Below are positions 1 to 64,000 of a stretch of DNA of 64,000 bases, piece by piece. Made by a program: the position numbers and the translations under genes. The stretch is taken from the NCBI GenBank assembly GCA_963847185.1, contig CAWJYV010000008.1, forward strand, positions 1,088,001-1,152,000, read 5' to 3'. Every line of letters starts with the position of its first letter. Within the stretch, counting starts at the first letter, position 1. Source of the DNA: an uncultured Methanosarcinaceae archaeon (GTDB taxonomy: Archaea > Halobacteriota > Methanosarcinia > Methanosarcinales > Methanosarcinaceae). The notes under the pieces are model-generated. The model saw nothing but the letters and a program-made list of their open reading frames with translations. It did no database searches and had not been told where the DNA came from.

Positions 1-72
1 CACACTTACATCGGTAACAAAAAAAATATTGCTGGATCTGGATTGCTGTTAATAGATTTGGGAAAAAGTTCA

Positions 73-1401
73 TCAACTGCTCTTTTGGCAGCAGAGGGAC
101 GGAAACTGGACAAAAACTCTGGGAAAAATTAATGGAAAAAGAGATCGAACAAGTGATGTACTGTTATTGAGTACTGTTATTAGATACATTGGGGTTTCTA
201 AAGGAACGACTTCTTGCTCTGGATTAGGTACAGATACTAGAGGCAGGTAATCTGTAACGTTGGTTTCATTGTATGCTACATCTGCAATACCATCGTTATT
301 CTCATCCGGTGCGGTTTCAGAAAAGCCCGCTCCTCCTGGTCTTGCCCAGAAGTTTCCTGCTAGGTAGGGTCCGCCGACAATGTTCTTGCCTTCAATTCTT
401 TTTACATTCCAGTGGTTTTTACTATTGCCTATGTCTGCGTTATACATATTGTTAAGATAATTATTAAAAACAGTATTGTTGTCGCAAGCTGGACACATGG
501 AAAGGCCTGAGTCAGCGTTTGAAGCAATAATATTTCCGTAAAGTATGTTACTGTCAGAGGAATCCAGATGAATCCCGTAGTTCGTTTTATTAGCTGTATT
601 TCCGGAGATTGTGCTGTAGTTTGAACGTGATATCCAGATTCCATAATTGGCATTTTCGGAGACATTATTACCTGAAATTATGCTCATGTTCGAATTTACA
701 AGGTAAATGCCCATATCATTTTCAATTGCCGTGTTATTACTGAAGGTATTGTTGCTTGAATTAATCAGGTAAAAACCGTAGCCTGTATTGAAGTTTGCCA
801 TATTGTTTGTCAGGTTATTATCGCTGCTATTACTCTCTAAGACAATTCCGTGAGCATTTGAATTTGCCGTGTTGTTAAAGAATATATTATTTTCAGAGCG
901 AACGAGATGGATTCCGTATATTTTGTTTGAGTTTACGATGTTGTTCGAGATTTTATTATTTTTTGAGCTGCTTAGAGATAACCCAAGAGAATTTTCAGAA
1001 AGATTATTGCTAGAGATGGTACAGTTACTGCATGCAGCCATATGGATTCCTGTCACGTCCGAATAATTGGCTGCCTGAATTTTAAAACCACTAATTGTCG
1101 CATTATTTGCTCGTAAATATAATACATTTACACTCGAATTACTCGCTCCTATTATTGTATCCTCAGAATTCCCGGTTTCTGATCTTAGTACAAGATCATC
1201 CTTTGTTAGCACTATACTTTCAGTATAATTTCCTGGACTTATAACTATTTCATCTCCTGAACTTGCATTGTTTATTGCACCCTGTATCGATTCTCCTTGC
1301 TGAACAAAAATCTCGGCTGCAATTCCGGTGCTTGAGTTTAACGTGAAAATAAGAAAAGTTACAGCTAAAGCGATAAATCTGTTAATCTTAATCCCCCACA
1401 T
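73..1401 (-). CDS. Secreted/cell-surface right-handed beta-helix (NosD/CASH-type) protein
   Basis: N-terminal signal peptide, SIQGAINNASSGDEIVISPGNYTE lead-in, many GIxLxxSxNNxIxNN repeats, and a GGPYLAGNFW...DENNDGIAD...DYLPL C-terminal motif. The last ~30 aa may result from a frameshift. Confidence 0.85.
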   Translation of the reverse strand: MWGIKINRFIALAVTFLIFTLNSSTGIAAEIFVQQGESIQGAINNASSGDEIVISPGNYTESIVLTKDDLVLRSETGNSEDTIIGASNSSVNVLYLRANNATISGFKIQAANYSDVTGIHMAACSNCTISSNNLSENSLGLSLSSSKNNKISNNIVNSNKIYGIHLVRSENNIFFNNTANSNAHGIVLESNSSDNNLTNNMANFNTGYGFYLINSSNNTFSNNTAIENDMGIYLVNSNMSIISGNNVSENANYGIWISRSNYSTISGNTANKTNYGIHLDSSDSNILYGNIIASNADSGLSMCPACDNNTVFNNYLNNMYNADIGNSKNHWNVKRIEGKNIVGGPYLAGNFWARPGGAGFSETAPDENNDGIADVAYNETNVTDYLPLVSVPNPEQEVVPLETPMYLITVLNNSTSLVRSLFPLIFPRVFVQFPSLCCQKSS

Positions 1402-1721
1402 TCGATTTTAATTACTATTTAGCTTCTTATAAGCAAACAATAACTTTAATGTCAAATAATATGAATATAATAGATTAGAGTAATATCAAAATGAAGACAT
1501 AAAAGTTTAAAGTAACTTATAATCAGCAGGTAATTTACTGAAATAAACCCTATAGTTCTCTTTTCTATATTTCTTTGCTTACTGCAGTAATTAAACATTG
1601 AAATAAAGAAGAGATTAAGATGAATGAAGAGAGAAGAGATAATAGGAAGAAAATAAAAGTTTAAAAGAAGATTGTTTTTATTTTAAAACCTTCTTCTCTC
1701 TGAAACAGACGTTAAAAAAGC

Positions 1722-4700
1722 TCAATTGAAGTGCTCTTCTTTTTCAAGGCATTTTAAGGCTTCGAGTTTTCTCTTTGCGTCTGCCATGTCAGGATGGAGG
1801 CGGAGAATTTCATCGAAGGTCCTTATAGCTTCTCCGTATCTTTCCATTTTTCCAAGGACAACTCCTCTGTAGTTCATGGCCTGGACATCATGCGGGTTTA
1901 TTCTGAGCAGCCTGTCAAAAGCTTTTAAGGCTTCCTCATATTCCTCGATCTTGCCGAGGGAGATTCCAAGATATCTCAGGGACGGTTCATGCCAGGGGTT
2001 GAGGGTAACGGCTTCGCTAAAGGCTTTGGCTGCAGTCTCATAGAGTTTTTGTTTGAAGCAGACAACACCTATATTGTAAATCGCTTTGATGTTTTTAGGA
2101 TCCTTATCCAGTACGAGATCAAAAGTTTTCAGGGCTTCCCTGTACAGTTCGAGCGTACAGAAAGCAACTCCTTTGTAGTTCAAAACATCAAGGTTCTCAG
2201 GGGAACTTTCCAGAATACGGTCAAAATAGCCAAGGGCCTCCTGGGCTCTATCGAGCTTGATAAGGGTTGTGGCTGCATTGTAAAGAGCTTCTTCATTCTC
2301 AGGATTGAAAAGTACAGCTTTTTCAAAGGCTTTGAGGGCTTCGGATGGCTTATCGAGTTCCAGGAGACATAAGCCGAGATAGTTCAGGCTTTCAGGGTCT
2401 TCGGGCTCACTTTCAAGCAGCATTCCAAAGTTTCCGGCAGCAGCTTCGTATTCCCCAAGGTTAAAAAGCACAATAGCTCTGTAATAGAGAGCTTCTCTGT
2501 GGGTAGCTTCCTGCTCCAGAATCATTTCAAAGGCGTGCAGGGCTTTTTCATAGTCCTGAAGCTCCAGTCTGGCAATCCCGAGCCTGTAATAAGCTTCAAT
2601 AAAGTCCGGGAGATCGGGATTAAAAAGAAGCGCTCTTTCAAGGTCTCTTGCGGTTTCCTTAAAATTCTGAAGCTTGTAATTGGCCACTGAACGGCTGTAA
2701 AGGGAATTCACATTTTCGGAGTTAAGGAAAAGAGCTGAATTAAAGGCCTGCAGGGCTTCTTCATACCTTTCAAATCCGAGAAGAGCAAGTCCTTTTTGCT
2801 CCCAGGCTGCTTCCAGGGCAGGATCGAGTTTCAGGGCCATTTCAAAGGCTTCAACTGCCTTTTCATTCTGGTCAAGTCCCCTTAAGGCAAGCCCTTTTAA
2901 GTACCAGATCTCTGCAGCCTGATGCCTTGCCTCAACTATCTTTTCAAAAGTCTCAAGGGCCGCCTCATAAAGTTCCATCTTAAGCTTGCAAAGTCCCATC
3001 TTTGTCCAGGTGTCTTCGAGCTCGAAGTCATTTAATTTCAAGCTTTCATCCTGATTTTCGGGGCTTTCCAGAACAGCCTGTTCGAAAGATTCAAGGGCAT
3101 CTTCATATTCTTCCAGAGAAAAAAGAGCAAGTCCTCTCCTGTACCAGGCTTTCTCGTAGTCCGGATAGATTGAAAGGAGTTCTGAAAAGATATCAAGGGC
3201 TTCTTCCAGCCTGCCGAGTTCCATAAGTACAAGTCCTTTGCTGTAAAAGACTTCTTTTGAGGCTGATTCGCTTGCTGTTAATTTTCCAAGCGGCAGAAGA
3301 GCTTCTTCATATTTTCCGAGTTCTATCAGGGAAACCGCAAACTTTTCGAGAAGTTCAGTGAAGGCTTGAGAGTTTTCTTCTGTGTTTAATTCTCCCCATT
3401 CTTCTCCATTCCCACTTTCACTCTCACTAATTTTTTCTCGATTAAAGCTCTCAGCTGCAAATTCAAGAAGAGCGTTTACAGCAGAAACAGCTTCTTCTGC
3501 CCTGCCGAGTTCGAAAAGAGCAAGAGTTCTTTTGTGCAGGACTTTGGGGTCAGTTTCTCCGGTTTCAAGAATTCTGTCAAAAGCTTCAATTGCTTTTTCA
3601 TATTCTTTGATTTCGAAGCAGGCAAGTCCTGTATAATAGGGGAGATCGGGTTTCTGGCAACCAAGTTCAAGGGCGTTTTCAAAGGAGTTCAGGGCTTCTT
3701 CAAAGTTACCCAGTTTGAAACAGGCAATAGCCCTGCAGTAATGCAGTTCTTCTTTTTCCTGGCAGTATTCAAGGGCTGCTTTAAATGCCTCAACAGCTTC
3801 TTCATATTCATCAAGCTCAAAGTGGGTATACCCTTTCTGCTCCAGGGCGTAAGTGCAGTCAGGTTTCAGGTTAAGGACCGAATCAAAAATAGCTGAAGCT
3901 TCTCTGGTTTTTCCTAGGGCTTTTAAGGCAAGTCCCTTTCTGAAAAGGACTGTTTTTCTCTCAGGTGTTTTCCTTAAAACCTGATCAAAGATCTCAATGG
4001 CTTCCTCATAATTCCCGAGTTTAAAGCAGGCTGTACTGAGGTGTGCAATAGCTTCTTGATTGGAAGGATCTCTTCTGAGGACTTCTCTGAAACCCGATGC
4101 TGCCTCCTCGTATTTCTCCAGCCGCAGTAAAGAGAGACTTTTCATATAGATAATGTCAAGGTTTCCGGGATCTGTTTCAAGTATTATGTCAAAAGCCTTT
4201 AAAGCTTCGTCAAAATTCCCAATTTCGAAACAGGAAATTCCCAGTTGGTAGCAGGCATCCTTATAGGCGGGATTGATCTCAAGAACTTTTTTGAAGTCCT
4301 TTGAGGCTTCTTCATTCTGCTTTAATTTTGAATTGGATAAGCCCCTCAGGTACCAGGCATCTGCTGACATGGGATTCTCTTCGAGAAGTCTGGAAAATGC
4401 CTCAAGAGCTTTCTCATAAGCTTCAAGTCGGATAAAAGTAAGCCCTTTCCAGTAAAGGGCAGAGGAGTTTATTTCAGATGGATTTTGTGTAGAAGCACCT
4501 TGTGTAGAACTATTTCGTAAAGGTGAGTTTTTACCGGGACTTTCACCTATCTCTTCAAAAAGAGAAAGAGCTTTATCATACTGTCCTGCTTCGAAGCTGG
4601 CAATTCCAAGCTCAAACTTCACTTCTTCCCTGTTGGGGTCAAGCTCCAGCACCTGGGAAAAGACTTCAGCCGCTTCTTCATACCTCTCCAACTGCATGAG

Positions 4701-7205
4701 AGAGAATGCAGTTTTCTGAAGGGCAGAGGCATTCTCGGGATCTCTTGCGAGCACATCCTCAAGATCTTCCAGAGCAGCTTCATATTGTTCGGTTTCGAAA
4801 AGGCAAAGGGCCCTGTACTCAAGGGCTTCTTTCAGTTCCGGATTAAGGCGGAGAGCTATTTCAAATGCAGTAGCCGCTTCTCCCTGCCTGTTCATTCTAT
4901 AGAGGCTAAGGCCTTTGTAGAGCCAGGGTAGGTCAAGGTAAGGTTTTTCCTTTAGAGCGCTTTCAAGGGTTTCAAGGGCAGAAATATAATCCTCAAGCTG
5001 CATCTGCGCAAAGCCTTTGTAGATTAGCGCATCCTCGTGATGTTCATCCCTTGCAATTACCTCATCAAAAGTTTTTATAGCCTCTTCAAAACGCTCCATC
5101 TTTATCAGAATTAGCCCTTTTCTGTACCAGACTTCTATGGACTCCGGTTTCTGGCAGAGCAGCTGTTCAAAAGCCTGAAGGGCAGTTTCATATTTCCCGA
5201 GTTCCATTGCAAGTATGCCTTTCCTGTACTGGATGTCCAGATCCTCGGGAATTTTTGCAGTAATCTTTTCAAAAGTTTCCAGAGCTTCTTCCTGCTTTCC
5301 AAGTTCCAGCTGAACGGTTCCAAGCGTGTACAGGAGATCAGGGTAATCCTGATTGAGAGAAAGAACTTTTTTGAAGTATTCCAGGGCAGTTTCCTGTCTT
5401 CCGAGTTTTGAAAGGCAAACTCCCCTGTTGTAAATGGAATCGATATCCTCGGGGCTTGTTTTAAGAATTTCGGCAAAGGCTTCATCTGCTTTTTCGTATT
5501 CTTCTGAAGCCAGTAAAATCAGCCCTTTGTTTCTCCAGGCATCTTCAAAATCCGGCCTGAGTTTAATAGCTTCCTCAAATGCCTGCATGGCTTCTTCTAC
5601 TCTGCCCAGCTCTCCCAGTACTATCCCTTTTTTGTTCCAGCTTTTTTCTTGATATGGATTCAGCTTGAGGCCTTCTTCAAACGCTTTGAGGGCTTCTTCA
5701 TATCTTTCCAGGGAGTGCAGGGCAAAACCCTTATTCATCCAGCAGAGCTCGTTTTCAGGATTCAGCTCGGTAGCCTTTTCAAAAGCTTTCAGGGAAGGCT
5801 CTAATTTTTCACTGTCAAGGAGGATTAGCCCTTGCTGAAGCCATAGCTTATAGTTTTCGGGTTCTTTCTCGAGGCTCTTTGCAAGAGACTCAAGGGCTTC
5901 TTCAAAACGGCTAAGGGCGATGAGCACTGTGCCTCTGAATTTCTGAGCTTCTATAGAATCAGGATTATGTTCGAGTACGAGATCGAAGGCTTTGAGAGCT
6001 TTTTCATATTTTCCTATCCTGGCAAGCAGGCGTCCCTGCTGAAATCCTGCATCTCCATAAATAGGGTCAAGTTCGGTAATCTTAGAAAGGGACATTGCAG
6101 CCTCTTCAAAACGCTGCAATTTCAAAAGGGCAAGAGATCTGTTATACCAGATTTCTTTCATTTCCGGATATATCTTGAGCACTGAATCAAAAGCCTCAAG
6201 GGCTTCTTCATAAACCTCAAGTTTCATGAGGGCAAGGCATTTGTAGTTCCAGGCTTCTAAGTAAGTTTCATCAAGCCTGACAGCCTCATCAAATGCGTCT
6301 ATGGCTTCATTTAGCCTGAGAAGCTGAATTAAAGCAAGGCCTTTCCTGAGCCAGACTTCTTTGTTATCCGGATTAATTTTCAATATTTTTGAAAAAGTTT
6401 TTTCAGCTTCTTCGTAGCGAGATAGTTCATTCAAGAGAAGACCCTTATGATAGAGAGCTGTTTCGCTGGCAGGAATTTTTCTTAAAAAGGAATCAATGCA
6501 TTCCAGAGCTTCCTCATTTTTCCCGAGTTTTTCAAGAGAAAGGCATTTTTGCTCCAGGGCATCAGCATACTTCAGGTTTCCCTGTATTAGATAATTAAAG
6601 CATTCTAGGGCTTTTTCATGTTCTCCGAGCTTTGAAAGGACAAGCCCTTTTGAGTAGCAAGCTTCCGGATTTTTCTGGTTAATTTCAAGTGTATGCCCAA
6701 AGCTTTCGAGAGCTTCTTCATACCTTTCTGCTTTTCCTTCTACTGTCCCTTTTGCATACCAGGCTGCTTCACATTCAGGTTCAAGCTCAAGAACTTTCTC
6801 AAAACAAAGTACAGAAGCCTCAATTCTCCCCCGTTCGGCAAACACAAGTCCTTTCTGATACCATATTTTCGGAATATCGGGACTTATTTCGAGAGCATCG
6901 TCGTAGGCTTCCAGTGCCTCTTCAAATCTCCCGAGGGTAGCCAGAGCATTAGCTTTTTTGTACAGGGCATCGGAATTTTCTGGCTCCAACTGCAGGACTT
7001 GGTTAATAGACACGAGGGCCTCATCTGTTTTCTTAATCTTCAGCAGGGCAACTCCTCTATTAAAAAGGGCTCCTGTATGCTTTGGATCTCTTTCCACGAT
7101 TTTGTTGAAAATATTAATCGATTTTTCGTACCTTTTGTGTTTAACCAGCTCAAGGCCTCTCTGAAAAGCTTCATCGTAACTGATAAGTAATTCCTCCAAT
7201 CCCAT
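1722..7205 (-). CDS. Very large tetratricopeptide-repeat protein (1827 aa)
   Basis: Dozens of 34-aa repeats of the form W..KG..L..LGRYEEAL.AF...L.L.P across the whole length. Confidence 0.93.
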   Translation of the reverse strand: MGLEELLISYDEAFQRGLELVKHKRYEKSINIFNKIVERDPKHTGALFNRGVALLKIKKTDEALVSINQVLQLEPENSDALYKKANALATLGRFEEALEAYDDALEISPDIPKIWYQKGLVFAERGRIEASVLCFEKVLELEPECEAAWYAKGTVEGKAERYEEALESFGHTLEINQKNPEACYSKGLVLSKLGEHEKALECFNYLIQGNLKYADALEQKCLSLEKLGKNEEALECIDSFLRKIPASETALYHKGLLLNELSRYEEAEKTFSKILKINPDNKEVWLRKGLALIQLLRLNEAIDAFDEAVRLDETYLEAWNYKCLALMKLEVYEEALEAFDSVLKIYPEMKEIWYNRSLALLKLQRFEEAAMSLSKITELDPIYGDAGFQQGRLLARIGKYEKALKAFDLVLEHNPDSIEAQKFRGTVLIALSRFEEALESLAKSLEKEPENYKLWLQQGLILLDSEKLEPSLKAFEKATELNPENELCWMNKGFALHSLERYEEALKAFEEGLKLNPYQEKSWNKKGIVLGELGRVEEAMQAFEEAIKLRPDFEDAWRNKGLILLASEEYEKADEAFAEILKTSPEDIDSIYNRGVCLSKLGRQETALEYFKKVLSLNQDYPDLLYTLGTVQLELGKQEEALETFEKITAKIPEDLDIQYRKGILAMELGKYETALQAFEQLLCQKPESIEVWYRKGLILIKMERFEEAIKTFDEVIARDEHHEDALIYKGFAQMQLEDYISALETLESALKEKPYLDLPWLYKGLSLYRMNRQGEAATAFEIALRLNPELKEALEYRALCLFETEQYEAALEDLEDVLARDPENASALQKTAFSLMQLERYEEAAEVFSQVLELDPNREEVKFELGIASFEAGQYDKALSLFEEIGESPGKNSPLRNSSTQGASTQNPSEINSSALYWKGLTFIRLEAYEKALEAFSRLLEENPMSADAWYLRGLSNSKLKQNEEASKDFKKVLEINPAYKDACYQLGISCFEIGNFDEALKAFDIILETDPGNLDIIYMKSLSLLRLEKYEEAASGFREVLRRDPSNQEAIAHLSTACFKLGNYEEAIEIFDQVLRKTPERKTVLFRKGLALKALGKTREASAIFDSVLNLKPDCTYALEQKGYTHFELDEYEEAVEAFKAALEYCQEKEELHYCRAIACFKLGNFEEALNSFENALELGCQKPDLPYYTGLACFEIKEYEKAIEAFDRILETGETDPKVLHKRTLALFELGRAEEAVSAVNALLEFAAESFNREKISESESGNGEEWGELNTEENSQAFTELLEKFAVSLIELGKYEEALLPLGKLTASESASKEVFYSKGLVLMELGRLEEALDIFSELLSIYPDYEKAWYRRGLALFSLEEYEDALESFEQAVLESPENQDESLKLNDFELEDTWTKMGLCKLKMELYEAALETFEKIVEARHQAAEIWYLKGLALRGLDQNEKAVEAFEMALKLDPALEAAWEQKGLALLGFERYEEALQAFNSALFLNSENVNSLYSRSVANYKLQNFKETARDLERALLFNPDLPDFIEAYYRLGIARLELQDYEKALHAFEMILEQEATHREALYYRAIVLFNLGEYEAAAGNFGMLLESEPEDPESLNYLGLCLLELDKPSEALKAFEKAVLFNPENEEALYNAATTLIKLDRAQEALGYFDRILESSPENLDVLNYKGVAFCTLELYREALKTFDLVLDKDPKNIKAIYNIGVVCFKQKLYETAAKAFSEAVTLNPWHEPSLRYLGISLGKIEEYEEALKAFDRLLRINPHDVQAMNYRGVVLGKMERYGEAIRTFDEILRLHPDMADAKRKLEALKCLEKEEHFN

Positions 7206-7439
7206 TTTTCAAAATATTATTCCTGCAGGCCCAGGTAGATAAGAGTTTTTATGGGGTTTTTATTCTGTTACAATTCCTTTATCCTGTTTTAGTTTTCTTA
7301 TTCTGCCTTAACTCCTTTATCCGGCTTTTTCGGCTTCAGAGTTTTTGTGAGTTTTTCTCGCGACTAAAAACTCTTTTGTAATAAGTATGGTAAATATGAC
7401 GTCTTATTGAGCTGTCTTTCTGAAATACTCATAAGCACT

Positions 7440-7545
7440 AAATGTATAAAACGTACAAATGTACAAATGTACTCTGAATAAATATTAAATGTATAAATGT
7501 ACAGTTTTGTAAATGTATTAATGTATAAATGTGTAAGTGTATAAA
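7440..7545. repeat. Degenerate 8-bp tandem array (AAATGTAY)
   Basis: aatgtataaa acgtacaaat gtacaaatgt ... aaatgtataaatgtac ... aaatgtattaatgtataaatgtgtaagtgtataaat. Confidence 0.7.
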
Positions 7546-7861
7546 TTTGCAGCATACTAACTTATTTCTATATTTAGCTTGCTGTGAGCAATTAATGACT
7601 TTTTCTCAGACATCTTTTTTAGGCAAGGTTCTAACATTAAATCTTAAAGTTGACACAATATTTCCTGACTAAAATCTATATCTTTATTAATTTTATTTAG
7701 AATCTATCTTCTAACATCCTATATAAATAATCCTCCATAAATGAGATTGGTAGGGTGCTCTATCATTTATCTTTTAATAGTGCTTTTTAAAGGATATACA
7801 TAAATAACCTAGAAGGTGGCTTACTGCGTAATAAAATATAAATAGATGTTCTATATATGAT

Positions 7862-8392
7862 TTAATTTCCAAAGCTTTTCTGGATTGCTCCCCAAAGATG
7901 CCTGCATGTTTTTTCATTGAAACAGACAAGAAAGATTGTTTCAGGCAGATCATTTCCCTGAATAAAATTTCTTATTTCGCTGACTGCAATCTCTGCAGCC
8001 CTTTCTGAAGGAAATGAGTATGTACCCGTACTTATTGCTGGAAAAGCAATAGTTTTTACGGAGTATTCTCTGGCAATTTCAAGACTCTCTCTATAACATG
8101 AAGCAAGTAAGTTTTCTTCTTCCTCTCTCCCTCCTCTCCAGATGGGGCCAACAGTATGAATAACCCATTTTACGGGCAGAAGATAACCCTTTGTTATTTT
8201 TGCTTTCCCTGTAGGGCATCCGTTCAGTGTTCTGCATTCTTCCAGCAGTCCGGGGCCTGCAGCTCTATGGATGGCTCCATCTACTCCTCCACCTCCAAGT
8301 AAAGTGGAATTCGCAGCGTTTACGACAGCATCCACTTCGAGTTTTACGATATCTCCTTCAATTACCTTTATTCTGTCTGAACTTTGTACCAT
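7862..8392 (-). CDS. Macrodomain O-acetyl-ADP-ribose deacetylase (YmdB-like)
   Basis: GDIV...[31 protein letters not shown] and AFPAISTG motifs. Confidence 0.93.
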
Positions 8393-8704
8393 CTTCGGAC
8401 TCCTTTCTGGTAGACTTCATTCTGTAATTATGTATTAACAACGTTTTTCGGTTTTTCTTTCTCCCAAACAATGATATATCATAAAACAGAGATTATAATG
8501 CTAATTTCTGACCTGGAGATTCCAGTGTCATGATGGCAATGTCTTCTTCCCGGATAGCTCTAAAAACTTTTTATGCCTCAAGGGGTCACTGAGGTTAATT
8601 CTGATAGAGCCTGGTCCAAAAACTCAATTGCATATTATTGGATAAACAAAAACGACTTTTAATTAAATTTAATTTTGGAAATTGAATATTTGGGGATATC
8701 GAAG

Positions 8705-9724
8705 ATGAGTGATATGACACTTAAAGAGAGACTATTAAACGCTCTAGAAGGAAAAAAAGTTGATAAAGTTCCTGTTTGTTCGGTGACTCAAACGGGAATT
8801 GTGGAGCTTATGGACGAAGTTGGGGCTCCATGGCCTGATGCCCATACCGACCCTGAACTTATGGCAAAACTGGCAATTGCAAACCATGAACTGAGCGGTC
8901 TTGAAGCCGTAAGGCTTCCTTACTGCCTGACTGTGCTTGCCGAAGCCATGGGCTGTGAGGTCAATATGGGGACAAAAAATAGGCAGCCTTCGGTTACTGC
9001 GCATCCTTATCCTAAGGATCTGGAGGGCCTTAAAATGCCCGAAAATCTACTTGGAACAAAAAGGATTCCTGCTGTGCTCGAAGCTATAAAGATCATAAGA
9101 GAAAAGGTGGGTCCAGATGTTCCAGTTATTGGGGGTATGGAAGGTCCAGTTACTCTTGCCTCTGACCTCTCAAGTGTGAAATCTTTCATGAAGTGGTCCT
9201 TGAAGAAACCTGATCTTTTTGGGCAGATCCTGGATTTCGCAACTGAGGCCACTATAGTTTATGCTAATGCAATGGTTGAAGCAGGTGCTGACATCATTTC
9301 TGTTGCAGACCCTGTTGCGTCTCCGGATCTCATGAGCCCTGATACTTTTAAAGCCGAACTCGAGTCCAGGCTGCAGAATTTCTCAGGGAATGTCAACTCT
9401 GTGACTGTTCTCCACGTCTGTGGCAACGTGAACTCTATCCTCAACTATATGGCAGACTGCGGTTTTGAAGGTCTCAGTGTCGAAGAAAAGATAGGCAGCG
9501 CAAAGAAAGCAAAGGAAGTCATCGGAAACAGGGCCAGATTTGTAGGGAACATTTCCAGTCCATTTACCTTATTGCCTGGCCCTATTGACAAGATAAAAGC
9601 TGAATCAAAACAGGCTTTATCGGACGGTGTTGATGTGCTTGCTCCGGGTTGCGGAATTGCACCTATGACTCCTCTTGCCAATATCAAAGCAATGGTTGAA
9701 GCGAGGAACGAGTATTACGCTTGA
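8705..9724 (+). CDS. mtaA: Methylcobamide:coenzyme M methyltransferase MtaA
   Basis: UROD-fold methyltransferase with Zn ligands LHVCG and APGCG, adjacent to mtaCB. The likely start is ATG 8705. The arrangement matches the mtaA2-mtaCB3 type locus. Confidence 0.92.
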   Translation: MSDMTLKERLLNALEGKKVDKVPVCSVTQTGIVELMDEVGAPWPDAHTDPELMAKLAIANHELSGLEAVRLPYCLTVLAEAMGCEVNMGTKNRQPSVTAHPYPKDLEGLKMPENLLGTKRIPAVLEAIKIIREKVGPDVPVIGGMEGPVTLASDLSSVKSFMKWSLKKPDLFGQILDFATEATIVYANAMVEAGADIISVADPVASPDLMSPDTFKAELESRLQNFSGNVNSVTVLHVCGNVNSILNYMADCGFEGLSVEEKIGSAKKAKEVIGNRARFVGNISSPFTLLPGPIDKIKAESKQALSDGVDVLAPGCGIAPMTPLANIKAMVEARNEYYA

Positions 9725-9998
9725 TTAATTGAAAAATAGCTCTGCTTAATTTTTAATTTCATTTTTTAATCTTAATGCGTTTTAAGAGATTTTTTCATTT
9801 TTTTATTTTTCATTCTCTATTTTCGGCATTGACACCTGCGATCTCAGCTCTTCTTTAAGATTACTTCTTACTTTATCTTTGGCCTTCAGGTTATTCTTCG
9901 TTTGAGTCTGTTTTTGTTTGTCTCTTTGTGAAATTAACTTGCTGGCTTTAAATCACGAATTTTCAATTCTGACTGGCTTGAACTGAAGTCTGGGAGCC

Positions 9999-10068
9999 CG
10001 CCCTGAATTGCGACTTGCCCGAATCTTCGCTTATTTTCTTAGTGGGGTGGACTGTCTCAATTCCGGCG
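9999..10068. repeat. Imperfect inverted repeat between convergent mtaA and mtaB
   Basis: cgccctGAATTGCGAC (to 10014) ... GTCTCAATTCcggcg (from 10054). Confidence 0.45.
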
Positions 10069-10242
10069 CAGCGCAGGCAAAGGATCTTCAGTTAATAGGG
10101 GCAGCCAACAGTGAAGGTCTTCAGCTATAGGAGTCAAGCTGCAAGAAAAGTGTACTGAAAGAGAAATCCGGAAATTATCCAAAACAATTATTTTAAGCAT
10201 TTTTTTTCGGAATAAAGAAAATAAAGAAGAAGTACAATCTGG

Positions 10243-10393
10243 TTAGAGGTTGTAGTTCTTCGGCAGGAAGACTTTTACTTCCTCTTTATAGTTTGTCAAG
10301 GCAGTCGCTAATGAACTTGTCCATGTCGTCGGTAAGAGCTTCGAAAGCTGACTTGACATTTGCAAGCGCAGTTGCGAACCTTGAAAGGGTAAA
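10243..10393 (-). pseudogene. Relic 3' end (~50 codons) of a second mtaB allele/paralog
   Basis: Translates FTLSRF-ATALANVKSAFEALTDDMDKFISDCLDK(+1 frameshift at ~10291)YKEEVKVFLPKNYNL*, homologous to the MtaB C-terminus immediately upstream. Confidence 0.88.
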
Positions 10394-10394
10394 T

Positions 10395-11786
10395 TTACTT
10401 TTTGAGGCCGTAGTTCTCCGGCAGGAAAACTTTAACTTCGTTTTTATATTTGTCAAGACAGTCACTCATGAACTTGTCCTTGTCGTCAGTAAGGGCCTCG
10501 AAAGCTGCCTTTGCATTTGCAAGGGCAGTTGCTTCGAACCTCGAAAGTGCAAGTTTGCCTTTTGCTCCTTCTTCGACGATTTTGATGCTCTCCATTGCTG
10601 CATTCTTTGCACGGAGATAGTTGTTGTTTCCGTCCTTGGCGATTGCCTGGCCGACTCTGTGGGCGTGCGGGTATGCGAGTACATAGCCCTGTGCGTCTCT
10701 GTACATGTCGGAAGCCGCGAACATGTCTCTCAGGATCTTTTCATTGCCCGACTCGAGGGCGACGTTCATGAGAGCACAGTCGTATGCGAGGGTCTCGGAC
10801 CAGCACTGGACTGTAGTACCGCCGAATTCGCCGTGATATTCAACGGACTCGTTGGACCAGAGGTCACAGCACTGCATGGTCAGGTTACCCATCAGGTCAG
10901 AGTGGGCACAGGTTGAGGTTTTACCTTCCTGAGCAATCGGAACGCCTGCAATAGCTTTGACAATGGTGTTTTCATATCCGCAGTCTTTTCCAGGGCCAAC
11001 TGCACCAGCTTCGTATGCACAGAGAGACCTTGCTGCAGAGATTGACCTTGCAATGATTGCGATTGTGTGGGCAAGGTTCTTATCCAGCAGGCCTCCTGCA
11101 ATGAACATTGCAGTGTTTGCCTGGGCACAGTCTGTGTCTCCTGAGGCTACAGTTCCGGTCTTCTTTGCAATTGCTGCAATGTCTTGCCAGATCATTTCCA
11201 TGTCCATGCTGCCGAGAACGCCTATGCCGTAAAGTATGCCTGCCATGTCGTTCCTGAGAATAGCATAGTCGAAAACTTCCTTACCACCCATTGACTCAAC
11301 GGCAAGCAGATCAGCACCGGACTTGGCGCACTGTTCAAAAGCCTCGAGGAATACGGAGTACTTGTCTCCTCTGAGCTGGAGGAAGTCTCTGTTCTCACGG
11401 ATATCCCCGATTGTGTGTCTGAGGGCGCACTTTATGCCATGTTCATCGTGGTATTCTTCCATGATGGTCTTCTGGGCGTGTGCGACTGCCGCTCCCCAAT
11501 CTGGATGGTTGGACATCTGCTGGACGTGTTCGGTTTCAAGCACAACAGCAGGAGCTCCAATCTGCACCATCCTTGCCATGATGTCGGTAGTGATCCTTTC
11601 ATACTCTTTTACGAGCTTTTCTTTGGATGCACCTGCTTCAGGTCTTGGGGCATAGTTCACTTCGGGAGTTGTGTATCCGGCACCGATTTCAAGTTTCAGT
11701 CCTGCTTTTACGGGCTTGACGGCTTTTCCGAAAATCATGTCATCTGCTTTTGCATAAGCCATTTTAGTATATTTTGTTACTGCCAT
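10395..11786 (-). CDS. mtaB: Methanol:corrinoid protein methyltransferase MtaB
   Basis: KYTKMAY..ADDMIFG, PEVNYAPRP, ESMGGKEVFD, GDTDCAQANTA and KDCGYE motifs. It lies directly downstream of mtaC. Confidence 0.96.
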   Translation of the reverse strand: MAVTKYTKMAYAKADDMIFGKAVKPVKAGLKLEIGAGYTTPEVNYAPRPEAGASKEKLVKEYERITTDIMARMVQIGAPAVVLETEHVQQMSNHPDWGAAVAHAQKTIMEEYHDEHGIKCALRHTIGDIRENRDFLQLRGDKYSVFLEAFEQCAKSGADLLAVESMGGKEVFDYAILRNDMAGILYGIGVLGSMDMEMIWQDIAAIAKKTGTVASGDTDCAQANTAMFIAGGLLDKNLAHTIAIIARSISAARSLCAYEAGAVGPGKDCGYENTIVKAIAGVPIAQEGKTSTCAHSDLMGNLTMQCCDLWSNESVEYHGEFGGTTVQCWSETLAYDCALMNVALESGNEKILRDMFAASDMYRDAQGYVLAYPHAHRVGQAIAKDGNNNYLRAKNAAMESIKIVEEGAKGKLALSRFEATALANAKAAFEALTDDKDKFMSDCLDKYKNEVKVFLPENYGLKK

Positions 11787-11799
11787 CTACTCCACCTCC

Positions 11800-12567
11800 T
11801 CAGTGTTTATGGAATGTCTCCCTCAATTTCACAATGTTGTCCCCATTCGCCTTGACAAAATCAGCTATTTTCGGGGCATCTGCTGCTTCTTCACCATAGA
11901 CTCCAAGCTCATATTGAGACACAAAGTCCTGGTTTACAGCACCTCCACCACATGCAAAGGGAATTCTGTAGCCTTTTTCAAGAAGTTTGTCATTAATTTC
12001 CTTGAACGCATACATGGTGGTGGTCATAAGGGCTGTACCTGTAAGCAGCATAGGCTTTTCTTTCTCCACTGCCGCTATTACTTCATCTACAGGAACATCT
12101 CTCCCAAGGTCCACTACATCATATCCGTTGGCTCTGAGTAATGCGGCCACGATATTCTTTCCTATATCATGGACGTCACCTTCTGCAACGTGGCAGACGA
12201 CTTTACCTTTTGTCTCAGGTGATTTCCCGGCTTTCTGCTTCACGAATTCGATACCTTCTAGCATGGCGTCGGCAGACATCATGACGTTTGGCAGGAAAAT
12301 GACTCCCTCATCATAAAGCTTGGTGACAACTCCCATTCCAACCATCAATGCTCCATTAATAAGAGATATTGGATCCTTTCCGGAACTAATGGCTTTTTTC
12401 AGCCCTTCTACAACATCATCTTCTTCTCCTTCGAAGATGGCTTTTGCAATCGGGTTGATTATCGGGTCTTTAGGATAGAGTTCTTCTGCGGCTGCTTCCG
12501 GTGTCATTGCCTTTTCCATTTTTACATTGTAGCGTACCAGAATCGCATCTGGGTTTATTTCTATCAA
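11800..12567 (-). CDS. mtaC: Methanol corrinoid protein MtaC
   Basis: B12-binding DVHDIGKNIV, GTALMTTT and GGGAV motifs. The start is probably TTG 12567 after GGAGG (the ORF-track start at 12582 overlaps the SD). Confidence 0.95.
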   Translation of the reverse strand: MIEINPDAILVRYNVKMEKAMTPEAAAEELYPKDPIINPIAKAIFEGEEDDVVEGLKKAISSGKDPISLINGALMVGMGVVTKLYDEGVIFLPNVMMSADAMLEGIEFVKQKAGKSPETKGKVVCHVAEGDVHDIGKNIVAALLRANGYDVVDLGRDVPVDEVIAAVEKEKPMLLTGTALMTTTMYAFKEINDKLLEKGYRIPFACGGGAVNQDFVSQYELGVYGEEAADAPKIADFVKANGDNIVKLRETFHKH

Positions 12568-12799
12568 ATATTCAACCTCCATTTTAGCATTTGAGGAGCG
12601 ACTATCCCTGTTATTTACAGAAATCCTTGATTGCTTTTTAGAGGGCTAAACTTGGGTAGAAATTAATACTCTGTTAAAAAGACTTTAATAATGTTTAGAT
12701 GTCTATTCTTTCCCCATTTTTCAATATAGACAACTACTCAAGGTCTAATTGCCTGCAAATCCCCAAATTCTTCCCAATTCCTTTAAGGGACTTCAAACT

Positions 12800-12840
12800 C
12801 CCCTTAATTTAAATAGAATTTGATATATATATAATTCACT
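12800..12840 (-). promoter_or_regulatory. Putative mtaCB promoter (TATA) giving a long (~230 nt) 5' leader
   Basis: TTATATATATATC on the minus strand at ~12834-12822. Long leaders are known for Methanosarcina mtaCB operons. Confidence 0.5.
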
Positions 12841-13273
12841 GAGCCAGCCTAGCTTCTCTAAATGAAATATATGCACTCAGGTTGGCGATGCCTGTTTCTA
12901 TATCGTTTTATTCTTTTCTTTTTTGTAGAAACTTGGGTTTTTTTAAAAGAACTTTGTATTTTATGTATTTATTTATTGGAAAAGTAATCCTTTATATATT
13001 GAAAAAATACTTAAAAGATTCCTTCTAATGTTACTGATGATGTATTAATTCACAAATTTTATGCTTTTTTTGTTTTCTTTTGCTACTTTCTATGGTTTCA
13101 GATATATTTTTTATATGGGAGGATTTTCAAAGAAATTACCAAAGTATTTAAGTAAGTATTACCTCTGTGTGCTCTCCTGGTCTTATGTGATCAGATGGCA
13201 ATACTCATGTGATTTGCAGCAAAAGTATTCTTTGCAACAATTAGCATATGGGAAAAAAGTCTTTGACAAACAT

Positions 13274-13672
13274 CTTTATATACAAGAAATGTCATGTATG
13301 AATCCCTCACACAAAGCGATTGTGTGAGCGACCGTCTCTGTTTCGATCCAAGTTGATCGAAATAATATCTTCATTTGGATTCAAACAATTGTAATCTTTT
13401 GTTCGGAATCTCTGTGAAAATTCTTCGTAAGAAGGACAATACAAAGCTTTATATACAAGAAATGTCTTGTATGTATCCCTCACACAAAGCGATTGTGTGA
13501 GCGGCCGTCTCTGTTTCGATCCAAGTTGATCGAAATAATATCTTCATTTGGATTCAAACAATTGTAATCTTTTGTTCGGAATCTCTGTGAAAATTCTTCG
13601 TAAGAAGGACAATACAAAGCTTTATATACAAGAAATGTCTTGTATGTATCCCTCACACAAAGCGATTGTGTG
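13274..13672 (+). promoter_or_regulatory. Three tandem rRNA promoters in a 173-bp direct repeat (2.3 copies)
   Basis: CTTTATATACAAGAAATGTC at 13274, 13447 and 13620 (period 173). Each is followed by the hairpin CTCACACAAAGCGATTGTGTG(A/G)G. Confidence 0.85.
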
Positions 13673-13730
13673 GGTTGAATGAATATCTCTTTCATCTTTT
13701 AATGGAGTCAGGAGTTTTTTCCTGACTGAC

Positions 13731-13773
13731 GAGGATTTTGTCGGTTCGGTTAATTCTGGTTGGTAGTTGTTTT
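13731..13773 (+). other. 5' arm of the 16S pre-rRNA processing stem (bulge-helix-bulge)
   Basis: gaggattttgtcggtt-cggt-taa-ttctggttggt pairs with accaaccagat-gccg-ata-aaccgaacaaaatcctc (~15361-15395). Confidence 0.8.
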
Positions 13774-13872
13774 TCATAAAACATCTATCGCGAACTTGAA
13801 TAACTGAATTGATGTTGTTAGTGCAAGTTTCTGCGACCAAGACCTTTAATTTTAAGTGTGCGATACTTAACA

Positions 13873-15347
<1,475 letters not shown>

Positions 15348-15431
15348 AAGCACAAAACACACCAACCAGATGCCGATAAACCGAACAAAATCCTCAAACC
15401 AGAGATCCATTGTGGATCTCTAGTCTCTCTC

Positions 15432-15504
15432 GGGCTTGTAGATCAGCTGGAAGATCGCTGCCTTTGCAAGGCAGAGGCCCTGGGTTCGAGTCCCAGCAAG
15501 TCCA
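15432..15504 (+). tRNA. tRNA-Ala(TGC) in the 16S-23S spacer
   Basis: Acceptor stem GGGCTTG...CAAGTCC, anticodon arm CTGCC-TTTGCAA-GGCAG, T-loop GGTTCGAGTCC. Confidence 0.97.
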
Positions 15505-15634
15505 TTTTTGTGCACCCGGTAAGTAAATTATCGGGGAAGGACGGATCGCCTGTGCGGAACCGCAGGCTCATGAAGTCATGTATAGGTGCTGTATACTGGA
15601 CGCTAACTGGACCTGGTTAGGATATACAGGAATT

Positions 15635-18530
<2,896 letters not shown>

Positions 18531-18609
18531 CAGGTCCAGGCGAAATCCAGTATGCAGCACATATCCTATACATGACTTTTAGTCTTTCACAAAATCCTCT
18601 TTATATGTT

Positions 18610-18736
18610 GAGTGTGGCGGCCATAGCGTCAGGGCAACTCCTGTACCCATTCCGAACACAGCAGATAAGCCTGTCCACGTTCCTTACTGTACTGAAGTAC
18701 GCGAGTCTTCGGGAACTCTGGATCGCTGCCATACTC
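18610..18736 (+). rRNA. rrf: 5S ribosomal RNA
   Basis: Helix I GAGTGTGGCGGC...GCTGCCATACTC and CCCATTCCGAACAC loop. Confidence 0.95.
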
Positions 18737-18975
18737 ACCTATAATACTTTATTCTAAATCTGTTCCATAATTAATGTTGAGTTAATTTTTGATTGTTTTT
18801 TCTTATTGATTTTTCTGATTGAAGTTTACGTTCTATTTTGGTATCGTTTTACGCTCTTTTTAAACTGTTTCTTTTACAGCTTTTGATTCTTGATTTGTTT
18901 TGTCATTTTTTCCCGCTTTTGTTTCCACTCCGTCTTCTTAAACGTGTAAGGAGAATGAAATGAGTAAGCTGTATC

Positions 18976-19235
18976 CATAAATTAGTCCTCTTGAGGTAGC
19001 GAAAAGGATTCCGTGCTGTTACTATTACATTGCAATTCCCAGAAAATATCCTATTTCCTGTGATTCCGAAGTGGAACTCAGGAAGCAAAACTCAGAAAGC
19101 GAAACTCAGAAAGCGAAACTCGGGATTCTAAACCATAAATTAATCTGCTTGAGCGAAGCGAAACAGAATGCGTACTCTCGAGGCGCAATTCGGGTGGCGA
19201 AAAGGACCGCATACTTCCGAGGCGCAGTTCGGGTT
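18976..19235. repeat. Composite REP-like interspersed repeat, copy 1
   Basis: Shares CCCAGAAAAT..C.ATTTCCTGTGAT.CCGAAG, GCGAAACTCGGGATTCTAAA.CATAAATT, TTGAGCGAAGCGAAA and GCAATTCGGG modules with 41657-41870. Confidence 0.8.
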
Positions 19236-19436
19236 TTTGAACTGCGCTTATCTTAAAGCAGGCTGCGTTGTTTTTCAATGATTTTTTTATTCCATCCCTA
19301 GTGTCGCATCAATCATCAAGGATTGAAAAATTATGAATGGATGCATCAGGAAAGTGCACATATTTCAGCTTTTTAAGACGACTGGAAATCTAAAAAAGAT
19401 TATTAGTTTACGTCTAATTGAAAATAAGGTGGATAA

Positions 19437-20039
19437 TTATTCTCCCCGCAATTCAAGCCCTGCCTTAACTCCTCTCATAACCGCTCTTGTAATCTTTTTT
19501 CCAAATTCTGTACTCGATCCTGAGTAGGGAATTTCCTGCTTTTCTCTATTTTCCGGGTCAAGCTTTGAATCCGTTTCATAGGCAACAATCACGGCATCCG
19601 TATTCGTACCCAGGAAATTATGTCCTTTCTCCAGAAGTGCGAGTCCTTTAGCTTCGGTGGCTGTTATAATTGCACCTAAGAGGGCAGTCTCGGATAGCCT
19701 TGCTGTCGAGACCAGAATTACATTTATGGTGCCTATATTTGTCCTGAATTCTGAGCCGTTACTTACACCAGCGGTTATAAAGGCTGTAAGATAGTTGTCC
19801 TCAATAACTTGAAGGTATTCCATATTTACAGCTGTCAGGAGGCCGAAGTTAGGCTCATGAATTCCCAGTCCAAGGCCGGCTTCTTTCATAAACTCCTGGG
19901 TACTTGGAGGGTTAAAGGTTCTTGGAACCTGTTTGTTGAAAATATAATTCACCCGCGAACGGCCTCCATTTAAGCCTGTGCTCACGGCTTCGAAATAGCC
20001 TTCAATGACAAGAGTGCTATCCTTTACATAGTAGTGCAT
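19437..20039 (-). CDS. cbiZ: Adenosylcobinamide amidohydrolase CbiZ family protein
   Basis: GLLTAVNM, TAFITAGVSN, GTINVIL, ITATEAK and GTNTDA motifs of the CbiZ family. Confidence 0.8.
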   Translation of the reverse strand: MHYYVKDSTLVIEGYFEAVSTGLNGGRSRVNYIFNKQVPRTFNPPSTQEFMKEAGLGLGIHEPNFGLLTAVNMEYLQVIEDNYLTAFITAGVSNGSEFRTNIGTINVILVSTARLSETALLGAIITATEAKGLALLEKGHNFLGTNTDAVIVAYETDSKLDPENREKQEIPYSGSSTEFGKKITRAVMRGVKAGLELRGE

Positions 20040-20238
20040 GAGTAACTCCGTTTTTTCAGGGATAAAATGCTAAACAGTACTCTCCGAAATAATACTTACT
20101 AGGAATAAGTTTGTATCTGTCAAGTTTTTTTTAATTTGATTCTTGCAAAAAAATGTTTACTTACTTGTGTCAGGAGTTTTGTTCGGGTGCATGAACTCCT
20201 GCTAGATTCCGGACAGATTTCAAGAGATTTCATACACT

Positions 20239-20532
20239 TTATATGTTTCCAGAGGTTGCGTTTCGCAAGCAGGTTTCCCAGTCTTCTGGATGGTCTGTAT
20301 TATCACACTGCCATTCAAATTCACGCCTTGCAAGCCTGATTGTTGCCCGTGCTCTTTTGAGTGGGATTAGCTCCTTTCCGACATCTCCTACACCACCGAC
20401 ATCCAGACAGCTTACAATATCAATCATAAAATGTTCCAGAATTTCTGGTGGTATTGATTCGTTCCTTGCATGTAGTTTTGTGCATTTAGCGAGATATTCT
20501 GCAAGTACACTGATCAATTTCTCGTCACGCAT
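20239..20532 (-). CDS. Hypothetical protein (97 aa)
   Basis: ATG preceded by AAAGGAGAG, plausible composition, no family recognised. Confidence 0.55.
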   Translation of the reverse strand: MRDEKLISVLAEYLAKCTKLHARNESIPPEILEHFMIDIVSCLDVGGVGDVGKELIPLKRARATIRLARREFEWQCDNTDHPEDWETCLRNATSGNI

Positions 20533-20881
20533 GGTCTATCTCTCCTTTGAATGATAAGTGCGCAATCAACTTTATTACACGACTTTAAATTCTGGAAAAT
20601 CATAATTAAACTGTATAAAAACGTATAAATATCTTCCTTAACTCATATCAGAATATCTTATATCCATATTTCCCAAGAACTATGCCTAAAACAGCAATTA
20701 ACTTATTCTTTTTTTGGGGTTTAAAGGTTTCTAAATTGTTGCACTTGGGATGATTTCTACAGTGTTTTTGAGCTTACCTTCAAGTTTTACCTCACTGAAA
20801 ACTTTTTGTTATGGAAACGTTAACAATATAACATTAGACAATCTGAGATAAGACACAACTAAAAACTTGAGGGTGCTGTAG

Positions 20882-21510
20882 ATGTCAAAGTTAGACTTAA
20901 AAAAGGAAAATAAAGAACTGTATAATCCATCCGCAAAAGCCGTTTCGATCGCAGATGTTCCTGAAATGAATTTTCTGATGATAGATGGCGAAGGAGACCC
21001 AAATACTTCGCATGAATATCAAGCTGCAATAGAAGCATTGTTTTCAGTATCTTTTAAAGTTAATTCATCTCTGAAAAAGAAAATTCTCAGGACTATGTTG
21101 TAATGCCTCTTGAAGGGCTTTGGTGGGCTGAAAATATGGAGGATTTCAGCATTAAAGACAAAAAAACTTGGAAATGGACCTCAATGGTAAGGCAACCCGA
21201 TTTTATTACGAAAAAAATGATCGAAAAAGCTATAGAAGAAGCAGGTAAAAAGAAAAATTTGCCTGCACTTTCCAGAATAAGGTTTCAAAATCTTCATGAA
21301 GGATTATCAGCTCATATAATGCACATTGGTCCCTACTCTGACGAAGGTCAGACTATAGAGAAACTACATAATTTTATTGAAGAGAGTGGTTATGAATTTG
21401 ATGGCAGCAGGCCTGGTGAGAGGCATCACGAAATATACTTAAGTGACGCACGAAGAACTAAACCTGATAAACTTAAAACTATTATAAGGCAACCAGTAAA
21501 AAATAAATAA
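20882..21510 (+). pseudogene. GyrI-like small-molecule-binding protein, frameshifted
   Basis: KLDLKKENKELY, FLMIDGEGDPN, PLEGLWW, HIGPY and HHEIYLSD motifs. A single missing A at ~21062 (gtt aa ttc) splits the ORF, and repair gives VKFISEKENSQDYVVMPLEGLWW. Confidence 0.8.
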
Positions 21511-21795
21511 TAAAAATAAGGAGTTCATGAAAAATAAAATGGTTCATAAAAAATAAGAATAAAATGATGAATATATTTCTGTATTTTTCTGTCAGTTCGG
21601 AGAGGTTAATGCGGGCAGCAAAGCAGGATACTTCATCTATTTACTGAAAGGTCAATTCTAAGAAGTTAAGGTTTATTTTTCAGAAAATATGTTTCAAAAT
21701 CAATTTATATCTCGAATTATTATTCTTAAGAGTTATTATAAAAGCAAGATTTATTTTTTTCCAATATTATTTCATTACAAGGGGAGTGTTGGCTC

Positions 21796-23289
21796 GTGAA
21801 AGGGAGGATTATCCAGTCTATTTGTATTATTTTTTTGTATATGCTTGTGGTAGCAGTAACTCAGGCAGGTGCTACAATTATTATTGTAGATATTAATGGA
21901 GAGGGAAATTATAGCTCGATTCAAGAAGCCATTAACAGTGCACAAAATGGAGATACAATTCTTGTAGGTTCGGGAATATATCATGAAAATATAAAAGTGA
22001 ATAAAGAACTCACAATTCTCTCAAGTTCAAGCCTCTCAGGCAGCCAGACTCGGACTTATGTTATTGGTGCAGTTCCAGAATATAATGTTTTTGATATTTA
22101 TACAAGTAATGTGACAATAGACGGTTTTTGTATCTCAGGAGGCTCACTGGGAACTGATTGGCACAGATCAGGGATCTACCTTGAAGGAGTGAAAAACTGC
22201 TCATTAAACAACAACACTCTAATACAGAATAATTGGGGTATTTCTCTCAATGGTTCTCAAGGTAATTATATTTTCAGTAATCTGGTAAGCCTCGGAAGTT
22301 ACGGAATCTCTCTTGTTGATTCTGAAGAAAATGTATTGTCAAATAATCTTGCGATTTCAAATGACCGGGGAATTTCACTGAATAACTCGGTTAATAATAC
22401 TATTGTTAATAACACTGCAAGTTTAAATGCAATTGGAATTTTTCTGGAAATTTCTCAAATGAATATGCTTGCTCATAATCTTATTTCTAAAAACAAATAT
22501 GGAACTCTTTGCCAGGCCTCGGAGTTCAACACTTTGATCAATAACAGTCTTTATCTTAATGATATTGGAGTGCACTTCAATGAATCATCTAACAATGCAG
22601 TTTACCAGAATGAGTTAATTAATTTGGTTAACGCTATGGATGAGGAAAATAACTCCTGGAACAGTAGCTCGACAGGGAATTTCTGGAATGACTATACAGG
22701 ACAGGATGCTGACAGAAATAGTATAGGCGATATTCCATACGCTATCAACCAGACAACCAGAAGTATGGATTATATGCCTCTAGTGAATGAGACTTTTTCA
22801 GACAACAACTATGAAAGAGTAATCTATAACAATAATTTCATCTTTTTATTAAATGAAAAAATTTTTACGAGGTCTCAGAATACCCTGGAAGAAGGTATTG
22901 TTATCGAAGCAACTGAACTTGGGCAGATAAATACGTCTCTTCAGGAAGGCCCGGTTTTTTTGAGACTTGGAGCTGAGTGGTGTCCGATGTGCCAGTCTAT
23001 GAAACCCATCGTTAAAGAATTGGCAGCAGAATATGGGGGAAAAGTTACTGTAATGTCCGTAAATCTTAATCAGAATCCTGAATTTTCAACTTATTTCGGA
23101 GTTGATTATATTCCTGATTCCTTCGTAATCGTAGGCATTGAAAACGGGCAATACATTTACATGCAAGAGAATGGGAATGTTACTACAGATCGTTTTAAGG
23201 CTAGAATTGTCGGACTCAGGGATAAAGAAGCATTTGAAAAACTTCTGAATCTTTCTCTTCTCAATAAAAATAAAGATAAATCCACGTAA
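21796..23289 (+). CDS. Secreted NosD-type beta-helix protein fused to a C-terminal thioredoxin domain
   Basis: Signal peptide, beta-helix N-repeats and GNFWNDY.G.D, then FLRLGAEWCPMCQSMKP...FGVDYIP (CxxC and cis-Pro loop). Confidence 0.85.
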   Translation: MKGRIIQSICIIFLYMLVVAVTQAGATIIIVDINGEGNYSSIQEAINSAQNGDTILVGSGIYHENIKVNKELTILSSSSLSGSQTRTYVIGAVPEYNVFDIYTSNVTIDGFCISGGSLGTDWHRSGIYLEGVKNCSLNNNTLIQNNWGISLNGSQGNYIFSNLVSLGSYGISLVDSEENVLSNNLAISNDRGISLNNSVNNTIVNNTASLNAIGIFLEISQMNMLAHNLISKNKYGTLCQASEFNTLINNSLYLNDIGVHFNESSNNAVYQNELINLVNAMDEENNSWNSSSTGNFWNDYTGQDADRNSIGDIPYAINQTTRSMDYMPLVNETFSDNNYERVIYNNNFIFLLNEKIFTRSQNTLEEGIVIEATELGQINTSLQEGPVFLRLGAEWCPMCQSMKPIVKELAAEYGGKVTVMSVNLNQNPEFSTYFGVDYIPDSFVIVGIENGQYIYMQENGNVTTDRFKARIVGLRDKEAFEKLLNLSLLNKNKDKST

Positions 23290-23673
23290 AAAGAACTGAG
23301 CAATACAAAAATTCATAAAGACTAAAATAGAAAATAGTCCGAAAGGATCTCACTTATCATTTCTGCATTAGACGATCAGGCAAGGACAGTTTGTTATATG
23401 GTCCTAGGAGTCTCTTAGATTCAATGTTGATCAGCTTTAATCAAATTATATTCAAATGCTCTTAAAAAGGTCTGAATATTTTTTAATCGTCCATTTTTTT
23501 TCTAATTTTTAGAAAGTCCTTAAATTTCCCGAATTTATAGGCTATTTAAAATAGGCTTTTTCAGCTTTCAACCTTAATTTTGAGTTTGTGGAAATTTCGG
23601 GCAATGTAACTCAAACTTCCAAAAGTTTTTTAAACAATTAAATCGTTAACAGTTTTTGCGAGAAAAGAGAAAG

Positions 23674-23857
23674 TTATCCCCTCCATGTTCTCTTTTCTTT
23701 TTCCTTTTTCGTCTTCATTTCAGTCAGAAATCTGTAACATAAACGACCTGGATCCAGTTTCAAATATGTTTTTTCATTCTTTCTGTTTTCATTCCTCTCC
23801 TATTTCTTTTCTAAATTCTGTATAATCTCTCTCGATTTCTTCAAGTTCGTATTCCAT
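23674..23857 (-). pseudogene. Possible small charged protein split by a +1 frameshift
   Basis: GGAGGT SD, MEYELEEIERDYTEFRKEIGEE*, then the +1 frame NENRKNEKTYLKLDPGRLCYRFLTEMKTKKEKEKRTWRG*. Confidence 0.35.
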
Positions 23858-24633
23858 TTTATACCTCCATTTTGAATTGAAAATATTGAAATTTTTCTAC
23901 AGGGCTCACACGGTTGAACAGGGAATTTTTGTTTCATCAAAGGTTACATAGCTTTTAAGAAAACCATGTAAAGTTTATTTCAGTCGAGTACCCGCTAGCT
24001 TGCTGCGAGGTACGTCACCACAACTTTGATTTGAAGATTTTTTCATCCGCTTTTTCTTTTATCTTGGGTCTTTTTATTGAATCTAAGTTCCTTAACTTTC
24101 CATCGGAAATAGGTATCCTTCTTCCTATTTAATTATATAACTAATTTTTCATTATTTTTCTTAATTCAACAGAAATATTTCTTATACAGAAAACAAATTG
24201 CAATTAATTTAACGTAGTTCAAACTCTAATTTATTATTTTTTTCATAAAACTATATTTTTTTACTAATGATATATTTATCTATTTATTTTATAACTCGAC
24301 AACCATATATATCACAAAAGGCATAGGGTTTTATGCAACTGTAATATATTTCGAAATTTTCACTAAAAGTGTCAAAACCGATGTAAAAGTAAATAGATAA
24401 AAAAGAAGTGTTCTTAGTGTCCTTTGTTTGAAGTAGAATAATATTCTTGCATGTAAGGAAACAGGAAATGAATGCCTTAGTAAATCTCCAAAATTTAGGA
24501 AGTATATTTTTCCATTTGTTTACATGGATATAACTCCCTTCTTTCATAGAGGGAAAAACAATCTTAACTCAACTCTATAAATGTAGTGCGTTTCTACAGA
24601 GAATCTCACGTAAGTGAATTGAAGGGGAAACAA

Positions 24634-25251
24634 ATGTATACTTCGTTAATAATGCTACAAGCCACGGAACTTAACACAATCCTTCCTCAAATAGACGACC
24701 TTGCAAAAAATAGTAATTTAAATAGAGCGGATATAATAAGGAACACACTTTATCAATATTTTGAATATACAGCATCTGAAAGACCATCAACGCAAAAGGA
24801 GCAAGAGCGTAATAAAGAAATTAGTTTACAACTGACGTTACATGATAAATATATCCTCGTTTTTCTTGATGTCTATTTCCAGAGTAAATATTTAGGTACC
24901 AGCTCTTTCAGGCGCATGATTACTGCTATCAATATACTTAACAAATCTTTTATCTATGGTTCTCCATTTAATACCTTAGCCGGAAAGCAATCAAAGTATC
25001 CATTCGATCCTCAAACTTGTAACAATTATGAGGAAGTCCTTAATGATGCGTTCAATCGGTCTTGGAGCAACATTTGTAAGCAGGACTTGAAGCTTCTCAG
25101 TAATTTCTATTTCTTTTATAAGACCAAGAGGAGGAATGGGACAATGACCAGGAGAAATGGGATCATAGGTTCAAAAAGAGAGACGATTATAAGAATTGGA
25201 TTGAAAGATATGATAAATAGACAAAACGCTATGATAAGCATTTCCATGTGA
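24634..25251 (+). CDS. Hypothetical protein with ribbon-helix-helix-like segments
   Basis: ATG after GAAGGGGA, QIDDLAKNSNLNRADIIRNTLYQYF (CopG/RHH-like) and C-terminal SKRETIIRIGLKDMI. Confidence 0.55.
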   Translation: MYTSLIMLQATELNTILPQIDDLAKNSNLNRADIIRNTLYQYFEYTASERPSTQKEQERNKEISLQLTLHDKYILVFLDVYFQSKYLGTSSFRRMITAINILNKSFIYGSPFNTLAGKQSKYPFDPQTCNNYEEVLNDAFNRSWSNICKQDLKLLSNFYFFYKTKRRNGTMTRRNGIIGSKRETIIRIGLKDMINRQNAMISISM

Positions 25252-25613
25252 GCAGAAAGTCAGGACTGAAATAAGACTTAAGCTTTTTATGGTGTTTTTA
25301 GGTTCTTAAAAACTAGCATTAGTTAACTGATAATGACCGTTTTCCATAAAGTCCAGAAACAATCAAAATATTTTAATTTTTTGTTAAATTCAGTTGTTTT
25401 GTACAAAATAACTTCCTGTGAAAACTTAATATTTTTACTCTTTTCCAGTTTTTCCAGGCAGGTTCTAAGACTAAAGCAGATGTAATAAACATTATAATTA
25501 TATTTGGGAAATTTCAGAAAAATATTTGGTTGAAAAAGAAATATCTGAATTCAAAAAAGAAAGGGAAATAATCCCTGTTAATTATTCAAACTTTAGGCGA
25601 TTTCTGCTCCTCT

Positions 25614-27377
25614 TTAAGTTCCATTTGTTTTTGTCCCATTAATCAGTGAAAGCACTTCAGAAGGAATATATACCTTACTGGTTACTGGAACATAGACAAC
25701 TGTTCCATTGAGTTCATGAGCTACCCCGTCCTTGATAAAAATATTTTTGTTCACTGGCAATTCAGAGTCTCCTATTCTCAGTACAGGGTTAGAGGAGTTT
25801 GTCATATCCAGCAAATACTCATTTTCATTCAGTTTCCCATCTCCTTCATCTTTGGAGAAAACCTCACCTACTTCGATAAATAGACATGAGTTGGTCTTGT
25901 TCAGGTCAAATCCGAGTACTTTAGCGATATATCCTGCAATCTCGGTATTATCCATATATCCTGAAGGGCGATCAGGGCCGTAAGTCCACAGAGGGACATC
26001 TTCACCACAGTGTCCGTGAGTGGTCCATCCGATAACGGTGTGATTCCGACTGATTACTTCGCTGATTGCATAGTCGAGTGAAAGACCTTCTCCATTATTA
26101 TAGAGCTCAAGAATTTCAGTTACATCATCATCTGTTGCATCAATGCCCCACCAGTTCTTTAGCTTGGCTTTAATGTTTTCGGAGGAGATATCTGTTCCTA
26201 TTTTTTCCGCAACGCCTCCAGAACTGAGCTTCATACCTTTAAGAGGATCAATAACGTCTTCTATGGTTGTAGCTGTATAATTGGAATCAGAACTACTGCC
26301 TATGGTCATCCCGCCTGTATTATGGTCCGGGAAAGCAAGGACAAGGGTATGCCCATCTTTTTCTGCAAACTCAACTGCAACCTTAACAGCTTCGTCAAAA
26401 GCCAGAAAATCCGTAACAGCATAAGCAGGGTCATTGGCATGATTTGCCCAATCTACCTGACTGCCTTCTACCATAAGGAAGAACCCATCTTTGTCCTGAG
26501 ATAGTAGCTCGACGGCCTTTTCTGTCATCTCTGCAAGAGAGGGCTCTTCAGGTGCAAGTTCGACACGGTCAATATCCGGTGCCATATGACTGCTGGCAAA
26601 AAGTCCCCACGCTTTTCCAGAGGACATATTTAATATTTCATCTCTGCTGTCAATATACTGGTAGCCTCTATCAAGAAGCACTTTTGTCAGGTTTTCTCCA
26701 TCAGTCCGTTTTCCTCCTTCAGCTTCAGGCACGAGATGGCGGGAACCTCCTCCGAATACTACATCAATATCTTCGTAGACCATCTGTTCCATAATCTCGT
26801 TTTCATTATCCCTGTTGTCAACGTGAGCAGCAAATGCTGCGGGTGTAGCATGGCTGACACGAGAGGTTGCAACTAGCCCTGTAGCTTTACCTGCAATTTT
26901 TGATCCTTCAAGCACTGTTGCAAGCGGTTTGTATTGCAATTCTTCGGAAGGGCTTTCTAACATACTTAGAACAGAAGTATTGCTTGGGCCGACACTTACA
27001 AAGCCATTGGTTGTCTTATATCCAGTGGCAAAAGCAGTTGCAGCTGATGAGGAATCGGTAATAACCGAGTCAGTGCTGTAGGTAGATACTGATCCAGCCA
27101 CCATTTCATCAAGCGTCAGAGAACTTCCACCGTACCATCGGGATAGGGTCTGGACACTCTGAGAACAGCCATCAGGGACAAGAATGATCACGTTTTTAAT
27201 TTCAGCTTCCGATTCTAAACAAGATTTGCAGTCGGCGGAATCAGTGAGATCAGTATAATTACCTGAATAATCTTCATCACTCAAATTGCCTTCCACAGCT
27301 ACCGCAGAACCAACATTTCCTAGCAGCAGAAGCCCTATAATAAGGGTTAGTAAAATGTCTGTTTCTTTAGCTTCCAT
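25614..27377 (-). CDS. phoA: Secreted alkaline phosphatase
   Basis: NVIILVPDG, TDSSSAATAFATG, HATPAAF, FFLMVEGSQVDWANH and DHNTGG motifs plus a signal peptide. The start is ATG 27377 after GAGGT. Confidence 0.93.
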   Translation of the reverse strand: MEAKETDILLTLIIGLLLLGNVGSAVAVEGNLSDEDYSGNYTDLTDSADCKSCLESEAEIKNVIILVPDGCSQSVQTLSRWYGGSSLTLDEMVAGSVSTYSTDSVITDSSSAATAFATGYKTTNGFVSVGPSNTSVLSMLESPSEELQYKPLATVLEGSKIAGKATGLVATSRVSHATPAAFAAHVDNRDNENEIMEQMVYEDIDVVFGGGSRHLVPEAEGGKRTDGENLTKVLLDRGYQYIDSRDEILNMSSGKAWGLFASSHMAPDIDRVELAPEEPSLAEMTEKAVELLSQDKDGFFLMVEGSQVDWANHANDPAYAVTDFLAFDEAVKVAVEFAEKDGHTLVLAFPDHNTGGMTIGSSSDSNYTATTIEDVIDPLKGMKLSSGGVAEKIGTDISSENIKAKLKNWWGIDATDDDVTEILELYNNGEGLSLDYAISEVISRNHTVIGWTTHGHCGEDVPLWTYGPDRPSGYMDNTEIAGYIAKVLGFDLNKTNSCLFIEVGEVFSKDEGDGKLNENEYLLDMTNSSNPVLRIGDSELPVNKNIFIKDGVAHELNGTVVYVPVTSKVYIPSEVLSLINGTKTNGT

Positions 27378-27852
27378 GAAAACTACCTCTAACTGAGGGC
27401 ATATTTTTAAGAGTATGTTCAGTCTCAAACCATACTCAGATTTTTTACCTCATTTTTAAAGAAGTAGCCACCTGTATTTGAATTTTTCACATATATAATA
27501 TATATCACCTTATATCTTATATGTAAAAAGTATTACTATATGGCACTATTTTTCGGTGCCAGGTGTTTGCCAAAATATTTACCTTATATATTTCACTTAC
27601 GCGTTGCTAGTTCCACTAATTGTAAGCAAAAAATAACGCTCTAGCCTACAAAAATAGCCTACAAAAATTCCACTTAATAGACGAAGAAAATTGGGATTCT
27701 CAAAATGCGAAACAATAATAACTAACGAAATATTCATTTTTAAACATAAATCAAGAGTACCTTGTTAGTTCATTAAATACTTATTTTTACGGCTAATTAT
27801 CAAAATCCGATGAAAATAAAATTGAAAACCACTGGATTTTGTAAATGGCTAT

Positions 27853-27984
27853 CATTTGGATTCGGTTAAGGAACAAAAAGTCAAAAAATACTATTTTTTA
27901 TGCAACATCTAAGAGAATTCTCTTGGAAAATCACTATACGTGGTATTCGAAGTTTGCATAAAATTCGTTAACCGAATCCAAATG
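27853..27984. mobile_element. 132-bp MITE-like element with 21-bp terminal inverted repeats
   Basis: CATTTGGATTCGGTTAAGGAA ... TTCGTTAACCGAATCCAAATG (20/21 match), with an inner IR TTTATGCAA/TTGCATAAA and no ORF. Confidence 0.65.
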
Positions 27985-28068
27985 TACTGATATTAGGTAT
28001 CAAGTTTTCCTGCGAAAAAATTTAGAAGAGGCATACTTCTTAAACTAAGAACTATCCCTGAAAAGGGT

Positions 28069-28140
28069 ATATAAGGAAAAGTATAATGACCGAAGAACAT
28101 GATTGAGAAAAGAACCGGTTCGGTCATTTTTTCCTTATAT
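28069..28140 (-). terminator. Long hairpin downstream of pstS
   Basis: atataaggaaaa..aatgaccgaa ... ttcggtcatt ttttccttatat, 40-110 nt after the pstS stop. Confidence 0.5.
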
Positions 28141-28181
28141 TTCCTGTTAAAACATTTTTTTCCTTTAAGCCGTTTTTAGAA

Positions 28182-29129
28182 TTACTTCTTTAACTGGATA
28201 TACCCGACTTCAGTCACTAGGCTCTGTCCTTTCTCGCTTGTTACAAAGTCAATGAATTCCTTTGTGAGGCCTGAGGGTTCCCCGTTGGTGTAGAAGTAGA
28301 GAGCCCTTGAAAGTGGGTATGCACCACTGAGGATGTTTTCAGAAGTTGGAGCTTCAGAGCCGTTTCCAGTATCCAGGTTAAGGGCTTTTACGCTTTCATC
28401 AAGGTATGCAACACCGATATATCCTATTGCATTGGTGTTCTGGGAAACTTCACCTACAATTCCACCTGTAGCAGGCTGGGTAAGGGCATCAGCCCGGTAT
28501 TCGTCTCCCTGTAAAACTTCTTCCTTGAAGTATTCATAAGTTCCAGAACTGCTGTCCCTGGAAATCACTACAATTTCCTTATCCTCTCCGCCAACATCCT
28601 TCCAGTTGCTAACGCTTCCATTGTAGATGCCGCGAAGCTGATCAAAAGTAAGTTGAGTAACAGGATTCTGAGGGTTTACAATAACTGAAATACCGTCATA
28701 AGCAATGGTAGTCTCTACAGGATTGATACCTTTTGCCTTAGCTGCTTCGATTTCCTCAGATTTCATTTCTCTGGATGCGGTAGCAATATCTACCTCGCCG
28801 TCAATTAGAGCTGTGATACCAACACCAGACCCGCCCCCAGTAACTGTCACACTTTTCCCGGAGTTTTCAACCATGAACTCTTCAGCTTCAGCCTGTGCAA
28901 GAGGCAGAGCAGTGTCAGATCCCTTCAGAGAAATACTCTGTGCTCCACCAGCAGTAGCGTTCTGTGGTGCTTGTGGTGCTTCAGCAGCAGTGGTTTCCTG
29001 AACTGGAGCTCCTTCTGAAGAGGTTTCCTGAGATTCTCCACTATTTTTTTCAGTACATCCTATTCCCAGAAACACAAGTCCAATCACTAATAATAAAAGG
29101 ACTGCGTAATTTTTTAATTTATTCGCCAT
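28182..29129 (-). CDS. pstS: Phosphate ABC transporter substrate-binding lipoprotein PstS
   Basis: Lipobox-like LGIGC, KGSDT, GGGSGVGI, IATASR, SRDSSSGTYEYF and YPLSRALYFY motifs. Confidence 0.93.
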   Translation of the reverse strand: MANKLKNYAVLLLLVIGLVFLGIGCTEKNSGESQETSSEGAPVQETTAAEAPQAPQNATAGGAQSISLKGSDTALPLAQAEAEEFMVENSGKSVTVTGGGSGVGITALIDGEVDIATASREMKSEEIEAAKAKGINPVETTIAYDGISVIVNPQNPVTQLTFDQLRGIYNGSVSNWKDVGGEDKEIVVISRDSSSGTYEYFKEEVLQGDEYRADALTQPATGGIVGEVSQNTNAIGYIGVAYLDESVKALNLDTGNGSEAPTSENILSGAYPLSRALYFYTNGEPSGLTKEFIDFVTSEKGQSLVTEVGYIQLKK

Positions 29130-30459
29130 GTCAAAGACACTCCTTTAAATAAATACAACTAATCAACAATCTACGTCCATTAACTGGTACTCGTACTATG
29201 CACAATAAAAGAAAGAGAGATATAAAGATTCTCGATATAGTCTATTGAGGACTGAATACGTGAATAGATTTGCATAATTGGGTAATTTAGTATATAGGTA
29301 CTATATGATATATGTATAAATGAAATTACTGTGTAAGAAAATACTTCTGACATTCTTTGGCATTAACTATGCATTAAAAATATTCCTTGGGAATACGCTA
29401 AAAATTTACTATTAACAAAAAAGTCTTATTTTTCCTTGAAAATGCTAATATGGTGAAATTAAAGCTTAATTTTTTAGAAAACTATATCTCGTTTTCTATT
29501 ATGACGTTAGCTCTGTTTTTTATAAGTTGGATTGAACTTCATATATTTCATATATATTATTAGGAATATTAGAAAGTTAGTAATAAAGTCTCACCTTCTT
29601 AACATCAGATTTGTCATTAATCTTCTGTGCTCTACATTAGGGAGTTATAGGAAGACAGTTGATTCAGGAGTAAAATTTATTAGTTATTGAATTCATGGCA
29701 AAATCACTTTCATTTCATGTCAATTAGAGGTAATGAGTATGAGTTATTGAAAAACGTGAACATAAAATCTCTCTAAATTTGTCTCAAGTATAGGAAATTT
29801 ACTCACCTTTTCGTAATCTATCAATAACTCACGGACAAATAATTTAATATATAGTTCTTTCTGATTTACGGATTATTTAGTTCTAATTAGTACTATTATC
29901 AAAATCTATAGATATTTGGATAATGTATAAATATAAGGAGAACTAACCTATTTATCCAAGAAGGATTTAGCCCATTACGCCCTTCACCAAATCGTAAACC
30001 ATCTAAAGTTCTCTTCCCTAGAATAGTACCCTTCTTCTAAGGGTGGAAACTGGGCTTTTTTCTTCTTTCAGGTAAATAGTACTTATTGTTGAAGCTTTGT
30101 TATATCCTGAAGCCTTTCAAAATTTGCGCTTTTTGTCCCCAAGTCTCTGAAATGTATGTTCTAATTTTAGTGTTGTCATACCTTCAAACCTCTTTCAATC
30201 TACCTCCATATCCCGTACCGATCTTGTTGAGAGGGATAAGAGTAGACTCAATAAAGGAATTAAAAGAAAGAATCAGTCAAATGTAAATCAGATTGACGAA
30301 AAACCAGTCATATTTACGTGAAAATATAAATTGAAGAAAAGGCCAAAATGTCTGGGGAATTGTAATCTAAATAATGGGAATTAATTAGGAATCGAAACAT
30401 TAGTTTTTATTCACATAAAGTGATGAAGTAAATGTTTAGTTTCCCTTGTTCTAATGTTT

Positions 30460-30580
30460 AAAAACAATATTTTAGTAGGAGGAGGTAAGGAGTGAACCCT
30501 CCTCCTAACTCGGAGGTTGATTTTTTAGTACTCATGCAGGAAAAATATGCCAGAATTCCTAGATGAGTTTTCTATTCAGA
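30460..30580 (-). ncRNA. Candidate sRNA with strong hairpin and anti-SD segments
   Basis: Perfect 10-bp IR TAGGAGGAGG/CCTCCTCCTA (30476-30507). The minus-strand RNA exposes UCAACCUCC and loop CACUCCUU, with TATA-like sequence at ~30585-30612. Confidence 0.45.
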
Positions 30581-30965
30581 TAATATATATATTACGTATG
30601 AAATGTATTTAACTCTTTCGCTTTAATACAACTGTTGGAGTTATTGAGTCTTTACTTTCATTTTTATTTCGTACAAAAAATATACAAGTTATATATGAGA
30701 AAATCGAATTATACCCCTATCTTTTAATCCATTATTTCATTTCCAAGTTACTCTCTTCAATTGCAATTACTAATGAGCTTTTTATTTAGAAATAGGGAAT
30801 TTAATTACTTTTTTTAGAATAAGAGCCCTAAAGTTGCCTATAAATTTTTTAAAAATATCGGAAGACTAATATCAGAGTAAACCTATATAAATAATTCAAT
30901 TCCAAAAATCCAAACATCTTTTTACAGGATCTTAATGGAAAATCTCAATGGAAAGGGGTTTTGAC

Positions 30966-31712
30966 ATGTTCTCACTTAACGAACAAAAAGCTATTGAACT
31001 TGGCGAATCTGGCGAGAAGGCAATAAGGGAGCAAAATGACTATGATGCCCTTCAATATGTTGAATACCTGAGGGAATTCGGGGAAGAGTTGCTCGAGGCA
31101 AATCTGGAGACAGACTTAAAGAGAGTCGTAATCTCACTTCGGAACATAGGCAATAAAGCTATCCAGAAAAGGATGGAAAATATTGCTTCTGAAACTCTGG
31201 AAACCCTTAAAAAACTTGCGGAGCCTGCGCTGGAAAAGAATCTCTCAAATGCACTCTGGTCTTTTTCAAAAGCTGTCCAGGAAATAGGAAAAGGAACTGT
31301 ACAATTCCAGATGCTTGAACCTGCAAAAGCTGCTATAGAAATCCTTAATATTATAGGAACAGGGGCTGTTGCAAAAAAAATGGAGGTTGTAACCCTCTGG
31401 ACAACTCTGGCTCTTGAGGAAATGGACTTTCTGGCAAACAGGCAGAATCTTGAAGACCTCAGCAAAGCAGCAAAAGATGCCAGGGAAGGAATAATAAAAT
31501 CTTCGGAAACTGCAGGTTTTATTCCGAGGGACCAGATTGAAAAATACCCTCAGCTTATTGCCCATACATTAAGCGAGTTTTCGGAGCTTCAGAACCTTCA
31601 GCCTGCAGGTTATGCGGGTAGGCCTAATGAAGAATTCACGGAAGAAGAATTTTTTGAAGAAGAAATCGAAGAGGAACCTGAGGCTTCAGGAAAGAAGAAA
31701 TCAGCTGATTGA
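30966..31712 (+). CDS. Hypothetical alpha-helical repeat protein with acidic tail
   Basis: Long ORF, ~40-aa helical periodicity (L..IG..A), AGGGGT SD before ATG 30966. Confidence 0.75.
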   Translation: MFSLNEQKAIELGESGEKAIREQNDYDALQYVEYLREFGEELLEANLETDLKRVVISLRNIGNKAIQKRMENIASETLETLKKLAEPALEKNLSNALWSFSKAVQEIGKGTVQFQMLEPAKAAIEILNIIGTGAVAKKMEVVTLWTTLALEEMDFLANRQNLEDLSKAAKDAREGIIKSSETAGFIPRDQIEKYPQLIAHTLSEFSELQNLQPAGYAGRPNEEFTEEEFFEEEIEEEPEASGKKKSAD

Positions 31713-31773
31713 GATTGCAAGCTTTGCTTCTATTACAAGATTTTGCTTATATTAGATAAAAAATTTTGGCTGT

Positions 31774-32376
31774 TTAAACAGCCATTTGCTTCTTTTTATA
31801 ATTTCTGGAAACTTCCAGAAACCTTTCGATTATTTTCAATCCTTCTGGTGTAAGTACGGATTCTGGATGGAACTGCAGCCCATAGATTGGGTACTTCACG
31901 TGTTCTACTGCCATTATAGTCCCATCTTCTGCCTGAGCAGTAACCTTTATTCCGGGAGCCGGCTCGCCAATCTCAAGGGAATGGTAACGTCCTGCCTCGA
32001 ATGAACCTTTAAATGCTGTGAAAAGTGCCGAGCCCTTATGTAAAATCTTTGAACTTTTCCCATGAACTGGCCCGACTTTACACCTTCTGACAGGCCCCCC
32101 AAAAGCTACATTAATTGCCTGGTGCCCGAGGCATACTCCAAGAAGGGGAACTTCCCTGCCCATTTCCCTGATTATTTCCAGACAATTGCCTATGTCCCTT
32201 GGATCCGAAGGGCTCCCTGGACCAGGAGAAATTACCAGGGCATCGGGTTTTATCTCTCTAAGCTCTTCTAAGGTAACTGTATTGGGAAGAACCAGGGTGT
32301 CTTTCTCAAAATAAGAAATGTAGTCTACCAGATTCCATACAAAGGAATCTTTATTGTTTATGAAAACCACTTTCAT
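31774..32376 (-). CDS. trpG: Anthranilate synthase component II (glutamine amidotransferase)
   Basis: DSFVWNL, ISPGPG, GVCLGHQ, RYHSL and QFHPES motifs. Confidence 0.96.
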   Translation of the reverse strand: MKVVFINNKDSFVWNLVDYISYFEKDTLVLPNTVTLEELREIKPDALVISPGPGSPSDPRDIGNCLEIIREMGREVPLLGVCLGHQAINVAFGGPVRRCKVGPVHGKSSKILHKGSALFTAFKGSFEAGRYHSLEIGEPAPGIKVTAQAEDGTIMAVEHVKYPIYGLQFHPESVLTPEGLKIIERFLEVSRNYKKKQMAV

Positions 32377-32399
32377 CTGAAAAACTCCTCCTGATACTT

Positions 32400-34175
32400 T
32401 TATATAATTTCTTCACAACTTTTTATTTTCACTTTGTCCATCTCAAAGTCGTTGTCAATAGCCGTAAGCATTGCTGCCATTTTACGCTCGGTTTCCCTGA
32501 ATTCATAAGCAGGATCAGAATCCGCAACAATTCCTGCTCCTGCCTGCACGGAAGCTTTCTTGCCCTTTACAAGCACTGTTCGGATTACGATTGCAAAATC
32601 TGCGTCCCCATTCCAGCTATAGTATCCGACTCCTCCTCCATAGATTCCCCTAGGAGAGCGTTCAAGTTCGGAAATAATTTCCATGGCACGGATTTTCGGG
32701 GCTCCTGATAGTGTTCCTGCCGGAAATACCGCCCTGAAAGCATCAAACTGGTCGCATTCCGGTCTCAGGTTTCCCAAAACCGTGCTTTCTATATGCTGGA
32801 CATGTGAATACTTCAGAACTTTCATAAAACCAGAAACTTTTACCGAGCCGCTCTCAGTAACCATCCTCACATCATTTCTCCCTAGGTCAACAAGCATGAC
32901 ATGTTCAGCTCTTTCTTTTTCATCGTGGAGCATATGAGAAGCAAGGGCTTCGTCCTCGGTTTCGGATTTTCCTCGAGGGCAGGTGCCTGCAATCGGGTTT
33001 GTGATTACGGTTCTCTTGTGTACGGTCAGCAGAGTTTCAGGGCTTGCTCCGACAATTGCCTGGTCTCCGAACTCGAAGATGTACATATAAGGACTTGGAT
33101 TGATCGCCCGAAGCTGCATGTAGAGTTCGAAAGGAGACTGCTCAAGGTTGAACTCACATTTTCTTGAAAGCACTACCTGGAAAATATCCCCTGCAAAAAT
33201 GTGTTCTTTTGCCTGGACTACGGAATTTTCAAACATCTGCCTGTCAGTACAGACTGAGGCAGATAAGCCTGAAACTGTTGAACCTGAACTTGTCGAACCT
33301 GAGATTGTAGATGTCTTTGAAGCTCTGGATACGCTTGGATATGCTGTTTCAATCGAATCTCCGTATAAAGCAGTTTCCTTGAGGGTTGAGCAAAGTATTT
33401 CTGCCTCATGAAGGGCTTTTTCATACAAAATTCCGGCATCTGAGCCAGGATTAATGAGGGGAGTGATCGAGATATAAATCTCATCAGTCAAATGATCGAA
33501 CACAAAGGTTTTTGAGACCAGCAGATACTGAAGTTCAGGAATTTCGGATTCAAATCCTTTTTCGACACCGAGCCAGCTGTCATAGATTGCATCATAAGCC
33601 GTATAACCTATAGCCCCGCCCAGGAAAGTTTGCCTGTCAAAACGTTTACCGTTGAGGAGTTCCATCCCGTTTGCAGGAGAAAAAGCCAGGCGAAGAGCAT
33701 CAAATGAATCTTTTCCTTTAGGAATTGTAGCTGCAAACTGCAGGTTTTTAGGCTTCTGCCTGTTTTCAGAGTGTTTTTCCCGACTCTTCTCTGAATTATT
33801 CTCCGAATTTTCCCTTTTCACGGCTTCAGGTCCGAATACTTCTTCCATTTTCGAGCAAATCGATTCGAAAAGAACCGAAGCTTTCGGGTTCAGGAGTTCA
33901 AGGGAGACTTTTCGGTCACTTATTTTAATCACGGCGTCAGGATCGCTTCCAACAAAGGAGTATCTTGCATGGCTTGCCTGTTTTTCTACAGACTCCAGCA
34001 GATAAAAATACTCTGAAGTTCCTGAAACTCGCAAAGCATGGTAAAGCTCAAGGGGTGAACAGGCAGGAGAACCTGTATCGACTTTCGCAAGGAGCTGGAT
34101 AAGGCCTGGCTGTTTCAGTTCCGATGCAAGCTCTTTGAATTCTTCTTTTCCAAGGTCAAAGGAAAGCACTGGCAC
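32400..34175 (-). CDS. trpE: Anthranilate synthase component I
   Basis: LLES, GDIFQVVLS, NPSPYMY, PIAGT, ERAEHVMLVDLGRND and GTLSGAPK motifs. Confidence 0.96.
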   Translation of the reverse strand: MPVLSFDLGKEEFKELASELKQPGLIQLLAKVDTGSPACSPLELYHALRVSGTSEYFYLLESVEKQASHARYSFVGSDPDAVIKISDRKVSLELLNPKASVLFESICSKMEEVFGPEAVKRENSENNSEKSREKHSENRQKPKNLQFAATIPKGKDSFDALRLAFSPANGMELLNGKRFDRQTFLGGAIGYTAYDAIYDSWLGVEKGFESEIPELQYLLVSKTFVFDHLTDEIYISITPLINPGSDAGILYEKALHEAEILCSTLKETALYGDSIETAYPSVSRASKTSTISGSTSSGSTVSGLSASVCTDRQMFENSVVQAKEHIFAGDIFQVVLSRKCEFNLEQSPFELYMQLRAINPSPYMYIFEFGDQAIVGASPETLLTVHKRTVITNPIAGTCPRGKSETEDEALASHMLHDEKERAEHVMLVDLGRNDVRMVTESGSVKVSGFMKVLKYSHVQHIESTVLGNLRPECDQFDAFRAVFPAGTLSGAPKIRAMEIISELERSPRGIYGGGVGYYSWNGDADFAIVIRTVLVKGKKASVQAGAGIVADSDPAYEFRETERKMAAMLTAIDNDFEMDKVKIKSCEEII

Positions 34176-34881
34176 ACCTCACTTCTTCAATAAAACTTTT
34201 GATTTTCACGGCATCTTTTTTTCCGCAGGTTTCAACTCCTGATGCCGTATCAACAGCATAAGGAGAAACAACCCTAATTGCTTCCTGAATATTTTCGGGT
34301 TTGAGACCACCTGCAAGAATAAGAGGAAGCTTTGTTTCTTCAGCAATTTTTTTGCTCAAAGTCCAGTCGTGGATACAACCCGTTCCCCCGGGCTTTCCGG
34401 ATTTTCCAGTATCGAGCAGAATAGAATCTACAACAGATGCTTCTTCCAGCAGACTAACCTGTTCCATCAGCTCGGAGATAAAAGCAGTATTTTCTGTTTT
34501 TTTCGCCTCTTTTCCTGAAGTTTCCTCTCTTGCAGGTACGGAAAGGGTCTTTATGATAGGAATATCCGCTTTTTCTTTTACTATTTCAAGCTCGGAAAGG
34601 GACAGCATGGAATGAATTTGTACGATATCGGGTCCGATTTTGTCAATAAGTTCAAGAGCCTCTCTGGAATTTTCCGGCATTATAACAAGTACGGAACTCA
34701 GGCCTTTCGGGACTTCTGAGACGAGAGCTGCAGCAGTGTCCGAATCCAGCTTTCTTGGGCTTTCTACAGGGACTTCGGTTATAAAACCAACCGCATCGGC
34801 GCCGTAGAGATCTGCAAGTTCTATTTCCTCAGGACTGCGGATCCCGCAGATTTTTATTCTTGTTCTGGGTTTTATTTTCAT
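34156..34881 (-). CDS. trpF: Phosphoribosylanthranilate isomerase
   Basis: IKICGI, VQIH, GGTG..HDW, LAGGLKPEN and VDTASGVE motifs. Confidence 0.95.
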   Translation of the reverse strand: MKIKPRTRIKICGIRSPEEIELADLYGADAVGFITEVPVESPRKLDSDTAAALVSEVPKGLSSVLVIMPENSREALELIDKIGPDIVQIHSMLSLSELEIVKEKADIPIIKTLSVPAREETSGKEAKKTENTAFISELMEQVSLLEEASVVDSILLDTGKSGKPGGTGCIHDWTLSKKIAEETKLPLILAGGLKPENIQEAIRVVSPYAVDTASGVETCGKKDAVKIKSFIEEVRCASAFL

Positions 34882-35981
34882 GCCTTTTCCCCCGATGCCG
34901 TGCTTAACACGGAAACCGAGGAAGGTGACAGAATTCCGTTTTCCTTACAAAAATGCTGTTTCTTTTCCTTTTCGTAAAGTTCTGTGGTAAAAGTCCTGAA
35001 CTGATTGAATTTGACCATTACCTTTCCGTTGTCTATTGCATCTTCGGCAATAGGAATTGCCTGCTTGATGGAACCCACTATCCCGCTCACATAAAGGGCT
35101 GCAGCTGCATTCATGACTACAAGGTCTCTTTTTGGGCCTTTCTGGCCTTTAAAAATGCACAGCAGGTCTCTTGCATTCTCTTTCGGCGTTCCTCCTTTTA
35201 TATCCTCAAGATTTGCTCGCAATATGCCAAGAGATTCTGGGGTTATCGTATAGGTTGAAACCTCACCGTTTTTCAATTCTGCAACATAGGTCTCACCTGT
35301 GTTTGTGATCTCATCCATTCCATCCCCATTGACAACCATGGCATGTTCGGTTCCAAGTTCTGCAAGGGCGTAAGCTATCGGCTCACAGAGCTTTTTATCA
35401 AAAACTCCTATTATCTGCCCTTTTGCACCTGCAGGATTTGTCAGGGGGCCGAGGATGTTGAAGACAGTACGGACTCCTAGTTTTTTTCTGACTCCTGCAA
35501 CCCTCTTCATAGCAGGGTGGAATATCGGAGCAAACATGAACCCTATACCTATCTCTTCTATTGTCTTCCTGACATTTTCCGGCGAAAGATCAACTTTAAT
35601 TCCAAGGGCCTCAAGTGCATCCGAACTTCCTGACTTTGAAGTTGCGGCTCTATTTCCATGTTTGGCCACAGGGACGCCTGCTGCTGCAGTCACTATTGCT
35701 GCTGCTGTCGAGACATTGATTGTATTAAGGCCGTCTCCTCCTGTTCCGCAGGTGTCAACAAGCCTGAAAGACACTCTGGGCCTGATTGTTTTCCCGACTT
35801 TTCTCATCCCTCTAACAAAACCCGCGATTTCTTCGGGTTTTTCCCCTTTTGCCCTCAATGCAAGCAGAAACGCTCCTATTTCTTCATCTTCAGCCGTACT
35901 TAGAATTTCAGCTACTGATGCTTCGGCTTCTTCGGGACTCAGGTCACAGCCTTCCTCCAGTTTTTTAATGTATTTCTGCAT
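34878..35981 (-). CDS. trpD: Anthranilate phosphoribosyltransferase
   Basis: DTCGTGGDG, INVST, KHGNR and RTVFNILGPL motifs. Confidence 0.96.
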   Translation of the reverse strand: MQKYIKKLEEGCDLSPEEAEASVAEILSTAEDEEIGAFLLALRAKGEKPEEIAGFVRGMRKVGKTIRPRVSFRLVDTCGTGGDGLNTINVSTAAAIVTAAAGVPVAKHGNRAATSKSGSSDALEALGIKVDLSPENVRKTIEEIGIGFMFAPIFHPAMKRVAGVRKKLGVRTVFNILGPLTNPAGAKGQIIGVFDKKLCEPIAYALAELGTEHAMVVNGDGMDEITNTGETYVAELKNGEVSTYTITPESLGILRANLEDIKGGTPKENARDLLCIFKGQKGPKRDLVVMNAAAALYVSGIVGSIKQAIPIAEDAIDNGKVMVKFNQFRTFTTELYEKEKKQHFCKENGILSPSSVSVLSTASGEKA

Positions 35982-36115
35982 CTTTCCTACCTCCTTTCAA
36001 ACTCCCACTTCTTCCTTTGTGATTTATTGCAAAATCGTGATCTTGTTAACGTTTATGATTTCTCCTGTTTCGTTAACTTTTTTGATTTTTCCCAGATTTT
36101 TCCTGCCTTTCCCAT

Positions 36116-36967
36116 TTAATTGGCTTTCAGCATTCCGGATTTGAGTTCTCTTGCAAGGGCTTCCAGCCTCTCGTTTACATCTTTACATTCTTCAATAATC
36201 TTGACAAATGCCGAGCCGACTATAACAGCATCGGCTCCAGCTTTTCTAACTTCTTCTGCCTGCTTTCCTGTGGATATCCCGAATCCTACAGCTTTTGGAA
36301 TTTCGGTTTCCACTCTTGCAAGCAGGTCTTTAGCAGAGGATGATACGTCTTCTCTGGTTCCTGTGACTCCGAGTCTTGAGACGAGATATATGAACCCTGA
36401 ACCCCTTTGCAGGATCTTTTTAATTCTATCATTGGTTGTTGTGGGTGCAACCAGGAAGATCAGGTCAAGTCCGTACTTTTCGCAGTTGCTCTTCAGATCG
36501 GCTGCTTCTTCGACCGGGATATCGGGTATGATCAGCCCTCCGATTCCTGCTTTTGCTGCCCCTTCCACAAACTTTTCCACCCCATACCTGAATACAGGGT
36601 TGTAATAGGTCATGCACACGAGAGGAATCCTGACATCGAGAGTTTTAACAAGCTCAAAATAATGCCTGATATCCATGCCTGCTGCAAGCGCTCTCTGCCC
36701 CGCTACCTGGATTGTCGGACCATCGGCTACGGGATCTGAGAAAGGAAAACCAAGTTCTATAATATCTGCTCCGCCTGCAGCCAGAGCTTTTACAAACTTC
36801 GATGTTGCTTCTGCAGAGGGGTCTCCTGCCATTATGTAGCAGATAAGAGCTCCTTCCTTTCTGTCCCTGAGTTCGCTGAATTTTTCTGAGATTTTTTGTC
36901 TTGTTACCCCGGCTTTCATTTCAGCTTTCATTTCGGTTTTCAGCTCAGTTCTTACTTCAGTTCCCAT
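36116..36967 (-). CDS. trpA: Tryptophan synthase alpha subunit
   Basis: AGDP, ELGFPFSDPVADGPTIQ, GVTG and GFGIS motifs, with short 12-bp repeats in the N-terminal extension. Confidence 0.96.
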   Translation of the reverse strand: MGTEVRTELKTEMKAEMKAGVTRQKISEKFSELRDRKEGALICYIMAGDPSAEATSKFVKALAAGGADIIELGFPFSDPVADGPTIQVAGQRALAAGMDIRHYFELVKTLDVRIPLVCMTYYNPVFRYGVEKFVEGAAKAGIGGLIIPDIPVEEAADLKSNCEKYGLDLIFLVAPTTTNDRIKKILQRGSGFIYLVSRLGVTGTREDVSSSAKDLLARVETEIPKAVGFGISTGKQAEEVRKAGADAVIVGSAFVKIIEECKDVNERLEALARELKSGMLKAN

Positions 36968-36968
36968 C

Positions 36969-38177
36969 TCAGATCCCTCTTTTCAGGCTCAGGACGGTTT
37001 CAAGGTCTTTATCCCCTCGTCCTGACAGGTTTACAACCACAACCTCTTCCAGTTCTCCGGCTTCTGCTGCTTTCTTCAGATAAGCAAGGGCATGGGAAGA
37101 TTCCAGAGCAGGAATTATTCCTTCAAGCCGGCTCAATTCATGAAAAGCTTCAAGGGCTTCGTCGTCAATCGCGTAACGGGCTGTAACCCTGCCGCTTTCG
37201 GCCAGGTAAGCCAGTTCAGGCCCTACTCCTGAGTAATCAAGCCCTGCAGAAATGGATTCGGATTCAAGTATCTGCCCGTTTTTATCCTGCAGCACTTTTG
37301 TCCTGGCCCCATGCAGAATTCCTTCTTCTCCTGCACAGAGGCAGGCTGAGTGAAGAGCTGCTTTTTCCGTACTTTTCAGGGCTTTTCCTCCGGCTTCAAC
37401 AGCAATTAGTTTGACTTCTCTGTCTTCTACAAAAGGATGGAAAATTCCCATTGCGTTACTCCCACCGCCAGCGCAGGCAATAATCGAATCAGGCAGACGC
37501 CCTTCCTTTTCAAGAATCTGCTCTTTTACCTCGCGTCCGATAACGCTTTGAAAATCCCTTACAATTACAGGATAGGGATGAGGGCCAACTACCGAGCCGA
37601 TCAGGTAGTGTGTATTTCCAATGTTTGTGACCCAATCCCTGAAGGCCTCATTAATTGCATCCTTGAGAGTTTTTGAGCCTGTATGCACGGCTTTTACTTC
37701 GGTACCCATTAGTTCCATGCGGTATGCATTCATCTGCTGGCGTTTGACGTCTTTTGCCCCCATGTACACAATGGTTTCAAATCCGAGATTCGCTCCTGCC
37801 ATTGCTGTTGCAGTCCCATGCTGTCCTGCCCCGGTTTCTGCGATCAACCTTTTCTTTCCCATGTATTTTGCAAGCAGGGCCTGCCCTATTGCGTTGTTTA
37901 ATTTATGGGCCCCTCCGTGCACAAGGTCTTCTCGCTTAAGGTAAATTTTTGATCCGTATTTTTTGCTCAGGTTTCTGGCAAGATAAAGAGGTGTTTTTCT
38001 GCCTGCAAAATCCCGAAGGTAATGGTCGAGTTCTGCAAGAAACTCGGGGTCGTTTTTATATCTCTCATATCCTTTTTCCAGTTCTTCCAAAGCAGGCATG
38101 AGGACTTCTGGTACGTATTGTCCTCCATATTTTCCATACTTCCCTTTTACCTGTAGTTCTGTTATAGTTCCTGTCAA
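36969..38177 (-). CDS. trpB: Tryptophan synthase beta subunit
   Basis: GGQYVPE, KREDL, GAHKLNN (PLP Lys), [15 protein letters not shown] and NLSGRGDKD motifs. Confidence 0.97.
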
Positions 38178-38193
38178 TTCAATTACTCCCTTG

Positions 38194-38261
38194 TTTAATC
38201 TGGTAATTTTAATCTGGTAATTTTAATCTGGTAATTTTAATCTGGTAATTTTAATCTGGTA
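38194..38261. repeat. 14-bp tandem repeat (TTTAATCTGGTAAT x ~4.9)
   Basis: Perfect units at 38194, 38208, 38222 and 38236 and a partial unit at 38250, just upstream of the trpB SD. Confidence 0.95.
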
Positions 38262-38375
38262 GCTTAATTTCTGAGTTCCATAATTTCATGAAATAAAATT
38301 CGGTTTTCGAGTGAATCGGATTTTCCAGTCCGAATTCAGGCAGGCCGAAAGCTCCGGATAATACAGGAAAAACAG

Positions 38376-39182
38376 TTATTCACGCCAGCCAAGACTCTGG
38401 ACGAATTCTTTGGTTTTATCAAAAACAGAAGCACTTTCCATAAGTGCCGATCCGATCAGTACAGCGTCTGCTCCTGCCCGGATAACTCTCCTGACATCTT
38501 CTGCGCTGTTCATCCCGCTTTCGCTTATGATTATGTGTCTGGTCCCGTGATCTAGGTCATATTCCCTGACAAGAGGTGCAAGCTCGTCGGTGGTTTCCAG
38601 ATCTATTTTAAGAGTCTCAAAGTTCCGGTTGTTAATCCCAATAACTTTTGCGGCGGTTTCCAGGGCAAGTTCAAGCTCTTCCCTGTTGTGAACCTCAACC
38701 AGCGGCTCAAAACCTTTTTCAAGGGCAAGATCGACAAAAGAACCCAGTTCTTTTCCAAGGATACCTGCAATCAGTAGTATGAGGTCGCTTTCTGCTTCTC
38801 CCAACTGTACACTGTCAATTATGAAATCTTTTCTGAGAACAGGTATGCATACCGTTTTTCTGACAGCCTCCAGGTTTTCAATTGAACCTCGAAAAACCCC
38901 AGGCTCTGTCAGGACAGAAACTGCTACAGCTCCTGCTTCTTCCATTTCCAGTGCGAGCTCTGCAGCTGCAGCAGGCGGAATATCCCTGAAAGTTTTTCCC
39001 GGAGATGCCGGCTTGACTTCTGCAATTACAGGTACCCGCCCTTCTGCTTTGGCATCTTCCAGAGCAGAGAGAAAATTCCTTTTCTCAAACTGCTTCTGCA
39101 GGTCTTCAGGACATTTATGTGGCCCGAATGCCTGGATGCGGGTTTTTGTCGTGTTGAGGATATGGAGAATTGAAGAGTGCAT
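38376..39182 (-). CDS. trpC: Indole-3-glycerol phosphate synthase
   Basis: IAEVKPASP, SVLTE, LRKDFI, GINNR, SESG and LIGSALM motifs. Confidence 0.96.
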   Translation of the reverse strand: MHSSILHILNTTKTRIQAFGPHKCPEDLQKQFEKRNFLSALEDAKAEGRVPVIAEVKPASPGKTFRDIPPAAAAELALEMEEAGAVAVSVLTEPGVFRGSIENLEAVRKTVCIPVLRKDFIIDSVQLGEAESDLILLIAGILGKELGSFVDLALEKGFEPLVEVHNREELELALETAAKVIGINNRNFETLKIDLETTDELAPLVREYDLDHGTRHIIISESGMNSAEDVRRVIRAGADAVLIGSALMESASVFDKTKEFVQSLGWRE

Positions 39183-39195
39183 TTATCATCACTAA

Positions 39196-39240
39196 TGTCT
39201 CTTTATGTACATCAATGTCTAATGCAGTACTTCATATAAA
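39196..39240 (-). promoter_or_regulatory. trp operon promoter with phased TRP-box-like hexamers
   Basis: TATA TTTATATG (39240-39233). The hexamers tgtctc/TGTACA/tgtcta/AGTACT start at 39196, 39206, 39216 and 39226 (exact 10-bp period). Confidence 0.6.
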
Positions 39241-39257
39241 TAGGTTTTGGATTGGTA

Positions 39258-39325
39258 AGCTTTGCACCTAAAGTCCAATTTTCGAGGTACTTTAGGTGCA
39301 GAATTGGAACTTTAGGTGCAAAGCC
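39258..39325. mobile_element. 68-bp MITE-like element (IS5/IS903-like ends)
   Basis: aGCTTTGCACCTAAAGT-CCAATT ... AATTGGAACTTTAGGTGCAAAGCc, flanked by the imperfect direct repeat ggattggta / ggattgtgt. Confidence 0.6.
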
Positions 39326-39536
39326 GGATTGTGTAAGAATCAGAATTTGGAAATTTTGCCTCCGGGGAATTAGAGATCCCTTACAATTTTTTATTGTAAT
39401 GTTCCAGATCACAATCTTCCGTTATTTTATAAAGTTCACAGGTTTTTCGAGCCTTCAATTCACAGAGAATACACTTGTGACCACGGAAAGTACTATATAT
39501 ATTAATCAAGTGTATGCCCCAGATTGAGGTGCACTT

Positions 39537-40172
39537 ATGGAAACAAAAACCATTAAAATCAGTGCAGAACTGTACGAAGCACTCGATTTTTGCAGGGATA
39601 GAGATAGCGATATCGGGTGGGAGTCAAAAACCACAATAATCACCAAATTGCTGGCTCGATATGATGATACCTGTCAACTTATACATGAAAACGGGGACTA
39701 TTGGTTCGTTATTAACGGCAGGAAACGGAAATTTCCAAAACTTTCTAATGCTACGGAAAATGTAAAAATAACTCAAGATCTTTATCAAAGACTTAGCGAA
39801 GCTAAAATCCATCCTGACGAGACAATAAATACTGTCCTTCAGCGTTTACTGTTTTCGTACTATGGCAACAAGCTGGTATATCGCATAAATATAAAATCCG
39901 CTAGCGACGAAGACAGCCAGGACTTAATGTTTTTCATGCGCGAACTGCTGCTGACAGAACCAAAGTTTAACAACTCATTATTTGTCGAAGTTCTAAACGT
40001 AGAAAATTACCCGGAAATAAAAAGCAAATACGAGAAAAATACGTTGCCATTGTCTATATTATACAATTTTGAAGAACTTGAAGTCTGGCGCATGGAAGAA
40101 AAGCATGACTTAGCTGAAGTGAGAAGAAAGTTGGAGTCATTTATCGATTCTTCAGAAGAGCTTACAGGTTGA
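39537..40172 (+). CDS. Putative DNA-binding protein: two RHH/antitoxin-like modules plus thioredoxin-like fold
   Basis: TKTIKISAELYEAL...ESKTTIITKLL, ENVKITQDLYQRLSEAKIHPDETINTVLQRLL and C-terminal VLNVENYPEIKSKY...LP. GAGGTG SD and an upstream TATA are present. Confidence 0.7.
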   Translation: METKTIKISAELYEALDFCRDRDSDIGWESKTTIITKLLARYDDTCQLIHENGDYWFVINGRKRKFPKLSNATENVKITQDLYQRLSEAKIHPDETINTVLQRLLFSYYGNKLVYRINIKSASDEDSQDLMFFMRELLLTEPKFNNSLFVEVLNVENYPEIKSKYEKNTLPLSILYNFEELEVWRMEEKHDLAEVRRKLESFIDSSEELTG

Positions 40173-40515
40173 CATGGCGCACATGCAAAAGTCAATTCTT
40201 CTTCGATAGGACACTAATTATTATAAACATAATAAAAATAATAACTATTAAGTCTGTACATTCAAATAGACCAGTCCATCCAAACATTATGTAGGCCAGG
40301 GCAAGAAAAAGAATTGGTAGACTTGTATATATGATATATTTGCAGTTAATCACAATATCTTTAAACGCAGTGAATGAATAAATAAATTACTTATGTTATG
40401 CCCTTTATCTCTCAGTAAACTCCAAATAAATTATCCTGCATTTATTGTTTAGAGGGTTAAGGTTCCATCTTTTTATCTAAAATTTTGCAAAAGCACAAGC
40501 TTCAGGTTCTCAACT

Positions 40516-41151
40516 TCAAAACTGTTCAAGGAGCGAAACCATCCCTTTTACACTTGTGAACATATCTCCGATCACAGGTGTAGTATTATTAGGGGTTCCC
40601 ATGGTCATATTGGCAGATTCGATCATATTATCCGGATATGTTAAACTTGAGTTGATCTGTGACATCGTTGCGTTTAAAGAATGAAGAGTAACATTGGAAT
40701 TGCTTGTATTATTGGGGTCCATATTCAGGATAACAAGTATATTATCCACTGTTTTTATACCTTCATCTGTCCCTTCAATAGTGGGCTGGAGAAAAGGAAA
40801 TTCTTCTAAATGGGCGTTAAGAGTCTCGTTTATAAGGTGAAGATTGAGGTTAAGCATTTGCAGCATGGATGTCAGGAAATTAAGGTTCAACTTTATTTCC
40901 TGTGATATTAGTCCAGTTACATTAGACGAGGACATTTCATTAAATGGAAGTATTTCATTGAATGAGGAAGTTTCACCGGATAAAGCTGTCTCATTATTTG
41001 AAGAAATCAAATCGTCAATTGAAGTCTCAGAGGTGCCGTTTTCAAGAATGGTTCCAACTACCGGATTTGATGCTCCAAGAGCTGAAATAATAGATATTAT
41101 GAGTAAGAATCCTGCGAATATTGACAGGAATATATATTTATAGCTGTCCAT
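40516..41151 (-). CDS. Hypothetical secreted/membrane-anchored Asn/Ser/Thr-rich protein
   Basis: N-terminal hydrophobic helix, many N-x-S/T sequons, ATG 41151 after GTGGGG. Confidence 0.7.
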   Translation of the reverse strand: MDSYKYIFLSIFAGFLLIISIISALGASNPVVGTILENGTSETSIDDLISSNNETALSGETSSFNEILPFNEMSSSNVTGLISQEIKLNLNFLTSMLQMLNLNLHLINETLNAHLEEFPFLQPTIEGTDEGIKTVDNILVILNMDPNNTSNSNVTLHSLNATMSQINSSLTYPDNMIESANMTMGTPNNTTPVIGDMFTSVKGMVSLLEQF

Positions 41152-41656
41152 ATAAATGGTCCCCACTATCAATGTTAAGAACTTAATGTACGTTCTTCTT
41201 TATTCAAAAATAGCCAGATTGGATATAAAAACATACGGATTAGGATAAAATATTCTATTAAGTATATAATATGGAATAGCTGAAGAAAAAAAGATTCTGA
41301 GAAAGTCTTCTCGTTTTTGTTTTACTTTAATTCCTTTTATGTCATAAATTTTAAATAAATCTTTAGAACTTGTCACAAAAACCAAAATATCCGGAAATTG
41401 TATCCAATAAGTATATATATATTCAATAGCTTCAAATATATTTTTAAAGCTATTTTTTATAAAATACTGTCCATTCAAAACTTATGATTTTTCTCTTCTA
41501 ATCCCGTACATAAAATTCACTATCTATAGGACATACGGGCACGTTCGACCAAACACAACAAACAAAAACTAAGGCATTAGTTTTTTGGTTTTCCTTCCAG
41601 ATAATGCCTGAAGTCCCGACTCTCATATCAGAACAAAAGCAAAATGACTATCGAAA

Positions 41657-41870
41657 CTCCCAGAAAATTCCCGATTTCCTGTGATCCCGAAGCGAAACTT
41701 TGGATTCTAAACTATAATTAGTCCTCTTGGGCGAAGCGAAGAGGGCGTTGTGCTCCTGAAGCGAAACTCGGGTGCCAAAGTGAAACTCGGGATTCTAAAT
41801 CATAAATTCGTCCTCTTGAGCGAAGCGAAAAGGACTGCGGGCTCCCGAATCGCAATTCGGGAAGCGAAGG
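41657..41870. repeat. Composite REP-like interspersed repeat, copy 2
   Basis: Two internal units GGATTCTAAA.ATAA.T.GTCCTCTTG.GCGAAGCGAA.AGG...TCGGG, homologous to 18976-19235. Confidence 0.8.
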
Positions 41871-41972
41871 ATTTACATGCAAGGGAAGCATAAAGTGCAC
41901 AAAAAAGCCGCCTAAAAGACAGGATAATAAAAATGAATTAAAATTAGACTGGAAAATGATAGAGGAAGAGAA

Positions 41973-42440
41973 ATGGCTGTATGGAAGGGAAAGAAAGTGG
42001 TTTTAAACACCACTATGGGTGACATTACGATCGAGCTTTTTGAGGACATGCCTATTACTGCAGGTAATTTTGCAAAACTCGTGGACAAAGGGTTCTATAA
42101 CGGAACAGTCTTCCACAGGATCATTGACAAATTTATGATCCAGGGTGGAGACCCGACAGGGACAGGCATGGGAGGCCCGGGATACGAGATTCCGGATGAG
42201 TTCACAAAGCACAACCGAAACGATAAGGGGACCATTTCCATGGCAAATGCAGGCCCTAACACAGGTGGCAGTCAGTTCTTTATCAATCTTGTGAATAATA
42301 ACTATCTCGACAAAATGCATCCTGTTTTCGGAAAAATAGTCGAAGGAATGGATGTCGTAGATACCATGGGAAAAGTGAAAACTGACCGTCAGGACCGCCC
42401 AAAAACAGAAGTGAAGATTATAAAAGCCGAACTGGTCTGA
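41973..42440 (+). CDS. Cyclophilin-type peptidyl-prolyl cis-trans isomerase
   Basis: FHRIIDKFMIQGGDPTGTG, SMANAGPNTGGSQFFI and HPVFG motifs. Confidence 0.96.
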   Translation: MAVWKGKKVVLNTTMGDITIELFEDMPITAGNFAKLVDKGFYNGTVFHRIIDKFMIQGGDPTGTGMGGPGYEIPDEFTKHNRNDKGTISMANAGPNTGGSQFFINLVNNNYLDKMHPVFGKIVEGMDVVDTMGKVKTDRQDRPKTEVKIIKAELV

Positions 42441-43072
42441 AGAAGCAACTATTCTATTGATTAGTTCTTTTTCCGATATCGGCAAAGCTTAGATGTGATA
42501 TTGGCAGCCTGGGTATTATCGATGGTCAAGATCTGATATACGTCAGTTCGCCTTACACATCTTAACTTACATATACACACCTTAACTTACATAAATTGAT
42601 CAATAAATGAATAGCATTAGATTTATACCGAATTTAGGATTTATCTTATTCGCTTTCCAAAAACCATGATCCAAGAAAATAAGCTTTTACTGACCAGGTA
42701 AACTGTTTAGATAAATGATATCATAGACGGTTACTATAGTCATGGTTACAAAGCTACACAGGTGCAAACTTCAACTTGTCTTAAAAAGACTTAAAAGCTC
42801 TTGAATCTCTGGATCTCTCTCCTGGCTTCTTTAATTTAGAAGAGCTACTCGGGAAAGCTTTATCTGTTCTTATCTATAATCTCAATGTAATCTAAGATAT
42901 CATTCAGGACTGGGTTAGCTGAGTCAAAATAATTAAAACATTTTCTACTAAGTTATATCTTGGATTTTTATATCATATGGTTTGCAGCATATTTATTTAA
43001 CATATAAAACAGATAATAAATCCATCAACACATTTTAAACTTATACCTAAACTCGAAAGGACAGGATAATAA

Positions 43073-44089
43073 ATGGTTAAAGCAAAAGTTGCAGTAAACG
43101 GTTACGGGACTATCGGTAAAAGAGTTGCAGATGCCGTAACGGCTCAGACCGATATGGAAATTATTGGGGTTTCCAAGACGAAGCCAAACTATGAAGCTGC
43201 AGTGGCCAAACAGCTTGGGTATGATATATATGCTCCTGCTGCAAATCTGGGAGCTTTTGAGAAGGCAGGCATACCTGCAGCAGGGTCCATTGAAGAAATG
43301 GTAGAAAAGGCTGATGTGGTTGTGGACTGTACTCCTGGGGGAGTTGGAGAGGAAAATAAAGCTCTGTATCAGAAAGCCGGAGTAAAGGCAATCTGGCAGG
43401 GCGGCGAAGATCACGAACTTGCAGGTTTTTCGTTTAATGCAATTTGCAACTACGAACAGGCTCTGGGCCGCGATCTGGTAAGGGTTGTTTCCTGTAATAC
43501 CACAGGGCTTTGCAGAGTTATCTACCCGGTAGATAAAGAATTAGGGATAAAAAAGGTTAGGGTAACTCTTGCAAGAAGGGCAGTCGATCCAAATGATGTA
43601 AAGAAAGGACCGATTAACGCAATAGTGCCTGATCCTATTAAGCTTCCATCTCATCACGGGCCTGATGTAAAGAGTGTACTTCCGCAGATTGACATTACAA
43701 GTGCAGCTCTGAAAATTCCGACAACTCTAATGCACGTACATGTTGTAAATATGGAAGTTAGTACCGATTGCACTGCAGACGATATTAAGAATATTTTCGG
43801 TTCTCAGTCCAGAATACGTTTCGTAGGGCAGGGCATGTCATCGACAGCAGAAATCATTGAATTTGGACGGGACATGGGACGCCCCAGAAACGATATGTGG
43901 GAGAATTGCATCTGGCCTGAATCCATAACAGTCAGTGAGAAAGAACTCTATTTCTTCCAGGCCATTCACCAGGAGTCAATTGTAGTTCCCGAAAACGTTG
44001 ATGCTATCAGGGCAATGATGGAACTGGAAAGTAGCGGTGCAAAATCAATCGAGAAAACAAATAAAGCTATGGGATTGTACAATAAATAA
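43073..44089 (+). CDS. gap: Archaeal (type II) glyceraldehyde-3-phosphate dehydrogenase
   Basis: VNGYGTIGKRVADA, VVSCNTTGL, PSHHGPDV and HQESIVVPEN motifs. Confidence 0.96.
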   Translation: MVKAKVAVNGYGTIGKRVADAVTAQTDMEIIGVSKTKPNYEAAVAKQLGYDIYAPAANLGAFEKAGIPAAGSIEEMVEKADVVVDCTPGGVGEENKALYQKAGVKAIWQGGEDHELAGFSFNAICNYEQALGRDLVRVVSCNTTGLCRVIYPVDKELGIKKVRVTLARRAVDPNDVKKGPINAIVPDPIKLPSHHGPDVKSVLPQIDITSAALKIPTTLMHVHVVNMEVSTDCTADDIKNIFGSQSRIRFVGQGMSSTAEIIEFGRDMGRPRNDMWENCIWPESITVSEKELYFFQAIHQESIVVPENVDAIRAMMELESSGAKSIEKTNKAMGLYNK

Positions 44090-44293
44090 ATTTACGGGAC
44101 TGTACAAGTGGAGCTATGGGGCTGTAAGTCTCTGGAAACTTCGGTTTTTGAGGGCTCTGGCTTAAAAGATGTTCAATCTGATTATCCCGGAGCCCTACAG
44201 CCTGGGTTTTGTGTTTCCGAGAATCCTAATACCCATATTCTGTATCTGGATAATAGAATCTGAAGCTTTTGAATTAAGTAAACTGGCTTAAAT

Positions 44294-45100
44294 ATGAACT
44301 CATTAGATTCAAGTTTTTTGAAATTATCCCGGGAAGCTTTTAAAGCCGCGTCAGATTCAATCAGGAATCTTGAAGGCACTGATGCGGCAGCCAGCTTTGT
44401 TCGTATGGGAGCCGACGGGACACCTACTACCAAAATAGATCTTGTAGCAGAGGATGCTATCATTGATGTGCTTAAAGCCGACGGTAGGTCAATGAGGATT
44501 ATAAGTGAGGAAAGGGGAGAGCTTGTTCTGGGAGACTCCCCTGAGTTTTCCATTGTTCTTGACCCTCTTGATGGGACATATAATTCCTATGCTGGAATTC
44601 CTTTCTATAGTGTTTCAATGGCTGTTGCTTCCGTTGACCTTTCAGATATCAGATTTGGATATGTCAGTAATCTTGCATTACGTGAAGAATATTATGCAGA
44701 ATCCGGAAGAGGAGCCTACCTTAATGGGAAAATGATTAAAACTTCACCTAATTCGGATCTGCGGGAACTGTGTGTAAGTGTTTACGGCTACAGACAAAAC
44801 GTGGAAAGAACCCGAAAAATTTACAAAAATGTCAGACGTATAAGGTTATTTGGGAGTGTAGCACTCGAAATGTGCTATGTGGCCTCAGGCAGGCTTGACG
44901 CCCTTGTAGATGTTCGAAACGCTTTGCGTGTAACGGATGTGGCAGCAGGGATACTTATTTTAGCGGAGGCAGGAGGGCTTGTAACAGACGGGCATGGAAA
45001 TCCTTTTAAGCTTCCTGATAGTGTAACTGCTAGAATCGAAATGGTCGCATCCAATGGACATGTTCACGAAAAACTTTTAAAACTACTCTCAGGAGGATAA
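44294..45100 (+). CDS. suhB: Bifunctional fructose-1,6-bisphosphatase/inositol monophosphatase
   Basis: GADGTPT..ID, SEE, DPLDGT, GSVALE and DVAAG motifs. Confidence 0.9.
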   Translation: MNSLDSSFLKLSREAFKAASDSIRNLEGTDAAASFVRMGADGTPTTKIDLVAEDAIIDVLKADGRSMRIISEERGELVLGDSPEFSIVLDPLDGTYNSYAGIPFYSVSMAVASVDLSDIRFGYVSNLALREEYYAESGRGAYLNGKMIKTSPNSDLRELCVSVYGYRQNVERTRKIYKNVRRIRLFGSVALEMCYVASGRLDALVDVRNALRVTDVAAGILILAEAGGLVTDGHGNPFKLPDSVTARIEMVASNGHVHEKLLKLLSGG

Positions 45101-45101
45101 G

Positions 45102-45929
45102 TTGGCGATAAAAAAAATAGGAATCTGCTCACGTTGTGATAGGCCTGAAGTAATTGAAATGGTCAGGCGAATTCTTTCCCATTTCAGCTCGCAGGTGCAG
45201 ATCTTTGTCTCCACTTCCACAGCTGATGTACTCGGAATCGAAGGTGTTCCAGTTGAGAGTATGAGGGAGAAGGGAGTAGAACTTATTGTCAGTGTGGGAG
45301 GCGATGGTACAGTCCTCAGGAATGTTGCCAAAATGAAAGATCCTCTCCCTGTACTCGGGATTAATATGGGGACTCTAGGTTTTCTCGTAGATGTGGAGCC
45401 CAGGGATGCTATTGAGACCATAGAGGAGGTCCTTTATGGTTTTTCGTATCTTGAAAGGATGAGGGTAGATGTCTTCCTTAACGGAGAAATGATTGAGACC
45501 GCTACCAATGAAATTGCAGTAATGTCTGCAAAACCCGCGAAGATTATTCAATTTCAAGTCCATGTGAATGATTGCCTTCTTGACGACATGCGTGCCGATG
45601 GCGTAGTTTTTGCAACTCCTACAGGTTCGACTGCCTATGCTATGAGCGCAGGTGGTCCTATAGTAAGTCCCAGGGTAAATGCAATAGTAGTTGTTCCCAT
45701 TGCACCTTTTAAACTCTCTTCAAGACCATGGGTCATCCCGTCTGATAGTGAAATCACAATAAGACTGTCGTCCCCAAAAAAAGAGGCAGTTGTTGCAATT
45801 GACGGGCAGAAATCTTACAGGATCAAGCCTGAAGATATTGTCAAACTTAAAAAGTCCAAATATCCTGCTCGTTTTGTAAAGGTTTCAGATACCTGTTTTT
45901 ATGAAAAAGTTCAGAGGAAGCTTTCATGA
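45102..45929 (+). CDS. ppnK: NAD(+) kinase
   Basis: GGDGT, GINMGTLGFL, NE and ATPTGSTAYAMSAGGP motifs. Confidence 0.95.
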   Translation: MAIKKIGICSRCDRPEVIEMVRRILSHFSSQVQIFVSTSTADVLGIEGVPVESMREKGVELIVSVGGDGTVLRNVAKMKDPLPVLGINMGTLGFLVDVEPRDAIETIEEVLYGFSYLERMRVDVFLNGEMIETATNEIAVMSAKPAKIIQFQVHVNDCLLDDMRADGVVFATPTGSTAYAMSAGGPIVSPRVNAIVVVPIAPFKLSSRPWVIPSDSEITIRLSSPKKEAVVAIDGQKSYRIKPEDIVKLKKSKYPARFVKVSDTCFYEKVQRKLS

Positions 45930-46312
45930 GAAAGTTCATATGTTCAGATTTTGGATCTTTTCACTAGGTTTAGTCTAAGTAACATTTTCTCTTAGTCTAA
46001 ACAAGTTTTCTTAACAATTTTTCTGGTTATTTCCAATCTTGAACTCAACATATCCAGAAGCTATGCCGGAATTGAGTTTATAATAATGCCGCTGCCGGAA
46101 GCTCTTTTCCTCCAAGGAAAACATTTATACACGTGTAGGTAAAGCTATGCTTAATTTTTACAGGACACAATATTTTTGGACTTTTAAAATTTTTAAATCA
46201 TGGTATTTTTTATCAAGCCTTAGGGTAATTCTTAGGCCGTTCATCAATTATATGTCATTAAAAATAATCAAAAATATCTTTCAATCATTAAAAAATCGAG
46301 GACGTAGCAAAA

Positions 46313-47530
46313 ATGTCAGAGAGCGAGCAGTATTCCAGAAATACACTGATGGACTTTATCGAATATCGCCCCCTTGATATCGAAATTTGTGATGTAACCC
46401 TTCGAGATGGAGAACAGACTCCGGGAGTTGCGTTTTCAAAAGAACATAAGCTGGCGATGGCTAGCGAGCTTAATTCCATGGGTATTGAGGTTATAGAAGC
46501 CGGATTTCCGGTAGTCTCCGCATATGAAAAGGAAATTGTAAAGGAAATAGCAAACCAGGGCTTTGATTCACGAATATGCTGCCTCTCAAGAGCCGTAAAG
46601 GGGGATGTGGATGCTGCCCTTGATTGTGATGTCGATATTGTAAGCATTTTCATTGCAATGTCTGACATGCACCTCAAGTACAAGTATCACAGGAGCCTTG
46701 AGGAAATGCTCGGCTGTGCCAAAGACGCCATCGAGTACGCAACTGATCACGGGTTAAAAGTGCGTTTTGCAGCTGAGGATGCAAGCCGGACTCCTGTTGA
46801 CCGCCTCAAGCAGGCTTTCAAGGAAGTTGAAAGCGAATATAAAGTGCAGTATGTGAGCCTTGCAGATACTATAGGCATCCTTAATCCGACTACAACTCAT
46901 TACCTTGTAAGCGAGATTTACAAGTCAGTCAACACTTCCATCTGTATCCACTGCCACGATGATCTCGGAATGGCTACAGCAAATACCCTTGCAGCTGCCG
47001 AAGCCGGAGCAAAGCAGCTCCATACGACAGTTAATGCTATAGGAGAAAGAGCAGGAAATGCTTCTCTTGAAGAAGTCATAGTAGCCCTCAGGATACAGTA
47101 TGGAATCGACCGTTATGACACAACAAAATTAACTGCCCTTTCCAGAATGGTTTCGGAATACTCTGGCATCACACCCTCAGTAAACAAAGCTGTTGTCGGC
47201 CAGAATGCCTTTACCCACGAATCCGGAATCCATGTCGCTGCAATCCTGGAAGAGCCGCGTACCTACGAACTTTTCCTTCCTGAGATGGTTGGAGGAAAGC
47301 GCAACCTCGTCGTCGGAAAGCATACCGGTACAAAAGCCTTAAAAGGCATTATTAACAGCATCGGTTTCTGCCTTGAACGGGAAGAACTCTGTGCCCTGAT
47401 TGATAAGGTCAAGGTTTGTACCGAAGAAAGACATAAGAGCATTTCTCGCGAGCAGCTTGAAAAAATGATCAGTCAGGTTAGGCATGAAAAGAAGGCTTCA
47501 GAAAAGGAAGACGAAAGGTTTTCTATCTAA
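46313..47530 (+). CDS. aksA: Homocitrate synthase family protein (AksA-like, coenzyme B pathway)
   Basis: DVTLRDGEQTPG, HCHDDLG, GERAGN and HESGIH motifs with no LeuA regulatory domain. The exact paralog is uncertain. Confidence 0.75.
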   Translation: MSESEQYSRNTLMDFIEYRPLDIEICDVTLRDGEQTPGVAFSKEHKLAMASELNSMGIEVIEAGFPVVSAYEKEIVKEIANQGFDSRICCLSRAVKGDVDAALDCDVDIVSIFIAMSDMHLKYKYHRSLEEMLGCAKDAIEYATDHGLKVRFAAEDASRTPVDRLKQAFKEVESEYKVQYVSLADTIGILNPTTTHYLVSEIYKSVNTSICIHCHDDLGMATANTLAAAEAGAKQLHTTVNAIGERAGNASLEEVIVALRIQYGIDRYDTTKLTALSRMVSEYSGITPSVNKAVVGQNAFTHESGIHVAAILEEPRTYELFLPEMVGGKRNLVVGKHTGTKALKGIINSIGFCLEREELCALIDKVKVCTEERHKSISREQLEKMISQVRHEKKASEKEDERFSI

Positions 47531-47639
47531 AAACCTTTCTCTTTTATTTACTTTTCCTTTTTAACTTACTTTAAACTCCTTTTATTTCATCTTAAATTCC
47601 TTTATTACTTTTTTTACTTCCTCATCCATCCAGTAAAAA

Positions 47640-50192
47640 TTAAGAAGAGTATGTGGAGGTCCACTCCGGCTTTTCCGGGGGATTTGCCTCCAGCATTTCT
47701 CTCCATTTTTCATCTGTCAGGCGGGCCTCCATAGGCTGCTTGAACTCGTAGTGGCTCATAACCGGCCCGGCTCCGAGAAGGATTCTGCCGTCAGGAAGTT
47801 TATATGCAACTACAAGCATGTCCACGTATCCAACACCTTCTTCAAGTACGGCTCTAGTATTTCCGTCAGTGTGGACATCAGCTACGATTGTGGTTTTTCT
47901 GGCTTTTTCTTCAACGTCTGCTATGGTGCCTTCAAGCTGGCCTCCGAAGTTTTTGATAAATTCGTAATCTTCTGCTGTCAGTTCTTCGTTTTCGAGTTCT
48001 TTTACTGAGATTGCCTGAAGCCTTGAGATGATGCCTTCAAGGTTTGTTAGCCTTGATTTTGAGTTTTGGTCAAATACACCCATCTCATCAAGGCCCTGGT
48101 TTGTCATATTCGTCAAGGCAAGCAGCCTGGCGTAAAAATCAGGGACAGGTTCTACGTATCCTACAAAAGGTTTTTCTTCTAATTGCATCGGTCCTGCGCT
48201 ACCAACCATAGTGTAGCTTTGTTTGGCATAGAGAATTGTATCGTGCCTGAGTTCTGTCCAGGAAGCAAGGGCTGTGTTCAGTTCCTTATCATGCCAGGCG
48301 TCAGTCTGCATAAAGGTGGGATAACCTTCCCCATAATCTTTCAGAAGAGGTTGAAGTGAATAAAGCCATGACCAGTAGAGGTTTCTGTTCCAATCGGCTG
48401 CGCTGATATTAGAAAATTCCGAATTCATCTTTCCATATTGAACACTATAATTTTCGTAATTGGAATCGTTAAGCTCGTTGAGCCAGTAAACAGACCTGTT
48501 TGAACCCAGTAGAGCCATCGCGTCAAGCCCGCGAGGGAAGCCGCGAATAGGCCGTCCTGCTCCTGATATAACAAATGTAAACGGAGTTTCATTTCCTTCT
48601 GGATATTCTCCCTTATATACTCCTGTATAGGGCTCGACAAGATTTGAAAATAGGTACGAATCTGGAATGAAACGCTGTCCCATGAAGCGGAAACCAGTTG
48701 TATTTTTGAGACATTCGTCAGCCTGCTCCGGAGTAAAAGGTGGTTCAAGGACACAGTTTCCGGTCCCTCCGTAGATCTTCGGGCCTTCGTACTCGGCAAG
48801 TTTAGTTTTGAGTTCGTTAACTGTTGTTTCGTTGAATTTCCTTTCTCCACTGCCAAAGACTGAATCCAGAGCCTCCATATATTCATAAGGTCCAAGGTCG
48901 TCGGAAAAACCTACGTAAAAAGCTGTAACCTCATATATTCTGTCCCAATTTTTAAGAAGTTCGGGCTCTTTTTGGAATTCAGAAGCAATCAAACTGGCCT
49001 GGATAGTCTGGATTCTGGCGTCTTTTGCAGGGTTTTCGGATTTGATCAGTTTATCTTTGAGGAGCATGCTTATTCTGCCATGCCACATAAAAGCTCTGAA
49101 ATAGTTTTGCAGTTTCTCAGATCGAGTATAGTGTCCTCTGGGCACATATTGAGAATAATCTTCTTCATACTTGAAAACAGGAGAAATTTCAAATCCTTCA
49201 TGAGCGTCTATCAGGGCAAGTTCGGCTTCAACTTCATCTTTTACAAACGCAGGGACTTCAAATTGATATTGTTTCCCAGAAACTTCAGAGAAAAGGGACT
49301 CGTCAACAAAGCCGTATGGATCTTCTGGTCCCTGAATCTGCTCAGGTTTCGGCTGGAGAAGGTTTAAAGCAATCGCGAAATAGGCTGTATTTCTTCTTGC
49401 AGCTTCCTGTTCTTCTCCTGAAGCATCGTTGTACTTCTCGATAGAAGAGTTTAGCAGGGCGAAATCGGTTTCCCATAGGGTATCGTAAAACTCCTTCTCT
49501 TCTACTTGCCGAAGGGTTTCATCAAACTGGATATGGTATAGATGCAACAGGGAATCCGTGGTAATAAAAACAGGTATTTCCTCTCCCTTGAGGGTTGAGT
49601 ACATTGAAGTTATATCTTCTTCTCCAGGGTTATAAGGGTTTTTTATCACCACAAAACCATTGGTTTCCAGCATCTTTAGATCGGACTCTTTCAGAGAAAT
49701 TTTACTGGAAAAGTTTCCATAGTTTGAGACTCTTTCTTTGTTAAGAGGTAACTCATAAGAAGGCACTTTCAACTCAACATCGAGAGCTTCAAGCCTGTAA
49801 CTTCCTGCAAGAGATGAATTTTCTGCCCTTAAATCGGAAAGGTTTATCTCTTCGGTTTCCAGATGACCTGTTGAGTAACTTCTAGAATTGTCTACTTCAT
49901 TTTTGTGACCTCTAGAAAAGCTTATTTTATTGCTTTCTTCTTTCTTACCTATTGAATAATTTCTATTATTGTCTATCTCTCCTTTCTGGCCTATAGATAA
50001 ATTTCTGTTATTGTTTTCTTCTTCTTTCTGATCAATAGATAAGTTTCTGTTATTGTCTATTTGTTCTTTCCCGTCCGTTCCGTTCTCTCCACTTAACCCG
50101 GAACTTTGCTCCATACATCCTCCTGTAAACAGGCAGGCTAAAAGGATTAGAAAAACTAAGTAAGTTGCAACTAGCTTGGTTACGTATTTCAT
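47640..50192 (-). CDS. DUF3160-like lipoprotein
   Basis: Lipobox-like TGGC, FITTDSLLHLYH, DYSQYVPRGHYT, FRFMGQRF.PDS, LASWTELRHDTILYAKQ and VADVHT motifs. Confidence 0.85.
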   Translation of the reverse strand: MKYVTKLVATYLVFLILLACLFTGGCMEQSSGLSGENGTDGKEQIDNNRNLSIDQKEEENNNRNLSIGQKGEIDNNRNYSIGKKEESNKISFSRGHKNEVDNSRSYSTGHLETEEINLSDLRAENSSLAGSYRLEALDVELKVPSYELPLNKERVSNYGNFSSKISLKESDLKMLETNGFVVIKNPYNPGEEDITSMYSTLKGEEIPVFITTDSLLHLYHIQFDETLRQVEEKEFYDTLWETDFALLNSSIEKYNDASGEEQEAARRNTAYFAIALNLLQPKPEQIQGPEDPYGFVDESLFSEVSGKQYQFEVPAFVKDEVEAELALIDAHEGFEISPVFKYEEDYSQYVPRGHYTRSEKLQNYFRAFMWHGRISMLLKDKLIKSENPAKDARIQTIQASLIASEFQKEPELLKNWDRIYEVTAFYVGFSDDLGPYEYMEALDSVFGSGERKFNETTVNELKTKLAEYEGPKIYGGTGNCVLEPPFTPEQADECLKNTTGFRFMGQRFIPDSYLFSNLVEPYTGVYKGEYPEGNETPFTFVISGAGRPIRGFPRGLDAMALLGSNRSVYWLNELNDSNYENYSVQYGKMNSEFSNISAADWNRNLYWSWLYSLQPLLKDYGEGYPTFMQTDAWHDKELNTALASWTELRHDTILYAKQSYTMVGSAGPMQLEEKPFVGYVEPVPDFYARLLALTNMTNQGLDEMGVFDQNSKSRLTNLEGIISRLQAISVKELENEELTAEDYEFIKNFGGQLEGTIADVEEKARKTTIVADVHTDGNTRAVLEEGVGYVDMLVVAYKLPDGRILLGAGPVMSHYEFKQPMEARLTDEKWREMLEANPPEKPEWTSTYSS

Positions 50193-50577
50193 TATTTCAT
50201 CTCGGCCGCTTTGGATAAGTATTTGATTTGAGCTTTATCGCCCAGAAAGAGGGGTTTTGCCTTCTCAGCCTGTAGGTTCAAATTATCCTGTTTTGCAACC
50301 GAAGACCTGTATGGGGGGTTGATTTTTTAAAAATTAAGTTTCTTTATATGTTTATCTTATCGAGTATTTCAACCTATCTGTAATCAGGTTAGGTGGTCTA
50401 TTTATAAATATAATAAACATTGAAAGAAAAAACAGAAAATAATTTAAAATAACTTAAAAAATATATATTGATACTTATTAAATCATTCTGCAAATTGTCA
50501 TATGTGTAAAAAGTTTTAATTTATAATCTAATTAAGTTTTCTATATTAAGTAGAAGAAAAGAAAACTTTTCTCCGTA

Positions 50578-50742
50578 TTAATCTTTAGGGCTTAAAGGAT
50601 CTATTCTGAAAAGCAAAATCATGAACAGTACAGTTACAGTGCCTGTACCCCATAGAAGTGGGTCTCTCGTAATGTTCAGAATCGTACCTGTGATCATTAA
50701 CAAGATACCAAATAATAATAAAATTTGAATCTTTTTATTCAC
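50578..50742 (-). CDS. Small two-helix membrane protein (54 aa), not in ORF track
   Basis: GGGGGA SD and GTG start: MNKKIQILLLFGILLMITGTILNITRDPLLWGTGTVTVLFMILLFRIDPLSPKD*. Confidence 0.55.
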   Translation of the reverse strand: MNKKIQILLLFGILLMITGTILNITRDPLLWGTGTVTVLFMILLFRIDPLSPKD

Positions 50743-51200
50743 TGTCTTCCCCCATCAATTCCCTTTTTGAATCATTAAGTTCTCAAATAGTAGTGAGGCG
50801 CTGAGAACTCAACTTCCCATAACTTTAATTGTTTCATTCAGTTATCTATCTTTTTCACAAACCATATATTCTTTTATATAACTTCAATAAGGATTGAAGT
50901 CATATATTTAAAAAGATATGCATGTCGGCTAAAAAAATAGGGGAAGTTTGGAATTTTAGACTTAGATTATAACAAACTATTTAAATATCCTATAAATTGG
51001 ACAAGTTATCAAAAATAAAAAAAACAGTTAAAAATTTAAGCTAATATTCAAATAAAAAATTGTATTGGGTATTAAAAAGTTACTATAGGATAATTCATGT
51101 GATTACTGATTCATGTAATTATTAGCACATTCCCTTGTGAAACACCGACTTTTTATCCAGGCAGATTATTATGTTTGATTCTAAATAGCAAGTGATTGGA

Positions 51201-51656
51201 ATGGAACTCATCGAAATAACCAAAGAAGGCAAGTCTACGAGGCCTATTGCTGATCTTACAGACACGATTAAAGAGATAATGAGCTTAACCGCAGATCTGT
51301 ATGCAAAGGCAGGATATGTGCCCGCCTTGGATCGGCTACCTTGCTTTTGAAGAAAACCAATGTGTGGGCACACGTGCGCATTCAAGGTCCCTCCGGAAGA
51401 TAATTGTGTGGAAATTGCGTATTTCACTTTTCCTGAATACAAAGGGAAGGGTGTAGCTACACGCATGGCCCAAATATTGTTGAAGATAGCATTTGTCACA
51501 ATTCCAGATATTAAAATTGTCGCGCAGACCCTTCCTGAAAAAAACGCATCAACTACAGTTCTCAAGAAACTTGGTTTTCAGTTTACTGGTGAACGAGAAC
51601 ATCCTGAAGATGGAAAAATCTGGGAGTGGGAGCTAAGAAATCCTGAAAGCAAATAA
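51201..51656 (+). pseudogene. GNAT (RimJ/RimL-like) acetyltransferase, disrupted
   Basis: The repaired sequence reads YVPPWIGYLAFEENQCVGTCAFK...EIAYFTFPEYKGKGVAT...NASTTVLKKLGF. It has an extra C at ~51322, an extra AC at ~51371 and an intervening TGA. Confidence 0.75.
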
Positions 51657-51750
51657 ATAAATAGGCAATGGAATTTGTAAATCAGCCAGCTTCTTAAGCA
51701 ACAAAACATCTAAAACAAGTCTTTCTTAAGCAGTAAAATCTCCAAACCAA

Positions 51751-52539
51751 TCAGATCTCTTTTATTTCTCTGGACAGGCCTTTGTAATATGTATAGAGAT
51801 CTGCTCCCCAGCAGAGAGCTGCAGGTTCGAAACATATGACATCGTTAACATGGTCGTAAATGCCGTTATTGTAGAAGAGGCCAAGAGACAGGAAGCAGTT
51901 TGTTACTGCGATTGAGAGAAATATTTCTTTGTCATAAACGTAGGCGTGGGTATTATCCAGGGCCAAAAACTGTTCAAACTCATCCCTGAATTCCGTTCTC
52001 ATTCTGTCAAATACAGGTTCTGTCACAATAAGTGATACATTTATGCCTCTCTTTGCAAAACTAAGAAACATTTCAGGATACAGAGGATGAATAAAAGGAG
52101 AGATGCCGTTTACAAATTCCGATTTTGCAATATTTTCCACAAATTCCATGTGGGAAGAGAACATACTGCTTTCATCAAGTGGGCTGGCAAAAGTACTGCA
52201 TTTCAGGTCACTAATTCTTTTTAAGAGATGAGGGGGTATGCTGTCAAGCTTGTGATTGTTCCAGAATTCATATTTGCTCTCAAGAGATTCTACAGTATCG
52301 ACCACGGGCTTCATTTTGTCAGCTACTGCTTTTCCTAATGTGGTTAGAAAATACTTATCCCCTTCTCTATACAGAAGATGCCCTTCTTTAAGTAGTTTTA
52401 TCTGCGGATAAACAGAAGCCGGGCCTGCGTTCAAAACATCCATCATATCCTGTATGCCCTTTGGGCCTTCCCTCAATAAAAGAAGGATCTGTTTCCTTTT
52501 TTCGGAAGAGAAAATCAGGTCAAGATAAGATAATTCCAT
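51751..52539 (-). CDS. Winged-helix (ArsR-like) transcription regulator with methanogen DUF1724/FilR1-type C-terminal domain
   Basis: IFSSEKRKQILLLLREGPK...PQIKLL...YFLTTLG, FWNNHKLDSIPPHLL.RI and AL.WG..LY motifs. Confidence 0.85.
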   Translation of the reverse strand: MELSYLDLIFSSEKRKQILLLLREGPKGIQDMMDVLNAGPASVYPQIKLLKEGHLLYREGDKYFLTTLGKAVADKMKPVVDTVESLESKYEFWNNHKLDSIPPHLLKRISDLKCSTFASPLDESSMFSSHMEFVENIAKSEFVNGISPFIHPLYPEMFLSFAKRGINVSLIVTEPVFDRMRTEFRDEFEQFLALDNTHAYVYDKEIFLSIAVTNCFLSLGLFYNNGIYDHVNDVICFEPAALCWGADLYTYYKGLSREIKEI

Positions 52540-52778
52540 TCTGTCTCCACTTTTATATTGATAATTATTCCTTTTTAAGATGTACTCTCGATTTTGTGCA
52601 GGTATCCTAAGCTATATCTACAGATATAGTTTATCCAAACAATTCAATCTTTCAGGCTCGAAGTATTATGTAACTTTATCGAAATAAGAAATCAATACAT
52701 ATAAGAGGATACAGGAGAAACCTGTCAGATTGAAATGTAGAAATAGAAAGGGAACAAAAATGAAGTTGGTGGGAATTC

Positions 52779-55317
52779 TTGAGTGAGCAGCCAGCAACAC
52801 ATGAGAGGACTTACAGTCAGATTTCAGATGAAAGGATAAAGGCTGCACGGCAGCTAGGGACTTATTTTGAGGTTTATCCTGACAGGAGACAGGCTTTTGA
52901 AGACCTTTTACGGCTTTGTTCTGACAGGGACAGTGTAGTAAGGGAAGAGGCTGTAAATTCCCTTGCAACAGTTTTTCCGAATGTGCCTGATAGAGAGGCG
53001 GTATGGAAGCAATTTATAAATCTTACGGCTTATCCGGAAGAAAGAGTCATAAGGGCCGCAGTAAGCTCTCTTATTAGTGTTTTTTCTCTGATGCCGGATA
53101 AGAAAAAGGCATGGGGGGATCTCGTTGAGCTGGCACATTCGAAGTCAAGCCTGGAAGATGTGAGCAGGGGAATTGTCAGTTCATTTTCGGATTTCATCAA
53201 GGAGATTCCGGATAAGCAGCATGTGTGGAAAGACCTGCTTGATATGACAGCATCAACTGACATTTATGTCAGGGAGGAAGCGGCTTCCCTCTTAAGTATT
53301 GTTTTTCCTGAGTTGTCAGATGAAAATAAAGAAGAAGCCTGGAATGAACTGCTGGAGCTAGCTGACTGAATCTACTACTGAATCTGATAATACAAAAGTA
53401 AGAGAACAGGCTGCAAGGACTCTTGGAGCAGTCTTTATGGATATGCCAGCTCAAAAGAAGGATGAGGCCCTGGATGGGCTGCTGGAACTTGCAGTTTCAG
53501 AAAGCCCTGAGGTTCAAAAAGAGATTCTTCTGGCTCTGCCCTATGTTTTTTCACATATTTCGGATAAAATAAGAGCATGGGATAATATTCTCAGGCTTAC
53601 TGGAAACGAAAAAGAATCCGTACGAAAGAAAGCTGCAGATGCCCTATTCTCAATGTTTCCTGATATGCCGGATAAGAGTAAAGTCTGGACTGGTTTCTTC
53701 TACCTGATCAGGGCAAAAGACGAGTATGTACGGGCTGTGGCAATAAATGGGCTTGTATCTCTGTTTCCTTCACTGGAAGACAAAGATTCCTTCTGGAAAG
53801 AGATTGTTGAACTTACAGATAATAACGAAGAATATGTCCAGAGAGCAGCCATTGGCACGCTGGGCAAGGTTTTTCCTTATCTTCCCAATAGAAAAGAGGC
53901 ATACACAGAACTCGCGAATTTTGCTGATAAAAACGATAATAACATGCTTAAGAAGTTACTAGTGACCCTTGAATCTGATAATCCGCAGTTTTCCGATAAG
54001 TACGAAAAGAATGAAGAGGAATCGAAAGAGACGGAAAAAGAAAGAGTTGGGAATGAGCAGGCCCGGGTAAGCAGAAAGCTAATTTCTGACTCCCTCGGAC
54101 CTGCAGATGACAGCAATTCTTACATCCAAAAAGATGAGGTAAAACCCTTTGTCTGGACACACTCCTATCCGCCGGAAAAAAACGAAGTAATAAAGGAACT
54201 CATTAATCTGAGTTCAAGCCAGGATTCACAGGGATTGAGGGATATAGAGTCCTTGCTTGCTCTTTATTCAAGACACTCGGGAAAAATGCAGGACATCTGG
54301 AATGAACTACTTAAGATAATAGAGGGTAAAGATACGGGTGCCAGAAGGAATGCCGCAGGGCTGCTCCCATATATCTTTCCAGGAGTTGAGGATAAATCCA
54401 GAGCCCTTCAAGATCTGCTCAGGCTAACTGAAAGTCAGGATTCTCAGCTCCGAAAAACTGCCGCTGAAATCTTTGCCACTGCTTTTGAATATTCTGAAAA
54501 TAAACAGAGAACATGGGACGAGTTTGTCAGGCTTGCTTCTTTTGAGGACAGGGAGGTAAGAAAAAGAGCTGTCCTTGCTCTGTCATTAGGCTTTGCAGAA
54601 GTTCCTGATAAAGAAAAAGCATGGAGGGACCTGCTCAAGCTTTCAGTTCATAGCGACAGTTTTGTACAGAGAGCTGCAACGAGGGCGCTTGGCCCTGCCT
54701 TTTATCAGGTTCCGGATAAAACTCAGGCATGGAGAGACCTTCAGGTGCTTACTGATAACCCGTACATCTATGTCCGGAGGTATGCTTTTCGCTCCCTTGC
54801 AAGAGCTTCTCTCTGGAGGGCTTTAAAGGCGGAAAACGAAGCTGCTTTTATCTTCGGGTTAAAAGAGGCTGTCAAATACTATGAAAAAGCAGCTGAAACT
54901 TTTGTTGACGTTAATATTCCTGAATTCTATCTACCCTTTTATGAAGCTCTTTTATTCATTCTCTTTGGTGACAGGCCCGGGAGATCAAGACTTGAAAGCG
55001 GAAGATATCTCACGAGAGTGACCGGTGGGCTCAGGGATCAAAAAGAAAACCAGTATGTTCTCGAAGCTCTCGAACAGTTTACAGACCTTTTAAGAAATGC
55101 AGAAAATTTAGCAACAAGTAGCCTGTCTGCCCGGAAAAAACTGCTTGAAACCTGCATTTTGACTTTTGATAGATATTCAAGCCTTTTTGAAAGCGTGGAA
55201 GAAAAAGAAATTCTTGCTCCTAAAACGGTGAAAAAAGAGCACCATGAACCTGGAAAAGCAATTCTGGAGAAAGTAGAGAAGAAGAAATTATTCCTGTTAA
55301 GAAACCGTAAAAAATAA
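52779..55317 (+). pseudogene. HEAT-repeat protein split by a frameshift (52779-53369 and 53437-55317)
   Basis: Both parts carry the ~38-aa repeat VR..AA..L...F...PDK..AW.DL..L. The second frame is open back to ~53365. Confidence 0.75.
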
Positions 55318-55321
55318 TGGC

Positions 55322-55435
55322 AAAAAACAGACCCTAAAAACCAGCTCATAAAAACAGATCGTGAAGAAACAGATCGTAAAGAAACAGCTCGTAAAGAAAC
55401 AGCTCGTGAAGAAACAGCTCGTAAAAAACAGACCC
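55322..55435. repeat. 15-bp tandem repeat array (AAGAAACAGCTCGTR)
   Basis: gtgaagaaacagatc gtaaagaaacagctc gtaaagaaacagctc gtgaagaaacagctc, with degenerate flanking units. Confidence 0.9.
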
Positions 55436-55809
55436 TATGAAAATAAACTGTAAGTAATATGCCATGAGAAAGTTAAGCCTGGGTTTTTTGTCCTGCACTT
55501 TAATATCTTATCCTGCCAATTCCCTGTTATGTACGAGGCAGGAATCGAATTAACAGATTCGGACTTTGAGTTTGCAAAACCTCCCGTAAAGAAACAGCTC
55601 GTAAAGAAACAGCTCGTGAAGAAACAGCTCGTGAAGAAACAGCTCGTAAAAAACAGACCCTATGAAAATAAACTGTAAGTAATATGCCATGAGAAAGTTA
55701 AGCCTGGGTTTTTTGTCCTGCACTTTAATATCTTATCCTGCCAATTCCCTGTTATGTACGAGGCAGGAATCGAATTAACAGATTCGGACTTTGAGTTTGC
55801 AAAACCTCC
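55375..55809. repeat. Near-perfect tandem duplication (210 bp + 225 bp)
   Basis: 55375-55584 is repeated at 55585-55809 with one extra 15-bp unit. It includes the upstream region and first ~19 codons of the next gene. Confidence 0.93.
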
Positions 55810-56068
55810 TTTTTCAAGAAAATTCATTCGCCTGGTATTCGAAAAATACCAGATTAATTTTATCGTTTACTTTGGCGAAAATATGTTCTATGTCTCAGGA
55901 CAAAATTCTGAGCCTCTTGTACCCTTATATCCAAAAACAACGTACCCTGAAGATATAGAACTTGTGCTGGATTTTATGGTGCGTGAGAGAATTCGCAGAA
56001 TTAAATTTGAGGACGGAAAACTTTTTCGATCCGCAGTTCCTGAACTGAACAACTCAGGTAGGGGTTAA
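55754..56068 (+). CDS. Hypothetical protein (104 aa)
   Basis: Clean ORF with typical composition, no family recognised. Confidence 0.7.
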   Translation: MYEAGIELTDSDFEFAKPPFSRKFIRLVFEKYQINFIVYFGENMFYVSGQNSEPLVPLYPKTTYPEDIELVLDFMVRERIRRIKFEDGKLFRSAVPELNNSGRG

Positions 56069-56280
56069 GGCAAGAGTTAACTAGCAGTCAGATAGTTTAC
56101 CTGAAACATGGATAGGGAGTAAGAAAAAATTGCTAAATTTGTCACTTAAGAAAGGGACATTTAAATCTGTCAAGAGAAAGCAAAAATTACTTTTTTTCTT
56201 TTGTTTTAGTTATTTATAGTTTCACCGCAATATTAATTTATTGAAATTTACTATTTATCGCTAACAAGAGGGGGTATCAA

Positions 56281-56466
56281 GTGATAAAACTATGGGAGTA
56301 TGATGCTCGCAGGATTCACGCAGTACACATGCCACAGCAGATGAGCGACCTCGAAAGAATCGGAAATGAAGGTTGGGAACTTGTTGTTATTAAGGATGAT
56401 ATTGATGAAGAAGGGACAGTAACTGCAATTTTTAAAAGGGAGAAAGCAAACATAGGAGAAGAGTGA
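56281..56466 (+). CDS. Small DUF4177-like protein (61 aa)
   Basis: WEY...L..IG.EGWELV...IFKR pattern and GAGGGGG SD. Confidence 0.7.
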   Translation: MIKLWEYDARRIHAVHMPQQMSDLERIGNEGWELVVIKDDIDEEGTVTAIFKREKANIGEE

Positions 56467-56516
56467 CTGATTCAGACTTACTGCTTTTAACCTGATATAT
56501 TTTAATTTACTTATCT

Positions 56517-56581
<65 letters not shown>

Positions 56582-56700
56582 GCCTATTTCTTTCAACTTA
56601 CTAAATATGCAGGCGGAAACCTTCATATCTAAATTTTTACCGCAGAAAGAAGGAAAGAATATTAACATTTGTTTAATATTTGTTCATTTTGAAGAAAAGA

Positions 56701-56901
56701 TTGCGTTCCCATCTTGAATCTTTGGAAGTTCCGAACGGCACTTAAGAGATCTTTTATGAAGAGGTTTAGTATTGGACTCAAGGGTTGTGAGCTCTCTAAT
56801 TATTTTCTCTTCACTTATAGAGTAGATTTTTCGGAGTAGGCGTTGAAGTAGTTCTTGTGGAATAGGTCTTTGCTCTGTGGTCTTGATAGATGAGAACGCA
56901 A
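56701..56901 (-). ncRNA. Candidate structured ncRNA, paralog A
   Basis: 14-bp terminal stem UUGCGUUCUCAUCU/AGAUGGGAACGCAA, TATA TTATATAG 27 nt upstream, pyrimidine tail, internal motifs shared with 57755-57944. Confidence 0.65.
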
Positions 56902-57259
56902 TTTATACTAGGACCTCAACCTATATAATATTTTTAATGTATAATAATATTTTATTTTTCTATTCCTGCATTATTAATCTAACTTTTTTTCATTGGTCTA
57001 ACTTTACAACACCAAACTTTGGTCATCCAATGGTGCATCCTCAAAAATTACAGCTTATCTTATTTTAGAGTAATTAAAATCGGTCAGTTGCTGTTGAAAT
57101 TAGTAATCAAGAAGTTTATACTTTTAACTTTTAATACAATAAACCGCAAACAGCTATTCAAAATCAGTATAAATATATTTATTTGATTTTTTAGAAAATA
57201 ATAAATACTGTTATATCTAATTATTTTTATGGATTGATAGAACATCAGGAGGAATAGGT

Positions 57260-57619
57260 ATTAAAAAACTTAATTTTATTTTGATCTTACTTGTCTTAGC
57301 ATTACTGACAGTAAACCCCGCTGCTTCAAGACCAGAGAGAATAATAATAAGAGAAAGTACACTTATATATCCTGCTGGCTCATATTATGAAAAGAATCCC
57401 ATGTTTTTGAGCATTCACACATCTGGAAATTATAGTAAGGTACAAAATCAGATGCCCACATTGAATGAAGCTCCTGGAAACTCTGAAAACAGAAAAGAAG
57501 ATATATCTCCGTATAATTCCGATGATCAAACAAATCGTTACAGGAAATTTGACATCGGATATTGCTGTATGCGAATTGACAATTTTCTTTTTTCCTGGAG
57601 AATTTCTGACGTATCCTGA
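57260..57619 (+). CDS. Small secreted hypothetical protein, possibly ATT-initiated
   Basis: AGGAGG lies 7 nt before an in-frame ATT (57260), giving the signal peptide (M)KKLNFILILLVLALLTVNPAAS. Confidence 0.5.
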   Translation: MKKLNFILILLVLALLTVNPAASRPERIIIRESTLIYPAGSYYEKNPMFLSIHTSGNYSKVQNQMPTLNEAPGNSENRKEDISPYNSDDQTNRYRKFDIGYCCMRIDNFLFSWRISDVS

Positions 57620-57754
57620 TATTTTGAAATCTAAAAACGCTAATTAAGATTTTGAAATACTAAAAGATAATGGATTAATTCACTTAATATTCTTAAAGGA
57701 ATCCTTAATAAATAGAATTTATGTTTGATTCAATAATTCTTTTTAAAAGAGGAA

Positions 57755-57944
57755 GCGTTCTCATCCAAAAAATACCTGGGAGTTCCGAACGATATTCAAG
57801 AGACTCACTTTATTTTAGTTGGGGAAGAGGTTTTGAGGTACTTTCACTTTGGTTGCGAGTTTCTTTTCTATCTCTTTATTTGTGGAGTAGTGTTCTGGAG
57901 TAGGTGTTGTCTGCTAGTGGGGTGTTAAAGAGATGAGAACGCAA
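57755..57944 (-). ncRNA. Candidate structured ncRNA, paralog B
   Basis: Same 5' end UUGCGUUCUCAUCU closing on GGAUGAGAACGC, TATA TTATATAT 27 nt upstream, tail UUCCUCUUUU. Confidence 0.65.
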
Positions 57945-58137
57945 ATTATAGTATGCAGTCATCATATATAATATTTTTAACACTTAATATTATTCGATCA
58001 CTCATTGATTAGTTCATCTCTATAATTATTTATTCATTGATTTAATGTTATACTACCTTACTTAGGATATAGATGAAAAACTGATCAAACCAAAAAGGAA
58101 AAACTAATTTCCGGATAAAAAGAGTCACTTAACTGGC

Positions 58138-60699
58138 TCATTTCATCCGGGTATTATACGTATGATATACCGTGTATATCAAATAAAGAAGGAAAGCCAG
58201 GAAGATGATATATTTTGTATACAAGACCTTTACCATGGCTTTCTTTTCCGTACTGGTTAAGGAGTCGCTCGTTATTCGCGAATAGATATCACCTGTGGTG
58301 TAAACCTTTCCGCCGTTTTCAAGCAGGGCTGTTCTGAAGAGGGGGTTTTCTCCAATATGAGTGTACTCGTCAGGACAGTTCGCTGATGCAGGTCTCCATG
58401 AAGAGCTATCTACACCGAACTTTTCAGGAGTAAGTTTTTCAGTCTGGTTTATACCGGCAGGTTTTTCTGAGATCTTATGGAGTCCGAACGTATCCGGGGT
58501 AACATATGACTCATACATACTGTCTCCGATAGGTGTTATTTCCATACGTTTCTTATCGAAATAGAGTTCTGGGGCTCCTTCTGTTTTTGTTGTGATAAGG
58601 ACTCTGCCTGGCTGATCTACTTTAAGGTCAGGAACTTTTAGCTGGATATTTTCCGACATCTCGGTATCCGCAACTGCCCAGTTAAGAGTTCTTGTAACAA
58701 TCAGGCTATCGTTTCCTGAGTAGAGGCCAGAGGCCCAGGGCATGTCATGGCCGTAACCGTTATCAGTCGTAATCGCTGCAACACGACCAAGGCCAAGTCT
58801 CCAGATCGTGAGAACGGGTTTGCCCAATCTTGTTGTCACGAGTCGGTTTGCTTCGGGTTTTGGAGTTACTTCATTATAACCTAAAACATCACTTTCAGTT
58901 TCAGGCAAATCCTTTGTAATGAAGTGTCTGGGGTCGCAAACTATCAATGAACCGCTGGAATAATTCTCCTCTTTTTCTTCGGACTCTTCCGAATTCTCGT
59001 TAGAGAAACTGACGTTAATTCTCTGTCCTGGTTCTAGCTTTTTGTAGTTTTCAGATAGACCTAGTCTGTTCATGAAGAGATCTGGATAATATTTGCCTTT
59101 GGGAGTAACCTGATATTGCGTTCTTGGAGCGTGAATATGAACAAAGTGAATACCTATCCCTTTTTCACGAAGCATTTTAGCACAATTAACTGCCTTCTCA
59201 AATCTATTATCCCCTTCAGCCGTATTGCCGATTCCTCCATCCGAAACTATTACAATTTCAGCATCTGCACTTTCGTTCTGTGCTTTAAGCAGATTGCGTG
59301 CAGTAATTAATCCTTTTTCGAGAGATGTCGAATCTCCGGATGGCTTTATTTTGCGAATCTCAGTGTCAAGCCACAATCTATTCGACTCTTTTGACATATC
59401 CAGGAATCCGTTAGTTATATCCTGTCCCTTGCTTCCGAAAGTAATTACATTTACTCTTGCATCTTTTAAAAGATCGCTTTCAAGAAGAAGTACTGCATTT
59501 GACAGGATATCGTCCAGGACCCGTCCTCCAACATTATTGCTTTGAAGGGTGCTGGGCGAAACATCAAGTATCAAAACGACATTCCTGCCTCCTCTCCAGC
59601 TTGAAGGCTTTGAGATCACCGGAAGGAGTTCTTCAAATTGTGTATTTTGATACGTGCTATCTGCAGGATAATCGAAAGAGTCATCTCCCCCAACTACCAC
59701 CATACCGCCTCCTCCGATGATGTATTTCCTCAAGGCATCGACTTCAGAATCTGAGATTGTCGACGCAGCCTGATTGTCGAGAATGACTGCATCGAACCCT
59801 TCAAGGGAACCGATTGATCTGGAAGAGGATACATCATAAACTTCATTCAACATGTTTGCCAGGGAAGAATCAGGTTCTTTCGTTACAAAAAATACCCTGG
59901 GCTTTGGGGTTACGTATACGCATTTCATGTACTGGTTATTGTTCTCAAAATAATCCAGGCTCTTTACATTTATGGCTGCAGGATGAAGAGTTGCTTTTAT
60001 TGTGTGCGGGCCCAGTGTATCGAAAGTATGATTGAGTTCAATGCTTTCTATTCTTCCGGTCTGAGTAATTTCCTTTTCCATTACCTGTTTGCGGTCAACT
60101 GTAACTCTAACCTGATACTTCATTTCGTTTTCAGTAGATTTTCTAATATTTAGCTTGAAAAAAGCCTCATTATCTATTACAAGCTCATTTTCTCCTTCGA
60201 TTTCTATACTGAGGTCCTCTTTGAGAGTATGCGGGATAAGTGCGGATACAGGGAAATTGTTTTTTTGGCAATAGGAGAGAGCCTCTTCAATTGAAGTTCC
60301 TGAATTGCTCTGTCCGTCAGAAACTACGAGTACATAGTTTTCAGGAGAAGCCTGCTGGATAATAGCATCCCCAAGAGAAGTATGCTGCCCCGAAAGCGTT
60401 GTAATGGTGACCGGGATCTTACTGTTAAGTTTTTCAGAAATGTTTTCCGGAACTCCCTTTTGGAAAAGCTCCATACTGGTACTCTCGTCAGATATTATGG
60501 TTATTTTGGATTGGCTGGTTTTCGGGAAACTCATCTCTGTAGAAAAAGGAGCTGCAAGCGCTATAATCAGGAGGGACGCAACAAGCGCATGGAAAAACAA
60601 ATGTTTTCTACTGATTTTTGTTTTTAGCCCCAGAAGTACGAGAATTGCCAGAGGAAGCAGGAGGATTAATTCCGTTTTGTATAGAAAATCAAAGCTCAT
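58138..60699 (-). CDS. Membrane-anchored vWA/glutamine-amidotransferase-like domain protein
   Basis: N-terminal TMs, DESTSM and LILDVSPST (MIDAS-like), VSDG twice, GGGMVVVGG, GLGRVAA and a C-terminal TM. Confidence 0.85.
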   Translation of the reverse strand: MSFDFLYKTELILLLPLAILVLLGLKTKISRKHLFFHALVASLLIIALAAPFSTEMSFPKTSQSKITIISDESTSMELFQKGVPENISEKLNSKIPVTITTLSGQHTSLGDAIIQQASPENYVLVVSDGQSNSGTSIEEALSYCQKNNFPVSALIPHTLKEDLSIEIEGENELVIDNEAFFKLNIRKSTENEMKYQVRVTVDRKQVMEKEITQTGRIESIELNHTFDTLGPHTIKATLHPAAINVKSLDYFENNNQYMKCVYVTPKPRVFFVTKEPDSSLANMLNEVYDVSSSRSIGSLEGFDAVILDNQAASTISDSEVDALRKYIIGGGGMVVVGGDDSFDYPADSTYQNTQFEELLPVISKPSSWRGGRNVVLILDVSPSTLQSNNVGGRVLDDILSNAVLLLESDLLKDARVNVITFGSKGQDITNGFLDMSKESNRLWLDTEIRKIKPSGDSTSLEKGLITARNLLKAQNESADAEIVIVSDGGIGNTAEGDNRFEKAVNCAKMLREKGIGIHFVHIHAPRTQYQVTPKGKYYPDLFMNRLGLSENYKKLEPGQRINVSFSNENSEESEEKEENYSSGSLIVCDPRHFITKDLPETESDVLGYNEVTPKPEANRLVTTRLGKPVLTIWRLGLGRVAAITTDNGYGHDMPWASGLYSGNDSLIVTRTLNWAVADTEMSENIQLKVPDLKVDQPGRVLITTKTEGAPELYFDKKRMEITPIGDSMYESYVTPDTFGLHKISEKPAGINQTEKLTPEKFGVDSSSWRPASANCPDEYTHIGENPLFRTALLENGGKVYTTGDIYSRITSDSLTSTEKKAMVKVLYTKYIIFLAFLLYLIYTVYHTYNTRMK

Positions 60700-62594
60700 A
60701 TGATTTTCCTCCTGAGCATGATAAAGTTTTCAATAATAAGCAGTAGCAACAGGATGTAAATTATGTATTTTCGGATTTTGTCCGGGGACCTGGTCTGCAG
60801 ATCTTCTTTTTTAATCTCTGCGTTCTCACCTTCCAGATCCAATCTTTTTTCCGTGAAGGTATTTGATTCTGCGGAATCGTAAAGGTTGGCAGCAACAGTT
60901 TTCTGGTTAAGGTGGTAGAGCCCGCATTCATCATAGTAAATGAACTTGCTGCTTATAGTTTCCGTAGGGGTTTTGATTATGGTATTCTGGTCGAATGCCT
61001 GGTACCTGCCTGTGTTTACATTGGTTTCGCTGATATCATCGATTCCCCATATATACTTGAGAAGTTTTGCCCAGAAAACAGGATATGTAGGGATAGTAGG
61101 GAAATTTGTCCAGGCTTCGTTTTCAATAGTGTCACTCAGCCCAACATAGGTCGTTGTCCCATCTTTTATATTCCACGCACAAACAACAGGTCCGACCCCT
61201 TCAAGTTCGGCAAGCACCGAAATATTATCCTTCGGAACAGCAACAAGATATTTGCGCAGGTACACCTCGTCAAATGCCACTTCCTCAAAAATATTGTTTC
61301 CACTTCCTGCAGTTTCAATCGTGTGGCTGTCTTCTTCTTTAATTGAAACTATATCTACGGGAAGGATCGGATAAAGCCCATGCATTTCTGAAGAATTATA
61401 CAGGCAGCCGTTTCCTATAACAATCAGATTTTTTCCGTTTTTCGCATATGTTACTACTTTCCTGATATCGGAGCTTGAAAGAGGTTCATACTCGCAACTT
61501 ATCACAATAGTATCATACTTTTCAAAGTCTTCCGGCAGCTTATTCTGCACATCGACATTATTATCAGGCATCAAGGATAGTGCTGTTATTACAGGAGACT
61601 TGCTGGAAGCAGGATCAATGTCTGTTAATATAAGCATTTTTTTCGGAGTGATTTCAGGAATGGAGATATGGGCAATGTTATCACAGGAGACTGCATCCTT
61701 ATTTTGAATTTTCACAGCTGAAGCACCCTCTGGAATACTGGAAAATGTTATTTGCTGAGCTCCGAACCCATCCAGGGAAAGTGAATTGTTTATTTTTTGA
61801 GGGGAAAAGAGCCCGGATTTACTTTCCAGTTGAACATCGAGCCTTGCACTCTCATTGCCGAAATTTTTGACAGTACACATATAATCATATGTGCCATCAT
61901 TACGGTCTTTCAAATAACCGTTTACGATTGCGTAGTTAATAGCGGGTTTACCTACCTGCCTGAACTCAAGTTGCATGTTTTTTGCGTTAGCAATTTTGAC
62001 GTATGTTTCAGGAGCCCTTCCTGCCCAGTTTTCAAAATCCGAGATCACGACGATTTTTGCATTTTCATTTTCCTCATCATTCACAACAGTAAGAATCGAT
62101 TCAGGCACATCTGCAGGTGTATCTCGAGCTTCCATGCTGCTGACAAGTTCTTTTGCGTTTTTCGAATCAATGGCCTTCGCAAGCACTACAGGAATGCTTT
62201 CCGCAGCAATAATTGTATTTTCTTTTCCCAGGCTCTCTATTGCGATGGACCTGGCGGCATCAATACGGTCAGGTACGCTCATGCTGGCTGAAGAGTCTAT
62301 TATGACTACAACTTTTTCCGAGTTTTCTGAAATGCTATCCAGTAAAGGACCTGCAATGGCAATTGATAAAAGGACCAGCGTAAGTAATTGTAAGAAAAAA
62401 AGAGGATCTGTGATTTTCTTAGTAATTTTGCGCCTGGAAGCGCTTACATTCTGGCTTATTCTTTGAACAAACATTAAAGAAGGGAGGATTATCTGTTTTG
62501 GCCTGGGTTTAAGTAAATATACTATTATCAGGGGAATTATACCTGCAAGTGCAACCAGGCCCGGGGGAAATTCATAGTCCATAGGCAGGATCAC
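60696..62594 (-). CDS. BatA-like N-terminal double-TM plus vWA domain protein
   Basis: IPLIIVYLLKPRPK...PSLMF (BatA motif), VIIDSSASM, VISDF and a C-terminal TM. Confidence 0.88.
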   Translation of the reverse strand: MILPMDYEFPPGLVALAGIIPLIIVYLLKPRPKQIILPSLMFVQRISQNVSASRRKITKKITDPLFFLQLLTLVLLSIAIAGPLLDSISENSEKVVVIIDSSASMSVPDRIDAARSIAIESLGKENTIIAAESIPVVLAKAIDSKNAKELVSSMEARDTPADVPESILTVVNDEENENAKIVVISDFENWAGRAPETYVKIANAKNMQLEFRQVGKPAINYAIVNGYLKDRNDGTYDYMCTVKNFGNESARLDVQLESKSGLFSPQKINNSLSLDGFGAQQITFSSIPEGASAVKIQNKDAVSCDNIAHISIPEITPKKMLILTDIDPASSKSPVITALSLMPDNNVDVQNKLPEDFEKYDTIVISCEYEPLSSSDIRKVVTYAKNGKNLIVIGNGCLYNSSEMHGLYPILPVDIVSIKEEDSHTIETAGSGNNIFEEVAFDEVYLRKYLVAVPKDNISVLAELEGVGPVVCAWNIKDGTTTYVGLSDTIENEAWTNFPTIPTYPVFWAKLLKYIWGIDDISETNVNTGRYQAFDQNTIIKTPTETISSKFIYYDECGLYHLNQKTVAANLYDSAESNTFTEKRLDLEGENAEIKKEDLQTRSPDKIRKYIIYILLLLLIIENFIMLRRKII

Positions 62595-63472
62595 CTTTCA
62601 CCTATGATTGTAAGAACAGCATCAATCGGTCTATTCTCAATGCTGACGCTGAAATATGGAATTTTAAAGTCGTATGCAATTTTATCCATTTCAGCCATAT
62701 GTTTCTGGTACTCGGCAGCGTATTCTTTTTTAAACTCCGGCCCTACGGAAATGTTGAATTCTTCATTTGTCTCACTGTCAATGAATTTGACCGTACCGTC
62801 TATGGTTTCAGGCAGGGAAATCTCGGTTTCGTCATAAAGATGCACAAGCACAATTTCGTGCTTGGAAAGCCTGTGGACAGCATGCCGGATGGAATCAAGA
62901 TTGTCCAGAAAATCCGAGATTATTAAGACCATTGATTTCGATTTTATTCTGGAATATATTGAATCTGCACAGTCTGCAAGCTTTGTCTTTCCATTAACCG
63001 AAATTGAGGATAAGTTGTCAATGGTCCGAAGGAATTCTTCTCTGCCTTTGCGGGCTTTAGAATAATCTACATCATCCGCAAACGTTGCAATCATGTACTG
63101 GTCGTTATATCTCATTACAATATAAGAGATTCCAAGGGCTATCGTTGATGCATATTCGAATTTGTTAGGAGATTTCTCAGGAAACAGCATGCTGCTGCTG
63201 GCATCAAGAAGTATGATCATATTCAGGTTTTTGTCCTCTTCGAACCTGCGTATGTAGAGTTTTTCAGTACGCGCATAGAGGTTCCAATCTATCTTTTTTA
63301 ACGAATCACCCGGATTGTATTTCCTGTGGTCTACAAGGTCAAGTCCTGATCCCTTCTTTGTTGAGATATGGCTGCCCGAGTGGACCGCTGTTACTCTATT
63401 CCTGAGAGGAAGTGCATATCTATCAAGCTGATTCAGGAATGAAGTATCTATCTTATGTTTTGCTTCAGCCAT
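62591..63472 (-). CDS. DUF58 domain protein
   Basis: HRKYNPGDSLKKIDWNLYART..LYIRRFEE, LLDASSSM and IISDFL motifs. Confidence 0.92.
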   Translation of the reverse strand: MAEAKHKIDTSFLNQLDRYALPLRNRVTAVHSGSHISTKKGSGLDLVDHRKYNPGDSLKKIDWNLYARTEKLYIRRFEEDKNLNMIILLDASSSMLFPEKSPNKFEYASTIALGISYIVMRYNDQYMIATFADDVDYSKARKGREEFLRTIDNLSSISVNGKTKLADCADSIYSRIKSKSMVLIISDFLDNLDSIRHAVHRLSKHEIVLVHLYDETEISLPETIDGTVKFIDSETNEEFNISVGPEFKKEYAAEYQKHMAEMDKIAYDFKIPYFSVSIENRPIDAVLTIIGER

Positions 63473-63500
63473 ATTCTCTCCTGCCTCCAGCCTTGTTTTA

Positions 63501-64000
63501 TTACTGGCTGGGCTCTTTGAGTTGTTTTTTCTCCTCCAGGATTTTCAGGACGATGGAATCGCTGGTAATGCTGTTCCTTGCAGCATCGAATGAGAGTATG
63601 ATCCTGTGGCGAAGTACAGGCAGAGCCATAGAGTCAATATCCTCTTTTTCGACATATCCCCGGTTGTCAAGGAAGGCATTTGCTTTTGCACAGAGAATAA
63701 GGGCTATCGACGCACGTGGAGATGCACCTGCTTCTATCATTTCAGGCATCTCTCGAGTCTGGTTCACGATGTCTATTGCATACCTCTTTAGCTTATTCGA
63801 AATTGGAATCCTGCGGGTGATCTGCTGCAGCTCGAGGAAAGACTGTTTATCTATACATTTCTGAACGCTGGGCCTGAAAGCTTCAGCATATCGGTTTACA
63901 ATTTCAAATTCTTCTTCTTTGTCAGGATATTTCAGCTGGATCTTCATTAAAAACCTGTCAAGCTGGGCTTCGGGCAAAGCATAGGTCCCTTCCATTTCAA
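63501..64000 (-). CDS. MoxR-family AAA+ ATPase (C-terminal part; runs off window)
   Basis: [20 protein letters not shown] and PVLRHRI motifs. Confidence 0.92.

Follow-up and report, generated by a model that had tools for sequence, protein, structure and literature searches.

Two short units on the minus strand of the window, the 64,000-nt stretch of DNA analysed here, almost certainly belong to a genuine family of expressed non-coding RNA genes. They are paralogues, copy A running from 56901 to 56701 and copy B from 57944 to 57755. The sequence-only reading of this DNA took them for twin genes; the genome in fact holds four copies, and these are two of them, within a genus-wide family. Its description of them as independent non-coding RNA genes stands, in that each has an archaeal promoter of its own, a stem that closes it and CU-rich motifs, with neither an ORF nor an Rfam match. 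The genetics of methanogens has its main model in Methanosarcina, and the family is present in every searched genome of the genus and absent from Rfam 15. Its promoter signature is among the sharpest in the genome. Archaeal sRNAs with a known mechanism are very few, with sRNA154, sRNA162 and sRNA41 in M. mazei (PMC5867862).

Both copies begin with the same 5′ start, TTGCGTTCTCATCT, and are preceded on the minus strand by the BRE/TATA element TTAAAAATATTATATA (56922..56937 for copy A, 57965..57980 for copy B), which ends 20 nt before the TTGCG of the unit. Counted from the start of TTATATA, this spacing amounts to 27 nt. The unit of copy A is 199-201 nt long (56701..56901; 136 bits and E 5.8e-26 over 56703-56901 with the covariance model R1) and that of copy B 190 nt (57755..57944; 175.5 bits, E 2e-34). 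Each 3′ end complements its own 5′ end, in A as AGATGGGAACGCAA with one G-U pair and in B as GGATGAGAACGC with one U-G pair, and each is followed on the same strand by a pyrimidine/oligo-U tail, TCTTTTCTTC in A (56690..56700) and TTCCTCTTTT in B (57741..57754, with a contig from one RNA run extending to 57740), which is probably an archaeal terminator. The complementary ends and pyrimidine tails that had been claimed are thus seen in both copies, with one wobble pair each. Pairwise alignment of A and B gives 77% identical columns and retains the CU-rich motifs in the order first described, and the counts of four CUAYUY units in A (56865-56819) and two in B (57908-57883) match as well. A conserved ORF had been denied, and the units hold only very short ATG-started frames (median 3 aa sense, 8 aa antisense).

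The shared architecture exceeds what chance would give. The exact 16-mer occurs four times in the 4.04-Mb genome, every time in front of a family copy, and the shared start and fixed promoter distance recur among relatives, where TATA and TTGCG lie exactly 20 nt apart in 53 of 53 units, all of them located via their TATA box. Around copy B, the promoter block at 57995-57945 is 84-90% identical in three congeners vs 24-69% for the flanks; units together with their 50-nt promoters are 76-90% identical there, and spacer and flanks 24-69%.

The covariance model finds four copies in the genome, each with E ≤ 2e-24, and nothing further above noise; the third and fourth lie elsewhere in the genome (C10:715318-715492 and C7:598336-598528). 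The search of relatives with this model, proposed beforehand, recovered the family genus-wide: it is present in 34 of 34 same-genus and 6 of 6 sister-genus genomes, with 2-9 copies each, and the same model detected no copy in 107 genomes from 13 other genera of the same taxonomic family or in 102 genomes from five other families of the order. A weak match in a third genus (E 0.0065, in one of three genomes, 72% complete) was set aside as noise; it did not recur in two other genomes of that genus. Among relatives the units are 163-207 nt long and include tandem pairs and triples with members 0.5-1.4 kb apart. Copies cluster by paralog type across species and not by genome, so that the types are multi-species clades. 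In three distant congeners the tandem pair adjoins a VWA/BatA operon, a HEAT-repeat gene or both, and in the sister genus the local gene order around the copies differs. A short-pattern scan of species genomes used 15 specified bases, too few for specificity: 17 of the 80 loci listed carry the family and 63, none of them matched by the covariance model, are chance matches in unrelated organisms, which puts the family count there at a minimum of 17 and is not a census. Among these listed matches, 14 of the 17 family loci are titled Methanosarcina and three belong to unclassified Methanobacteriota MAGs.

Missing transcripts had been named as a finding that would speak against the genes; RNA-library contigs in fact match the units. 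Contigs from four RNA runs in four studies cover 56710-56891 and 57740-57934 only, of 1701 nt compared; three of the runs are recorded as metatranscriptomes, and the RNA label of one is a guess. The libraries that yielded units come from sludge and sediment. Contigs listed on the units for three of the runs (X1, X3 and X4) are 31-203 nt long, save one of 2628 nt from X1 in which the 3′ part of a B-like unit is fused to unrelated sequence, and at ≥99% identity the contigs listed include three from X1 and the sole ones from X3 and X4. The small word shares of the further runs X5-X18 carry no weight. Some unit contigs are bounded by Illumina adapter sequence, and all are silent on strand, exact ends and expression level. 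The restriction of contig cover to the units could partly be due to higher conservation in related strains. Since the contigs span 182 of the 201 nt of A and 185 nt of B, a full-length form exists.

The RNAs very likely fold as a panhandle. In copy B the terminal stem pairs GCGUUCUCAUC (57932..57942) with GAUGAGAACGC (57755..57765), and in copy A the 5′ half at 56889..56899 pairs with GAUGGGAACGC (56703..56713) through one G-U, all on the minus strand. Across 55 aligned units, 604 of 605 cells of this 11-bp end-to-end stem are paired; shifting the partner by 1-3 columns lowers the share to 31-56%. The units were chosen by a pattern demanding the 3′ motif with at most three mismatches, so the high pairing percentage arises partly by construction, which leaves the kind of substitution unaffected. 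In the 3′ strand, A<->G exchanges are confined to positions facing U (45 cells) and C->U changes face G (two cells), G facing C is changed in 0 of 220 cells, and three sequences carry a double change from U-A to C-G. Read from the opposite strand, such wobbles would become A-C mismatches, which marks the minus strand as that of the RNA. The stem shows weak covariation, with 45 of 500 shuffles scoring at least as high as the real alignment, since its 5′ strand does not vary; the first 13 nt of the RNA are unchanged in nearly all of the 55 copies.

In the RNAalifold consensus of the 55 units the terminal stem alone is kept. The pairing of AAGAGA with UCUCUU proposed at the outset is found partly, with 69% paired across units, and was rejected as a family feature; the CUCRC/GUGAG interior hairpin, 77-91% paired, was dropped together with it. 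The loop consists of A.39, C.275, U.225 and G.11, its 5′ half is 60-90% unpaired by prediction, and the interior would be mostly single-stranded. On the minus strand, copy B has two tandem 13-nt modules of the GAACACCUACUCCA type with CUACUCC (57883..57908; Tandem Repeats Finder and motif counts), a conserved UACCUCAAAACCUCUUCCCC block (57821..57840) that is mostly unpaired by prediction, and a conserved CGUUCGGAACUCCCAGG block (57775..57791) followed by a U-rich tract (57766-57772). Copy A has, by motif counts, four CUAYUY modules at a spacing of 12-14 nt (56819..56865), followed by a AAACCUCUUC block (56757..56766) and a CGUUCGGAACUUCCA block (56723..56737), again on the minus strand. A reading of the GGAACTTCCAGG block as an ORB-like element of a replication origin was dropped because RNA libraries cover the units, the wobble is specific to one strand and a promoter is present.

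Across the 55 copies CUACUCC is observed 49 times vs 1.7 expected and CUCUUCC 45 times vs 2.3, and the anti-Shine-Dalgarno core CCUCC once vs 24.5. The number of 12-14-nt modules runs from 0 to 4 across paralogs and the module sequence is retained. The best-conserved interior element is the G-containing UUCGGAACUUCCAGG block. The 12 nt preceding the 3′ stem half are 44% U vs 22.5% overall, with a run of at least four U in 36 of 55 units.

Searches for a known family returned nothing at the units. With Rfam 15 models in E-value mode up to 10 over 55500-59000, no match overlaps either unit, and at gathering thresholds the whole window yields an rRNA operon and one tRNA only, with the units unmatched. 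This bears out the claimed lack of likeness to SRP, RNase P, C/D and H/ACA RNAs, and the characterised sRNA family whose match was to count against the sequence-only reading did not emerge. Six RNA strings of 13-17 nt, searched in the literature full text, gave a single match, an unrelated human primer, and keyword literature searches, with supplementary sRNA tables and the 2009 M. mazei dRNA-seq study outside their scope, returned no description of the family; it may already be in published sRNA lists, unnamed.

As for function, pairing in trans by the CU-rich modules is the explanation that we put forward, tentatively. Each gene would be transcribed independently from its strong, nearly invariant BRE/TATA promoter at a fixed distance, and a stem of 11-13 bp would link the 5′ end to the 3′ end, with a U-rich terminator tail after it. 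This stem, which may protect both RNA ends against exonucleases, would close a G-poor (11% G), largely single-stranded loop of ~165 nt presenting one to four CUACUCC-type modules, the CUCUUCC block and the UUCGGAACUUCCAGG block. The exposed modules would act in trans through short imperfect pairing with purine-rich stretches of the GGAG/GAGG type, e.g. in the ribosome-binding regions of several mRNAs, and an Sm-like protein at the U-rich tract beside the stem may aid pairing. M. mazei offers a precedent in sRNA162, in which a single-stranded linker masks a ribosome-binding site (PMC3510493). The rarity of CCUCC disfavours simple mimicry of the 16S rRNA tail and leaves pairing with purine-rich sites unaffected. 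A start codon and a long ORF come after 4.2-7.5% of the module complements vs 3.3-7.1% of permuted controls, in a test of low power in which canonical SD words reach only 8-10%. A blastn-short search of the genome with the four RNAs as queries revealed no complementarity beyond chance (longest perfect match 16 nt, E 0.15), and RNAduplex pairing between the loops and 16S or 23S rRNA gave z of -2.5 to +0.5 relative to shuffles, with whole-length pseudo-duplexes that make these values uninformative. We regard it as plausible, a little short of probable, that the RNAs are base-pairing riboregulators rather than protein decoys, and we place the account as a whole, an expressed panhandle family acting in trans by CU-module pairing, at a similar level.

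The alternative that survives best is a protein decoy or RNP scaffold, in which the CUACUCC/CUCUUCC modules would titrate a single-strand-specific RNA-binding protein off mRNAs; the putative partner is an Sm-like, KH, TRAM or similar protein, and the logic that of CsrB/RsmZ or CrcZ with unrelated sequences. A module number that varies from 0 to 4 between paralogs at constant module sequence fits such a role, as do the loop unstructured by prediction, the U-rich tract before the stem (T fraction 0.44 vs 0.225), the avoidance of the exact anti-SD core, the failure of genome searches to find mRNA-like complementarity, and the recovery of units in RNA-type runs across several studies and habitats. 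Set against it, no conserved neighbour gene ties a protein to the RNA, and the synteny is ordinary local gene order. To our knowledge a titrating RNA has no precedent in archaea. Overall we consider a decoy unlikely, if a serious contender. Somewhat less likely still is its strongest form, the first abundant multi-copy decoy RNA of archaea, in which a panhandle-stabilised unstructured loop with a variable number of CUACUCC/CUCUUCC modules would soak up a global single-strand RNA-binding protein, or else ribosome-binding regions of purine-rich sequence in general. If it were true, the family would set translation capacity genus-wide, and the scarcity of CCUCC (1 vs 24.5) would be a designed feature that avoids a block of all mRNAs.

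Some other RNA role, either as a stable housekeeping RNA in an RNP or as a precursor of shorter active fragments, is improbable; the CU-rich modules would then not be target-binding seeds. It would suit the strong, nearly invariant promoter conserved as a block of ~50 nt, the near-complete invariance of the 5′ 13 nt in the 55 copies, and the rank of the UUCGGAACUUCCAGG block as best-conserved interior element. A further parallel is the processing of M. mazei sRNA162, which yields stable 5′ fragments (PMC3510493). Against such a role stand the contigs, which reach across almost the whole unit (182 of 201 nt in A, 185 nt in B), and the lack of a match among 4227 Rfam families.

That the units are members of the M. 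mazei sRNA162/sRNA171 family is very improbable. As published, these RNAs are homologous and 191 nt long, have conserved promoters, are transcribed constitutively and mask a ribosome-binding site; two near-identical copies and homologues in two species are described. Their locus adjoins an ArsR-family regulator gene (MM2441/MM2446) and is divergent from an MM2442-like gene: sRNA162 is flanked by an ArsR-family gene and MM2442, and a second ArsR gene is found near sRNA171. The fold described for sRNA162 has three stem-loops and a 39-nt single-stranded linker (PMC3510493). The length is similar (190 nt for copy B, plus tail, vs 191 nt), and both families have homologous copies, conserved promoters and homologues in other Methanosarcina (PMC3510493). 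However, in Pfam scans of neighbours and genome-wide HTH_5/HTH_20 maps, an ArsR-type HTH that passes the Pfam cut-off is absent from the 17 kb around each of the four copies; the nearest match below the cut-off lies 4.2 kb off a copy in a 286-aa frame, and the covariance model finds no family copy on contigs bearing paired small ArsR-like genes. Nor do the folds agree, with three stem-loops and a linker described for one and the end-to-end stem alone conserved in the other. In genomic context and described fold the loci differ from sRNA162/sRNA171.

Hardly credible is a MITE or other DNA-level repeat with a 13-bp terminal inverted repeat as transposase site and incidental transcription: the unit ends do form an 11-13 bp inverted repeat at the DNA level and there are several copies per genome, but conservation is asymmetric and takes in the ~50-nt promoter outside the repeat, almost every mismatch between the arms can be read as G-U on one of the strands, copies group as orthologues and hold their place across species, and each genome has a low, stable number of 2-9. 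The lack of a target-site duplication, asserted earlier, agrees with the flanks of A (...GTATAAA / TCTTTTC) and B (...CTATAAT / TTCCTCT), which hold no direct repeat, and searches of 72,556 plasmid and 50,697 phage records gave no match. Dispersed insertions without a TATA box, the pattern named as counter-evidence, were not what appeared: the 53 TATA-found units share the spacing, and the tandem pairs are syntenic in three congeners.

Should the family modulate translation globally or serve as a protein decoy, archaea would gain a layer of regulation so far undescribed in them; should it pair with a few mRNAs only, it would be one more sRNA family, useful for annotating Methanosarcina genomes and metatranscriptomes. 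Markerless deletion tools exist for Methanosarcina (PMC3177094), and with these tools, defined boundaries and a four-copy set the family is directly testable.

Compared with known systems, MITEs share the short length, the multiple copies and, in the DNA, the terminal inverted repeats, whereas the units have a conserved external promoter, strand-specific wobble in the arms, orthologous syntenic inheritance and no target-site duplication. sRNA162/sRNA171 resemble the family in genus, in a length of ~190 nt, in having their own BRE/TATA promoter, in occurring as homologous copies and in a non-coding single-stranded region, which in sRNA162 masks a ribosome-binding site; the present family differs in its four diverged paralog types and its presence in all 40 searched genomes of two genera. 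LhrC1-5 of Listeria monocytogenes are multicopy CU-rich sRNAs (PMC4132741, PMC5880928). Several paralogous copies, some in tandem, and repeated CU-rich single-stranded motifs (here by prediction) are common to LhrC and the units. The LhrC RNAs are bacterial and ~100 nt long, with a terminator hairpin and CU-rich motifs in hairpin loops, and for these repeated motifs pairing with ribosome-binding regions rich in purines has been proposed or shown. They have no sequence relationship to the units, and the likeness is an analogy in which pairing on our side is conjectural. The bacterial CsrB/RsmZ RNAs present GGA motifs in hairpin loops that bind CsrA, and CrcZ presents A-rich CA motifs that bind Hfq/Crc; analogous to the units are the many short-motif repeats per RNA and a repeat number that varies between paralogs, although the motif sequences differ and none of these RNAs matches the units in Rfam. 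In Y RNAs and other 'panhandle' RNAs the paired ends form the main stem, with a large, less structured loop and a U-rich 3′ tail. The loop of the units is much larger and CU/CA-rich, no bulged Ro-binding helix was identified in them and no Rfam Y RNA model matches them, whereas the end-to-end stem, the large loop and the U-rich 3′ tail are features that the units and Y RNAs share.

The window carries two minus-strand genes, copy A (56901 to 56701) and copy B (57944 to 57755), of a small non-coding RNA family that is real, has clear boundaries and is missing from Rfam. Read on the sequence, both copies share a 5' start, TTGCGTTCTCATCT, and an upstream promoter 16-mer, TTAAAAATATTATATA, with exactly 20 nt between its end and the unit. 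The 3' end of each copy is complementary to the 5' end apart from a single wobble pair, and a T-rich pyrimidine tail follows. The ordered motifs named in the sequence-only reading are kept in the pairwise alignment of the copies, which differ in their CUAYUY units: four in copy A (56865-56819, minus strand) and two in copy B (57883-57908, minus strand), where they form a 13-nt repeat also called by Tandem Repeats Finder. Sequence and alignment thus bear out the layout first described, from promoter geometry to motif counts, but the genes are not the twins they were taken for. DNA search and motif scan of their own genome (4.04 Mb, 10 contigs) revealed two further copies with the same promoter, start and end, at C10:715318-715492 (copy C) and C7:598336-598528. 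The genome has four exact matches to the promoter 16-mer, one in front of each copy. R1, a covariance model built from 55 family units, recovers all four copies at E <= 2e-24, and its sole other match in this genome scores 19 bits (E 0.58). On C10, a 17-nt unit, TTCCTTTGTTTTTGTCA, is repeated in 5.8 tandem copies (96% matching; locus L002, 1775-1873) about 50 nt past the end of copy C, and a ParE-type toxin gene of a type II toxin-antitoxin pair (PF05016, E 4e-14; L002, 185-448) lies about 1.1 kb upstream. Immediately downstream of copy A is an ATTT microsatellite of about 19 copies (56505-56581; AAAT on the minus strand).

Both Methanosarcina-type genera searched carry the family throughout, and searches beyond them did not find it; all counts are from samples, in which absence means not found in the genomes searched. 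Using blastn with copy B and its promoter, matches were obtained in 19/19 other genomes of the same genus and 6/6 of one sister genus, and in 0/95 genomes from 14 other genera of the family Methanosarcinaceae. The covariance-model search that the sequence-only reading had proposed recovered the RNAs in 34/34 same-genus and 6/6 sister-genus genomes with 2-9 matches each, which upholds the idea of a multi-copy family. One weak match (E 0.0065) came from one of three genomes of a third genus, and none from 107 genomes of 13 further genera. An order-wide sample gave the same picture with R1 (12/12 same genus, 4/4 sister genus, 0/32 other genomes of Methanosarcinaceae, 0/102 genomes of five other families). 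Scanning all species genomes with a loose pattern gave mainly noise: only 17 of the 80 loci listed match R1, 14 of them titled Methanosarcina and three from unclassified Methanobacteriota MAGs. Sister-genus units (for example L051 1422-1625 and L052 1421-1622) hold an extra insert of about 30 nt (beginning CCGUUCGGACCCCCC), in which the CGUUCGGA motif appears a second time, ahead of the usual CGAUCGGAAUUUCCAGG block.

That these are promoter-driven genes is strongly supported by their conservation. From the blastn loci we extracted 53 distinct units, each with a TATA motif, a 5' motif no more than 40 nt away and a 3' motif; one further match proved to be a reverse-strand artefact, and a contig end truncated one unit. 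The distance from the end of the TATA motif to TTGCG is exactly 20 nt in 53/53. In global alignments of the B-A region with three congeners, units and 50-nt promoter blocks are 76-90% identical, against 24-69% for the 800-nt spacer and outer flanks. In a tree, the 55 units cluster by paralog type over many species and not by genome, except in the sister genus, whose copies group together. The tandem pair is syntenic in three distant congeners, with at least one window neighbour kept in each and both in two of the three. These neighbours are a two-gene VWA/BatA-type operon with DUF7408 and DUF7406 (58138-62594, minus strand) and, at the opposite end of the pair, a small gene together with the gene for a 626-aa HEAT/Arm-repeat protein (53437-55317, plus strand); a functional link of this kept gene order to the RNAs is not evident. 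The VWA side is missing in a fourth congener, and the sister-genus units lie in a different gene context. Fixed TATA spacing and synteny are not those of dispersed insertions such as MITEs, and reading of the flanks confirmed the lack of target-site duplications around copies A and B; as plasmid and phage collections hold nothing similar either and the pattern is vertical, a mobile element is extremely improbable. Together, the comparisons point to old duplication and vertical descent under purifying selection, without recent mobility. Between the two genes, on the opposite strand, a 112-aa open frame (57281-57619, plus strand) has a hydrophobic, signal-peptide-like start after AGGAGG and no Pfam match; it is probably not conserved, because identity of the surrounding spacer to three congeners is only 24-65%.

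RNAalifold retains a single helix across the 55 units, with 11 pairs between positions 3-13 and the final 11 nt. Standard pairs form in 604/605 stem cells, compared with 31-56% after a shift of the 3' partner by 1-3 columns, although the 3' motif pattern allowed at most three mismatches at selection and the percentage paired is thus partly built in. The argument for the predicted stem rests instead on the kind of substitution. Its 5' strand is invariant, while the 3' strand shows A<->G exchanges at four positions opposite U (45 cells) and C->U at one position opposite G (2 cells); the four G opposite C never vary (0/220 cells), and one pair changes from U-A to C-G in three sequences. Nearly all these substitutions keep the helix on the minus strand and would be A-C mismatches on the plus strand, which argues for the minus strand as the RNA. 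A shuffle control is unimpressive (45/500 shuffles reach the observed score), because one stem strand does not vary. On this evidence the terminal stem is strongly supported; flanking TT...AA lengthens it to 13 bp in many copies. Archaeal transcription starts at a usual distance from the TATA box, and the start should be the G of TTGCG or either T before it, that is, stem base 1 or just before. In nearly all copies 4-8 T lie a few nucleotides downstream of the stem, consistent with oligo-T termination as used by archaea.

Equally well supported is the loop as an open, G-poor region that carries conserved CU-rich modules. The interior of about 165 nt is 39% A, 27.5% C, 22.5% U and 11% G, and in partition-function folding of the 55 units its first 85 nt or so are predicted to be 60-90% unpaired. 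Two interior helices, AAGAGA/UCUCUU (69% paired) and CUCRC/GUGAG (77-91% paired), fold in many copies but were rejected as family features, being only partly conserved. CUACUCC occurs 49 times in 41/55 units (1.7 expected) and CUCUUCC 45 times in 45 units (2.3 expected); AACUCNCA and UUCGGAACUUCCAGG are also conserved. CUAYUYC-type modules number 0-4 per copy at 12-14-nt spacing. CCUC occurs 72 times, whereas the anti-Shine-Dalgarno core CCUCC appears once against 24.5 expected from dinucleotide composition. The 12 nt preceding the 3' stem half are 44% U, with a run of at least four U in only 36/55 units. As the sequence-only reading held, neither strand has an ORF conserved across the 55 units. 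The genome's own 16S rRNA ends in GGAUCACCUCCU; its gene (13873-15347) belongs to a complete plus-strand rRNA operon in the window (13873-18734), followed by a spacer tRNA (15432-15504), 23S (15621-18529) and 5S (18613-18734).

The presence of the units in environmental RNA libraries is likewise strongly supported. RNA-type public runs contain 5-12% of sampled words of the 1701-nt stretch around copies A and B, about one unit's size. Contigs were mapped from four runs of as many studies: one sludge metatranscriptome, two from sediment, and an organism-labelled run that is only presumed to be RNA. Contig cover is limited to 56710-56891 and 57740-57934; promoters, the 800-nt spacer and outer flanks have none in any of the four runs, a confinement that could partly stem from higher conservation of the units in related strains. 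Among the contigs listed, those of runs X1, X3 and X4 on the two copies are 31-203 nt in total length, barring one of 2628 nt, and three X1 contigs and the single X3 and X4 contigs reach at least 99% identity. Several in two runs end in Illumina adapter (at 56891, 56724, 57760 and 57804), and word depth reaches thousands in two runs; contigs show no strand, exact ends or level. Short, adapter-bounded contigs are as expected from discrete small RNAs, not from genomic DNA or long transcripts. The last 76 nt of the 2628-nt X1 contig (record 2) match copy B exactly within its 3' part (57756-57831), and the rest is unrelated; an additional locus in a related strain or a chimeric assembly could account for it.

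A blunt paired 5' end and a stem/U-tail 3' end would shield such an RNA from exonucleases and favour its accumulation, and the exposed CU-rich modules would be its working parts. We tentatively place slightly ahead the possibility that the modules base-pair with several mRNAs, at purine-rich stretches of the GGAG/GAGG type. Bacteria offer an analogue in LhrC and similar multicopy CU-rich sRNAs, and the same genus a precedent in sRNA162, whose single-stranded linker masks a ribosome-binding site (PMC3510493). Crude complementarity and ribosome-binding-site tests, which were low-powered, gave no support, and the avoidance of CCUCC makes simple imitation of the 16S tail less likely. Somewhat more doubtful is that the modules titrate a single-strand RNA-binding protein; this reading agrees with an open loop, with module numbers that vary and with the missing complementarity, but has no candidate protein. 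Another RNA role is rather unlikely. With boundaries, copy set and genetic tools in hand, the family is a good, cheap target for experiments.

The units match no Rfam 15 family, in line with the sequence-only reading, which had seen no known RNA class in them, and a full-text literature search with RNA strings and keyword combinations returned no description of the family. Given how readily environmental libraries yield these RNAs, the chance that units are already numbered in the 2009 M. mazei dRNA-seq sRNA catalogue is about even or better. In kind this is an archaeal small RNA family and no new category, and single loci may be in catalogues already. Among published RNAs, sRNA162 and sRNA171 of M. 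mazei come closest; PMC3510493 describes them as 191 nt long, constitutive and present as homologous copies with conserved promoters. From the descriptions of locus and fold, we treat the present family as distinct, and identity with them as very improbable. Within 17 kb of each of the four copies there is no ArsR-type domain scoring above cut-off, and R1 has no match on the contigs bearing paired small ArsR-like genes. These genes, a similar pair in the same model range with 111-112-aa frames (C1:70520-71843 and C6:13612-13713), may mark the counterpart loci of sRNA162 and sRNA171. In that account, sRNA162 and sRNA171 adjoin ArsR-family genes and fold into three stem-loops with a 39-nt linker, whereas here only the end-to-end stem is kept.
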